From assembly GCA_964106915.2 (NCBI GenBank), contig OZ066919.1: a stretch of DNA of 64,000 bases; one strand, given 5' to 3'. Below, in pieces: positions 1 to 64,000 of this stretch (positions within the stretch are counted from its first letter, which is position 1; each line of letters opens with the position of its first letter). The notes beneath the pieces are model-generated. The model ran no database searches, was not told the origin of the DNA, and saw only the letters and a program-made list of their open reading frames with translations. A program made the translations under genes and the position numbers. The DNA comes from Podarcis gaigeae. Taxonomy: Eukaryota.

Positions 1-144
1 CCAAGGGGGGGGGGCACTTGAAGAGCAGCAGAGATAGGTTACACACACACAGGATATAGATACAGAATACTGCCATTATATCATTCCCACATCCAACCCC
101 TGCTCTATATGCTTCCTAGAAGCAACAGAAGACTGGTATCTCAC

Positions 145-222
145 CTTCAAACAGTTCTCCATGGCGTAGCCCTCTAGGTTAGGTACTGATTTGATGGGAA
201 AGTTCAATACACCATCGATCCC
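145..222 (-). CDS. Putative coding exon (phase 0-0, 78 nt) of an unidentified minus-strand gene: GIDGVLNFPIKSVPNLEGYAMENCLK
   Basis: Donor AAG|gtgaga at 144; weak acceptor tgtgaag|GGG at 223. Only one frame is open and the length is a multiple of 3. The frame stays open upstream to an ATG at 426, so the 5' boundary is uncertain. Confidence 0.55.
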
Positions 223-444
223 CTTCACAACACACCCAAACAGCATGGGATTGCACCACAGTGAAGTGCCCCCCACGTGTGTGTGTGTAGGTGTAGTTGT
301 AGGTGCAGGTGTAGGGATCGAGGGAGTTCCCAGAGAATGAATTCCACTTTGCAGCCATGCCCAAATAATCATTTTTCTTTTGCTAGTTGTACTGTGATAG
401 CTGGTGCAGTACAAAATTGCCTTCATTGCTACAGATACTGTGTA

Positions 445-684
445 CAGTAGTACCTCGGGTTACATACACTTCAGGTTACATACGCTTCAGGTTACAGACT
501 CCACTAACCCAGAAATATTGCTTCAGGTTAAGAACTTTGCTTCAGGATGAGAACAGAAATCGTGCTCCGGGTGCAGCAGCAGCGGGAGGCCCCATTAGCT
601 AAAGTGGTGCTTCAGGTTAAGAACAGTTTCAGGTTAAGTACGGACCTCCGGAACGAATTAACTACTTAACCCGAGGTACCACTG
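445..684. mobile_element. Tc1/mariner (Tigger/pogo-like) MITE
   Basis: TIRs cagtagtacctcgggtta / taacccgaggtaccactg, TA on both sides, internal reiterated ttcaggtta motif. Confidence 0.9.
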
Positions 685-810
685 TATTAATGTGATCAGG
701 ATAATGATCCTTAGTATGAGGCTATCATCTCACAGGGCATTACTTTGTATCTGTTTGATACATTTGTTTACAATCTGTTCTCAGAAAGCAATGTGAAAGG
801 AGGAAAAGGG

Positions 811-1010
811 CCAGTGTGTGCTTTAGTGGTTACAGTGGTTTGAGTTTGGAAATGCAGGTTCAAATCCTTTCTCAGTCATGAAGCTCATTGGGTGACCTTG
901 AGCAAATCGTTCTCTCTCAGCTTAACCTAGGCCACAGGCATACCGTGAGAATAAAAGAGATAACTCTATGTGTGCCACAATGCACTACCTGGAAGACGAG
1001 TGGAATACAA
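811..1010 (+). mobile_element. Degenerate tRNA-derived MIR/CORE-like SINE
   Basis: A-box-like tagtggtta, B-box ggttcaaatcc, core gggtgaccttgagcaaatc...ctctctcagc. Similar copies near 19010-19170, 22560-22720 and 58070-58250. Confidence 0.65.
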
Positions 1011-1633
1011 ATATACAAGATTCACATAAAACTGGATAGGTCCCCTCAATATGACAAATGGGTGTGCTGATACATTTTTAACTGTAATTCGTTATACTGT
1101 AGTTTATATTATTGTGACCCACCTTGGATGATGAGAGGAGGGATACCAATCTCATAAACAAACAAGTAAGTAAAGTCAATTGTCTATTAAGACTGCAAAA
1201 CTATGCAAACTTATTTGAGAGGAAGGTTCATTGAACTCAGAGGAAAGTACATCCCAGCAAATATGTACAGGATTGAGATACCTTGTAAAATTGTCTGTGC
1301 TGAGCTTGCTAAATCATAGCATAAAAAAGATCATCTGCTGTGCATACTTTGCTGCTCGTTTGCATACTAATTAAAATAACTGTACTAATGAGCTGCTAAA
1401 TTGCTCAGATAAACAATCTTGCAAGCAGACCCTTCAAGACCTTAAAGCTAAGCTATGTCACTCATCAAGTTTAGCAAAGTTTCTTAATTACTTCTTACTT
1501 AGCCCCTTTGTCATTGGGCTGAGTGGCAGTTGCAGCTAAAATGAATTGATGATAAACACATTTAGGAATATGATCTGAACCGATGCCCCTTATTTTCTTG
1601 GTTTTAATATAGGACTGTGCACAGTGCTCACTT

Positions 1634-1635
1634 GA

Positions 1636-1682
<47 letters not shown>
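1634..1682. repeat. (GAAA)n microsatellite
   Basis: Direct tandem repeat. Confidence 0.95.
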
Positions 1683-1683
<1 letters not shown>

Positions 1684-1954
1684 ACCCTTTGGGGTGAAAT
1701 GGGGCTTTGGGAACCAAAATCTCATTCACCTTTTTGGTATTCCCAAACTGTCTATTCTGCTATTTCAGTGCTCCCCACTCTAGCTACCTCCCTTTCCCAA
1801 CTGATCAAAGCCAACCAGCAATCATAGAAATAGAATGGCTTCAATAGCCAATAATTGCTGGTAATGTGTCGGATCAAGAAGACCATACAGAGTGAGGGCA
1901 ACGTTTCCTAGCTACACTCGGAACAGGTAAATGCTCAGTAAAAAGGAGAAAGAA

Positions 1955-2072
1955 GTTCAGTCGGTAGAGCATGAGCCTCTTAACCTCAAGCCTCATGTTG
2001 GGAAAAAGATTCCTGCATTGCAGGGGTGTGGACTCCAGCTCTACAATTTTATGAGTCCATATTTCTATGAAA
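1955..2072 (+). mobile_element. tRNA-derived SINE with CR1-like tail, internally deleted
   Basis: Head tcagtcggtagagcatgag is tRNA-like; tail gattcctgcattgcagggg...tctatga matches the fragment at 46423-46475. Confidence 0.6.
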
Positions 2073-4419
2073 TGCACTGCCTACTTTCCCCCACCTCTTA
2101 TTTTAGATGAAATACTGGGGACTTCCTAGACAAAATTCAACAAGGAAGCTGTCCAGCATATGTCTATGGCCTTGTGCAGTTTCCATTCATTTCAACTGGA
2201 GAATTTGTAGCAGGAGAATTTTCCAGTGAATTGTTCCCTAGATGTGGTTTTTTTTTTTTGGGGGGGGGGGGATTTTCCAAATTGGCAGGAATGCCAATTT
2301 GGCCTTGGGTGAACAAACATCACAAAATGAATGCACTAGGGAAAATGATTTCCTTTGAAGAAAGAAAATGAAATCACGGTGAAAGAAGGCTTCACTCTGT
2401 AATAATATTTGCCACTTAGGAAAAGAAGAAAATCTCTCAATTAATAAGATTCAACTCTAGAAGGCATTTTTCCCTGAAAGTGTTCTCACTGCTAGCAAGA
2501 CAAATCCCAAAGCTTAACTCAATGAGTCAGTACAAAAGTAGTTTATTTTACTTCAGCTTTGCCTACTGGGTCTGTATCTCACACTACTTAACATTTGTCC
2601 TAAAATTACAGGGGATGACTACATTTGGCAAGCTCTGTCTTTGAATTTATTGTTTCCAATGCTGTTTCTGAGAAGCTGACTATCAAAGTATTTCTCAATC
2701 AGACCTTCAGAATTACAACAGCACAGGAGGAGGCATTATGGTGTACAAAAATGTGTATATTAGGAGAACTGTCCACAAATATGTGTATTTTTTGGTGGAA
2801 TTAACACACACATGCACCTCAGTTGTGGTTCATATTAAAAATGCAGCAAGCTGGCCATGCTCAGGTGTATTTTGCATTATGTGTTGTTCTCCAGCTTAAA
2901 ATGTATCCTGCACAAGCAGAATCAAGCTCTTTATTTTCAATGAACCACTCATTGATGGCTTTGAACTGCCTGTCCATCCTTTGGGTTGATTCTCTTTATT
3001 GTTCTTCACCAGCCTTTCATGTGGTAGCTTTTTCTATCTACTCTTGTTCCTGGGCATGTTTCTTTTGGGGGCAGGAGATGCCTAAATTTCCTTTATAGCT
3101 GCTAGTAGGAACAAGCCATTCTTAGGGGGCAGCAGAATAAGGCGTATGTGCAGAAGACCACCAAAATAGTAAGTTAGAAAATAATGAGGCTCTGATTCAG
3201 CTTGGGGCACTTAATAAAGCAGTTCAACTGGGGGAGCGATAAAAACCAAAAGCAGGTTCTGAACTGAACTGAGGAGGTCTACCTATCACTGGAGTACATC
3301 AGATATTTCTACTGCTTCCAGTTTTCCACTCTGCATGCATTTTACTTGCTTTGGTTGTCCCTTTAACATTTTCTTTGAATTAATTCCCTGGCCTGCTGGC
3401 ATGCAATCTATGCACTTGCATAGGGCACTTGGTAGGGCAGTCCTGTACAGCTACCTGGGTTCATGTTCAATGCTTACTGTGCGCTCAGTAACTCACTGTG
3501 AATCATCCTTAACTTTGATAATTGTAGAATATTAACATATTCTTCAGCAGTGAATCTTGTAGATGCAAAATACTATATACAATACTTGTTCAACACCAGT
3601 ATCCTACTGACTGGATTAACTATTTAGATTAGATATAAAACAACCTAAATCTCTGAATGCTATAAGGGAAAATGAGAAATTGTGCTCTATTCGGAGTTGA
3701 TATTTTGATCATGAAACTCTTCTAAATTGCCAGTTTAAGATCCTTAACAAATATTACCTTTTGAGAGATTACAGAAATATCTGGAGCATCAGGAAGGACT
3801 AGCAAATGGATTACCAAATAAACAGAGCTGAAGTAGCAAAACAACAATAACATCTCCTGAGCTTTCCTCAGCTAAGAAATTTATGCAAACTGAGAAGAAT
3901 GAAGTCCTTTAAGGAGACAACTTAAACATTCAATGCAAACAGAAACTAGAGTAGAATTCAGGCAGAGTTGAACGCAAGTCCTAGTGATTTCAGTAATTGA
4001 GTTCAGCATGCTGTTTCCCTCTGAAATCAATAGATGCAAAAGTCCAGGAACGATCTCTAGCTTATTTGCTTTCCTCTTTGGCTCATTAGAATGAGAACTT
4101 CCGAGTCCTCTTTCAATGCTAGCACTTAGTTCTGGAGTAGTAGTAGTAATGGAAATAGTAATGGAAGTAGTAAAAAGAAGAGAGGCTGCAACAATTGGAA
4201 GACTTCCATGATTTCCAGATAGATTGAGCCTGGACAATTGTGAGAATCCTTCACCAATTAATATGGTAAACTAAGTTGAGACAGACAATTTGAAGGCAAA
4301 CCAGTGGTTAGCCACAGTTTCACAAATTTGAAGGCTCTGGGCAAAACTTCACAAGCATGTGTTAAGTGTGCTTGAGGAAAGAAGATCTTCCTAAAACAAA
4401 GGAGGACTGAAATAACTTA

Positions 4420-5470
4420 TGCCTAATCCTTCTCGGAGAAAGCATTGTCACACCTTCTTGCTGGACAGAGGCGAGTGAAACAGCAAAGATCCTTGTTACC
4501 TTCCGTTGCTTTTCTTATTTCTTTCTGTTGAGAGAAATCTGTGAAGTTTTATGGTCAGGATGTGTATGAATTTGTCAGCATCACTTCCTTTCCCTTCCTA
4601 GGAAAAGATGCTGTTATAGGGATAACTTTTGGTACATTGGGTGAGATACTAAAGAAGTGGGTGGTATTAATGTTTATAATAATTTTTACTCCTATTATTG
4701 TTAAAGAATTGAGGAAAATAGGGGGGATTTTATTGCCTGAACTATTAGAAAATTGGAAAAAGTGTTTTGTATACCATCTTGTTATGTCAGGGGTCGGCAA
4801 ACTAAGGCCTGCAGGTTGGATCAGGCTCAATAGCCTTCAGGATCCGGCCCACAGACTGTCCATGGATCGGCATGTGGATTCTGTTTGTTCGGGCTGCGCC
4901 ATTTCTGCCCCTGTGCCATTCAATTCCCTCCCTCCCTCACAAAGGAGGTGGCACCTCCTCCCTCCGTCCTCCTGACTTCTCACCACTCTGCCTAGGGGAG
5001 GAAGGGGGCTGGGCTGAGATGGCTGAGCGCCATTTTAAGCAGCCCTTCTCCTGAGCCAGCCCTTTCGCGCTGCACATCTTCCCTCCGCCGCCGCCTCCCT
5101 GGTGCTCCTGTGGGCCAAAGAGCGGAGCTGGCAAGCTCGCTCTGCCTACCCATGAGAAGCAGCAGCAGCGGTGGCAGGGGCGGTGGCGGTCGGCAGTGGC
5201 AGCCCCTGGGAAGGTAAGCGCAGCAGCTGGGGCTGGGGGTGGGGAGGATTACTTGCCCCCTCGCCTCGTCTTCCAGCTCCCCCCCCCCCGTGCCACTTCT
5301 CAGGCCCGCCACAAGGCCTGAGGGACTAAAAATATTTGCCAACCCCTGTATTATGTGAAAAGGAGAGAAAAAATTATGGCTAATTTCAAATCCCCATTTT
5401 AGCCAACTGGAGCAAAGCTAAGCTTTAGATTTAACTATTTAAATTTGAATCCTATTTAGAATTTACTTGA
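4420..5470 (+). mobile_element. Decayed L1-clade LINE ORF2 C-terminal region, split by an hAT MITE
   Basis: Plus-strand translation (FYGQDVYEFVS...KKW...PELLENWKK...) resembles, by eye, the Trp-rich C-terminus of non-mammalian L1 ORF2. The sequence continues after the MITE TSD. Confidence 0.4.
4788..5348. mobile_element. hAT-family non-autonomous DNA transposon
   Basis: TIRs caggggtcggcaaa / tttgccaacccctg; 8-bp TSD tgttatgt / tattatgt (1 mismatch); GC-rich interior. Confidence 0.85.
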
Positions 5471-5476
5471 GTCTAA

Positions 5477-5810
5477 AGGGTTAAACCACAGAGCCTAGGA
5501 CTTGCTGATCAGAAGGTCGGCGGTTCGAATCCCCATGATGGGGTGAGCTCCCATTGCTCGGTCCCTGCTCTTGCCAACCTAGCAGTTCAAAAGCACGTCA
5601 AGTGCAAGTAGATAAATAGGTACCACTCCAGCGGGAAGGTAAACGGCATTTCCGTGCGCTGCTCTGGTTCACCAGAAGCAGCTTAGTCATGCTGGCCACA
5701 TGACCCGGAAGCTGTATGCTGGCTCCCTCGGCCAATAAAGTGAGATGAGCTCAGCAACCTCAGTCGGTCATGACTGGACCTAATGGTCAGGGGTCCCTCT
5801 ACCTTTACCT
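5477..5810 (+). mobile_element. Sauria SINE (near full length, slightly 5'-truncated)
   Basis: gatcagaaggtcggcggttcgaatccc B-box head, gtgcaagtagataaataggtacc body and acctttacct tail, characteristic of squamate Sauria SINEs. Confidence 0.9.
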
Positions 5811-7007
5811 AATGCGCCATCAAATCTAATGTGCACCCAATTTTTCACAGCACAATTTGGCAAAAAAAGGGTCACATTAGACGAAAGTAAATACGGTAAT
5901 AAATTGAATTGGAATGACACAAATAGGATCCAAAACAGACTGGGCTGCTTCCAGATACTACTGATATGTAGCAAATCTTGTGGTGCCCTAAGACGTACAT
6001 ATGGCTAAAGAAATAACACATTCAGAGAGAAAGACATGTGGATGAGGCCAAGAGAGAAAATGGAAGGAAATAGTGCTAATGTGAAAAGAGTTATTGACAC
6101 AATTCACATGAATGCTACTGAAACAAGAACGAGTTTAAGCCTCAAGTGTGAAAATGGCCTTTTAAAGATTTTTCTCTGCCATTTGAATTTTTTATGCCTG
6201 TTGCCCTTATGAATAATGCCTTATTAATATTGTTTTATTGATTTGCTGTTAGTGTTTGCACGTTGTAACATGTTGTTTTGTTTTAATGGAAGCCACTCTT
6301 GAGTGCTTTTGAGGGTAGAAGAAGGGCAGAGTTTAAGCTTTGAAATAAATAAATAATGAGCTTTAGACACTTTTTTATTAAAAAAAATACCACCTGAAAG
6401 GTGAACTTCAAAGAGTTTAAACCACTTGAATGTCAGATTTAACACGTTGCCAACAACTGGCTTTCAATATACTAAGGGCTGGTGATGTTTCAAGATATTC
6501 TGTAGGATAAAACATCTCGGACATCTATAAAACTCATTCTGAACAAGATGACAGAAGTAAAATCTGATGCGTCAGTGCTGCAATGAGAAGATTATGGTGA
6601 AGTTCTAACCAATGGTGGGGAAGTGGTGTCGTCCTGACAGGCATGGGGCAGGTCGAAGTGCTTTGTGGAAAAGGCCTTGCATGGGCCACAGATTCCCCAC
6701 CACTGCTCTGCACTTCTGTTCTCACATATCTAGGGTGAATGCCTAAAGAGGGCTAGCATCTCAAGGCCATGATAGAACACAACAGGATACACTATCAAAT
6801 TGGTGATCAGATAGAACTTTGGCCAGAGCAGGAGGCAGGGCTGTTCTGTGTATGAAGGAAGCCCTATTAGGCCAACACAGAAAGAGGAGAACAGAAAGCA
6901 CAAGGAATGGTTCAGGAAGGATGCTGAAAGGTATTGGGGAGGTTCCTGGGAGGGCAGAGCTGCCTCAGCTCAAGAGAGAAGCTGAGGCTCTCAGACAATC
7001 CCATAGC

Positions 7008-7140
7008 CCAGGGATGGGGTAGCTATGGACCTTCGGACATTGTTGGACTATAACTTCCATCAGCCCCAGCCAGCATTGTCAATGGCCAGGGATGATGGTA
7101 GTTTGCAACATCTGGATGGCCACAGGTTGCCCAGCCTTGG
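7008..7140. mobile_element. Degenerate hairpin hAT MITE (same family as 9083 and 46829)
   Basis: cagggatgggg...ggactataacttccatcagccccagc...gggatgatggtagt...catctggatggcc...gcccagcc inverted structure. Confidence 0.7.
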
Positions 7141-7379
7141 CACAGCAAGATGGAGAAAAGGAGTGTGTGGTTTTCTTCTGCTCTAACCTCAGCAAATGGT
7201 CTTGGTCCACAGGAAAGGATACCTCAAACCCTACTTGTTAAATAACTGGTTTGTAGAGCTCCAATAGAGTTCATATAGTGATAGGCAGATTGGTTCCTAG
7301 ACACACAGAATAAGTAGTATAATCCCCAGAGACCTAACGGGGATTCAAGTAATCCTCTCCTATCCCAGATCTACCCTTG

Positions 7380-7930
7380 TCATTAGAGACCTAAGTAACC
7401 TCTGTGGCGTGAATCATTCACTACCGATTTTTGTTGGTCTGCCAGCTATGCCCACTCCTGGCCAGGGATACCCTATGCACTGGTAACTTCATACTTAGAT
7501 TACTGCAATGTGCTCTATGTGGGACTGCCATTGTGCTTTGCTCAGATGCAGCGACTAATGCAGAATGCTACAGCTAGAGTAGCGAATGATACATCTCATG
7601 TGCACATTATACCAACATTTAAGGACCTGCACCGGCTGCCTATCTGCTATTGAGCCAAGTTCATATAAACAATTTGGGATTAGAATCCCTAGCAGACTGC
7701 TTTCCCTGCTACAAGTCAAATCAGCTTTTTCAATCTGCAGTGCAAGCCCTACCAACCATACCGAGAGACAGTAAATTGTCATCTGGAAATCTCAAGGAAA
7801 CAGACCTTCTTAGCTGTATCACCAGCCCTCTGCAATGCCCTCTCAAATGAGATTCAGGCAGCCTCATCAATTGGATGTTTTAAATGCCTGTTAAAAGCCC
7901 ATCTGTTTGTTCAAGCCTATTCTGATTTTT
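7380..7930 (+). mobile_element. L2 LINE ORF2 3' fragment
   Basis: Encodes LVTSYLDYCNVLYVGLP...MQNATAR and, after a frameshift, HIIPTFKDLHRLPI, the conserved L2 C-terminal motifs. Confidence 0.85.
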
Positions 7931-8063
7931 AGAAGGGTTATCCTGTGCAGTTGTTGATTCCGGTTTTTTTAAAAAAACAATTGGGTTTTATAATGTACCG
8001 TATTTCTTGTATTTAGATTTTTGTACGTAATATTGTGATATGCTGTAAACCACTGAGTGATAC

Positions 8064-8297
8064 TGGGTTGTATTCAACATAACAGTAAGCAAACCATTCC
8101 TTCAACACAAGGATTTCTTCTTGTGCAATGGAATTTTCTCCCTGCTCCTCCTCTAAATCTGTTCCAGGGATTCCCTCAACCTTGCAGAGCTGATTTGAGG
8201 GTGGCCTGGGGTGCATGCAGGAGGAGGAGAGGGGGAAATCCTGTGGCACTAATGCTAATCCTTGTACCAGCACAACTATTTAGCTGAATAACTCCCT
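8064..8297. mobile_element. Palindromic non-autonomous DNA element
   Basis: Ends gggttgtattcaac / gctgaataactccc with internal inverted arms; a second copy starts at about 26112. Confidence 0.6.
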
Positions 8298-8347
8298 TAG
8301 TTTTAAAATAATGTTAGGCCATACATAAATTCCCTAAGTAATAAATA

Positions 8348-8613
8348 CAGTGCACCTGCAACTTACACGAATTCAACCTTACACAGCCCATTAATAGGTT
8401 TTTGTGTTACAGAATAAGCTTCTTAAGCTCTCCACCTCACTTACCATGCTCTGGGAAGATCATGGGAGGGCCCTGGGACACTCCCAAAGCCCTCGTGCCT
8501 TCTTCCCAGAGACTGGAACGGAAGGTGCCACCTCTCCCAGCACCTGGTATGCAGCTCTTCACCTTGCATGTGGACACCCAGAACCAAACCCTCATGTAAG
8601 TGGTGGGCACACT
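8348..8613. mobile_element. Degenerate Tigger/pogo-like MITE
   Basis: ta|cagtgcacctgcaacttac ... gtaagtggtgggcacactg|ta, imperfect TIRs with TA flanks. Confidence 0.6.
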
Positions 8614-8618
8614 GTAAA

Positions 8619-8995
8619 TCATAGACTCATAGAATTGCAGAGTTGGAAGGGATCCCAAGGCTCATTTAGTCCAACCCCCTGCAATGCAGAAATCTCAACT
8701 AAATCAGGCATGGCAGATGGCAGTCTAACCTCTGTGTAAAAAACCTCCAAGGAAGGAGAGTCCACCACCTCTCACAGGAGTCCATTCCATTGTCGAAGAG
8801 CTCCTATTGTCAGAAAATTATTCCCAATGTTTTGTCGGAATCTCCTTTCTTGTAACTTGAAGCCATTGGATCAGGACCTAGCCTCTGGAGCAGCAGAAAA
8901 CAAGCTTGCTTCAGTTTCCATGTGACAGCCCTTTAGATATTTGAAGATGGCTTTTATATCTCCTCTCGGTCTCCTCTTTACCAGGCTAAACATAA
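8619..8995 (-). mobile_element. CR1 LINE 3' end
   Basis: Minus translation MFSLVKRRPRGDIKAIFKYLKGCH is the CR1 ORF2 C-terminus; terminal (tctatga)n repeats at about 8619-8634. Confidence 0.9.
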
Positions 8996-9082
8996 GTAAA
9001 CCCTGACTCTCCTGAATCATCTGGCAACATATTAATTTCCTTCCCATAGGAGTCTGTTCCAAAGTTTAAAAACAAACTAACC

Positions 9083-9219
9083 CACTGATGGCCAAACTTG
9101 GCCCTCCATCTGTTTTGTGACTACAGTTCTCATCATCCCTAACCACTGGTCCTGTTAGCTAGGGATGATGGGAGTTGTAGTCCCAAAACAGATGGAGGGC
9201 CAAAGTTTGGTCATCACTG
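9083..9219. mobile_element. Hairpin hAT MITE
   Basis: Near-perfect inverted arms gatggccaaacttggccctccatctgtttt / aaaacagatggagggccaaagtttggtcatc; flanks share actaac. Confidence 0.85.
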
Positions 9220-11132
9220 GTACTAACCCATGCTTGGACCAAATATTCTGCAATATCTGACTGCAAGGCTGTGAAACAGTTGTCTGGGGAATTTGAGTGA
9301 ACAAGGGGGGGCAGGAGGAACATATCTTTTAAAAGCAGCCATAAGTAAAGCTCTGCCTCCTGCTTTTCCTTGCCTGTGTTATGATCAGTGGGTACTTGCA
9401 TTATTTCTTTGTAAAGTTATTCACTCAGGAGGGCCCAAGCACTGGCTTCTCACACTGATAACAAACTCTAGCGAAGACCACAGCTGAATGTCGGCCCTTT
9501 CATGAAAGGTCATACGGTATCTATTGAGAGATGCTAACAAGATGTTGCCCAAACAAATCAAAAGCACAGCTTACAGGAGGAAAGGGAGATCACAGTGGAA
9601 GGGCATGCATTGTATGCAATCTCTGTGGCAGCTTTACCCCAGCTCCCAAGGGCCTTTCCAACATATAAATGAGCCCTTCAGAATATTTAAGTACAATTGG
9701 ATCTTCATGCCTAAGATTCACATTTCAAAAAAACAGTGCCATGACTGACACAATTAATGGTCTCCATTCTAAAATAACACCTGCATGACTAGCATCCTTG
9801 TCTCTGAAGCTTAAGGGAAGGGCCCTGGGACCTAGGCTGCCAGCATCACCACCACTCAGTATCAATCACGGGTCTTGCAAATGATCCCTGTGCTCCAAGG
9901 GAAACACCTAAGTTGTAGTAACAGCCCTGTCTGAGTACTTCATCAGTTGATCCTCGAGACCCAGGCTCTGACCACCAGGTCCCATAAAGTCCTGGAACTT
10001 GATCATCAGAGAGCACTTTGCCAGACTAGGCTTCTGTATCTTTCTCCTGAACTGCTACTCGTTTCACAACTCAACACTATGCCCGTTTGTGTTGGTTGGA
10101 CTGCACAACCTGCCTCAGGCCCTTGAATCTTCAATTGCAACTTGACACCTCTTGTCTGCCTCTGGGTAAAGGGATTCAATTCATTTCTCATTTAAAAGGG
10201 CAGAGCACCAAATGGGAAGAAGAATAAGGTAGACATCTCATGGATGTGAAGTTCCATATGTTTATTAGCCCCAGATAACACCTCAAAAATAAACCAAATA
10301 CTTTTGTACAGCAGATATTAATATCTAATAATGAAATGAATTAATTGTGTTTGCCGCTGTCATTGTTTATAAGAGTCGTAACAATATGTTATGGTAGCCC
10401 CACCACTAACAAAATAAGGCTGTTTTGCAATGCTCAGGGGAATAGGCTACCAACAGAGTGTTGTTATTGGAAGATGTCCAATAACCAGCCTGGACTTAGG
10501 CTATTCACCTCATTATCATCATCATCATCATCATTTTATTCGTATGCTGCCTTTCCATAGTTGAAACTATGCTCAAGGCGGCTTACAACATGACAAGACT
10601 TACATAGTTACCAACATAACAGAAGTCATAAACAATAAATTAAACACATCAAAAAGTACACAACCAAATGGAAACAATTTCCACATAAATCATAAGATCT
10701 AAAACTAAAGCTACAACAAGAATATCAATAACAGCAACAGCTCTCTCAACCCCCCGTAAACAATACTCCAGCCCAAGAATCTGTTCAACAGCTTCAGCTT
10801 TTGTAGCTGGAGTCAGTCAGCACTCCACTCTCCCAGGCCAGATGGGAAAGGGCCAACAAGGCAGGGTGCAGGTCTTCCAGTGCTCAGAGCCAATATGGTC
10901 TCATTTAAAACAACACAGATAAAAATTAAAACAATTTAAAAGCAGCTGCAGTCCTTGTAAAGCCTGTCAAGCCCCGCCCCAAGCCAGGTGGAAAGAGGCA
11001 AGGGCAGGGTCTTTCAGGCCCTCAGCAGGCAATCCTCAAGAGCCTGTCAGGCCCCTCGAACTGCACTTAGAAACTAACTAGGAGCTGATGAAGTTTCTAG
11101 GGCACAGATGAATAATGTTCATTGCCTAACTA

Positions 11133-11448
11133 CCGTATTTTTCGCCCTATAGGACACACCGGCCCATAGGACGCACCTAGTTTTTTTGGGGGGGGGAATT
11201 CCCCCCCCCCCACGCTCCGGGCAGCAGGCTGCAATCCGCAGCCTAGGGAGCCCTGCGGGAACTCCCAAGGGCTCCTCAGGCTTGCTGATAGCTTCCTGAA
11301 GCCTGGAGAGTGAGAGGGGTCAGTGCACACCGACCCTTCTCACTCTCCAAGCTTCAGCAAAAGCCTGCATTCGCCCCATAGGACGCACACAGATTTCCCC
11401 TTTATTTTTGGAGGGGGAAAAGTGAGTCCTATAGGGCGAAAAATACGG
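11133..11448. mobile_element. Tc1/mariner (pogo-like) MITE
   Basis: Perfect TIRs ccgtatttttcgccctataggac / gtcctatagggcgaaaaatacgg; TA TSD. Confidence 0.92.
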
Positions 11449-11968
11449 TAGTTCCAGTCTAAAACCTGGACTCAGAATTTTGCTCTGCTTGTATGCTGCC
11501 TCTGTGCCTACTTCATTATTAAGATGATGGAACTTTAATGAATAAATAAATTATATTTATACAAATTATTGACTCTTGATCCATCCCTACTTTGGGCCCC
11601 TCCTATGTTATTAATATGCAAGAAAATATATTTTATAATGAAATATATGAATATATGAAATGAGAACGGGCCCTGTTCTTCATTGTATAGGTGGCCCACT
11701 TGAAGTGATGGTTCCCATTAGCCTTAGGAATCTGGAAGCTATTCCTCAGCTAGGATTGGCTTCTGACAAGGGCAGTTCCATCCAGTAAGCAGTCCACTTC
11801 AGCTGAGTGTGTGACTATGATTGCTGAGACACAGTCTTGGTCAGTGAGGCCAATGGAGCACTGCCTGGTCCAGAAAAACCGTCATTCTATTCAGAATCTT
11901 GGGGTTCTTTCTAAACAATAGTATGCTGAAAGCAGCATTAGGATGAATGTCTTTGTTCAGTGATCCTG

Positions 11969-12130
11969 TATTATTATTACTATTATTATTATTATTATTA
12001 TTTATACCCGGCTCCCCGGCCAAAACCAGGCTCAGAGCAGCTAGCATCAATTATATAACACATCAAGATAAAATCAAGCAATCCATTAAAATACACCCTA
12101 GAATCAAATCAGAATCAGACTACGATATTT
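11969..12130 (-). mobile_element. L2-type 3' tail with (TTA)n microsatellite
   Basis: (tta)n followed by tttatacccggctcccc...ggctcagagcagcta, the same terminus as 58787-58860. Confidence 0.7.
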
Positions 12131-14799
12131 AAAGACGAACCATGATTAATCGACTCCTTCAGACTTTCAAGCCTTATTGTGTAAGAAAGGTAGTGCATAT
12201 CCAACCTCAAGCCTTTAAGGGAAGTGAGCAGCAATGATCCTGATAAATTGTATTCTGTCCACATCACTAGGGTGCCAATAACGTTTCAAAATGCTTGGAG
12301 GATCAAGAGAAGTACTTTCATGACTCTCTATAGAAAAAAAACCTCATTGTGATTCTCTGGAGACATTCACTCTCTAATGGAGTGAGCTTGCAGGGAATTG
12401 ATTTAATTTATGCATTTAACTCTTGATCTCCTCTACTTCAGACTTTTTCTGTGCTAACTGAAACCCATTGATGCCATTAAGAAATAAGACTAAGAAGCAG
12501 TGAGTCTAAGAACATGTTTGCTGTAATTCTAAAGGCCTTGCTTGGAAGTAAATAAAACTGAAATTAATAGGACCTGATTCAGAGTAAACATGGTTAGGAT
12601 CAGGCTGTTAGCTGGAAAATAATCACCAATGAATTGGAAAAAAACCAACATGTTTTTAATGTTCTAAACAAGTTTCTAAGAGTGGTCACTTCATCCCCAC
12701 ATATGACCCATCTCTTGTGGTTCTGTGTATATATTATCTCAACAGAGAAAGCTACAGAATCATCATCATCACCATTATTATTATTATTATCTGAATTTCT
12801 ATCCCACACCTCAGCTATGTCATTATCCTATGAAACAAACAAACAAACAAACAAATATGACTTACAATGCAAAATACAGCAATAATATACTAAAAAGAAA
12901 GCAGCTTCTCACCAACCAGTCTGCAGTTCACAGATCAGTCACAGATCAAGACAAAAAAAAATTGTCCATTTTTTGTCCAGCACTGAGGAGCACCTACCTA
13001 TTGGCTCTACCTATTGGCAGGAGTGCAAGAAGAATCTCTCATGCTGATTTAATTCATGGGAACATTGGGATGGGTACAGGCCCTCCTTCAGATGAACTCA
13101 TTTTGGGGAAGGGAAATAGTTTCATTCACTTTAAGGTAGATATAAGTGGGGGGGGCCTTGCCCATCTCTACAGATAACATATAGGCCATTTACTCCTTCT
13201 ATATTACACATTATTTGTTTTTAAAAGATTCATTTTCTGCCATTCCACTCATCAGGGCAATCAGGATTTGTTTTTACATGAGCCCCACAATCCCAAATGC
13301 TCACCAGAACAGAAATGTTTTAAGTCCTATAACTGTTGAAAGTGTAGGCTTAGCTGGCCCCCCTAGGGAGGAAGGAACAACTAGACCTCAATAGTCAACA
13401 GGCTTGCCTTTGAAGGCAAAGGTATCTGGATGGCACAAGGCCTCCTTTTAGGAAGACAGCGCTGCAAAATGGTGGCACTTCACATGTGAGGAGACATTTT
13501 CTGTGGTACCAATTTTGGTTTTAAAAGCCATAAACAGCATCTCAGTGGTGTTCAGAAACTCATGGGCAGCCTGTGACACACACTGAAGAGTGGAATAATG
13601 TCCTTTCAGCCACTAAGTCCACTGAATAGCCTGATCACAATATCATGGTCCATTTTAATTGTAGAATAAGTCTTGATACAGTTTTAAAAAATCTGTTTCC
13701 CATACACACGCAAACAGCAAATGTGCACACACACACGCACAAGGAAGACACACAAAGGAGGGTGGAAGGGTATGACAGGCGCACGCGAGTAAGTTACAAA
13801 TAGTCTGCTAGCTTGAAACTTTGAAAAATGTCAGTTATCAAGGAGCATATGTTAGCACTGCCCTTGGGCAGTCACAGAACACTACATTTACAAACAGAGA
13901 AAAACCAATTTAAATCACTCAGTACATTTGCATGCATTGTCTGAAAAGAAGGGTCTTAAAATCAAGATTAATATGCACATTTTTACCTCAGAGCCTCAGT
14001 GACAGGCAGAGGGAGGGCAGACGGCACTCAATGAGCTGTGCAGAAGAGACACACAAAACAAGAAGCACTGGAGCTTCATGCCTCATGCAGGAAAGATAAG
14101 GATGTAGGATGTATTCTCCATTCTTAAATGGGAAGGAGTAAAGTTCAGTAGGAAGAAACCTAAGGGGAACAGGATATGTCTCTCCTGAACACATAGAGAT
14201 CACTTTAGTAACCCGCTGTGGGATGTACATTCCTATTAAGCTATTCTGTAGTGTACTCTAAAATTGCCTGCACCTATATTAGCCTCTCCCAAGCAGATAC
14301 CTTCCACTTGTTGCTGAGTCCTATTATGCCTGACCACAGGCCATTCTGGCTGGGGCTAATGGGAGCCCTAGTCTAAAGTATCTGGAAGTCATTGGAAAGA
14401 GGATCAGTGAACTAAATTCTTCTTTACAAAAACATGAATACAACTACAGTATTAGGCAAATAAATACATAGGTGACGATGCGGCCTTGCTCTCAGGGTCT
14501 GAGCTGGACTAACCTAATAAAATACAGAAAGTTTAATATAGCTGTCATTTTCTTCCCCCAAGAATGTCACTGGAAGATGCTATTTAGCTGCTCTGGTAAC
14601 CAGGAAAAGCAATACATGAAGAGTTGGTGCCATTGCCATTGCACTTGGCGAGTTGGAGGGTGACTCACTCATGCAGAGACCTGCTTCTACTCATTTGGGC
14701 TCCTCAAACAATGCTGAACTCAAATTTTCTAGGGTTCTACATTGTGTGGGAAGCTTCCATAAGCCCTGGAAGTTCCCTGATTCAGGCACTCATCCTCTA

Positions 14800-15003
14800 A
14801 CTTGGATGGCTTCAAAAAGAGCATCAGTCAAACTGATGGAGGATAATGCTATCCATGGCTACTAGCCATGATGAATATGTTCTACCTCTACTGTCAGAGG
14901 CAGCATGCCTCTGAATACCAGTTGCTGAGAATCACAAGTGAGCAGATCACTCTTGTGCTCAGGTACTGCTTTTGGGATTCCCAAAGGCATCTGGCTGGCC
15001 ATG
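14800..15003 (+). mobile_element. CR1 3' UTR fragment
   Basis: gatggcttcaaaaagag...atggaggataatgctatccatggctactagcc...ctgaataccagttgctg; a homologous copy lies at 41950-42122. Confidence 0.7.
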
Positions 15004-15449
15004 CCTTATTCTCACAAGGTGTGTTCCGATTCCAAGCTGGCTCTTAAGAGCTAAAAAAATGATGCTGATTTCTATGCACTTTAGACTTGTCATTTTTCTA
15101 GCAAATGTGCTGACAGTTTTCTCTGACCTCACTGCTTTCTCCATCATTCAAATCAGTTTAAAACACTCAGTGCCAAACTAGTATTGCTTCATAGGACTGT
15201 CCTCAATGTTATTATATAGACAGAGCTATTACAAATAGTCACTTCCAAAATAGTCACTTTGTAAACACTAAAAGTGTCCTAAAATAATAGAATTGCCATT
15301 GATCTTTTGGTGTCCTTAATTCAATAAAACACTCAAATGGAATAGGCTTTCCGATTAAAGAGTAATTTAAATGCAATTAATTTTATAAAGGTCATTCTTA
15401 TTTTACTATCTTGATTCTAATATAAGGAACTTTAGGGTCTCATGTCTCT

Positions 15450-16210
15450 CTGGTTTTTCATATTCTTGATTTTGCAGCTTAGAGATGACCTTTTGTCAAC
15501 ATATAATCTTGCATGTCATTGTATTATTATGTAACATAAGCCTGTAGTTTTGTTGTGACCTCACAGTTGGTTTGTTTGAGAAATATGGAAGTCCTGTGCA
15601 TATGCTTTAGCACCCTTCCCCCTTTTTTCTATCTAGAATGGCTCCCAAATTTATCTCCAATCCAAAAACATGAAGAAACCCTAAGTACTGGCTAAAGTGA
15701 AGGCGTTTTTGGAATTGGAACAGGATCCCCCCTCACACCCACAGACAAAGTCCAAAAATGCTTTGCACATATGTAATGTAACAAGTGGGAACTAATTTTA
15801 ACCACCTTCTGGCTAAAATGAGAAGCAAAATTGCCTTCTAGAGCATCCTCAGACATTTCCAGGAAACTCTAGGAGACTTTGTCAATTTTTGGATTTCCAC
15901 AGAAGGGAACATGGTGGATTGAACGACTTTTGTCGGCAGTCTGCCAACAGTAGATTGTTGGTGGAAGGACTCTGAGTGAGAGACAGAGAACTGAATATCT
16001 CCCAGGGTGAGAGACTGGGAGAAGAAAAGTAAGTTCCCAGATGAGAGCTGGGAGGGTCTGTCACTTTTTGTGTGAGACAAGGATTAAGAGCTATCTTTGA
16101 GAGAGAGGAGTCTACGTTTTCTTTTTCTCTTTCTGTTTTTATTTTGATTTAGATTAGTTTTTTATTGTATTATGAAAAGTCTTTAATAAAATCTTATGAA
16201 AAAAGAAAGA
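15450..16210 (+). mobile_element. Possible decayed L1 3' end with polyA signal and A-rich tail
   Basis: T-rich 3' UTR-like tract, AATAAA at about 16185 and an A-rich tail; weak Trp-spaced ORF2-like remnants upstream. Confidence 0.35.
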
Positions 16211-18934
16211 GACTGTGTCCATTTTTATGAGTTTTGGTCTTTGCAGTGAAATCTGTATGTATTTCACCTAAGCACCATTATGGCATAGAAATCAAAATTG
16301 TTGGGCTAAGATCTGGAGCTTGTGAGATATCTTAGTGTACACCAAGATGTTGCCTTACATATCCCAATTGTACCTGGCACAGTCAGGAAAAATGCCACCT
16401 GTTCACTATGCCAGAACTTTAAAGCATGCAAGGCACCTTTACTTTGTCTGGGACTAAACAGGGGATGTGCAAGGAAGCTTCAATCCATCATTTCTGTAGA
16501 GAAGAACTGATGCATCCCACCAAAACATTACAGAGTGGAAACACTGATTATCCCTAATGTTTTTGGCTTTCAGAAAATCTGTTAATACAGCCAGAAGCTG
16601 CTGTGACATGTAGACACAGTCATTGTATTTTGTGAACTCAGATGGTGAGTCAGAGGCAGAGTGTGTGAAAGGCAAAGAGTATCTTTCGAATATCTTATAT
16701 TTGTAAAATGGCGATATGGTCATATCACAGGGCAAAGAAATTGAGATCCCTGCCCTTTTCTACAGAGTGAACTTTCGAACTTCTGAAATCTACCCATTAA
16801 TCCAAAAAAGAAGCAGCAATAATATTTTGGGTAGACATGGCTCTTAAGACACCAAACCTTTGTGGCACAGACCTTAAATGAAAGTACACACTCTGTAGAC
16901 GTTAAGAAAAATAGGACACTGGGCAAAATATATCCCAGCAGTCCAGGAAAGGCCAAATGTTCCTTTGGAGGTTATAACAATTTCAGTGTATTTGTGCTGA
17001 TAGTAGTCTTGAGTCATCTTGACAAAAGTACAGACTTTGGTTGAAATGTCAGGTCTCCCAGAGCCAAAGGTTAAGCTTTCAGAATGAGATAATCTTTGCT
17101 CTGCAATGTGTACAGAACCATTTGCACTTGGCACTTCCTTTATCATCCTATTCATTTAGTGTTTCTGGCAGGCAGGGCTCTGCTGGGAAACCTGTGGATT
17201 GAACCTCTCCAGTTCCTCCTCCCCTGGTTCACAGCTGGGAACAAATCAACGGATGATGATTACATTGTCAATGTACATGGTGTCATGCAGAGTAACATGA
17301 ACAAAACAGACAGGTCTCTGCCTTGAGGAGCATTCAATTTCAACTCTTCAGTTGGGAAAATGGCAAAGGAGAAGTGAGTGAGGAAAGCTATAATAAAGAA
17401 GCAGATTTCCAGAATATAAGAATCATCTTAAGCATGTACTCTTCCCTCTTCCGTGAGAGACTTTTGAATTCCTCTGTTGAATTTCCTCATGATTTTAGGG
17501 CTGTGTATCATAATTACTGTAATCCGGGCTGAATAATCTTTCTGCTTGCCCTCCTTCTCAGACCCACCCATCACCCATTTACCTCCTCCTCTACCCTGCC
17601 TAGATCATGGTTCTGCCAGAAAAAGTGGCAAGTAGATTCCTTCCATTCTTGACATATAGCTCACTGCTATGGAAGCAACTCAGGTGCCAAGGACCTTGGA
17701 AAGCGTAGGTTTCCTAGGGAATTTGACACTGAATAGGTGTACAATGGAGATTATATCTCACACGGTTGCTGAAAAGTCAGTTGCTTCTATAGCAGCAAGT
17801 GTGGGTAGGAAAAGATGGAGGTCACGTTAGATTAGACAAGACCCTGGAGGCACTTGGAGGGTGAAGAGCAGTTCCCAACCTACCCTTACTGCAGGCTGAG
17901 TTACAGGAATTTTGAAAGGGAGCTGCCCATGGGTGGACCTACCCCACTGAATGCTAGCCAGAGGGGATGAAGTGGAGTATGGGGCTCAGTTGGCACTGAA
18001 TCCAATCATCACCTCAGCTCCAGAACTGAGAAGACTTCTTCACGTGTAACACTGAACACAACTCTGCACTTGTACAAATGTTTGTGTGAAAAAATGTACA
18101 CTTGTTATCTGGTACAGCTCAACTATTGCATACACAAACTTTACACACATTGAACATTGTATGTGATGAACTGTACATGTGTGTACTTCAACTGCCTGTG
18201 TACATAGGTACACAGACACACACTCATTGCAAACAACATGTGAATACCCCTAGGGTGGTTGTCTATTGAGTGGATGCCCGGAAGGATCTGTGAATTGGGG
18301 CAGAGTTCTTGTTTCCTATGAATACCAGAAACTCTCTCTAATTGTGTCTGTGCAGCATTTAAGCAGTACACTGTACAGTTGAATACTTTGTTTAAATGGT
18401 TTGTGTCCCCATTGGATAATCTCTTATGTGAGCTCCTTTATATCAATAACAGTAAGAAATTATTGATTTTTTTCTAAAGCCATTAAGTTCAATTAGCTTT
18501 ACAATTCAAATGGGAAAAGATGGCAAATTACCTTCACTGGATGGTTTAAAAAGTACAGAAAATGAAAAACAACCCTAATTTGTGAAGGATGAGATTAAAG
18601 TGGTAAAGGTAAAACAAATAAATGCATATTAACATAATGGTTCTAATCAGCATCATCTGGCATTTAAAACTACCATCATTATGCTTACTGGACTGTGGAG
18701 CAATAAGGAATTCTGAAGCTGTTTACCCATTTAATGCTAAGAGTATATTAAAGTAGGATAAATAATAAGCAATGGGAATAAACAGGAGGAAGAGAGAGAA
18801 ACTATGCTGCCGAGGCATGAAGTACCGTATATTGTAGGTTTAGATAAAATGAAGTATTTGACAGAGAGACCTAGTGTGGTGGTATTAAATCCCACCACCA
18901 CCCACACTTAATACATTCTCCCCGCCCCCTCTCA

Positions 18935-18937
18935 CGT

Positions 18938-18985
<48 letters not shown>
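18935..18985. repeat. (GT)n microsatellite
   Basis: Direct tandem repeat. Confidence 0.95.
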
Positions 18986-18987
<2 letters not shown>

Positions 18988-19230
18988 CAAATCTTTAACT
19001 AAATATAATTTATTTATTAGCTGGCAAATCAATACCCATCTTTCCCCCAAGGGTACTGTACATATTTTCCTCATTGCTTTATTCACAACAATCCTGTGAA
19101 AGTAGATTAGGCTAAGAGATTGGGGGGGGGGGTAGGCTGAAGTCACCCAGCAAGTTTCAGAAATAGTTATAGTTAACATGCAAGGCTGATCCAAGCATTT
19201 TTATACAGAGCACAGCCTCTCTTCTGAAGT

Positions 19231-19923
19231 TGTGGGGACTTAACTCAATTGTCAATACAATTGCAGGACTAGAAAGTTTGGTAAGTACGCAGTCAAGGAT
19301 AGTTCAACAAGGGATGTGTGAAAAGAGGGCATTTATACAACTGTTCCTCAGGCAGGGGGACCCACAACATGCCTTGTTCCAGGGTCTTTCATTCTATACA
19401 AGAAACAGGAATTTGATACATATATAGCTCAAAGCATTGCTAATTGTTCGGAAAGCCTAGAAGGTTCAGCATTTGTTCATGTTTCGTGAAACATACGCCA
19501 GTGTAATCGAGGTACATTTCGTGCATAACTTCCCAGGGGTCTTTGATATTTATGTACCAAACTTCAACATATGAGAAAAAGTCAGGAAATGGGACATACC
19601 TTTGACTGTCAGAAAACCCAATGCCTGTAATTTCTATTTCTCCCCTATGGGGTAAGAAGCAATTGTATGGATTGTCTGCGTTGGGGTTGCAATGTGAGGG
19701 AGGTGCAAGAGTTAAATCCCTCCCCTAGTGCTGCAGCTGAACAGAAATGCATTTCATTGTGTCTGTTTCAATGAATGAAAAAGAAGTTTGAAGAGCCAGC
19801 CATGGATTTCCTGTATTGTGATGTGTTTGGGCTTGGCTTTCAAAACTAGGCCTTAGATGAAATGTCTTGCAAAGGATTTCCCTTGCCTTTTTATGAAGCA
19901 ATCTTTTTAGCTAATGTTCAACA
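19231..19923 (-). mobile_element. Possible solo LTR
   Basis: TGT...ACA termini; on the minus strand a TATA-like tatatatgta followed by a tataaa and a pyrimidine-rich U5-like end. No TSD was found. Confidence 0.3.
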
Positions 19924-20272
19924 CCATATAAAATCTTAAATTAGAGAGAAGAAAAACAGCGTTCTGTAAATAACAGCAAATACGTTGTACAAACCGCAGT
20001 CCCCTTCTCAATTAGATTTGTCACTGTGTTCACAAATCTGCATTTTTAAAAGATTACTGGAAATCATGCGGAGTTCTTAACATTTATTTTCAATTACTAT
20101 TCCCATGGGAAAATAAAGCTACAGCTTTTAATTCATCTTCCAATAACATACAAAAAAAGAGCAAGAGCAAGAGAGCAGAATTTATGCTTTTTTATTTCCC
20201 CCCAACAGATTTGGAAAAACCTCTGCAATGAAATCTCCCTCTCAAAGTTAGATTTCATCACAAGCCACTTAC

Positions 20273-20392
20273 CTTCATACAAGTTTCACAGGCAGCACTC
20301 ATTGCCTGGCTAATTGGGCTTATCTGTCTTATATTAAGACATTCAAAAAGAAATGGCATATGCCACACCTTGGAAGGTCCTTCATGATGCCC
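20273..20392 (-). CDS. Putative internal coding exon (phase 0-0, 120 nt): GHHEGPSKVWHMPFLFECLNIRQISPISQAMSAACETCMK
   Basis: Acceptor cgtttag|GGG; strong donor AAG|gtaagt. Only frame 0 is open (40 codons), and it is in phase with the 145-222 exon. Confidence 0.65.
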
Positions 20393-21087
20393 CTAAACGT
20401 GATATATATTGCCATAAACTGTTCGGTTTTTGTGCAGGATTGTGAGAAGTGAATTCCTTGCTTTCAAGAAAGTGCATCTATTCGGAAGGCCTTGCTATCC
20501 TGTCATTTCAGTTCCCAATTGAATTCATGCTATTGATTTCCTCTGAGGCAGTGATCAGACACAATGAGTGAACAAAGCAACCATCCAGCCAGACCCAAAC
20601 CTACAATCAAGTAGAATTGGAACTCCTGTGTTAATTTAATTTCTAGTGATCCAGCGGCTAGGTTGGTTTCTATTAGAAGTGAATCTATCTTCTCTAATCC
20701 ATTGTGCACGAATCACAGATATGAATGTTTCATGTATGAGGGAACCCCAGTCACTGAAGCTTTCACCCCAGATGCTTCAGCAATGGGATATCAGCTTTCA
20801 TCAGGGGTTCCCTGGCAACACATACATGCCTAAAAGGAGCTGGAAAGTATCATTTCCCCTATAAAATGGGAGCTCCACCGAATGGGTAGATGTTTTTCTT
20901 GGAGAGCCAAACAAGCTACAAGGCAGGAGAAAGGTTGCACTAGTTTATGGCACAGAAACAAGTCCTTGGTATTTTATTTTTTTAAAAGCTCTAAAAAAGC
21001 AGCCTTGAAAATTATGGGTGATATTTGGGAATACAAAATTTCTAGAAATTGGTTTAACTATGATTTGTGTGACAAAATTGTGTGTAC

Positions 21088-21249
21088 CTATGGCAGCCAT
21101 GGAATGACTGGGGAGTTGGCCTATTTCTGTACAGATCCATGATCAAATTTGTACCAAGCTTCTGCCAAAATTGTAGTGTCTCCTTCTGAACAATGCGTAA
21201 TCCAGAACTTGGGAAGACTAAAGTCCTCTTCAGATGTTCCTTTCTCCAC
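21088..21249 (-). CDS. Weak exon candidate (phase 2-2, 162 nt; WRKEHLKRTLVFPSSGLRIVQKETLQFWQKL...)
   Basis: Acceptor tgttaatcag|G; donors TG|gtacaa (21154) or AG|gtacac (21087). The frame is open but the phase does not match the 20392 exon. Confidence 0.25.
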
Positions 21250-21629
21250 CTGATTAACATAGAATTGATGGGACTTTCCACAATGGAGTGTCTGTTCTAC
21301 TTGTGCTGCAGTCAGCCTCCCCCAACCTGATGCTAGCTGGGACTCATGGGAGCTGTAATCCAAAACATCTAGAGGGCACCAGATATGGAGCGGGGGCTGC
21401 TCTAACTCATGGAGGGTAATGGGGATAGTTATTCCCACTTCCTCATCTAGGAGTTAATCACATAGAGACAACCAAGGAAGACTTAATAATTCTGAGGCCA
21501 TAGCAAATAAGATTCTAATTATATAACACAGAGATGAAAGCACTCTTGCAGACCACTCCTAAAGGTATTTGCTGAAAGTAAAATGAGCTGAGTTTAATGA
21601 GGCTTACTCCTAAGTAAAAGTACATAGGA

Positions 21630-21753
21630 CTGAGATATATAATTTGGCATTTATTTTTTGCTTTTTTGATTGTATTGTAATTTGGAATGTTTTGACGTTT
21701 TTATTGGATTATTAAAATGGAAAACTCAATAACTATTTTTTTTTTAAAAAAAG
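21630..21753 (+). mobile_element. Heavily 5'-truncated retroposed LINE tail inserted into a short hairpin repeat
   Basis: 11-bp TSD agtacatagga (21619-21629 and 21754-21764), T-rich body and A-rich end. Confidence 0.65.
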
Positions 21754-24569
21754 AGTACATAGGATGGCAGCCTTTGTCAGGCTGACACATAATGGTTGTT
21801 ATTTCACACAGTCCCGTGTATTCTGTTTTGGTGGGGCTGGGAGGAGAAAGTAGTGATTACCAGACAGTAAGGCAAAATCAGGACCCTTGTCAGCTCCCAT
21901 TGGGCCCTGTAGGCTGATATAAAGGCTTTGTCTCAGCAGATGGCTAGAGTTATCTGAAGGCTTCCAGGAGACTGGAATGAGTTTCCCCTCCATTGGTTCT
22001 ACCCCCTTGGGAAAGCTGTATGCAATTTAAAGGATCTGTGGTGCATACTCCTATGTGCAGTGGATCAGGATTAGCTGCAGGGGAGTCAGACTCTGAGGAA
22101 GCCAGGAGAGCTACATGCTTAGGCCATTCAGTATTGAAGGGAGTGTTGAGGGTGCCTCCTCAAGTTGGGAAACTGGTGCATCATCATCTCAGTCCAAGTC
22201 CTCCTCAGACCTGCTCTAGGAATCTGATATAGAGGACACGAAAGTGGCTGTTCTATATGCGATGGCCAGTTAACCATGTGGTTCACTGAATGGCTTGCTT
22301 CCGCCCCATAATATGTGCCATGTGGAGTACTTTCAATTTAGAGTTGCCCTGTTGTGGCAGCCATAAATTTGTAGATAGGCATTTTGGCTATGCTCTTTCT
22401 TGATGGTTCATTCTGGCAAGTAAAACAAAACAAAAACTCCCAAGTATGAATTTGATACAAGGCAAATTTCCTCACCACAGTTCCATCCAATGCAAAGGAA
22501 ACTAGCTACAGAGTGTGGGGAAAATTGTCTTTCCTTTACAAATGCTTTTCCAGTTAGCTGTTCCTCCAAGGAGCTCATTATCACCTCCTTTCCTCCTCAC
22601 ACCAAATGTATGTGGTAGATTAGGCTATCAAATAGTGACTGGTCCAATATTGCCTGGTAAGTTTCATGGCTAAGTAGGGATTCAAACCCACGTCTTCCTA
22701 GTTTAAGTACTGCATTGTGCTGTACGTGTTGCACAGTCTCAGAGTGCTGCACAAGTTCGCATAACTCATTATCTACAGAGGTTTGGTTACGCCCTCTCTT
22801 TTATGCTTCAGGTGAGCAGACAGAAGACCTTTTTATTTCACCAAGGTTTTTCTGCAGGTCAGGGTTTTGTCTACCTATTTTTACACCAAATTGATTTATC
22901 CTGCTCTTTGGCTTTAATGTATGAAATTGATTCTAGTAATTCAGACTATTTTTATTGAAGCCTGGGCTGTTTTTATTGTGGTTGTTTGGCTTATGCATAG
23001 AGGGGGGAGAGACTTCCATTTTATAAAGAATTGTGGGGTGTACTTTTATATATATAGAAGCACATGCCCCCTCCCATAAATGGGACTCCTCTTTTTAATG
23101 TGTATACTATAAATACATGTTAAACTAGGACACTCTTGTATCTGGGCTTTTTGTCACTGTTGTTTGTTTCATCATTTTATTTCACTTCCCTATGTTGGTC
23201 ACATTGATTTTTTCCCCTTCCTTTCTTCCTTAGCCGAAATCATTCATAATGGGTGGGTAACAAGCATCCATCCCAGATTTCAAACCCACAATGAGATATC
23301 ATCTAGAGGTTCAGTATGGATTTAATTTCCAAGAAACATAGCCAATTTTAATGGGGTAAACTGTTGCTTCCATAGGTGTCAGAGGAGCACTTCCAATCTA
23401 ATACTTTGAGAGAAATTGTGTGTAAGAATTGATTTCCAGATGTTAAGTTGCTCTCAGTGCCAATGCAAAATCTATTTCTGAAGGCAGCAAGTGTGAAATT
23501 CAAATGTGCAGTGGAAAATACCTGAGTTAGAGGTTATCCCCCTCCCTTTCCAGATTCAGCTTCTCTAACTTTTGCACATTTTTTCAAACATTAAATCCAT
23601 GGATATGATTGATTCATTCCAGTATATATTTATTACACTTTCAGGTATGTGTTTTGTAGTAGTAGTAGTTTTTAAAAAAGAAAAATACCCCCCCCCCATC
23701 CTTTCATTGCAGACTTTGCCAGCAATGGATGACATTCTTATTAGTACACATCTTGGACACTAGTCAAAACCAAAGAAGGCTACACACACACTTACACTTT
23801 TGCAGGATCATAAATCCCCTGAAAAAGGGAGGTAGTATTCAACAACTTTCAAGAGAAGGGTGAATTTAAATAAATATTAGGCATTATGTTTAAATTGCTC
23901 ACTTGTTCATTTGTTACAGTTAGATACTACTCATCCAACCAGGTTCTCTAGACAGGTCACACAGCCAATGAAATACAAAATGCAATTCACAATAAAATCC
24001 CTTCACAATACCCACCCCCCTTGCAAAGTCACAAAGCAGAAAACAATGTGATTGGGTTTTTCTCTCTCATTATCATTTAACAAAAGGAACAGGAGTAGCC
24101 ATCTTTACACACACAGTCCCCCAACATGTTTCTGGGAATGGCACTACATCATGAGGTAGGGCATTCTACTCAGGGAACAAGGTGATGCTGCTGAGAGCTG
24201 GCATGCTAACCCTCTAAAGGTAGCAGCAAGATTGTTATAAATGTTTTGTTCAAAGAAAAGGGGAGTGGAACCTTGGCCACCTTGTATTTAAGACAATACA
24301 AAAATTTTGTGACCAACAGAATTGATCCAAGGAATGGAGAACACCTCCTATCACCAAAAATATTGCCCTAGAACCACCCAATTTGAGTCATCACTGAATA
24401 CCATTCACAATTGTCTAGCAAGTTCAAGGACTAGAAACATGGGATTGATAAAGTAAATGGAACCTAGAATTCCAATGCCCTGGTCAAACAATTGCATGTG
24501 TGGGTCGGTTCAGAAGAACAGGCCAGCTCACCTCCCATAGGCAATACCCAGGATTCTTAACATTGATTG

Positions 24570-24762
24570 GGAAGGGCTGTAGCTCAGTAGGGCATCTGCT
24601 TTGTATGCAGAAGGTTCCCGGTTAAATCCTTGGCATCTCTAAGTAGGCCTGGGAATGGTCTTCTATCAGAAACCCTAAGGAACAACAGTTAGTCAGAGCA
24701 AACAATAATATGTAGCTAGATGGACCAATGGTTTGACTCAGTAAAGGGCAGCTATATGTGTC
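24570..24762 (+). mobile_element. tRNA-derived squamate SINE (Squam3-like)
   Basis: Head tgtagctcagt...tgcagaaggttcccggttaaatcc; tail agctagatggaccaatggtttgactcagt. A decayed copy lies at about 31620-31765. Confidence 0.7.
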
Positions 24763-24767
24763 TGGGA

Positions 24768-24814
<47 letters not shown>

Positions 24815-24815
24815 C
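24768..24815. repeat. (GT)n(GA)n compound microsatellite
   Basis: Direct tandem repeat. Confidence 0.95.
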
Positions 24816-26326
24816 GCGAGCGTACATGGGGCAGAACCAGACATAGGAAATCTGGTCAATTGGTAGTCTCTTTCCAAGCAATTCAACTTCCTCTTCATCT
24901 TTAAGCCTTTTCATGGTAACAAGGGCTACAATTACAGTACAAAATGGTTTAATGGAAATATACCTTCAACCTAGCAGGAAAAAATTATATCCCTATAATA
25001 CAACACTGCAAATAGGACAGTTCTGCAGTGTTCATACAAGCCCTTATACCTACATACTCACTAAGTACACTGATGGCTCCCAGCAGGTATAGATTTACTG
25101 CCTAGCGTTCATTCCCCCTTAGTAATAATATCAATTTGGCTGTTAGTTTTTGTTTTGACTTGGTCTTTAGGAACCAGCAGGGCAGTAAAGCTATTTAAAT
25201 GGAAATCCCATTCAAATGTACAGTTCTCTGACTGGACAATGAGCAGCTCCTGATCCTTAATGTTTCTTATATAATAGTTGGCTCCTTTGTCCAGATTAAA
25301 TGTTGAGATGTGATTTACATTTAGCACTCATATGCCATACTTGCAACATTTAAGAATAGAAAATAAAAATGAAGTTTTGTTAAATGTGATAGTTTTTTTA
25401 CAGTGAAAAGAACAAAGTATTGCTGCAATTTTGAGTTGCAGTCCTTTCTTGCTGCCTTAGTAATATTCTATCTGCCAAGAGAAAACCATAATCATTAAAT
25501 AAAATTTATGGGCATGAATGTGAAAAGCATAGGATGGGATCCATGCACTAAGCACGAAGCAGGGTGGACTTTTTGAAAACAGTTGGGTTAAGGTAATTCA
25601 TGACTACTTAAATCCACTGATTTCCATGCAAGCATATCATAATTGGGTATCACCAATCACATTTCACTAGCTTCATAAACTGTGGGCAGAGCTATTGGTT
25701 TCACAGGGGGCTACCACCAAAACGGTATCCAATCTCATGCATAGATTTCATGTTGAGTGTGCTCCCCACTCTGTAACATGTCAATGATCACCACACAGCA
25801 TGATGTTGCAAGATAGCCTCTTCCTGTGGTGACACAGCACTCCAAACAAATATGCTGTTTACAGGGGATTCTCAATATCGCATGGTTCCATATTGAAAGA
25901 TTCTATTGGGAACAAAATGGTGCGATATTTTGCATTCTTTTTTAAAAAAGAAAAAATGCAAGTACTACAAAATATTTAATATGATATTGGTGCTGTAATA
26001 ATGAAAATATTAATGAAAGCAAGTTGGAATGATGGTAAATGCCCTGTGGACATGGGATGTTGCTGGAGTGGGGTGTTGCTGTACATACAGGGGCTGATAG
26101 AAAGAAGTCATTGGGTTGTATTCAACATAGCCCTAATGTAAACATACTGTCAGACAAGGATTTTTCCTTGTGAGAAAGAATTTTCTCGTCTCCCCCACCC
26201 CCGCTACATGCCCCCTAAATCTATTCCAGTGGTTCTTTCAACTCTCCATAGCAGTTTTGGGGACAGCTCAGTGTGCACATGGGGGGAAGAGAGGAGGGAA
26301 ATCCACTTGTGCTAGTGCCAATCCTT

Positions 26327-26433
26327 GTTGTTGTTATTTAGTTGTTTAGTCGTGTCTGACTCTTCATGGCCCCATGGACCAGAGCACGCCAGGCACTCCT
26401 GTCTTCCACTGCCTCCCGCAGTTTGGTCAAAAA
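26327..26433 (-). mobile_element. RTE-BovB LINE 3' end nested in a palindromic DNA element
   Basis: (caa)n tail plus gtcgtgtctgactcttc...ccatggaccagagcacgccaggc; 11-bp TSD tgccaatcctt. Confidence 0.88.
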
Positions 26434-26826
26434 TGCCAATCCTTACCCTAGCACAAAAAAGTTTGTTAATACCACCATGTATGCATCAGATACCTTCGTA
26501 CTGAAAAGCAGCCATATTTTTGTCCAAATGTGTTATGTTTATACTTTATCAGCTTATGCTTCTGAGATCTAGAGCAGCTCATCAACCAAAAATGGTGTCA
26601 TTTAGCATTACATACAAATGAGTGGCTTCAGTTTAATTCTCTCAAAAAATATGATCACAGTGACTAGGATCTTGAGCTTCTCTCCAACGATGAGAGCATA
26701 TGGTGAACAGAATTCTACTGATGGAATGTTCCTACTGTCAGAGTGTTTGTGTGTGTGTATAATTACTTTTAACTGCTCCCCTCTCTGTCCTGGCTCCCAT
26801 TCCAAACCAACAACAGGTGCACTTAC

Positions 26827-26945
26827 CAGAAGGGAAAGCAGCAAACCTATAGCAGTCTATTGGTACAAACCCAGCAGCTGGGCAAGAGCAAATTCTAGTT
26901 TCAGCCATTCTTACAAGGCAAAGGAGTAGCAACAATAAGTCTGGT
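26827..26945 (-). other. Exon candidate, 119 nt (one open frame containing MAETRICSCPAAGFVPIDCYRFAAFPS), coding status unknown
   Basis: Acceptor ctcttgctctcag| and strong donor CTG|gtaagt. Confidence 0.35.
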
Positions 26946-28688
26946 CTGAGAGCAAGAGCCAATGTTCAGGAGCCCGGATTAGTAGCAAAGGTTCCAAAAG
27001 TTCCAAGACTGTATAGAAGCTGCAACATTGTTCCAATGAGCTTCCCTGCCTACCCACCGAGCTTTTTAAACACAGTTTCCCACCAGGATGTTTCATTGGA
27101 TTGCAAGCCCTTCCTTTCATTGAAGGGTGATCAAGATCCAAGCCAACATATTTTTCATGTTGGAATGCCCCAAGTGTCAAGTCTCCTCAAAGATTGAAAT
27201 CAGCAGTAGCAGCAGCAGTTGCAAATGACCAGACATTCCCAGCAGTACCAGGACTGGAAGTAGGCAGTCTGGACACTAGTCAAGTTCCCAAGGCACCATT
27301 CCTGAGGCACATGAATGTGCTAAATAAATGTATAAATAAAACATAGAAATGTCATAAGACTACATTGTGATGACTATACAGGATGCCCTTTCTACAGTAA
27401 GAACTACAGTAAAAAGAACAGATGGTTCTATGTAATACAGTGAGAAAAATTATTGAGTGTTGTGGGACCAATCTGCAAGTGGCCAGTGTGAATCAGGGAC
27501 ACTGCGTCTGGATCCCTGACTGCTTTGTAAATGTTATGTTCAGCCACATTTGTAGTGATCGACATTTTAGCAATAACAGAGATGGATCCATTTTTCAGAC
27601 CTTGCTTCCCAATTAAGTGGCACAGCAAAGCAATGCCACCGGGAACTGGTGAGTGATGTAGCTAACAAATTGTCTGAAGCAGGTTCCTCATGAAAATACG
27701 GCATCTTAGTGCTAACGCTTCTGCTCACTTTGTGACTCTAGGTGCAAACTGGTACCCACAAAGCTAAGGATTTAACTCTCCTTAGCCTCTTTGGATTGGG
27801 TCCCACAAAGCAGCACTCATATTAATTGCTGAAGCTGCTTGGAAATAAGGGTGGCCCCGCAGTCTAATAAGTGGTTTTTGTGAGTCCTTTGAAGAAGCAG
27901 CCTCACTAGAAGGCTCTTCAAAATCAATAGGCTCTCATAGTAATTTTCTGTAGCAATAGGACATCACATGATAAATGATTCCCTTCAGTGGAACAGATGA
28001 CTCTCTTACAGCTACGTCCAATTTATCATTTGATATTTCCTAGAGGACTGATCAGAAAACAACACATCAATGTTGGAGAGCTGCTTGGCTGTACTAACCC
28101 TTCTATGCACTTTCCCTCTTAGGGCGGGCAAAAGTTAAAGGTTTATCTTCATGGGTGTTTCCCGTTTTCTCATTTGGGACCCCTGGAGGTGGCAGCAGCT
28201 GAAGAAACTACAACAGCATCTGGAATTATTACTTCTGGCCACAGGTTTTAGAAATCCCTTTGTGAAACAACTTAGGCAGCCAAATCGTATTTCAAGTTGA
28301 AGCCCCCATTTAGCTACCATTTTAGTTATTCTGAAGTTTTCTTTTAAGGGTTTTTCAACACAAATGACGGCAGCGCTAGAGAAGCTCTGTGAACCTGCTT
28401 CAAAAGCCCATGTATGATGACTTCACATAAGGGAGATAGTGGGGATGAGCCTATTGGCTCCACCCCTCAATTGCATCCCCACAGCTTGCTTCCCTCCATC
28501 TCCCATGTGCCAGGAAGGCGAAGCTCTTCTTGTGGAGCCTTGCTGCATGAATTAGAACCCTGTTGCTTTAGCATTACTCAGAGTAGAGCAGGCTCCCTGC
28601 TGAACCTCAGTTCTCCAGCTTGCAGAGGGCAACAGGACCAGTCACAGAGGAGTAGAGCTAACATGACCACCTAAGTATTATTCTAGCT

Positions 28689-28941
28689 CAGGGGTAGGCA
28701 ACCTAAGGCCCAGGGGCCAGATCCGGCCCAATCGCCTTCTAAATCCAGCCCGCGGACGGTCCGGGAATCAGCGTGTTTTTACATGAGTAGAATGTGTACT
28801 TTTATTTAAAATGCATCTCTGGGTTATTTGTGGGGCATAGGAATTCGTTCATCCCCCCCCCCAAAAAAAAATAGTCCAGCCCACCACACAGTCTGAGGGA
28901 CAGTAGACTGGTCCACGGTTGAAAAAGGTTGCTGACCCCTG
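28689..28941. mobile_element. hAT MITE
   Basis: TIRs caggggtaggcaacct / aggttgctgacccctg; perfect 8-bp TSD ttctagct. Confidence 0.92.
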
Positions 28942-29360
28942 TTCTAGCTGGAAGGAGTGAGGGTAGCGTAAGTAGTATATCATTTCCTGAACCCTGCATC
29001 AACACTATTCCAGGGATGGGGAACCTATGTTGTTGTTGGACTTCAACTCCCATCATCTCTGAGCAATTGCCATGCTGGCTGGGAATGATGGGAGTTGCAG
29101 TCTAACATCACTGGGTGGGGACCTCACAAGTACCCCATTCCTGATCTATACATATGAATGTATGTATATGTATGAACGTGGTATGGATTCATTCACACGA
29201 ACAGCAAAGCAAGTGGTAAATTGAGCCTCCAGTTCCCACTGTTTGGCAGTTGTGGAGTATCTGCAAAACTCACTAAAAATGTATGAACTCCACGTTCGTT
29301 ATAAGTAGCATACAATTCACTTTATGTATCCTAGAATCCAAAATAATTAAATGTCTCACA

Positions 29361-29448
29361 CTGCAATCCTATGCATGCCTACTTAGAAGTATGTTCCATT
29401 GTATTCAGCAGGTGTTCTCCCCAAGTGAGTGAGTTTAGGGTTGCAGCC
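29361..29448. repeat. About 90-bp imperfect-hairpin interspersed repeat
   Basis: ctgcaatcctatgcatgcctactt...aagtgagtgagtttagggttgcag; related copies at about 1191-1280, 12520-12607 and 21547-21772. Confidence 0.6.
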
Positions 29449-29973
29449 ACATTTTCCTTCAAGACCCTTCTTGTTTCTTTCTTCATGGGTAGGATACAAG
29501 ATACTAAAATATTCACAAATAGGGAAAATAGAAATTCCCCACCCTGCTTCCACTCTGAGATGATGATACAAATAAAGAATTTTTTCAGGGTTGTGGGTTT
29601 TTTTAGGTGTACTTCTTGAAAGCTGAAGTCAAGAGACTTGTTTCTGAGCTGTTTTCACACTTTACATTTTTAGTGAGTTTTGCAGATACTCCACAACTGC
29701 CAAACAGTGGGAACTGGAGACTAAATTTACCACTTGTTTTGCTGTTCATGTGAATGAATCCATAGCCAAAGCAAGTCATTTCAAATGCCATTTTCTTTCT
29801 GAGATATAAATAAGTAGAGAAAATAACGTACTTTCACTATATGTGTACCTTTTCCAGGAAAGGTTCAAGTTCAATTCTTGTTTGTTTGTTTGTTTGTTTG
29901 TTCCATTTCTATCCTACCCATCCTCTCAAAGGAGTCCAGGCAGCCAACATCAAAGTGGAAAAACAATACAACT

Positions 29974-30264
29974 ACATACTACACAATTTCTGAAAACCCC
30001 AAACTGTGGTGTTCATCTTCCACGATGGGCTCCTGAGCAAGTCACGTGACTCATGCCTTGCTTTTGCCAGGAAAAACACTTTTTTGAAGCGAGAACTTGC
30101 ATGGACCCTAAACAGGCATTTTTGGGGGCACCGCGCAACAATGAGGCCCCACAAAAAGCACTTTTTCCAGAGTGAGAGTGTGCGAGATTGTGGTACCCAA
30201 AATGGCCGCTGCGATATTGGAGGGGGGAAGGATGTCCCCTTTTCCAGGGCACTTGATGGGTATG
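29974..30264. mobile_element. Degenerate non-autonomous DNA transposon (catac...gtatg termini)
   Basis: Terminal catac / gtcccc...gatgggtatg; GC- and CpG-richer than the flanks. Confidence 0.45.
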
Positions 30265-30964
30265 CCATCAAAAAGAAAGAAGAACATACTTAAAACATTT
30301 CAAAACAGTTAAAAGCATCCAAAAACAAGCAAAATAGTCACAAACTCTCATGACTAATAACTTCAAGGTTGCCAGGAACAGTGTACTTGGGTCATCAAAT
30401 GCACAAATGTTTTAAAGTCCTCCTAGGAAGTTCATTAAGTGGAAGACAGATGCACTTCACTAGGAAGGCCATTCCCTAAACAGGGAAACCATGACATCAA
30501 GGCCCAATCACATGCCTTTGCCAACTGGTTGTATCCAGCAGCAGCGGCAACACCAACACTACCAATAAGGCTTCCTGTTATTAAACCCTCCCTACATGGG
30601 CAGACCTTGGTAATGTGCCATCCTGGGCGATTCCACTTATTATTCCACTTATTATATGGGGAAACGTGATCAGAAGGTACATTTGCCAAACATACAGTAC
30701 ATGTTGGGATTTTGCTACGTGCTTTGATCCAGCTTTTTCACAGAACAATTAGTGAGTTGGCCGAAGGCCAGGAAGATTGAGCAGAGGGAGTTTTCTGCCT
30801 GGTGAAATGGGAACCTTGGATACAGGTCTGCTATTGGTCGAGGTCACCCATATAGACATAATGACACATGACCTCTCTGTTGGTTGGTCTGTTTGTAGGA
30901 AAGTCTTGGAGTTAGCTGAAGTTTGTTCAGAGAGAGAGTTACTCAGAAGGCTGGTGGGAATGGG

Positions 30965-31115
30965 TGAGTAATACCCCTCCCCACCTTCTCACTATATAGA
31001 AGGGTCTGGAAACTTCTGTTTCAGTGTATCTGAAGAAGTGTGCATGCACACGAAAGCTCATACCAAGAACTGACTTAGTTGGTCTTTAAGGTGCTACTGG
31101 AAGGAATTTTTTTTG
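30965..31115 (+). mobile_element. Penelope-like element terminal (pLTR) fragment
   Basis: ctatata...ctgaagaag...cgaaagctcat...ttagttggtctttaaggtgctactgga, the typical reptile Penelope-like end carrying a hammerhead motif. Confidence 0.75.
31026..31063 (+). ncRNA. Minimal type I hammerhead ribozyme motif
   Basis: Stem I gtat/atac; core CTGAAGA (31030-31036); palindromic stem II gtgtgca/tgcacac; GAAA (31052-31055); AGCT palindrome in place of stem III; predicted cleavage after the UC at 31059. Confidence 0.8.
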
Positions 31116-32420
31116 TTGCTGCTAGGACTGTACCATACACCGTACTTTATCAAAAAAAACCACACACACACACACATATTAAATCAAGATTTATTACATG
31201 AATCTCTTTATTTTAGCTCCCGCTGAGACACCTGATCAGGTACATGGAATTTAAAAGGGAAATAAATGTTGCAGAGAAAATCAATTCTCCAGTATCTAAA
31301 ATTTCTGCATGTCAGATTCTCGTTGGTGACAGTCAATCATCCACAAGAAGATATATTACTGTGACTGGGAGAAAGGATAGGGGCCAAGAAATGTTTGAAG
31401 GGTTTTAGCCAATTATTCTAAGAAAATGTAACTATGATCTTTTTCTTCCTACCCCTAGCAAAACTGTAAAAGAAAATGCGCAAGCTGAATTTATTAAATG
31501 TATAGATCACCTCTCTGCCCCAAAGCACTCAAGATTGCTATTATATTTTAACCCAAACAACACAATTAAAACAACATTAAAACCCTTAAAGCAATATCTT
31601 ATTGGGGAAACGTTGTAACGCAGACTATAGCTCCGAAGCAAAACATATTTTTTGCACATAGAAAGTCCCAAGTCCTATCAAGATTCCTATCTGGAAATCT
31701 GTTCCCTGTTAGTAAAGGCAGTTTTGAACTACATGGCCTGACTAGTAGAAGCACAATATGTCCTTAACTTTTTATTAAAATGCCTACACAACATTCTCAA
31801 ATGAACCTTTTTAAGCAGAGTTAGGTTGACAGCCCAAAGAGCTTGTTAAATAATTGAGCAAACTATGCAAGCATTGGTTTATTATTTCTATATAGGCCTG
31901 GCCTAGGCAGAGTGAGGTTGGTGCTCCAGGCAGCAATTATTTAATTAATTAATTTTAATTTATTTATTTATTTAATATTTTTACTGCCAGGGAGGCACCT
32001 GTGGGATTTTCCATCTCAGACTTTTTGCATCTTTACATGGGGGACTGAAACACTGTTTGCGGCTTCACCTCGGGCAAAAAAGGAAATGTCTTGCCTTCTG
32101 TAAGAATTATGAAAGTTCCATCATAGGGACAGTTTACTTTGCCTCCTCCCACAGTCAAGTGTGAGTGGATGATTAGTCAGACCATATTTGAACTAGAAAA
32201 TATTTCAGATGCCATCTGGATCTGTCCTGTGGGCTGAAGCAGATGTCAAGCTTACATGGTTACATACTAGATTTACCCATAAAGTTTGATTAAGTGCAGA
32301 TCAGGTGCTCTCTATGAGCTGATGCCTTAAGACAACATTTTATAGGATTGGGGACTGGGGCAATACTCTTCAAATGGTAGGACGGGCATTCATCATTCAT
32401 GCCAGAAAAATGGCCCAAAC

Positions 32421-32500
32421 CTTCTCCTTCCTTTGGTTCCTTGGTTCCTGAATGCCCCACATATGCTGCATTGATCTTTGCCTGCGCTGTGAAGACAACC
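32421..32500 (-). other. Weak exon candidate, 80 nt, open in all three frames
   Basis: Acceptor gtatttttgtag| and donor AAG|gtttgg. Confidence 0.25.
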
Positions 32501-35500
32501 CTACAAAAATACAGCTTGTTCCTCAGCCAAGCAGTCAGAGGCAACCCTGAGGAATCTGATCTGCATGAAATTTGATATAAACTGCCTGATCCACACCATC
32601 ACAGATTAATGTGCAAATTGAAACATGGTTTTTGTTTGGATGTCACAGTTCTCTGAAATTTGTGGTGCAGTTTTGAGCTCATTTTTTTAAAAATGAAGTG
32701 CAGTTGAAATTGTGCACCTTAGGAAAAGTATGTTTAGAAATGTCTGTTTTGAGCATAAAAATACGTTTAGAAATGTGCATCAAAGTGAGAATATGCTTTC
32801 AAAAAATGTTGTTTAAAAATGAATTTAAATATCAATTTTTATTTAAAAATCCAGATTATACAGAAGTGGGACAACACATATTTATGAATGGGCACAAACA
32901 AAAGTGATACAGACCCCAAATACACCAATGCATCCATCCCTGGCAGAGATGCGAACATTTACTGCTGCTCTCTAGCAATAATGGTAAGAAATGGTGTTTG
33001 TTTATTATTATAAACAAACAGCCAGCATAGGTAAAAAATGGTAAATAAAGCAAAAGGATGCAGCCAAGTACTAGTATTTCTGCTGCGACAGCTTCTGTGC
33101 AATCAAGTTATATTCACTTAGAAAACAGTCCACAACTAGAAGATCTTACAGAGAAACAGTCTGAGGACTGTACCATTTCATACAGATCAAAGCGTTTTTC
33201 TATGTAAAACAAATCCCCCCCCCAAAAAAAACCCCAACACACAGTTGTCAAGAGAAATAGGGTGTTGCAGTGAGACAGGGAACGCAAGCCAATTCAGTGG
33301 GGCAGTCTTGCAGAACTGCCTTTCCATTCAGGTGAGACATATCTAGATACAAGCCTGTAACTGTGGTCACCAGTTGCTGTTAGCAACTACTGTGTTATTT
33401 TCCTAGTCTTTTCCCAGAAATCCTTTCTGATGGTAAAAGGTGCTGCCAGCTGTTAAGGAGTGGGATACTACAGCATGCAGCTGTAGTAATACCCTAACAA
33501 ATAGCAAGCTTTGCCTTGATGAAAAACTTCGTTTTACAAAGAGCAGGAAGGGCACTCTTGAGATTATTCCTTGCAGATTGTGACAGCATTTATCCCATCA
33601 TTAAAGAGATATATTGAATCTTCATTTTCCTTTCAGCTGGATAATCTTTATAACAAATTATACACTTTTTATTACCACTAAACACAGGAAGACTTTTAAA
33701 AGCTGAGCTATCCGCTATGACTGCACTAATTCTCTACACCTGGCGTTTGGAAATTAAAATACTTCATAGGCCTGCAAGTGTATCTGTGGTGTTATGAAGG
33801 TGGAATTAACTCTAGATTAAATAGGCTTCTTTCCAGAATGCTATATAAATATATTCAAACCCAATTAGTCTTATTAAGACAGGGCAGGGATTAAAGGATC
33901 CCCTTTCTGTGCATAAGTTGATTCAGAAAGTACTATATAGATTCACAGGAAAACTAAGGCTAACAAATATGCAAAACCACTATGTTCACATCCCTCTGTT
34001 AAGTGTGTTAATCTGAAGGTGATCTGCAGGAACCAGTAGTCTATGTGTCCTTCCCTGCCCTAGACTAAACAAACTGATCTATAATTATGTTGAATCATCT
34101 ATAGGGGGAGAGAGAGAAGTAGCTTGCAGGCATTGTATCTCATACAGTATTTGTAACATGCTTAACAGTCCTTCAAAATCTGCTCTTATAATAACCCTTT
34201 GAGGTGGCTTGCTAATATTCACATACATGCAGCATTTTCAGATATTTATTTTATTAAGATATGTCCCTTACAAAAATGTGTGGTACTCCATTTTCTGCAG
34301 GTAGCTTTGATGTTAAAACCAAATTATCCACATTGATGAAGGCCTTGCAAAGCTAAATACATTTTTAATTTAAAAAGGAAACAAAGAATTGAACTTTATG
34401 ACTACTAGATTTTACATTTTCAATAATGGGGAAACATCTATTTTTTATTGTTGTTGTTTTACTATGGAGTAGCTTTAATGCCTTAGGAACCAGCTGACCA
34501 GAACAACCATTAGGTCATCACTGAAAGGAAACAAAGGAGCCATCTTACCACCTACCTTAAGAGTCACACATTTGCCTGAAACACCAGCAACAAAATCAGA
34601 ACCCCCGATTTCAAGATTCCAGCCTAGAATATGACCTGTTTAATAAAAGCCTCCATTCCTTATCAAGGGAACAGAGCTTATGGTAGTCACCAGGATCTGT
34701 GCCACCATATAAAACTCCTCTCTACCTCTATCTGTCTTGCCTCACTAGTTGGACATCCATGTCCTCTAGCTCAAACCTCTGGCTGCAAAACACTGAGCTG
34801 CCTCTGAGTACTTCCACCTGAGCAGGTTCCTGAGGGTTCCACCTTGCTCTGCCCAAGACAGGACATTTTCTGAAGCTATATAATGATGCCTTCCCTGCCA
34901 AGCTGTTAAATCAAATGAGCACAAAGCAGGCGCCATACCTTGTCTTCTCCAACACTATTTGAAGACAGGACCTACTCTAAAATGGGGCAAATTCATTTTA
35001 ACAAATGAAACCAGTATGGAGTTCCACAGGGAGGATGTGCATATTAACAGTGAGAAACTGGCTGCTCTATCTTCACCTCCTCTAATTCTGTATTATGAGA
35101 ATAATAAAACTGTTTGTATTGCAAATGCAGCTTCCTAGTCTTTTGTGCAAGGCCAGGGTGATTTAGTCTGATTCATATTTGATTCTCATCGCTGTGCATT
35201 GCATTTAATGGATTGTTTGCTTTAATGTTTTGTTAAAAAATTGTGCTGGGTGAAAGTTCTCATCTACCAGCTACCATCCCCATTAGTCCTTCTCGCTGTT
35301 AGAAGCAGACAATCAGGGAAGCTATTTTCCAAGAACTTTAATTTTTTTCCCCTTTTGTGTCCACGAGCTTATCTTATATTAACAAAAATTCTATGGCTTT
35401 CTTATCTGGACTCTGTCGATCCAGTGTATTCATAGGAGTAGTGCATTTCTCATCTGCTCAAACCTATCACAACTCAGTTCTACATCATTAGCTTGCTGCG

Positions 35501-38500
35501 TTGCGACACAACACAATTTTTATTCTTTAATATTCATACATAAGGTTGTAAAGCCATTGTTCTCCAATTTCTAAGCATTAATAGCCACAGATCTACAGTT
35601 GTATTTTCTTCAGAAGATGATTTATTTTTATAAGTAATTAACTTGAATTATAGCTTTCAGCAATACGGTATAGTTTCACATTCATTTACTAGTTTTACTT
35701 TGACTCTTTAAGCCTAACTTTCCTTGATTAGGAAAACTTCAGGGCCCATATTGTGGCTACATTTAGTCGCAAAAGTCAGTGGTATGTTTGCTCTTGGTCA
35801 AATTCATATACTCACTACTTGAGAAAATGTCAAAATATGCATAGGTACTGGTAGTGCAGGCAGAATGGGTTTGCTACATGCCCAGACAGGGACAGGAAGG
35901 TCCTGCTAAACCTAGAGTCAGGCCTACACCCATGTCTGTTTCACCATCTAGCCTGCTTCCTAGCTCAGCATATCCAAGGCTGACCCAAGGTCGGTCAGTG
36001 AGCTTCATGGCTGACTGGGGATTTCAGCCCAGCACCCACTGCAATATTATAATCACCATACCACACCACACTGGTTCTCATCCCACTGTACAATTTGCCT
36101 CCCCTCCTCTCCCCATGTAGACACTTCTGTTGACTCTATCCAGAGACAATAGTCACCTCATCTGAGTTCAACACTCCATCAGAAGGATGGAAAAGAAGTA
36201 GGAATGAGAGAAGCTCAAAAGCATGAGAGAGAAAGAGAAATCAATAAGAGGGGCTGTCAGAAATAAAACGAGAACCACAAAATGCTATTAAGTGGTACTT
36301 CTTCATTTATTGGGGTTTCTTTCCTATTGTTAAATATCCATATTTGGGATGCTGTTTCTGGAGGAGCAGGACAGGAAACATTTGGTCCTGAATTCAAAAT
36401 TAGCAAGGGAGGGTATTTAGTAGTTTCTAATAAGCTGTCATATGTTTTCTGCTCTAATTATCCAGATACTAGTCCATGTCCCATATTATCCTGGTGGTAT
36501 GGTTACATCAAGGAACCCCAACTGTATAGTAATATTCAATTCTCAACAGGATTATAGGGGGAAGAAAATGAAAATTGCTCACACAAACACACAAAATCAT
36601 TGTTTAAATCAGCCGAAAGTGAGCACCACTCAACATAAGCTATTAACTTCACAGAAAGGTGCCCATGCAATTTGGGTTGTCAGCTGCAATCACAGCAACA
36701 GGATAACATGCCAGGCAGTTCTGAGTTCTTAATATGGGGTGCAGTTTATTGCTAGAGAATCAGCAAAAAGCAGAATCTACACTGGAACCCCAAGGGCTAA
36801 CATAGAAAGCAGATGCTATAAAACTTGTCTCAGCCACAGGGTCAACAATGATGAATACTAGTTTTTGGCAGAACATAAAAACAAATTGTATTGCCATCTT
36901 CTTTGTTGATAAAGGAAACCAATGTTATATCTGATGATGAATATTTACCTTTATAATAAGGCTTTCATATTGCATTGTTATATGTTCAAAGCCACATTTA
37001 CTGACTTTCTGGGTTCACTTTCAGGACTGCCTAAAAGCATTACAGAATTTTATGGGGGTTTTTTATTGTGAATATAGTCCCAAATGTCTCTAGGTTACCT
37101 GAGGTCATGAAAGGCAGGTAAAGATCCCTTTCAGGACACAAGTTCCATCTTCAGTGCAACTCAGCCTCTTAGAAGGTTACTACCAAAAATAAGGGCTCCC
37201 AATCTTCATGCTCAAAGGCATAAATTAAATGGATCACCAGCTAAGGTTAGAAGAAATATTTCTCGCTGGTTTAGTTTTATGCTTCAATCTGAACGATGAA
37301 TTCTTAAAGCAAATGTTAGCCCTGATGTTTCTTTTTCTGTTTATAAAGTTTATTAATTTTACAAGTGGATACCTAACAGACACACAGTGCAAAACTATTA
37401 TTGTCCATGGACTGTTTTATGACAATGAGTGGTCCCATGAAAACATCCGGCCATTTTGTTTCAGAAGCCAATAATGAGTTGCCTTTTGAAACAAACAAAG
37501 GAATCCCTTGGGCTTCCAATGCAGCTCCAGATATTAATGTCATTTCAGAATTTGGCCTCACTCACCCCTGCATGTGATAAAGCTGTGTGCAGCCCACAGG
37601 TTCTGTGTTGAAGTGCTCTTGCAGCCCACTTGGTATGAAAAGTTGTGCCAGAGCATACTTCAAATGGGAAAGTGTTCCACAACTAGGGCACAAGTGAGAA
37701 GGCAGTGGACAATTTGAAGGCAACTTTCAGCAGCTTGTTATGAACATAAGTCACAATTCCGCATGACAAAGGTCAACTCAAGGGCCAAATAGGGCTGCCC
37801 TAGAATATCTGAGCACAGAGGGGGTTCATTTATTGCAGGGGGTTGTTCTTGATTACTTTTGAATTCACTTAGTGTTAGCATTTGCCCAGTTTCTATTTTA
37901 AATTGCATGATCCATAAGGTCAACAGTTGATTGTATTTTTGTCCTTCAATACTTCTTAACAAGTTGGAAGAGTTTAATAGAAATTAAATAATTCATATCC
38001 CATGTATGCATGGCTCTTCTGATAATGCTATTTCCAGGGTTATATATAACACAACCTAACCCACAATAGCGGAGGCCCATTTGTATCCTTTGCACATGAA
38101 TGTGCTTACATGTGAGCAACACTGACCTCACCTGCCTTCCTAATGTAAATTTAGGATTTGTCTTCTATGGAGTGTACATCGGGCACATATATTTTAACTG
38201 ACTTGTTGACTGATGGACATGTGGACATTTCATGATTCCTGCTATTTGCTGATTATATGGCAGGCAAATGGGACCTGCAACAAAATGTTATAGAGTGGAG
38301 AGCTCCTGTTCAGAGTACCAGTCAGTCAGCCATGTCCTTTTCTGGGATACTCCAGTTGCATCCTGACTCCACCTCAGTCACCATTCTGTGGCCATCAAGC
38401 ACTCTCAGTCTTCATTTAGCTGCTTTTGATTCTGCCTCCCTCCTGATTTTTTTTTCTCATGAAGATTTTTTGTACATCTGCAAACTTTTGGGCTTTCAGA

Positions 38501-38799
38501 ACCTGCTGATACTTCTCTCTTGTGCCTGGATGGTGTTGTTTTGGCTACATAAGAATCCACATTTGGATAATGGGTTTGCTATTAGGCAGGGATAGCCAAC
38601 ATGGTGCCCTCCATCATCCCTGGCTGTTGGTCATGCTGAAAGAAGCTTAAGTATGTTATAGTCCAACAACATCTGGAAGGCAACATATTGGCTACCTCCG
38701 GTATAGTGTAATCAGTTTCCATTTCAGATACCAGTATATTACTTTAGGGACAGTTTTGACCATATAAAAGTACTCCCACTCTCTGCTTTCTGCTACTTA

Positions 38800-39127
38800 A
38801 CCTATTCCTGATCCACAAGAGGACCTCTCCTTTTATTCCATGACTGCTAAGCTTACTCGGGAGTCTATTCAAGGTACCTTGTCAAATGCTCTTTGTAAGT
38901 CCAGGCACACTATGTCAACAGGATCATTTCTATTTTTATTGCTTGTTGACACTCTCAAAGAACTCTGCATCAGCAAGGCTTGTTCTTCTTAATGCATGGT
39001 TATTTTATCCTGAACATTTCCCACCAGTTTTCCAGGGACAGATGTTAAGCTAGCCAGCCTGTAGTTTCCAGGACCCTCCCAGATCACTGTTTTAAAAATT
39101 GTGTTACAGTGGCTATTTTCCAATCAT
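38800..39127 (-). mobile_element. CR1 reverse-transcriptase fragment
   Basis: Minus-strand motifs WKIATVT, GNYRLASLTSVPGKLV and DIVCLDLQRAFDKVP, with deletions and stops. Confidence 0.85.
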
Positions 39128-39439
39128 GCATCTCCATAGAGCTTAAATAACACATAAACAGAGCAATCCCCCCCCCAACTTGGCAGCTTTCCAGCAGTAA
39201 TGAAGCCCAGAGATTATTCACCACTCTAGTAAAGGAAGACACAGAAAGCAAATTATAGAAAAAGAAGTTCCCCACCATCACATAATTTATGTGGTATATA
39301 GAGACGGTGTCTGTAACCCACACACACAAAAAGACTCCCAGGCAATTAGAGATGTTTGCATAATTAGATGTCAATGTGTGTAGGCCATTCCCTCTTCCGG
39401 CCCTTTCTTTATCTTGCTGCTTGGCTGCAGGGGCCATCC

Positions 39440-39600
39440 AGCCTGACAGTGCTGATATTTAATGTCAGGTCAATTCATAATAAGATCCCACTTATCCATG
39501 ATTTGATCATGGACAAGGTAGCCAACCTGGTTTGTATTAATTACCAAGACTTAAGTGGGTAAGCTGGGTGGACTGAATTTGACCCAGCTGTGCCTGAGAG
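39440..39600 (+). mobile_element. L2-clade APE endonuclease N-terminal fragment
   Basis: LTVLIFNVRSIHNKIPLIHDLIMDKVANLVCI resembles the LINE endonuclease start (LLNARS..NK...IHDLI....DLACITETW). Confidence 0.75.
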
Positions 39601-41949
39601 GGCCTTATCTATTTAAGGATGGTGTAACAGTGTGCAATCCTTAATGGTGGAGCTTCAGGGGCTTATGTTGTTTCTTTTTGCCCTCTTTATAACCATGTTT
39701 TGCATTTCTTCAAATATGGCAGCACTACTCCTGCATATTTATATTCTCTGTTAATCATGACATCATGAGTGGAAACAGGGCAAGCCAAAGAGTGCTGAAG
39801 GGCAACAAAATCAATCCAAGCTTCTCATTAAAAGGTAAAAGCGTCAATAATCTTTGTCAGGCCTTTTTATCTTGTGGTTTAGCACACTGTGATCCCTTAG
39901 GCAACAACTGTTATTGAGATTTTAAAATGATCCTTGATTTCACATCTCCACCAGATTAACTCTTTGACTACCTGATGAACATTAACATTGCCACTTCTAG
40001 CACCTAAGGGCAGCCATGCAATAAAGCAGCAGCTTCCTGAAATCTGAGATCAGAAATGATCTGTGGCAGGTATCTAATACCAGTTGCAGTACAGTGAGAG
40101 TCAGCAAACACAAACTATGGCTCCCACCATCCCTCGCCATTGCCCATGCTTGTGAGTTTCAGTCCAGCAACATCTGCAAGGGCCAAAGGTTCTCGACCCC
40201 TGCTGTAATGAAACAATTTACGTTTTGGAAAATAATTATTTTAGGTAATCCCTCCATTTTCACTTATTTTTCCTATTAATCACAAAGTTTTAAACTTGTT
40301 TCCCAGCTCTTTCCAAGGCTTACCCTTTTATGTAAATTTCTATTCTTTCCATCCATTTGTATCCTTAAAGGATGTACAGCCTGGTTCAACCACACAACCT
40401 TTTGCAGACAATTATCATGCTCAATATCCTCTTTCTAAATTAAAAACAGCAACCCTGTGATTTATTTCCCTGTTCTTTCCAAGTTCTGGGAGTGTGCCAA
40501 GCCACTGCAGTGGGTAAAAGAGGGGAAAAGATACTCAGGTGTACTGCAGGGGAGCCAGATGTCACGATTGAAAACCTCGCTTCTTGCACCTTTCTAAATC
40601 CCAATTGATGTTCTGCATGAATGGGACCATCCGAACACATTTAGAATTTTGTACTAGGTGAAATTCAGTGGCAACTATTCTGTGACTGAGTGAGTTGCAG
40701 GACTGCTAGCCAGTGATGTCTGTCAAGCCCGGGTACTGCACATCTGACCCCAAATATAGCAGAGTAATACTACTGCTAGGTAGCATTTTGCAATTATGGA
40801 ATAGTTGGCTTGAACTCTACAGTCTGACTCTCTCATACACAGAAGACAATGAAATGGATGACTGTTTTCCACTGCCATGTCAGATTCTTTATTTCATTCA
40901 CAGAAGCAAAACTTCAGCAATTGCAGTAGTGAAAATGATTCTAAATTGTCACATTTTTCAATACCGCATTACATTGAAACCTGTGTTTTTATCCGCCTTC
41001 CACAGACACACTTTATTTTAGCTGTGATGTGACTCCCTCCTGTATAGGATTAAAAATAAATACCGTTTCCTAAAAGTAGAACCTAGCCTCCTCCTCTAAG
41101 AGTGAAGAAATTCTGTTGAGAAAAAGAGAGGAGAGAACAGCAACAGAATACAGTTTATAGGAAGTCTTATAAAAACTAGCATTCATTTATTAGACAACTC
41201 CCCTCTTGCAGGAAAACAGCATCTATCTACCAATGCACAGGCACTTAACTTAATCAACAGCCTTCTTCTAGCAGTAGAGTATGAATGCAGAATTGCAGAA
41301 TAAACATTCTGATTTATTACACTTGCTACAACTGGATAACATTTTATGATAATTATATACACTGTACTTATATCATTGAAAGGGTTTTTGAAAATTCCCC
41401 TCTCCCCCTTAAATGTTGATATCGGGTCACAAAAGCCTATATATAGAAAATAATTTGTATTTGAAAACATTTAATTTGAGAAATTGATTATAAAACACTT
41501 CCTATACTTGTGCTTTTTCATTCACCCTTACCAGGACCTTGTGAGGTCACTGTGGTTTATTTATAGAAGAAAAACTGAGACAGATGATTAGATCAGCCAG
41601 TGAAGTTATGGCTGAGATGCATTTGGAACTAAAGTTTGCACAAAAGCCATGTATTTTGCATAGTCCAGTCAGGTGTTCACTGAACAACCAAAAAAGTAGG
41701 CTGTGCTCCAGGGAAATGGAATATGTTTTCTAGGGTAGGATGGGGGGTGCTAGCTTATTCAATTAGGAAACCAAGCCATTTGAATTGCATAGCCAAGACT
41801 TGTCCCTGTCCACCACATAGCCAGCAGTAGAGATTATTGTAGGTTGAAGGCTCCTGCAGTTCTAGACCATGAGGAATGGTGCCTCCAAACCCCAGAGTGG
41901 GAGCTAAATTTGGTGCCAACAAAGATGGTGGTAGCAAAATATTCCATGG

Positions 41950-42122
41950 GAAATGCTTCTGAATACCAATTGCTGGAAACCACAGGAGAGGAGAGTGCTC
42001 TTGGGCTCAGGTCTTGTTTATGGGGTTCCAACAGGCGTCTCACTGACCACCATGAGAAGAGAACACTGAACTGGATGGGCCATTGGTCTGATCCAGCAAG
42101 CTCTTGTTTTCTTATGCTCTTA
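41950..42122 (+). mobile_element. CR1-type 3' end
   Basis: ctgaataccaattgctgg...gaactggatgggccattggtctgatccagca...ttcttatg tail. Confidence 0.75.
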
Positions 42123-43048
42123 CATTTAAAAAGCCCCTGTCATTGGACTCTGCCACCTGGCAATCTGGTCACCACTATTGATATATATTTGGAGGAAGTA
42201 TCTGGTTCTCCAGAACCTCTATAAACACTTCTGACTTTTGTGCAGCTGGAGTTTAGCCTGCTAAACAGCACTCCCCCCCCCCTTTGCCTCTGGTCCAGTA
42301 CTACCATGTGGTCTTCAGACAGTTGTCTGGGAGGTAATGTGGCTCTAGGGCTGAAAAGAGTTTCCCACCCCTTTTCTACCACATTCCACGTTGATGGGAC
42401 CTGCTGGGAGTTCCTTGCCCTCCAAAGCCTAGAGGTGGCATTGCAGCCCATACCAGCTCCCAAACAAAGTCAGTCTGCAAATACTGCAGCTAATGCCTGC
42501 ATAAAAGGGCATGGCAATAAGCTTTTCCTAATAGCAGGTATTGCATTCAAGATAATACAGAAAAAGGGCAAAACATATATATATATATGAAGAATTATAG
42601 CCTATGCAAATGAACAAAAGAGGCTTCCAGTCTTGTTTCAGCCACCCCAATGCTGCCTTTTTTTGCCAGCACTATGCAACCCTCTTATGGAAAGGGTCAC
42701 ACTGCTTTTCTTGATGTGGTCGGCTGGTGCATTACAAACATTCATTTCAGGACTAAAAGGCTAATGAAAGCATATAAATTTGTATCTATTAGTCTTTAGT
42801 CAGCATTCTGTCTCTGTCGAGGCTAAGCAAATGAATATTTTAACTGTGGCATTTAGATTAATTTTATGCTGTAAATTGCCTATATTCACATATGAGATTT
42901 CTGGAGCTGATCTTTAACAAAAATTAACTCAAATAGAAGGCCACAGATATCTAGCAGACTTCGCTGAGATTTTTTTTTAAAAAATTTGCCATTGAGCCTA
43001 TTTATGTAAATAAAACAGAACAGCTGAGCGACCAAATGCACAGCAGCA

Positions 43049-43080
43049 TTAGTCTTCAAATGTGGCATTTGAATAGTCAT
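43049..43080 (-). CDS. Probable terminal coding exon portion: (D)DYSNATFED*
   Basis: Strong acceptor ttttttttacag|AT. Phase-1 entry matches the GAA G| end of the 49890-49937 exon. The TAA is followed by AT-rich UTR-like sequence, with AATAAA-type signals 1.5-2 kb downstream. Confidence 0.45.
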
Positions 43081-46000
43081 CTGTAAAAAAAAATCTATGG
43101 ATGCAACTCTGAGGGACTTGCATCAAAACTGTATCCAGAAAACAGATAATGAGAGATTTTTGAAAACATTTTATTATGGGCATGATGAATAGTTCAGGAC
43201 TAGATTCATATTACTGATTTCTCTCACGTCAAAATGCATGACCCTGTATTCACTCCTACACACGCATGTGCACACCTACAAATGTACGCAATAATTTTCA
43301 TCACTTTATCTCTCCAAGGCTCACATGTTTTCATGTACATCTAGTTTGTTTCTGATACATAGACAGATGCACCCTTTCCTTCTGGTACACAGGAGCAATT
43401 TCCCATCAAGTGGTAACAGTGGAATAGTGCAAAGAAAGAACCCTCTGATATTTTTCCATATTCAATCAAAAATAAAGATGTGGAGAAAGAAGTCTGCTTT
43501 GTACCCCATCTCTTCTCCTGCTTTCAGCAATCATGGCTTCCAGCGTGGAACAAGATCCTCAGAAAAGAGCTCAGCATCTATTGAAACTGTTTTGGTGGGC
43601 AGGACCAGTTCAGGAAATTTTTCTGGCCAAGGCAAAGCCCACATCCAGGTCATACAAGGAGTGGACCTGACCAGCAGCTGACTCTAGTTTCAACACTCAT
43701 GAAGCTACAATGTCCTCCAGAGGACCTGAGCATAGGTGACTGGCTTTGGAGGTGTATGGCAAGACAAGTGGCATCAACAGCTCTGTCCTCCAAACCGCTT
43801 TGCTGCTTCCAAGCATCAGTCACCTGGGATGGCCATTTCATCCTGCCTAATGATAGTGTTGGCCTTGCTGATAGGATTGCTTGCAATATCTAGACCAATC
43901 TGTGCTAATTAAAGGACATTTCTCTCTTTGAGATAGGCTTTCCTGACCCAATGCCCTCAATGGTCAGTCATCACTGATCATTGTCCATGGTGGCTGGGAT
44001 AATTGAAGTTGCAGTTCTGGAACAGCTGGAAGCACTTGATATACCTTTATCTTCAGCCAAGCCTTTGGCCTGATCTCCTGTTTCCCTAGCCTCCTACAGC
44101 CTGATTTCCTATCATTCCTGACTGTCCCTATCCCTCTAAGAGTGACTATGAATGCCCTGTGCAAAATGCAGACTGTGCCACTTCTACATTCTGCAGGAGG
44201 CAGATATTAAACACAAGAAGCAATGGCATATATTTTTCTGTTTTTTTAAAAAAAAGCTAGCCTACCATAAATAATTTTTGTAATACCTTCTGAAATGCTG
44301 ATGTTGATAAAAGTGTGAAGAGCTTACTTCCTATTTTTCACTGATAACCATAAACAGTTACATTTTCCTAGCCTGTGTGTTTCAGTTGTACACCAAACAA
44401 TATTTTCTTGGGTGTCTCGTGTGCAATGTAGAAACTAGTCAGAAGGCTTGAGAATGATGCTCATTTGCTTCCTTGCCTTTGGCAAGCAGGGAGAAGTCAA
44501 GACTAACTGGAGAGATACCGTTCTACTATTACAAATTTATTTTCCATAACAAGAAGCTGTCATTGTCCTGAGGATCCTGTATTTCTAAGATAAAGATGAA
44601 AAGATGCTCTTATCATCATGACAACCATATTTACTTCCAGCTTCCACAGCCATGTACAATATGTAGAACCATGTATTGTCACCGTACATTGAAAAACAGA
44701 GTAATGTGTTTATACATTATATATATAGAGAGAGAGAGAGAGAGAAACAGAAAATAAAAGGCACCACTGGGAAAATAACGTAGCATAATCATTTTGAGTA
44801 CCCCTAGGAAAGTATTTGACCCATATAGGCTGACTCCAATATCTGATGGATGCATTTGCAACACTACTGCTTTTGAGGACCCATCTTTGACTGACTAGAC
44901 ATTTGGTGTGAAAAAGAGATCATTTGCAATTCATCGTATGTCAGGCTTCAACTTTGCTTCATGTGTTAAGTGCAACGAATGTCTAATGCCCTATGAAAAG
45001 GCAGGCAACTGCTCAAACTTGTGTGCATGAGTATTCTATATGGGTGACTACTTGCATAAAAAGCATTTGCATTGATCAGGACTGGGTCTATCATGTACAG
45101 CAAGTGAACGTTGCTCGGAAAAAACTTGAATGTTCAGATCCTAGCAGCTAATCTGGAGTTTTGTCAGAACAGGCAAATAATTCAGGATAACCTCCTCTAG
45201 TAAACAGCTTAATCACATTTGTTATGAAACACAGAAAAGCTGGGTTGGAGGCAATTTCTTTCACATTTATATCATTATATATATGTCACATAACATTATG
45301 TTTAATGGCTTAACGTCCCCTTGTTTGAAGCTTCACTGGGGTGCTCTCCGTACCTTATTTTTAAAAATATATTTCAAAGTGTCGGTGTCACTGCTTCAAA
45401 CTATGGAGTAACGGCATCAGCCAAAAGGATAGCTGACATTTTTGTTGCCATAGAAACTACTCATGATGTTCCTTGGGCTTGCCTGGCTCCCTGTTTACCA
45501 TACATCTTAGCCAGCTACTGAGCACACTCCCCTTTTGTTTCACGAGGAATTACATTAAAATATAATTCCATCTTAGTGTAGTCCCCTTTTTGTTGCAAAG
45601 AGGATTACAGAATGTTAAGATACATACCAAGGAAAGTGCAAAGTGTTGATAATATTGCTGTATGGTTTTTGTGCATTGTTTTTGGATTTTTTTGAAAAAG
45701 GAGAGGAAGACGCAGATAACGTTACTTATATTTTCTCTAAAAGATTTCAAGTTATTTGTCAATAAAGCACTCCTCAACTTCAACAGAGCAGTCAAAGAAG
45801 AGGCACTTGTGTGAATAACTAAAACCAAAAAGGAAAAAAAGAAAGGGCTCCATAGTTTTGTAATACATCACCAGGATTTAACAAGGTGATATGGAAACTC
45901 CTTAGCACTGCTATCAAGTATCTTCATACAGAGAGGTCCCGCTGACCGTAGAGAAATTTTCTCAGAGTTAAGATGAGAAGTCTCACAAGACAGATGTGTA

Positions 46001-46470
46001 TTGTAACACAAGTTGTCTTATATTCCAATCCAAAGAGCTGACACATTGACATAGACTCTTGCAATAAATCCCAAGCACTGACACAATGGAATACTTCATC
46101 CCCTTGCACCGTTACGGATGCCTGGCCTTCTGTTAGCGCAGCAGCCAACTACTGTGCCACCACTTTCCTGAGACTGCTGCATGTTACTGCTACTGACCAG
46201 TGGGCCACGGACAGGCTACATGTTACTTACAGAAGAGCAGCCATGTTGATATCTTTGATCAAGTGCCAGCCAACAGGAAAGTGTGATACTTGTGTGGAGA
46301 GATACAGGAACTCTGTGTGGTGAACTTCTCTATGTTGCATCCCCTTTTTTGTAGTGGCTGCCATTTGGAAACATTTCCTGGTGACTTCTTTACAGTAGAG
46401 CTAACGTTAATTGAGATACTTTCATTGCAGGGGGTTGAACTAGATGATTCTCAGGTTCCTTCCACCTCTA

Positions 46471-47234
46471 TGATTAGAAGACTTGGGAGAATAGACAGAA
46501 TCCCCTGCTGCCAGCTCTGAGAATCCTGAGGGGAACCTCCCCAGGGCTGCCTCTTGAAGAAACTCTCTTATGAGCCCTCAGGCTGAGCTCCAGGCAGCAG
46601 ATTGGTCAGGGATAGGTCAAGTCACCTTACAGTCCTCAAGTGTGCAGGCATCTAAAGATTCAAACCTTGGCCGCAGGCCTACAACAAGGTGCATGCTTGA
46701 AGAACTCAAAGTCATTGTAATGGAGGTGTAAAGAGCTGCTTGAGAGAATGGGTACATTTCAAGAAGAAGGACTATCAGAACACATCAGTGGCAGATGGGA
46801 TTAGGGATCCCCCTGGGAGGCCTTTGAGCAGGCATAGGCAAACTCAGCCCTCCAGATGTTTTGGGACTACAACTCACATCATCCCTGACCACTGGTCCTG
46901 TTACCTAGGGATGATGGGAGTTGTAGTCCCAAAACATCTGGAGGGCCAAGTTTGCCTATGTCTGCCTTTGAGCTTCTGAGTTGCTGGAACAGCACGTGTA
47001 CTCTGTACAACTTAGCTGCTTGTTTTGGCTTCCTAACCTGCCTGATCTTGTGCTATTGGCCCCTGGATCCCTGATGATCGAATGCTGCCTACTTTTGGAC
47101 TGTCTATGTTGTCTTTGTTGTATGACTCTGCTATTGGACCATGCCTGCTCTCGGATGGCCTCACTGTACTTAATATCGGCTTTGCAAGACAATGCATTTC
47201 TCAGTTGCCCCGATATCTGACTGCTACCAGAACA
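46471..47234 (+). mobile_element. Probable solo LTR (Gypsy-like), interrupted by a MITE
   Basis: Purine-rich U3-like half, pyrimidine-rich reiterated U5-like half ending in ...agaaca. The 5' end abuts a SINE tail and no TSD is visible. Confidence 0.45.
46829..46964. mobile_element. Young hairpin hAT MITE
   Basis: Near-perfect inverted arms of about 60 bp; perfect 8-bp TSD cctttgag. Confidence 0.93.
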
Positions 47235-49889
47235 AGGCAGGGCATTCACATACCAGCCAAATCGTGGGGATGTGGCTGTGAGGCACACTGTACTAGCCCA
47301 TGTGGTGATCATCTGAACCACTTGTGTAATGAGACCATACATATGACAGTATATTGATATAGAGCATTCATGAGCTATGTTGATTCATACAAAAATTGTG
47401 TGTGTGTGTTATATTCATAAGAATATTATACAATACTACTTTTTCTGAAACACACCATTTAAAAATAAATAAAATAATGAATATATATTGAAATGTTCTG
47501 CAAAATGCTCAGTGTGAATGGCCTCCCTGCTCCTCTGGGCTGGACGAAGCTCTGCCTGGGCTGGACGAAAATGGAACTGAGTTTCTCAAAGCAGTTACTC
47601 GATGCCACAGCTACTGGAACCAGAGAAATTTGAATGCCACACCATGCAGAGAGCGTAGTAAATTGTTTTCCAAACAAAACCAGGCGACACAAAGAGGCAC
47701 GTTTTCAAACAATGCAAGTTTCAGCAAAAGCTGCATGTTGGTCTGAATTTCCTGGGTTTGACTAGCAGGTTAATTTAGCATGCTCTGTTGCATCAGTTTG
47801 TTGAGTTATGCTATGTAGCAAGCTGTCACACTGTAGAAAGCATGACGTATCATCCCAGTGAGGCATGAAATTAGAAAGATGTGCCTTGCTGGGTGAACCC
47901 TGGATCAACCAAACTTGATTTTCACTCAAACCACGGTTTTCGTTTTCTTCAAGTTTTGCGAAGCAAAAACAAATACTGTAGAGAAACGCCCCTAGCTCAG
48001 CAGTGCCAAGACCCTGGCTCCACACTGGCATGTTCCCCATCAAGTATATACCGGCACATATATTTGCATACCAGGAACTACAGAGGAAGCAGTAGGGAAA
48101 AGAAGGGCCTGAGTTGTTGCATAAGCTCTACCAAATAACCCTCATCTGCCTCAGAAACTGACAATTCCTATTGTTTGCTTTGGGAATCCATGGCTGTTAA
48201 ACAGATTTCAATACAGTACACATTATTATTTTTATCATGTGGACTATTTGCTTTATTATATGAAATTTTATACAGACCAATCCCCAATCAACCCACTTAA
48301 TGGGGGGGGGGGGATACAAATGAAGTAAACAATCACAATACCAGTTTGGATCCAAAGATGCCCTTCTATGAATAGAAGAGCTGCTTCTATATGCAGGAGA
48401 ATGGGCAGTCCATTGGAGGCAGCCATAGACCAAAACGTGGAGTAGCAATTTCCCCCAGCAGTTTTATGTGCTATTTCCAGTGCTGTTTCAGAGGTCCTCC
48501 AACATGTTCAGGGGGCTCAGGAGAAAGTGACAAAAGGCAAAAATCTCAGACAAGCATCCATCTGTGAATGGAATGCTTGATCATGGGATCTCTGGATCCA
48601 ACCGTGTGCAGAGACATGCCTCAGGTTTATATGCAACTCTGGCCTGCTTAGTTTTGTATTCCTATGTCACCCCATGCTTCTTATAATTTGAACTGAGTAT
48701 ATAATTGCTGGCACAGTATTTTAAAGGCAGGGGGACAAATTTCCCTTTCAGCCTATTTGACTACTAATTAAAGCAAGATATATATAGGCTGCAGGTGAGA
48801 ACTGCAAATGTTTTTTTTCTAAAAAAATGACATAGGTCTCCAAATGTGAGAAATTCCCAACACAGATAATTGGGGGGGGGGGTGGCTTTTGATTCACTGT
48901 GTTTGACAAGTACAGGGAGAAATTGGTTTAGTATGTCTGACATGGGAACTCAGAAGGCAAACCTGCTGAGTTCAATGGTGCCAGGTACATGGGCCTAGTC
49001 CTGCAACCTAATTGTAGAAATGTAACAAAGGAAAAGATATTTTGCTTTATCCATCTCTGACAATCGAGAGAAATGGATGAATGTATCCAAGAATAATCCA
49101 AATCAATAAAACATGTGGGAACTCATTAATATCTATTATTTAAATATTATGAATCAGAAACATATGCATTGTTAAAAAATATTTTAAAGTGTTTAAATTT
49201 CAATAAAACACAGAAGCACCATTTAATATAATGCACTATCTGCAATATTATTACGTGAATCTTTGTCTTCCACAAAATTCCTTCATAATGTAGCATTTCT
49301 CATTTTAATATTTTTTTTAAGATAAAAAATAAACCATCATACTGAATATGCGCTTTAAGCAAACCTAATAAAATTGTATTTCAAACAACCTTTGCTGAGC
49401 CTGTCACTGATAGAAATGTTGTCCTTCAGTTGGTATTGCATCCCTCATTTCCTTTCATTTATAAAGTTGAGCTGACATTAAGTTTGGTTAATTTCATATA
49501 TGTGCCTCTAGTTTCTTCAGTATGGCTTTACAGTTTCCATGCACATTTGAGGATTTAGAGTGAATTACTGGGCAGAGCTTGACTTCTGACTAGGAATCTT
49601 ATTAAAGCATTGCCTCAGGGAAGGGTTTTTAATGCAGCATAAATTATCGTGTCAGTTTTCAGCGACAGCATGGTATTTGCCTTCTTTTTTGTCTTCTTTC
49701 CTCTGTTAACTTTTGAATAACACAGTGTGCAAGCTGTCAGATGAGTAGGGAAGAGATTGGGGGGGGGGGGGTTCTGTAAAGCAAAGAGGTTGATATGTGC
49801 AAATGCACACACGAACACACATAGCTGAATGAAGAATACATTGCCAATTTACTTAGAATGGACCTGCCAAAAATGGGCATTATACTTAC

Positions 49890-49937
49890 CTTCCTGGTCT
49901 TTAAAATTATTTGGCTGAGGTACATAAGAAGAACTCT
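49890..49937 (-). CDS. Putative 48-nt exon: phase 1-1 (E)SSSYVPQPNNFKDQE or phase 0-0 RVLLMYLSQIILKTRK
   Basis: Acceptor tttataatctgtag| and consensus donor AAG|gtaagt; frame-preserving length. Confidence 0.5.
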
Positions 49938-51824
49938 CTACAGATTATAAACCTAAAAATGTTTTTCTTCAAGGCCTATGCATGTGCATTTAGGATACAA
50001 CTTTATAGCTCGAATACACACTGGTTTATTTTTTGTGGGGGGAAAATCAAAATCTAGAATTAGGCATTACCTGTATGAGGTCCAATTAAAACACCACACA
50101 GTACTAAGCAAGCTTTTCAGTTGTCTAGAACTTTTAATCAGACTGGATTCAACTAAAACAAATTAGGGCAATAGAGAAAGCTGGCTGAATGTTGAAGCCA
50201 GAAAGTCCATGGAATTTTGTGGGACTCACTCCAGCTAAAATCAGGCTGCATTAGGAGGAACATACTCTGGATATAAAGGTGTCAAGACATATCCAAAGTG
50301 CAGTAACTGGACTATCTCTTATTGGGAGGATTCTCCCATAATGCTAAAGTACGATCTAGCATTAAGAGTTTCTTATTGAACCTAAGAGTCTACTGCTCTC
50401 CCCCTCCCATCTTCTCCTCCGAGATGGTCAAAAGCAGGGCTTTTTTTTCAGCCGAAGTTACCAGTGCCTCTCAGGTTAGCGCCACTGCCATTATAAGAAA
50501 ACAAGGGAGGTGTTCATTTTCAAATCTTCACGGATTGAAGTCCCCACTTCTTAATATTGTAGAAGACCCTTAGGTGTGTTCTAAGTTGAATGGTCAGTTT
50601 ACATGGCTGGCTGGCTAGGCCTACTGGGCTTTTTCATTACCTTGCATGAACACTGCTGCAGCTGTATATTGCAGAGGAAGATTAGGAGCAAGTCATATTT
50701 CAGAAAAACCTGACTGCCATTTTTGATTCTTCTATTGAGGAACCCCTAGTGAACTTCCAAAGAAGCCCAGGGTTCATTCCTGGAACAAGAATGTTTGAAA
50801 AATTTGTATGTATTGAGTTGACATGGATACTGTTTTGAATGACAATTAAGGCACTGACTGAGCACTTTGAGGTTTAGGATAACCATTAGTCCCCAGCATA
50901 GTGTGTAGGAGGAGGGGTAATGCACAAGGGCTGTAAACCCAAACACAAAACCCATGGGGTCTTCAAAAGGCCCCCACGCTATTTTTCATAATGGAGTGCT
51001 AATTAGAACTGAGTGACTAATTCACAGAGAAAATAATGTATTAAATGTGTTCTCAGCCCATTTTGCCATTTGTAAATTGTCTGCCAGTAGCTCGTGGGTA
51101 TTATTCTTTATTACTTACTGACTTAACTTTGTGAGTAAATCATGGCCTGTTGAATCAACTGAAGTAGTTAATCATGAATCCAAGTAGTCAAGCTGTGTCA
51201 GCTAAATAGATCATATATTTTATTTTTGTTCACTGATTATAAAAGCATAACTCAATGAATCAAGTTCTCATTGCTCTCACTGCATAATTCACTTTGTGCA
51301 AACATTTTCTCTTGTTTGCATAACCTTTCCCTTTATGATGCATGTGCCACATATAAAATATAAATAAAGAAAAAAATAGGGTTTCCCGGATTTGAAGATT
51401 TTGCTTTTGGTTTATCTGAGAAGTGGCATAGCCAAATTCTTAGAGCAGGGGCCTCCAATATCACTGGGAATTGAGGCCTTCCACTCTTAACATTATTATT
51501 ATTAGTGGTGGTGGTGGTACAGTAATAACAATCATAACAATAATTTGTATAGGGCTATTTGCATATGTGGTGCTTTTTAAAGAACAATTTCACAGGTTCC
51601 TTTCCCAAGGGGGCTTGCCATTTAATATAGACACAGGAGAACAAGAGCAGAGGTAATCAAAACAGGTCTAAGCATGAGAAATAACAGAGTATTATTTTAA
51701 ACTACACAATTTTGGCCGTGATACACTTGGATCTTGGAGTGGGGGGCGTTATTCATGTTACATAATCACAACTTATAGAACTACCACCAGGATACAATTT
51801 TCATGACAGACGTTTGGTGTAGAA

Positions 51825-52815
51825 CAGGGGTGGGGAACTTCAGGGCCAAGGGCCGAATGTAGCCCCCAGGCCTCTCAATCTGATCCTTGGGACTCTCTCC
51901 AAACCACACCCCTTCTCCAGACACACTCACTCACTATAGACCAAACCTGTCACCAGCCCTACTTATCCCCTTCTTGAATGCATTTGCCTGGCTGGAATGT
52001 ACTCCTGAGCTCTGATAATGCCTCTTACTTGCCTGGACAGAGGACAGAGAGCGGTATGCATAGAAACTAGACCATTGTACAGAAGTACCATTTGTATTCA
52101 TTGCCCCACCACCCATTTCTGCCAAGCCCCTGCCCAGTGGTGGAGAAACCCTCTCCAGCACCCGGGGCGGGATGCCAAGGGGTGGGGCGAACCTCCCAGT
52201 GATGCACGTGTGGCAGTCCGTACGATTGCCGTGCGAGAGGCAGCCTGAATGGACACCCATACAGCCTCGTTCCAGTATACCTGAAGGAGCATCTCCACCC
52301 CCATCAGTCAGCCCAGACACTGAGGTCCAGCACTGAGGGCCTTCTGGCAGTTCCCTCACTGAGAGAAGCCAAGTTACAGGGAACCAGGCAGAGGGCCTTC
52401 TCAGTAGTGGCATCCGCCCTCTGGAACGCCCTCCCACCAGATGTCAAAGAGAAGAACAATTACCAGACTTTTAGAAGACATCTGAAGGCAGCCCTGTTTA
52501 GCGAAGCTTTTAATGTTTAACAGACCACTGTATTTTAATACTCTGTTGGAAGCCGCCCAGTGTGGCTGGGGAAATTCTATTCTATTCTATGGACAGCAAA
52601 TGAGAGTGGCATCCCATATGGACCGTGCGCGCCCTTGGCTGTTCTGCAGGTGGGGGGAGGCAGGGGCCACCTCCCCCCCCCAGAATGGCACCCAGGTCAG
52701 ACCACCCCCTCCACCCCCCACTTCATATGCCCCTGCCTACTACCAACATGTGTCCCCCAGAAGGGTGCCCAGAAGAAACTGCGACCCTTGGGCTGAGAAA
52801 GGTTCCCTAGTCCTG
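51825..52815. mobile_element. Old hAT element containing nested insertions
   Basis: Ends caggggtggggaact / aggttccctagtcctg; a second hAT-like element (about 52135-52736) and an L2 fragment lie inside. Confidence 0.6.
52265..52590 (+). mobile_element. L2 LINE 3' end
   Basis: Encodes YLKEHLHPHQSAQTLRSS...RQRAFSVVASALWNALP...FRRHLKAALF; (ttcta)n tail. Confidence 0.88.
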
Positions 52816-53929
52816 CAGCAGAAATAAAAAAGGAGCACTATTTTCATAGAGTGTGCAGAATATGCAAGTTACAATAATTTTAGCAAGCAAAGGAAGTGGT
52901 GTTTAAAAACATTCCAAAAGAAAGTAATAGAAAATTACAATTTAAATGCAGGGTTCAAGCATGGGCCTTTTCTCAGTTTCCTTATTTTGTCATTAGACCA
53001 ATTAGGATCATTTAAACGTATCAGATATAGAATCAATTATAACCCAGCCAGCCATTATGGAAAGTTTTCAGAAGGGCAGCTTCACCCTGCTCCCATATGA
53101 TGATAATCATGGCCACAAACACTATACAATAATAGCAATTTTTGAGGCTATTTGTTTCTTCTTGGATATTTGCATCAAATGTAAGAAGATGCCACAGTGT
53201 TTTTTTGTACCACATGAAGCTGCTTGCAATACCAAAATAGCACAAATCCAAATTATGATCTTATGTGTTATAATGTATTTCATTGAAGCTCAACACAAAG
53301 CAGTAAAGAAATCTATTCAGCACAGTAATAAACCAAAATTGAAAGAGATTCCCATTCTGTATAATTGTTGTCTTTAAAACAAAACCTCTGCTCATTAGTT
53401 TGTCTCATTTTTAACTCTTTTCAATAAAGTGTGCTGCATTTATGGCTGGTAGTGTTACAGCCTGCAATTATCCACATACAATGTATAATATGATGTTCTT
53501 TACCCAAGCAGCTTTCAATGAGTTGCAACCCTGACTATACAGAACTAGTTTAAATAAACAATGTGGTAAATGTTGACTACAAGGTCTTGTTTGTCCAGCA
53601 TTTCCTGGGAGACTTAGATCTGCTACTTCAATACACTCGGTCCTGGAAAAGTTCAAAGTCTATGGCACTCACAGACCATTGTGTTCGCCTGGCAATCTGT
53701 TTGGCAGTCTGGGACACCCTTTGTTAGTGTAGATGGTACCATCCACATAGAGAAAAGCAACACAACCCCATGTGCAGGGTGGTACATGTACCACATTTGC
53801 ATGTTTATGGTAACATGTCAAACCAAGAAAAAAGAAAGCTCCTTGCAGGCAGTTAAGAAGACATGGCTTCCTTCTGCTTTTGTGGGTGCTAAGAGGTTCA
53901 ATAAAAGCTAATAAGGCAGCAAAGACCAA

Positions 53930-54235
53930 TGACCTCTTGATCAGCAGAGAGATGAGTTCTGGAATAGGGATTCAACCTTATTTGAACTAGGATCATACTC
54001 TTCTTGGAGAATGAGGTTTGTCGTTTGGAGGTGCTCCTGGATTCAACTTTATCTCTGGATGCCCTGGTGGCCAGGAATGCCTTTACCCAGCTTAGGCTGG
54101 TGGACCAACTGCCCCTCTTCCAATGGTAGAACGTCTTAGTTGGATTACTGCGATGTGCTCTACATTTTGAATTCTACCTTTGAAGAGACTTTGGAAACTT
54201 AAGTTGGTATAGAATGTGGCAGTAAAGGCAGCTAT
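53930..54235 (+). mobile_element. Decayed L2 ORF2 fragment
   Basis: LEVLLDSTLSL, RNAFTQLRLV and LDYCDVLY motifs with indels. Confidence 0.7.
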
Positions 54236-55822
54236 ATTATGGTGGGCTGCAATGATGTATGTAATACAGAAGAAATGGCCTGCCAGGCAGCCAGTGGTGG
54301 CTGGTGCCCCTTTGGATTGGTAAAGGCAGAAGGCAGAGAGAACTTCATAGGTTTCATAGGAAACCACAGTGATAACAGAAAAGAGCTTATCACCCTAGTG
54401 TGTTGAGCATCCGCAGGGCTGTATCTGATATAAAGGACCAGATGTCTGGATTAATAAGATACTAGTACTGCATCAGCAAATAAACACAAGAAGAAGCACT
54501 TCAGAGGAACAGACATTTTTAGCATGCTTTAGAAAAATTGAATACTTTTCTCAATTTGTACTCTACTTCCTCAGAATGTATTCCCTAAGCAATGTACATC
54601 ATGTAAAACGTGACTTTGGCATTGTGATAACTGAAAGTGGCAGGGTGTTGGGGCAGAAAACCAGGGCCCCACTCAGCAGCATGAGCAAGAAGGCCCTGGA
54701 AGACACCAGGGCTGTGACATTTGGAAGAAATACACATTGCCATCTAACAATTGGGGGTGGGGACCAGCCCATTAAATCCAGAATCTAAAATTAAGTAATT
54801 GGGTCTATACAACATAGAATGTGTGTGCAACCAAACTGCTCAGTCCCCCAAGTGCTTCAGATTCTGAAGCATGACTTCCCAATGAGAGTCAGACAGGAAG
54901 TATAATAATAAAAGCTGCAGTGTGCACTGATATGCACCTGGGGCGCACAGAAAGAGTGTGCCATGTGGTCATCAGGTCCTCACATGGCTATATGCTTAGA
55001 TGCCAGGTTTTTAATTAGCAGGTTTGTCATCTGATGTTCACTAGCCTTGTAGTTAATTATTTGATAAAAGCAGTTTATTATTCTCGATATATTATAAATT
55101 TATTATGGCTCATTGCTTTAAAATATTTAATCCTTTGCAGGTCCTTAAACACAAATATGGCAGCTATTAGCAACCTCTTCAGTGAGGTGTAAAATTGTAC
55201 CCAAAGGCCTCATAAACAAGGAATGCTTGGGAAAGATTAAATCAGTGTATACAGCTGCAGAGGAGACCATTATGAAATGCATTATTATTATGCTTTAGTG
55301 TTGTTTTGTTTGCCACTCCACTCCTGTCAGATCTGTCAGCTACCTATATTCTCACTCTCTCTCCCCGCCAATAAATAAGAGATGTTACACCACCTGATTA
55401 GGTGGAAATCATTTATCAGGACATACTTCAACTAAGGCAGGATTAGCTCCATCAATCTCCTGGGCCATCCCTATCTCCAGGCCATCTAAACCCTAAAGAT
55501 GATGTCACCCAAAGGATATGCAAAAAAAGAGACCACAAGCAAGTGAGGCTCCTTCTGCAATGTTCATCATAGGGGTTAGCAGAGCCCAAGAGACAAGCCA
55601 CACCATTCCTTTAGATTACAATGAAAAATTTGCTCAGCTACAAGATGCATGTTCTACCCAAGCAGGTCTTTCATAACTTCCAGAAGATTTTCCAGCTTTG
55701 ATTGGACATAATAAACATTTAATTCTAGATGTAAAGAGACTTTTCACAACAGAAGTTTCATATATGAAAGGAAAGATCAAAAATCTAGTATTGGTTTTCC
55801 AGAGAGAGTTTAGTAGGGTGCA

Positions 55823-55825
<3 letters not shown>

Positions 55826-55869
<44 letters not shown>
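55826..55869. repeat. (TA)n microsatellite
   Basis: Direct tandem repeat. Confidence 0.95.
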
Positions 55870-55872
<3 letters not shown>

Positions 55873-57987
55873 AGTAAAGGTTTCTTGGCACACTTACATT
55901 TTTTTATGTTGTGTGCAATTCACCTCTGCTTTCCCCCCCCTCCTTCCCCAGCAAACTTTAGAAAATAATTCTAGCCTCAGCAGTTTGGAGGAACAATAAA
56001 CACCAACTTCAGTATTTGTTATGCTCCAGTGAATTTCTATGGATTTTCCCTAGCAATCCGATCTACCAGATTATTCCTACATAAAACTATAATCCCTCAG
56101 AAAATCATCAGGTAAGCCACTTTTCCATTTTATTCCTTATTCAAAACTACAGCAAACTCCCTACAGAGTTAAAGCTGACTGACAGAAACATCCACTGTGG
56201 TGCCTGGCAAATAAAGAAATTAGCTTGCATTAGAAGAAGGCAGTACAAGATATTATACCACAATGAACATGTGCCCTTTTTTGTGATAATCTCCTAAAAG
56301 ACTCAGTAAATTGTACAACTGTTACTAGAAAGTTGTTCACTTTTGCTTAGCTGACATAGCATGGGCGGGCATCCCAAAATACACCCCTTTGCCTCTCTTG
56401 GCATCACTCCCCAACAAACTTTCTGGACCCTCTCCCACCCCAACCAGAGAATGCAACTGCTGATGGGGAGAATATGGCCTCCAGGCAAGGATTACTGGAC
56501 ATGAGTGGGACAGGTACAGAATACGAGAGATTAGTAGTCCACTCTTTCATCTCTTGCCAACAACGCCATCAAACCAGTCTAGTTGATAAGAATGCTGGTT
56601 TTGACAACAAAGTGAAAAACTTGTAACTATACCATTCAATACAATTTCCTTAAAAGCATGTCTAACTTTTTGAGCGTTTGCAAGAACACCGACTTCTACA
56701 AATTCTGAAAATCAACATTTTTATTAATTTTTTAACAACTGACTGTATTAATCACTAGAAAAACACATAATTATAATTATTCTGCATTTCATGGGAACAT
56801 TGTGCTGGTTGGGGGCTTGTTGGTCAAGTCAAATAACTTGGATTTCATACATTTTTTAAAAAAAGATTTTTTTTAAAAGTCTATAATTGGATGACTAATA
56901 TATGAAAATCAAGTACCTAAAACCAACTGCAGATAATTTCTAGTAGGTTTTACCAGGTAAATTACACCTAAGAGCAAATTAAGCTTCAATTAGCAAGTAT
57001 TTAAGACAGACTTTCAAAGACAGACAATGGCATTTCCGTTTGTTTGAAGGTGAAAACCATGGAGAAGCTCCTCTGAGAACAAAAGACAGACACAAATGGA
57101 ACAACACACCTCAGCACTTAAGGACACATGATAACAATCATTGTGAACAGGTACATAATTGCAATAGCATAGTGGAAGAAAGGCAAGGGGTGAATCGTCA
57201 AATCCTATCCCAACTAGTGCTCCAACAAACAATTAAGTGAAGGGAAAAGAATGTTCTACTAACAGATGGAAGGAGAATTACAGCTGCAGAGTTGAGATGG
57301 ATAAATTACCTTCTTTTAAGGCAAGAAGCAGTATCATTTCTTTCTGGCCAGACCAAGATAAGTTGAGAGCCACATTATTTGCTACTGCAGATGGCCTACT
57401 TAGAAAGATAACAGCTACAGCTATTACTAGGTTTGTCTAGGAGTGGTAGTAGATGTGGGTATGTAGTACTGCAATATGCAGTATTGCACAGTGCCAGTCT
57501 GGATACTGCATACTGCAGTAAGTTTGATGCTTTCAGCATTTATGTCCTGGCTTCACCCCTTGGACACAGTACTCAGACTCTCAGCTCAAGGAAACCTAGC
57601 AGCTTTGTTTAAGAAACCAATACAATATCAGCATTTGCTTGAAATACAGGATATACTTGACATACCCCTCCCGCTCTGCTTTTAAGGAGCAGGGTGGAAC
57701 CAGGCAGTTGTACAGTTCTCATTACAAGCAGGGCGACTGAGCATGGGGTGGCCTTGGTCTCTTCACTTGTGCAGATGGTGTTACATCCTTGACAACAGGA
57801 CCTAAGTCAGTCCTTTTTGCTTCTGGTTCACCTGGCCCCGCTAATTGGCCACCTACCTCTTTTACTAACATGGACACCTGACTCTCTGAAGAAAGGGTGG
57901 ACCCCAGCCCACATGGTTCTCCATTCCCTTCTGTGACATCCTGAAATATTGGGGCAGAGACCTCTCACAACTTGCTACATAGGCTCC

Positions 57988-58067
57988 TGGAAGACAGGGG
58001 TGCCTGGCGTGCTCTGGTCCATGGGGTCACGAAGAGTCGGACATGGCTAAACAACTAAACAACAACA
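57988..58067 (+). mobile_element. RTE-BovB 3' end
   Basis: gcctggcgtgctctggtccatggggtcacgaagagtcggaca...aacaacaaca, the reverse complement of the 26327 copy. Confidence 0.88.
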
Positions 58068-58434
58068 TGTAATAGATGGCCTTAGATTGGGGAGGTCCAA
58101 GTTCAAACTGACCTATAAAGCTCATATGGTAAACCTGGCTAAAATACTATCTCTCAGATAAGCCTATCTGAGAGAGTTGTTGTAGGTTTTAAGTAAGATA
58201 ACTCAGTATATTGCACAAACTTTAATTGAAGGAAAGGTGATATCCAAACACAAGTGGTTTGTTAGTGCACTGCACTATTAAATACTTCCTCTATTCCTCT
58301 ATAAATAATTCTTGGGCGGACCTAATAAAACAGCATCTAAAACTTCAGCAGCAAAAGTATATATAATCAATAAGCAGCAAAGCCATCATACTCCATCAAA
58401 TTCTTGGAAAGAGAGATACGGTTTTACCTGGCAC

Positions 58435-58588
58435 CAGTGGCGTAGTGTGGGTTGTCAACACCCGGGGCAAGGCAAGTAATTTGCACCCCCTAACCCAGTA
58501 GGGGCAGAGAGCTGCGAGTGCGAGCGCCCCCCCAGATGTTGCGCCCGGTACGGCTGGCCCCCCCTGCACCCCCCACGCTACGCCACTG
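58435..58588. mobile_element. hAT MITE (cagtggcgtag family)
   Basis: TIRs cagtggcgtagtgtggg / cccacgctacgccactg; perfect 8-bp TSD cctggcac. Confidence 0.93.
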
Positions 58589-58786
58589 CCTGGCACCAAA
58601 ACAATGTTAATAATGCTGCCAGGCAGACCTCACTGAGGAGAACACTAAAAGGAAGCTACAATTAAAAACCATTGTGGTCAATCTCTGAAACTCCCTCAGT
58701 GGATAAAGCCCAGAGAAGTGTCACAGATCAAAACTTAAAGGTCCAGAAAAGACTATAACTATAGTATGTGAATGAACTCCACAAGT

Positions 58787-59257
58787 AATAATAATAATAA
58801 TAAATTTTATTTATATCCCGCCCTCCCCAGCCGAAGCCGGGCTCAGGGCGGCTAACAACAATCAAATAATCAAACAGTCAAATAATCACACATTCTAAAA
58901 ATATTTCATTATAAAAATTAATTAAAATCAAATTGATGGCAACCAATTAAGCAAAATTCTGTGCAGGTTGCCAGAGGAGGGAGTCAGGCTGCGCCCTGAC
59001 CAAAGGCCTGGTGGAACAACTCTGTCTTGCAGGCCCTGCGGAAAGATGTCAGGTCCCGCAGGGCCCTAGTCTTTTGTGACAAAGCGTTCCACCAGATTGG
59101 AGCCATAGCCGAAAAAGCCCTGACTCTAGTTGAGGCCAGCCTAACCTCTCTGTGGCCTGGGACCTTGAGGATGTTATTATTTGCAGACCGTAGGTTTCTC
59201 TGTGGGGCATACCAGGAGAGGCGGTCCCGCAGGTACGAGGGTCCTAGGCCGTATTAG
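58787..59257 (-). mobile_element. L2 LINE 3' end, relatively young
   Basis: (taa)n tail; minus translation GLGPSYLRDRLSWYAP...RAFSAMAPIWWNAL...FRRACKTELF; CpGs retained. Confidence 0.9.
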
Positions 59258-61311
59258 AACCTTAAGGAAGTCTCACCTCTTGGTGCTTTGCTCTCATGTC
59301 ACATTTTAATCTGGACCCAAGCCTTGATGTCCACACTCAATGAGTGCACGTTAAGAGGAGAGGCCAGCCTAGTGCTTGACATTAGAAAGGAGGCCAGAAA
59401 TCACAGGAGTCATGATCTCACTTCCCTTTAACCATGTGAAGCGTCTTCATGCAATACAGAAAACTATTCTTTCATAATTAATATTAATGCATTTTCATGA
59501 TCAATATTAATACATGAAGAAGGCTTATGTCAACTCTATTGCCATCTTTTTTAAAATTTCTGTAATATTAAGGGCTTACTCTCCTTTGGGGAGGAGTGCA
59601 GTGTTTTCAAGCAGTTATCTGCCAAGACTGATGTTGACAACTTTAAATACCAGGAGACAACAACAACAACGTCAGTTTGGAACTCCTGGAATCTCTGATG
59701 TTTTAGAAATAAATCTTTAAAGAGAAAGCTCATAATTGCACAAATAATTCTGAATCAAAAGGAGATTCATCATCATTGCATTAACTTGATATTTTTCTTT
59801 CGAAGCCTGCGCATCAAATGCTATAATTCCCATAAGACTGTATTTTGATACTATGAGCCATAAAATCTGAACTATATAAAAAGCAATGGGAAAATACTAA
59901 GCTCTTTTAATTAGTTTGGTTGGATGCACCCATGATTTAGAGTAGGATTAATATTACTGAAAAGTAAGTGCACAACTATTCAAGAGCTTCCCCAAAAGTC
60001 CATGGCAAACAGGAATACTGAATTGTAAATGCAATCTCTGACATCCAGTGTGCTGGCAACTATAAACCTGTCATTCTTCTGGACTTCCAAAACAAACAGT
60101 CTGTATGCCAAGAGAAAAAGGACACATTCCATCTGGTAGCTCAATCTATCACTGCTTTCATCAAACAGAAGGAATAGCAGCTCTTGAAAAGGCTGTTACA
60201 CTCCACTTCACTGACAGGGTGGGCTTTGTTCTTTGACTCTGTTAAGCTGTGTCCAGAAAGCAGCTTTCCCCCATGTCAGATTTAGCACTGCAACAGAAAT
60301 GGGGAGAAGGGCAACCTAAAGAGGCGACAAGCTGTATGGGGATTTGGTGCCACAGTTGTTATTTTGGGCTGTGCCACCCATGATGATGCGGTGTGCACAC
60401 ACACACACAGCCCACTGTTCTGATCTAGCTCAGATTTTCCTACATCAATCGGGGGTGTAGGCTAAATGGCAAGACTCTAACCCTATGATTCAAAGGATCT
60501 CAAGGTCTGGTGCTTGATCAAGCTCCCTGTTTTTGTGCACACTAAATTAAGAGGTGTAATACCCCTCTAGTTTGCTGTATATGACCTGCAGGCCCTCCAT
60601 AAACTAGAAATACTAAATTTTGTAGCCAAAAGCCTGTAAACCATTTATAAATTCTTCAGGGTCTTCTGCAAAGCATATCACTCTTGCCAGAATCTCAACA
60701 GTAGACCTGTCTTTGCTTTTATTGTCTCCACAAAGAAAAACTGCCCTAAAATAAATTTTGACTTGTATTCTATCTTGGAAGTTCTTATTTCTGGAAAGAT
60801 ATTCACCTCTGCCAATCCTCTGTAATATTCCCCCCACCCTGGTCTCATCTTCCATTCTCCAAGCTTTTTCTCCTCCTTTTGGTTAATGTGTGTGTTGATA
60901 AGGTGATAGGAAGTGCCTCAGTAGGCACTTTTCTTTCTGCTAGTGAGGGCTGGGCTGGCATTTTCTTATATACAAGGAGAAATTTCTCTAGCTTTTAGGA
61001 AAGTATTTGAAATAACTATCCTGGTCTAATCCTGCGACTGACCAACTTGAAGGGGTTGCAGATGCCAACATTTATGTGGAGAGGTAACAGGAAGATGCTA
61101 AGTGGGGTTTTGCTGCTGATCTGTAGAGAGGACCAGGGGTAGACTTTGGTAATCTTATGTAACATGGACCCTATGTGAGGCCAAAAGGTGGTGCCCCCAA
61201 ATGGATCTTCTTAGTTACGGATCTTCTCAATTTTGCACCCCCTCAGCTCAGCACCCTGTGCAGGGAAACCACCCACTTCCCTAAATCTGGTACTCCACGA
61301 GGCATTGGTTC

Positions 61312-61316
<5 letters not shown>

Positions 61317-61348
<32 letters not shown>
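61317..61348. repeat. (GT)n microsatellite
   Basis: Direct tandem repeat. Confidence 0.95.
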
Positions 61349-61351
<3 letters not shown>

Positions 61352-61621
61352 GAAGTGATATATGAAATGTCAGTCAAATATATGCAGAACTAGACTTGTA
61401 TTACTGCAATGCTATAAATAAATGCCACAGTGGAGGTATAATACTACAGAATTGACCTTCCGTATCCCAGATGTTTCATTTAAAGCAGCTATAAATCAAA
61501 TCAGAACTGATTAGATAAAGCACATTTGTTCCACCCATGCCTCTGACCCCAGAACTAACAACTGACTTTGCATTATATGTATTTGGAAAATTAAAACATA
61601 CATAGCTGGAAACGAGGTTAC

Positions 61622-61661
<40 letters not shown>
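61622..61661. repeat. (TA)n(TG)n microsatellite
   Basis: Direct tandem repeat. Confidence 0.95.
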
Positions 61662-61665
<4 letters not shown>

Positions 61666-63244
61666 GAGTCAGTTTAAAACGTTTAGAAAACAAGAGAGGA
61701 AAGAGGGCCACTGCATAATCTTACCAGCATTAGACTCCACTTAACTCTCCCCACCCTTTTCCTTTGTGCAATTGGGCTGAGCTTTTCTTGTTCATATTTT
61801 TTTTTTACCATCCGCAGAAGAAAACGAAGAAAGTTCTTATTTCCTCGCCTGCAGAGTAAAGCCACTTACTTGAGAGAAATCAAATTGAAGCGCTTTATTT
61901 CCCAGAGCACACAGCTGGGGCCATTTCACAACTCAGTTCTTAAGAGAAGGCTAATGAAAGAATTACCACTTATGTTCTGAAAGACAGAATTTACCTACTG
62001 TAATTGCCAGAGACCATATCCTTGCTGAGGACAATGCAGCATACGTAGTGCTCCCATGAAGTGAGATGAATTGAACTCTCTGTTGGTAACAGACCCATAA
62101 GGAGAGTCATTAATCACCTGAACAGTCTCAAGCGCATCCACTGCCAGTAATGGACTTCATACTGGAAAAAAACTGACTTGTAGTGCCACAAGGCTAAAGG
62201 AGGGGATATTCTTTATGAATATGTTATCTGCCCCTCAGGAATTACCTGCTGCCTCAGAAACACACTTCTTAACTGAAAGGTTTTTTTAAAAAAACAAAAA
62301 ACAAAACACTTCCCTCTTCCTTTTCTTTTCTTTACCTAGACACTAAAGGAAGACCACACAAAACTGCTGTAAACTAATGAAAGCTGTTTGTGTTTCATAC
62401 CACTTAGTTAGACCTTATATACAATGGTAATATCAGTATAACTTCTCATTTTCAAAACCTACTGTGAAGACTTAAGTGCCACAAAATTACACAGTTATGC
62501 TTCATTTGAGCATGGAAACCTGATAGTTGGTATTAGGATTTTAATGACCTACTTACTGAAAATAATCTTGAAGGGTGGGGGTGGGGAGGAGTTGCTTTTG
62601 AAGTAAAATAGGTTAGTTGTTAATCAGAGTGTTTAAACTCTTGGCAATGCCTCGTTAAGCCACTTTGCTCACTTTATCATATTTGAATATAGCAAGAGTT
62701 GGGATTCTCTTTCTTGTCCTGAAATCTACAATTAGCTAGGTCCATTTCATCTTGCTCACTCATCCTGTGCTCTGAAACACAGTGACTTGTAATAAATTGC
62801 CAATGTGGTTTTCTTCAGAAGTGACAAATTGTTTCCTTAATTCAATATAAAAATTGTCACTCTTGTGGAATGTATAACCATAGAGAACACAGATGGGAGC
62901 AAGTGTTATGTACAAAGGGAACAGGATCCGAAGCAAAATAACTGTGTTCCATCAGATGACTTTTGTGTATTAGGTTTTCTCATCTTTGTTCATGTCCATG
63001 TGAGAACTACTGAGATTCTGTGTTCTGGACTTAAGTGCAAAGCAGGAAGTGTAGGAAACAATGCTGGGGGCAACGGGGACCATGTACAATCTGACATAGA
63101 AGCTATACGTTTTGTCCTATGTGTTGACTGTGCCATTTGTGCATGGCCTGAACTTCTTATTGTCTACCTTTAGGGCAAACCTAGGCTATGCACGAGTGTT
63201 CTGTGGCTTCTTCCAAATAAGCACATTCAAGACATGAAAAAGCC

Positions 63245-63644
63245 CCCAGGTGGGCAGCGGCAGAGCATATGCCCATGCTGCCCAGGGCAGCGCACTCCCG
63301 AGGGGTGTGGCATGGAGGGTGGCCTCCCAGGCATGGAATAGCTGTTTGGGCACCTGGAGCAGCACGTGCGCCCTGCATCCGGGGGCGGAGCGAGCCGCCC
63401 ATGGGGGCAGAGCAAGCTGCCCATGACAGACATTTAGTGCACTGTCCACCCACAACTCCCAAGCCCCCCCAAGCTGTCCAAACAAAGGGGGAAGGAGGGG
63501 GATGTCGCTGGCAAAGCGGCGCAGCTCCTCCCTTACCCCAACAGCTTGGGGTAGGCTTGGGAGTCATGGGTGGGTGGCACACTGAATGTCACCACCCTCA
63601 GTGAGGGCACCCGGGGCAGTTTGGCCCCCCTTCCTATGCCCCTG
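63245..63644. mobile_element. GC-rich hAT-like element fragment
   Basis: Right end cacccggggc...cctatgcccctg matches the termini at 52736 and 58588; the left TIR is not evident. Confidence 0.5.
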
Positions 63645-63821
63645 AATGTGGGTGAGTCTTTTAGGATATGACTTCTTTAACTCTACTATGAATTAGTAAT
63701 TTTAATAGTAGTTTGAAAAGTATGTCTTAATACAATGGTGGGGCATCTCCAGCCCACAAGCCTAAATTAGGCCCACCACCTTTCCCATACTGGTGTCATT
63801 AGGCACAGGAAAGGTCAAACT

Positions 63822-63911
63822 CATAGCTGTCAACATTTCCCTTTTTTTAAGGGAAATTCCCTTATTCCGAATAGGATTCCTCGCAAGAAAAGGGAAAACT
63901 TGACAGCTATG
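63822..63911. mobile_element. 90-bp hAT MITE
   Basis: Perfect TIRs catagctgtcaa / ttgacagctatg; perfect 8-bp TSD gtcaaact. Confidence 0.92.
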
Positions 63912-64000
63912 GTCAAACTGCAGATGCAAAGGAAGAATTGGAAGTGCACTCTGTTGGCCAACATGGGTACACACACATACAAAAAAAAGTTACAAATATT

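Follow-up and report, generated by a model that had tools for sequence, protein, structure and literature searches.

The window analysed here is a stretch of 64,000 nucleotides from Podarcis gaigeae (contig OZ066919.1 of assembly GCA_964106915.2). On its plus strand, the window carries a short motif with the layout of a minimal type I hammerhead ribozyme, placed within what is very probably a truncated terminal repeat (pLTR) of a Penelope-like element (PLE). The features identified at the locus, all on the plus strand unless marked otherwise, were as follows.

30702-30941: 5' half of an older, unrelated LTR-like repeat (at least 40 other places listed, at 76-88% identity)
30939-30967, minus strand: stub of 29 bases from an inverted (head-to-head) partner arm, the reverse complement of the adjacent pLTR, with a junction like that in loci L002-L005
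30965-31118: forward arm, a 5'-truncated pLTR that ends in a T-run and is without the tail of about 35 nt (95-100% identity to many genomic copies; in longer copies continuous with the end of the ORF)
within 30992-31000: TATA-like box, likely the promoter of the element, about 33-34 nt upstream of the position where copies begin
31024-31026: putative start of transcription in the family, mainly at G31026 (5' ends of copies pile up here with an extra G)
31026-31063: minimal type I hammerhead motif (descriptor match, position numbering and 9,021 exact genomic copies)
31026-31029 and 31060-31063: stem I, 4 bp
31030-31036: core C3-A9, CTGAAGA
31037: extra A between positions 9 and 10.1
31038-31051: stem II, a perfect 14-base palindrome closed by G10.1 (31038) and C11.1 (31051)
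31052-31054: core G12-A14, GAA
31055-31058: AGCT palindrome replacing stem III (15.2-16.2 palindromic)
31059: C17
31083-31094: segment predicted to pair with 31026-31036 and so to mask the hammerhead core in longer RNA (ViennaRNA only, with no covariation behind it)

Re-reading of the window at 31026-31063 gave the same 38 plus-strand bases that had been reported by an earlier, sequence-only reading, and the layout of core, stems and palindrome proposed there was borne out by position numbering and by shuffled controls. All positions of the hammerhead core were present, namely C3-U4-G5-A6-N7-G8-A9, G12-A13-A14, A15.1, U16.1 and H17. The helix I of 4-5 bp, the G10.1-C11.1 closure and the single base between positions 9 and 10.1 that characterise hammerheads of the PLE type were also found. 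Since C17 is position 31059, cleavage is predicted between 31059 and 31060. As a monomer hairpin, stem II has 5 bp and a 4-base loop. The full descriptor with both stems matched the window once and matched none of 100 dinucleotide shuffles. The core boxes without the stems occurred near chance level (8 matches versus 5.4 expected), and the folding energy of the motif was ordinary (z -0.44). The Rfam scan that the sequence-only reading had put forward as a check returned no hammerhead match at E values up to 10, with either a 4 kb or a 91-base query, and this miss probably reflects a limit of the models for motifs lacking stem III. The 53 hammerhead copies compared for stem covariation were nearly invariant and showed no compensatory pairs, which is attributed to the family being too young, and a search for alternative stem II types found only four rearranged copies.

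The motif resembles the metazoan PLE hammerheads described by Cervera and de la Pena in 2014 (PMC4209133) in its helix I of 4-5 bp, the unpaired base between 9 and 10.1, the G10.1-C11.1 pair, the palindromic 15.2-16.2 in place of a real helix III, the location in the pLTR and the occurrence mostly as dispersed truncated copies. That paper reports minimal hammerheads from Xena, Poseidon and Neptune elements and from turtle and snakes. Two differences from the hammerheads of that paper were apparent. Stem II is here a self-complementary 14-mer forming a 5-bp hairpin, whereas helices of 7-8 bp are described there, and the copies here are identical by the thousands, whereas high variability is described there for most genomes.

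The exact 38-base hammerhead occurred 9,021 times in the animal's own genome and an exact 18-mer from the 3' end of the pLTR 18,969 times, with no occurrence of the reversed control in either case. The segment just downstream of the cut site was found at 14,943 genomic places, and the segment just upstream of the hammerhead at only 3,610. In longer copies, the pLTR is preceded, without a break and on the same strand, by an ORF that encodes a reverse transcriptase (RT) followed by a C-terminal GIY-YIG nuclease; this coding sequence is known from other copies, as the window holds the pLTR only. The ORF carries the RT motif YIDD, the linker CNKPRCQLC, a CQQC between the nuclease boxes and two later histidines. 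When two of the proteins were compared with Pfam, GIY-YIG scored above the cut-off in both, and RVT_1 was seen in one of them below the cut-off (E 7.9e-5). A query with the ORF end gave 1,065 candidates, of which 40 were scored, and all 40 were 100% identical, which indicates that the family is very young. Downstream of the T-run and the tail of about 35 bases, tandem copies enter the start of the ORF. A near-complete copy, L228 (1-3400), comprises an inverted arm, a pLTR, an ORF of 610 aa that has suffered an internal loss, and another pLTR. None of the 20 stretches examined contained a fully intact ORF, the longest being 610 aa.

A CX2-5CxxC linker together with a CCHH nuclease motif defines the Neptune clade (PMC8557442), and both were found in the family. 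Judged by motifs, the linker favours Neptune (or Nematis) over Poseidon. Further likeness to Neptune as described by Craig et al. in 2021 (PMC8557442) and Arkhipova et al. in 2013 (PMC3846280) was seen in the order of RT and C-terminal GIY-YIG, the linker and the CCHH motif, as well as in the 5' truncation, the inverted pLTRs, a tail of 30-40 bp at one end, the variable target duplication and the TATA box in the pLTR. Nematis shares the linker motif according to PMC8557442.

The proposal of a minimal hammerhead in a Penelope-like terminal repeat thus stands, on thousands of genomic copies and on the linked RT and GIY-YIG coding sequence. We consider it very likely (probability about 0.9) that a young and abundant Penelope-like retrotransposon, likely of the Neptune clade, carries this motif as a minimal hammerhead in its terminal repeat, and that the window copy is a truncated and probably inert insertion. 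This is a known kind of element, and the window copy is nothing special among 9,021 identical motifs. The lack of an Rfam match would also be expected of a chance match, and the short partial tandems of hammerhead-bearing units in the family recall a retrozyme, that is, a tandem element instead of a Penelope-like pLTR. Non-LTR retrozymes (bioRxiv 10.64898/2026.07.22.740005) are likewise short non-coding hammerhead units derived from PLE pLTRs and are often monomers; they are defined there as tandem arrays with a hammerhead per unit, unlike the window copy, which is a single arm with an inversion stub. We regard both explanations as extremely improbable: none of the 100 shuffles gave the descriptor, the locus has no tandem array, and the unit is continuous with the RT-EN ORF, a linkage that refutes them. 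Elsewhere in the window, positions 8854-8940 hold an old fragment resembling the coding region of the same element (79.5% over 88 bases). In the genome, L007 and L008 (G000:C17, 12.6 kb apart) are the same insertion with near-identical flanks, the product of a local segmental duplication.

The sequence-only reading had described a solo copy. This is correct for the assembly as it stands, but the stub at 30939-30967 is the inner end of an inverted partner arm, and the window copy resembles one arm left over from a head-to-head pair more than a true solo insertion. Stub and forward arm overlap by three bases, TGA, at 30965-67. The loci L002-L005 have the same type of junction, but there the partner arm is whole, with a tail and a target duplication; around the window copy both are absent, and its left end is missing. 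The stub is cut at TTA (30939-41), which it has in common with the neighbouring older LTR-like repeat, and that repeat is itself truncated where the stub starts; its other copies start with TG and extend about 200 bases further. Complete copies of this repeat end in CAACA, and several carry other insertions just past the point where the window copy stops. The missing partner arm and the missing half of the older repeat were both absent from the rest of the window.

The status of the site could be read in organisms A, C and E among the related organisms A-E compared. In public DNA contigs, C and E had an empty site and both runs labelled A carried the insertion, which is therefore recent. Upstream of 31119, the empty-site organisms carry 418 (C) and 1,242 (E) other letters. 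In all six runs (X1, X3, X4, X5, X6 and X7), a unique contig departed from the window at 30936-30941, with 8-29 unmatched letters. The left junction of the window is either a private deletion or a misassembly. An assembly error at the palindrome, with an intact head-to-head pair and two hammerheads at the real locus, is a serious possibility, which we give a little less than an even chance. The departure of all six runs at 30936-30941 speaks for it, as these include both runs with the best-matching species label, which do carry the right-hand junction, and so does the lack of a target duplication and tail beside the window copy. A private deletion allele fits equally well. The junction has 3-base microhomology, and the lost DNA includes a part that is not palindromic, namely about 200 bases of the older repeat and at least the 418-1,242 bases seen in C and E. 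An assembly error would bear on the structure of the locus only and is compatible with the identification as a probably inert Penelope-like insertion. The window copy reaches upstream of the putative transcription start, so its source would be the 3' repeat in RNA from read-through transcription. The copy is likely an ordinary truncated scrap and inactive. A spliceosomal intron at 30968-31024 (GT..AG; skipped by one X4 contig) was considered and rejected, as no spliced copies were found in the genome.

The motif of the window copy is intact and its TATA box is kept, as might be expected if the host used the hammerhead at this locus to cut a plus-strand transcript or to regulate a neighbouring gene. 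Such use is very improbable in our view. With 9,021 identical copies, intactness reflects only youth; organisms C and E have an empty site; masking of the core is predicted for longer RNA; and family copies lose G12 through CpG decay. When 53 full hammerheads were compared, 34 were identical and 19 were variants; seven of the 19 were changed at the single CpG, and five of these seven had lost G12. By these comparisons, dispersed copies of the family decay neutrally.

The local minus-strand exons to which the motif had been said to lie antisense were not confirmed. None of 147 minus-strand stop-free stretches of at least 48 aa between 12 and 52 kb matched Pfam, two homologue searches and five PDB searches with candidate exons gave nothing significant, and a splice-site heuristic likewise gave no confirmed gene, so that host exons were confirmed on neither strand. 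Other parts of the window showed features of their own. At 19497-19644 (minus strand) there is an exon-like segment with acceptor, donor and an open frame of 49 aa, for which the homologue search was empty. The segment 4900-5420 is GC-rich with long open frames on both strands and is possibly a promoter island. At 29182-29764, inverted arms of 102 bases, 96% complementary and 379 bases apart, look like a young miniature DNA transposon, and 11128-11453, with terminal inverted repeats of 32 bases (97% complementary) and an internal hairpin, is also miniature-transposon-like. A hairpin repeat family is present at 9088-9203, 29031-29119 and 46828-46965; its copy at 29 kb matches Rfam microRNAs far below the gathering score.

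The pattern of insertion was studied in a sample of 101 arms, made up of the 100 matches that head the list for contig C1 and one from an examined stretch. A tail was present in 46 of the 101 and absent in 47, and the other eight were intermediate. These arms included 23 head-to-head pairs, of which 21 had exactly one tail, two had no tail and none had two tails. A target duplication of at least 8 bases was found in 17 of the 23 pairs (9-15 bases, plus one microsatellite). The architecture of EN+ PLEs, with pLTR-ORF-pLTR, inverted 5'-truncated arms and a one-sided tail of 30-40 bp, was thus seen in the family; the window arm is tail-less. A tail on one side only has been noted for rotifer PLEs (PMC3846280). 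By analogy, the pattern of one tail per pair fits the two-strand priming from two internal sites reported for an Anolis Poseidon. LINE-1 also forms inverted insertions with discrete target duplications, which are explained by priming on both strands (PMC11702581). Unlike in L1, where the second priming is described as internal and random (PMC11702581), both arms share the 3' terminus here, one with the tail and one without.

Among the same 101 arms, 28 had their 5' end in 31020-31029 and six in 31055-31064, with none at 31060. Genome-wide, 3,582 copies carried a non-template base (not T) before G31026. The base preceding G31026 was G in 73, A in 15 and C in 12 of the first 100 listed, to which binomial tests were applied. 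In the first 30 loci, 19 cases with G were inspected and none extended into the upstream sequence of the element itself; in five of the 19, the extra G possibly came from an inverted arm ending in CTTCAG. A second class of starts, at 31024, showed no clear extra G and often lay at microhomology (GTGT). A non-template base at C17 was found in only 166 copies, against 14,943 arms covering that part (about 1%), and 12 of 30 such cases inspected were point variants; the count of 3,582 includes older subfamilies and that of 166 does not, and the two are not strictly comparable. Neither the 101 arms nor the genome-wide C17 count showed a pile of copy ends at the cleavage site.

In the partial tandems at several loci (L186, L189, L190, L195 and L229-L245), a piece of the ORF start, different in length from case to case, adjoins the start of a new hammerhead, often with an extra G between the two. 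Where the new hammerhead started at 31026, six of six such junctions carried the G, and six further junctions had it as well (one possibly templated). Of the other ORF-to-hammerhead junctions, ten started at 31024 and one at 31027. The likely origin of these partial tandems is template jumping at the RNA 5' end.

In full-length LINE-1 insertions, an extra G at the 5' junction is described as the mark of a copied mRNA cap (PMC11702581), and the extra 5' G of the present family is alike. The pile at 31026 with the extra G and the lack of a pile at the cut site together suggest an RNA that begins with the ribozyme and serves uncut as the template for reverse transcription. As far as genomic copies can tell, a capped RNA likely starts at the first base of the hammerhead and is mostly copied uncut. 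The TATA-like word noted by the sequence-only reading is present at 30992-30998, 34 nt before the motif, and probably serves as promoter of the element itself, with transcription beginning at the first base of the hammerhead. A literature search (main text of mostly open-access papers) found no report of a cap-derived G at PLE 5' ends.

The pile at 31026 might also arise with no capped start, through stalling of RT at the base of an RNA helix or through fold-back microhomology, combined with non-templated addition of C. Stem I and the predicted masking helix both begin at G31026, as stalling would have it; microhomology fits the five of 19 inspected G cases, and the starts at 31024 often lie at GTGT. 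However, G exceeds C (73 versus 12), a comparable pile is missing at other truncation points, and the spacing from the TATA box is canonical. The G is also found at ORF-to-hammerhead template-jump junctions without an inverted arm, as in the six of six at 31026 and the six more given above. We therefore hold stalling or microhomology to be unlikely as the source of the pile and prefer a capped start at G31026.

The Poseidon element PAc of Anolis carolinensis (Frangieh et al. 2024, PMC11167929) has its hammerhead near the 5' end of the RNA, and both target strands are cut and extended. Reverse transcription of PAc starts internally, at two sites that flank the tail, and mainly uses uncut RNA as template; no read is reported to end at the cut. 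The genomic pattern found here matches all of these features. Unlike PAc, the present family has the CX2-5CxxC linker, which Penelope/Poseidon elements are described as lacking. The ORF of the family begins about 140 nt past the first base of the hammerhead, whereas that of PAc starts inside stem II (PMC11167929).

In ViennaRNA, the pair probability of stem I was 0.74-0.85 in a 50-mer and at most 0.01 in a 93-mer and a 154-mer; pairing of the core with 31083-31094 is predicted once the RNA extends to the T-run. Nearest-neighbour energies give -11.1 kcal/mol for the active-type AGCU dimer. That is no gain over two separate monomers (-12.0), and pairing through the stem II palindrome yields a far more stable dimer (-30.6), so activity as a dimer is not assured. 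Single minimal motifs are described as inactive and dimers as of low activity (PMC4209133), and cleavage by the Anolis Poseidon hammerhead is reported to depend on the protein of the element (PMC11167929). For RNA that reads through an intact pair, the predicted fold is a single long hairpin in which the hammerhead is buried. Nothing suggests hammerhead action at the window locus.

A possible life cycle of the element is as follows. The TATA box would drive a capped RNA starting at stem I, and the protein of the element would nick both strands of the target. Uncut RNA would be the template for reverse transcription, which would begin internally at two points, one on either side of the tail. 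Priming in the 5' leader would account for the many copies of about 100-130 bases, and priming in the 3' repeat for longer copies such as the window copy, which would then have lost most of its partner arm plus flanking DNA (or the assembly would have dropped them). The ribozyme would cut slowly after C31059, and only as an AGCU-paired dimer or with help from protein. A bolder idea follows from a hammerhead at +1 of a capped mRNA. Cleavage would remove a capped leader of 34 nt and could serve as a decapping switch, triggered by the dimer or the protein, that throttles an abundant RNA, while SINE-like, cap-marked copies would arise by the thousand from uncut RNA with priming inside its 5' leader. 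We offer this tentatively and think it rather unlikely to hold.

The interest lies in the family, with its likely cap-marked start and its strict pattern of one tail per pair, and little in the single copy. The family is a large and very young natural record of PLE mobility, a mechanism poorly resolved so far. For a Neptune-type element, its genomic copies support a mechanism in which both strands prime from two internal sites on uncut RNA; the previous evidence for this was obtained in vitro with one Poseidon. An exact start at the first base of the ribozyme would recast the function of the PLE hammerhead as a question, namely whether cutting decaps the mRNA.
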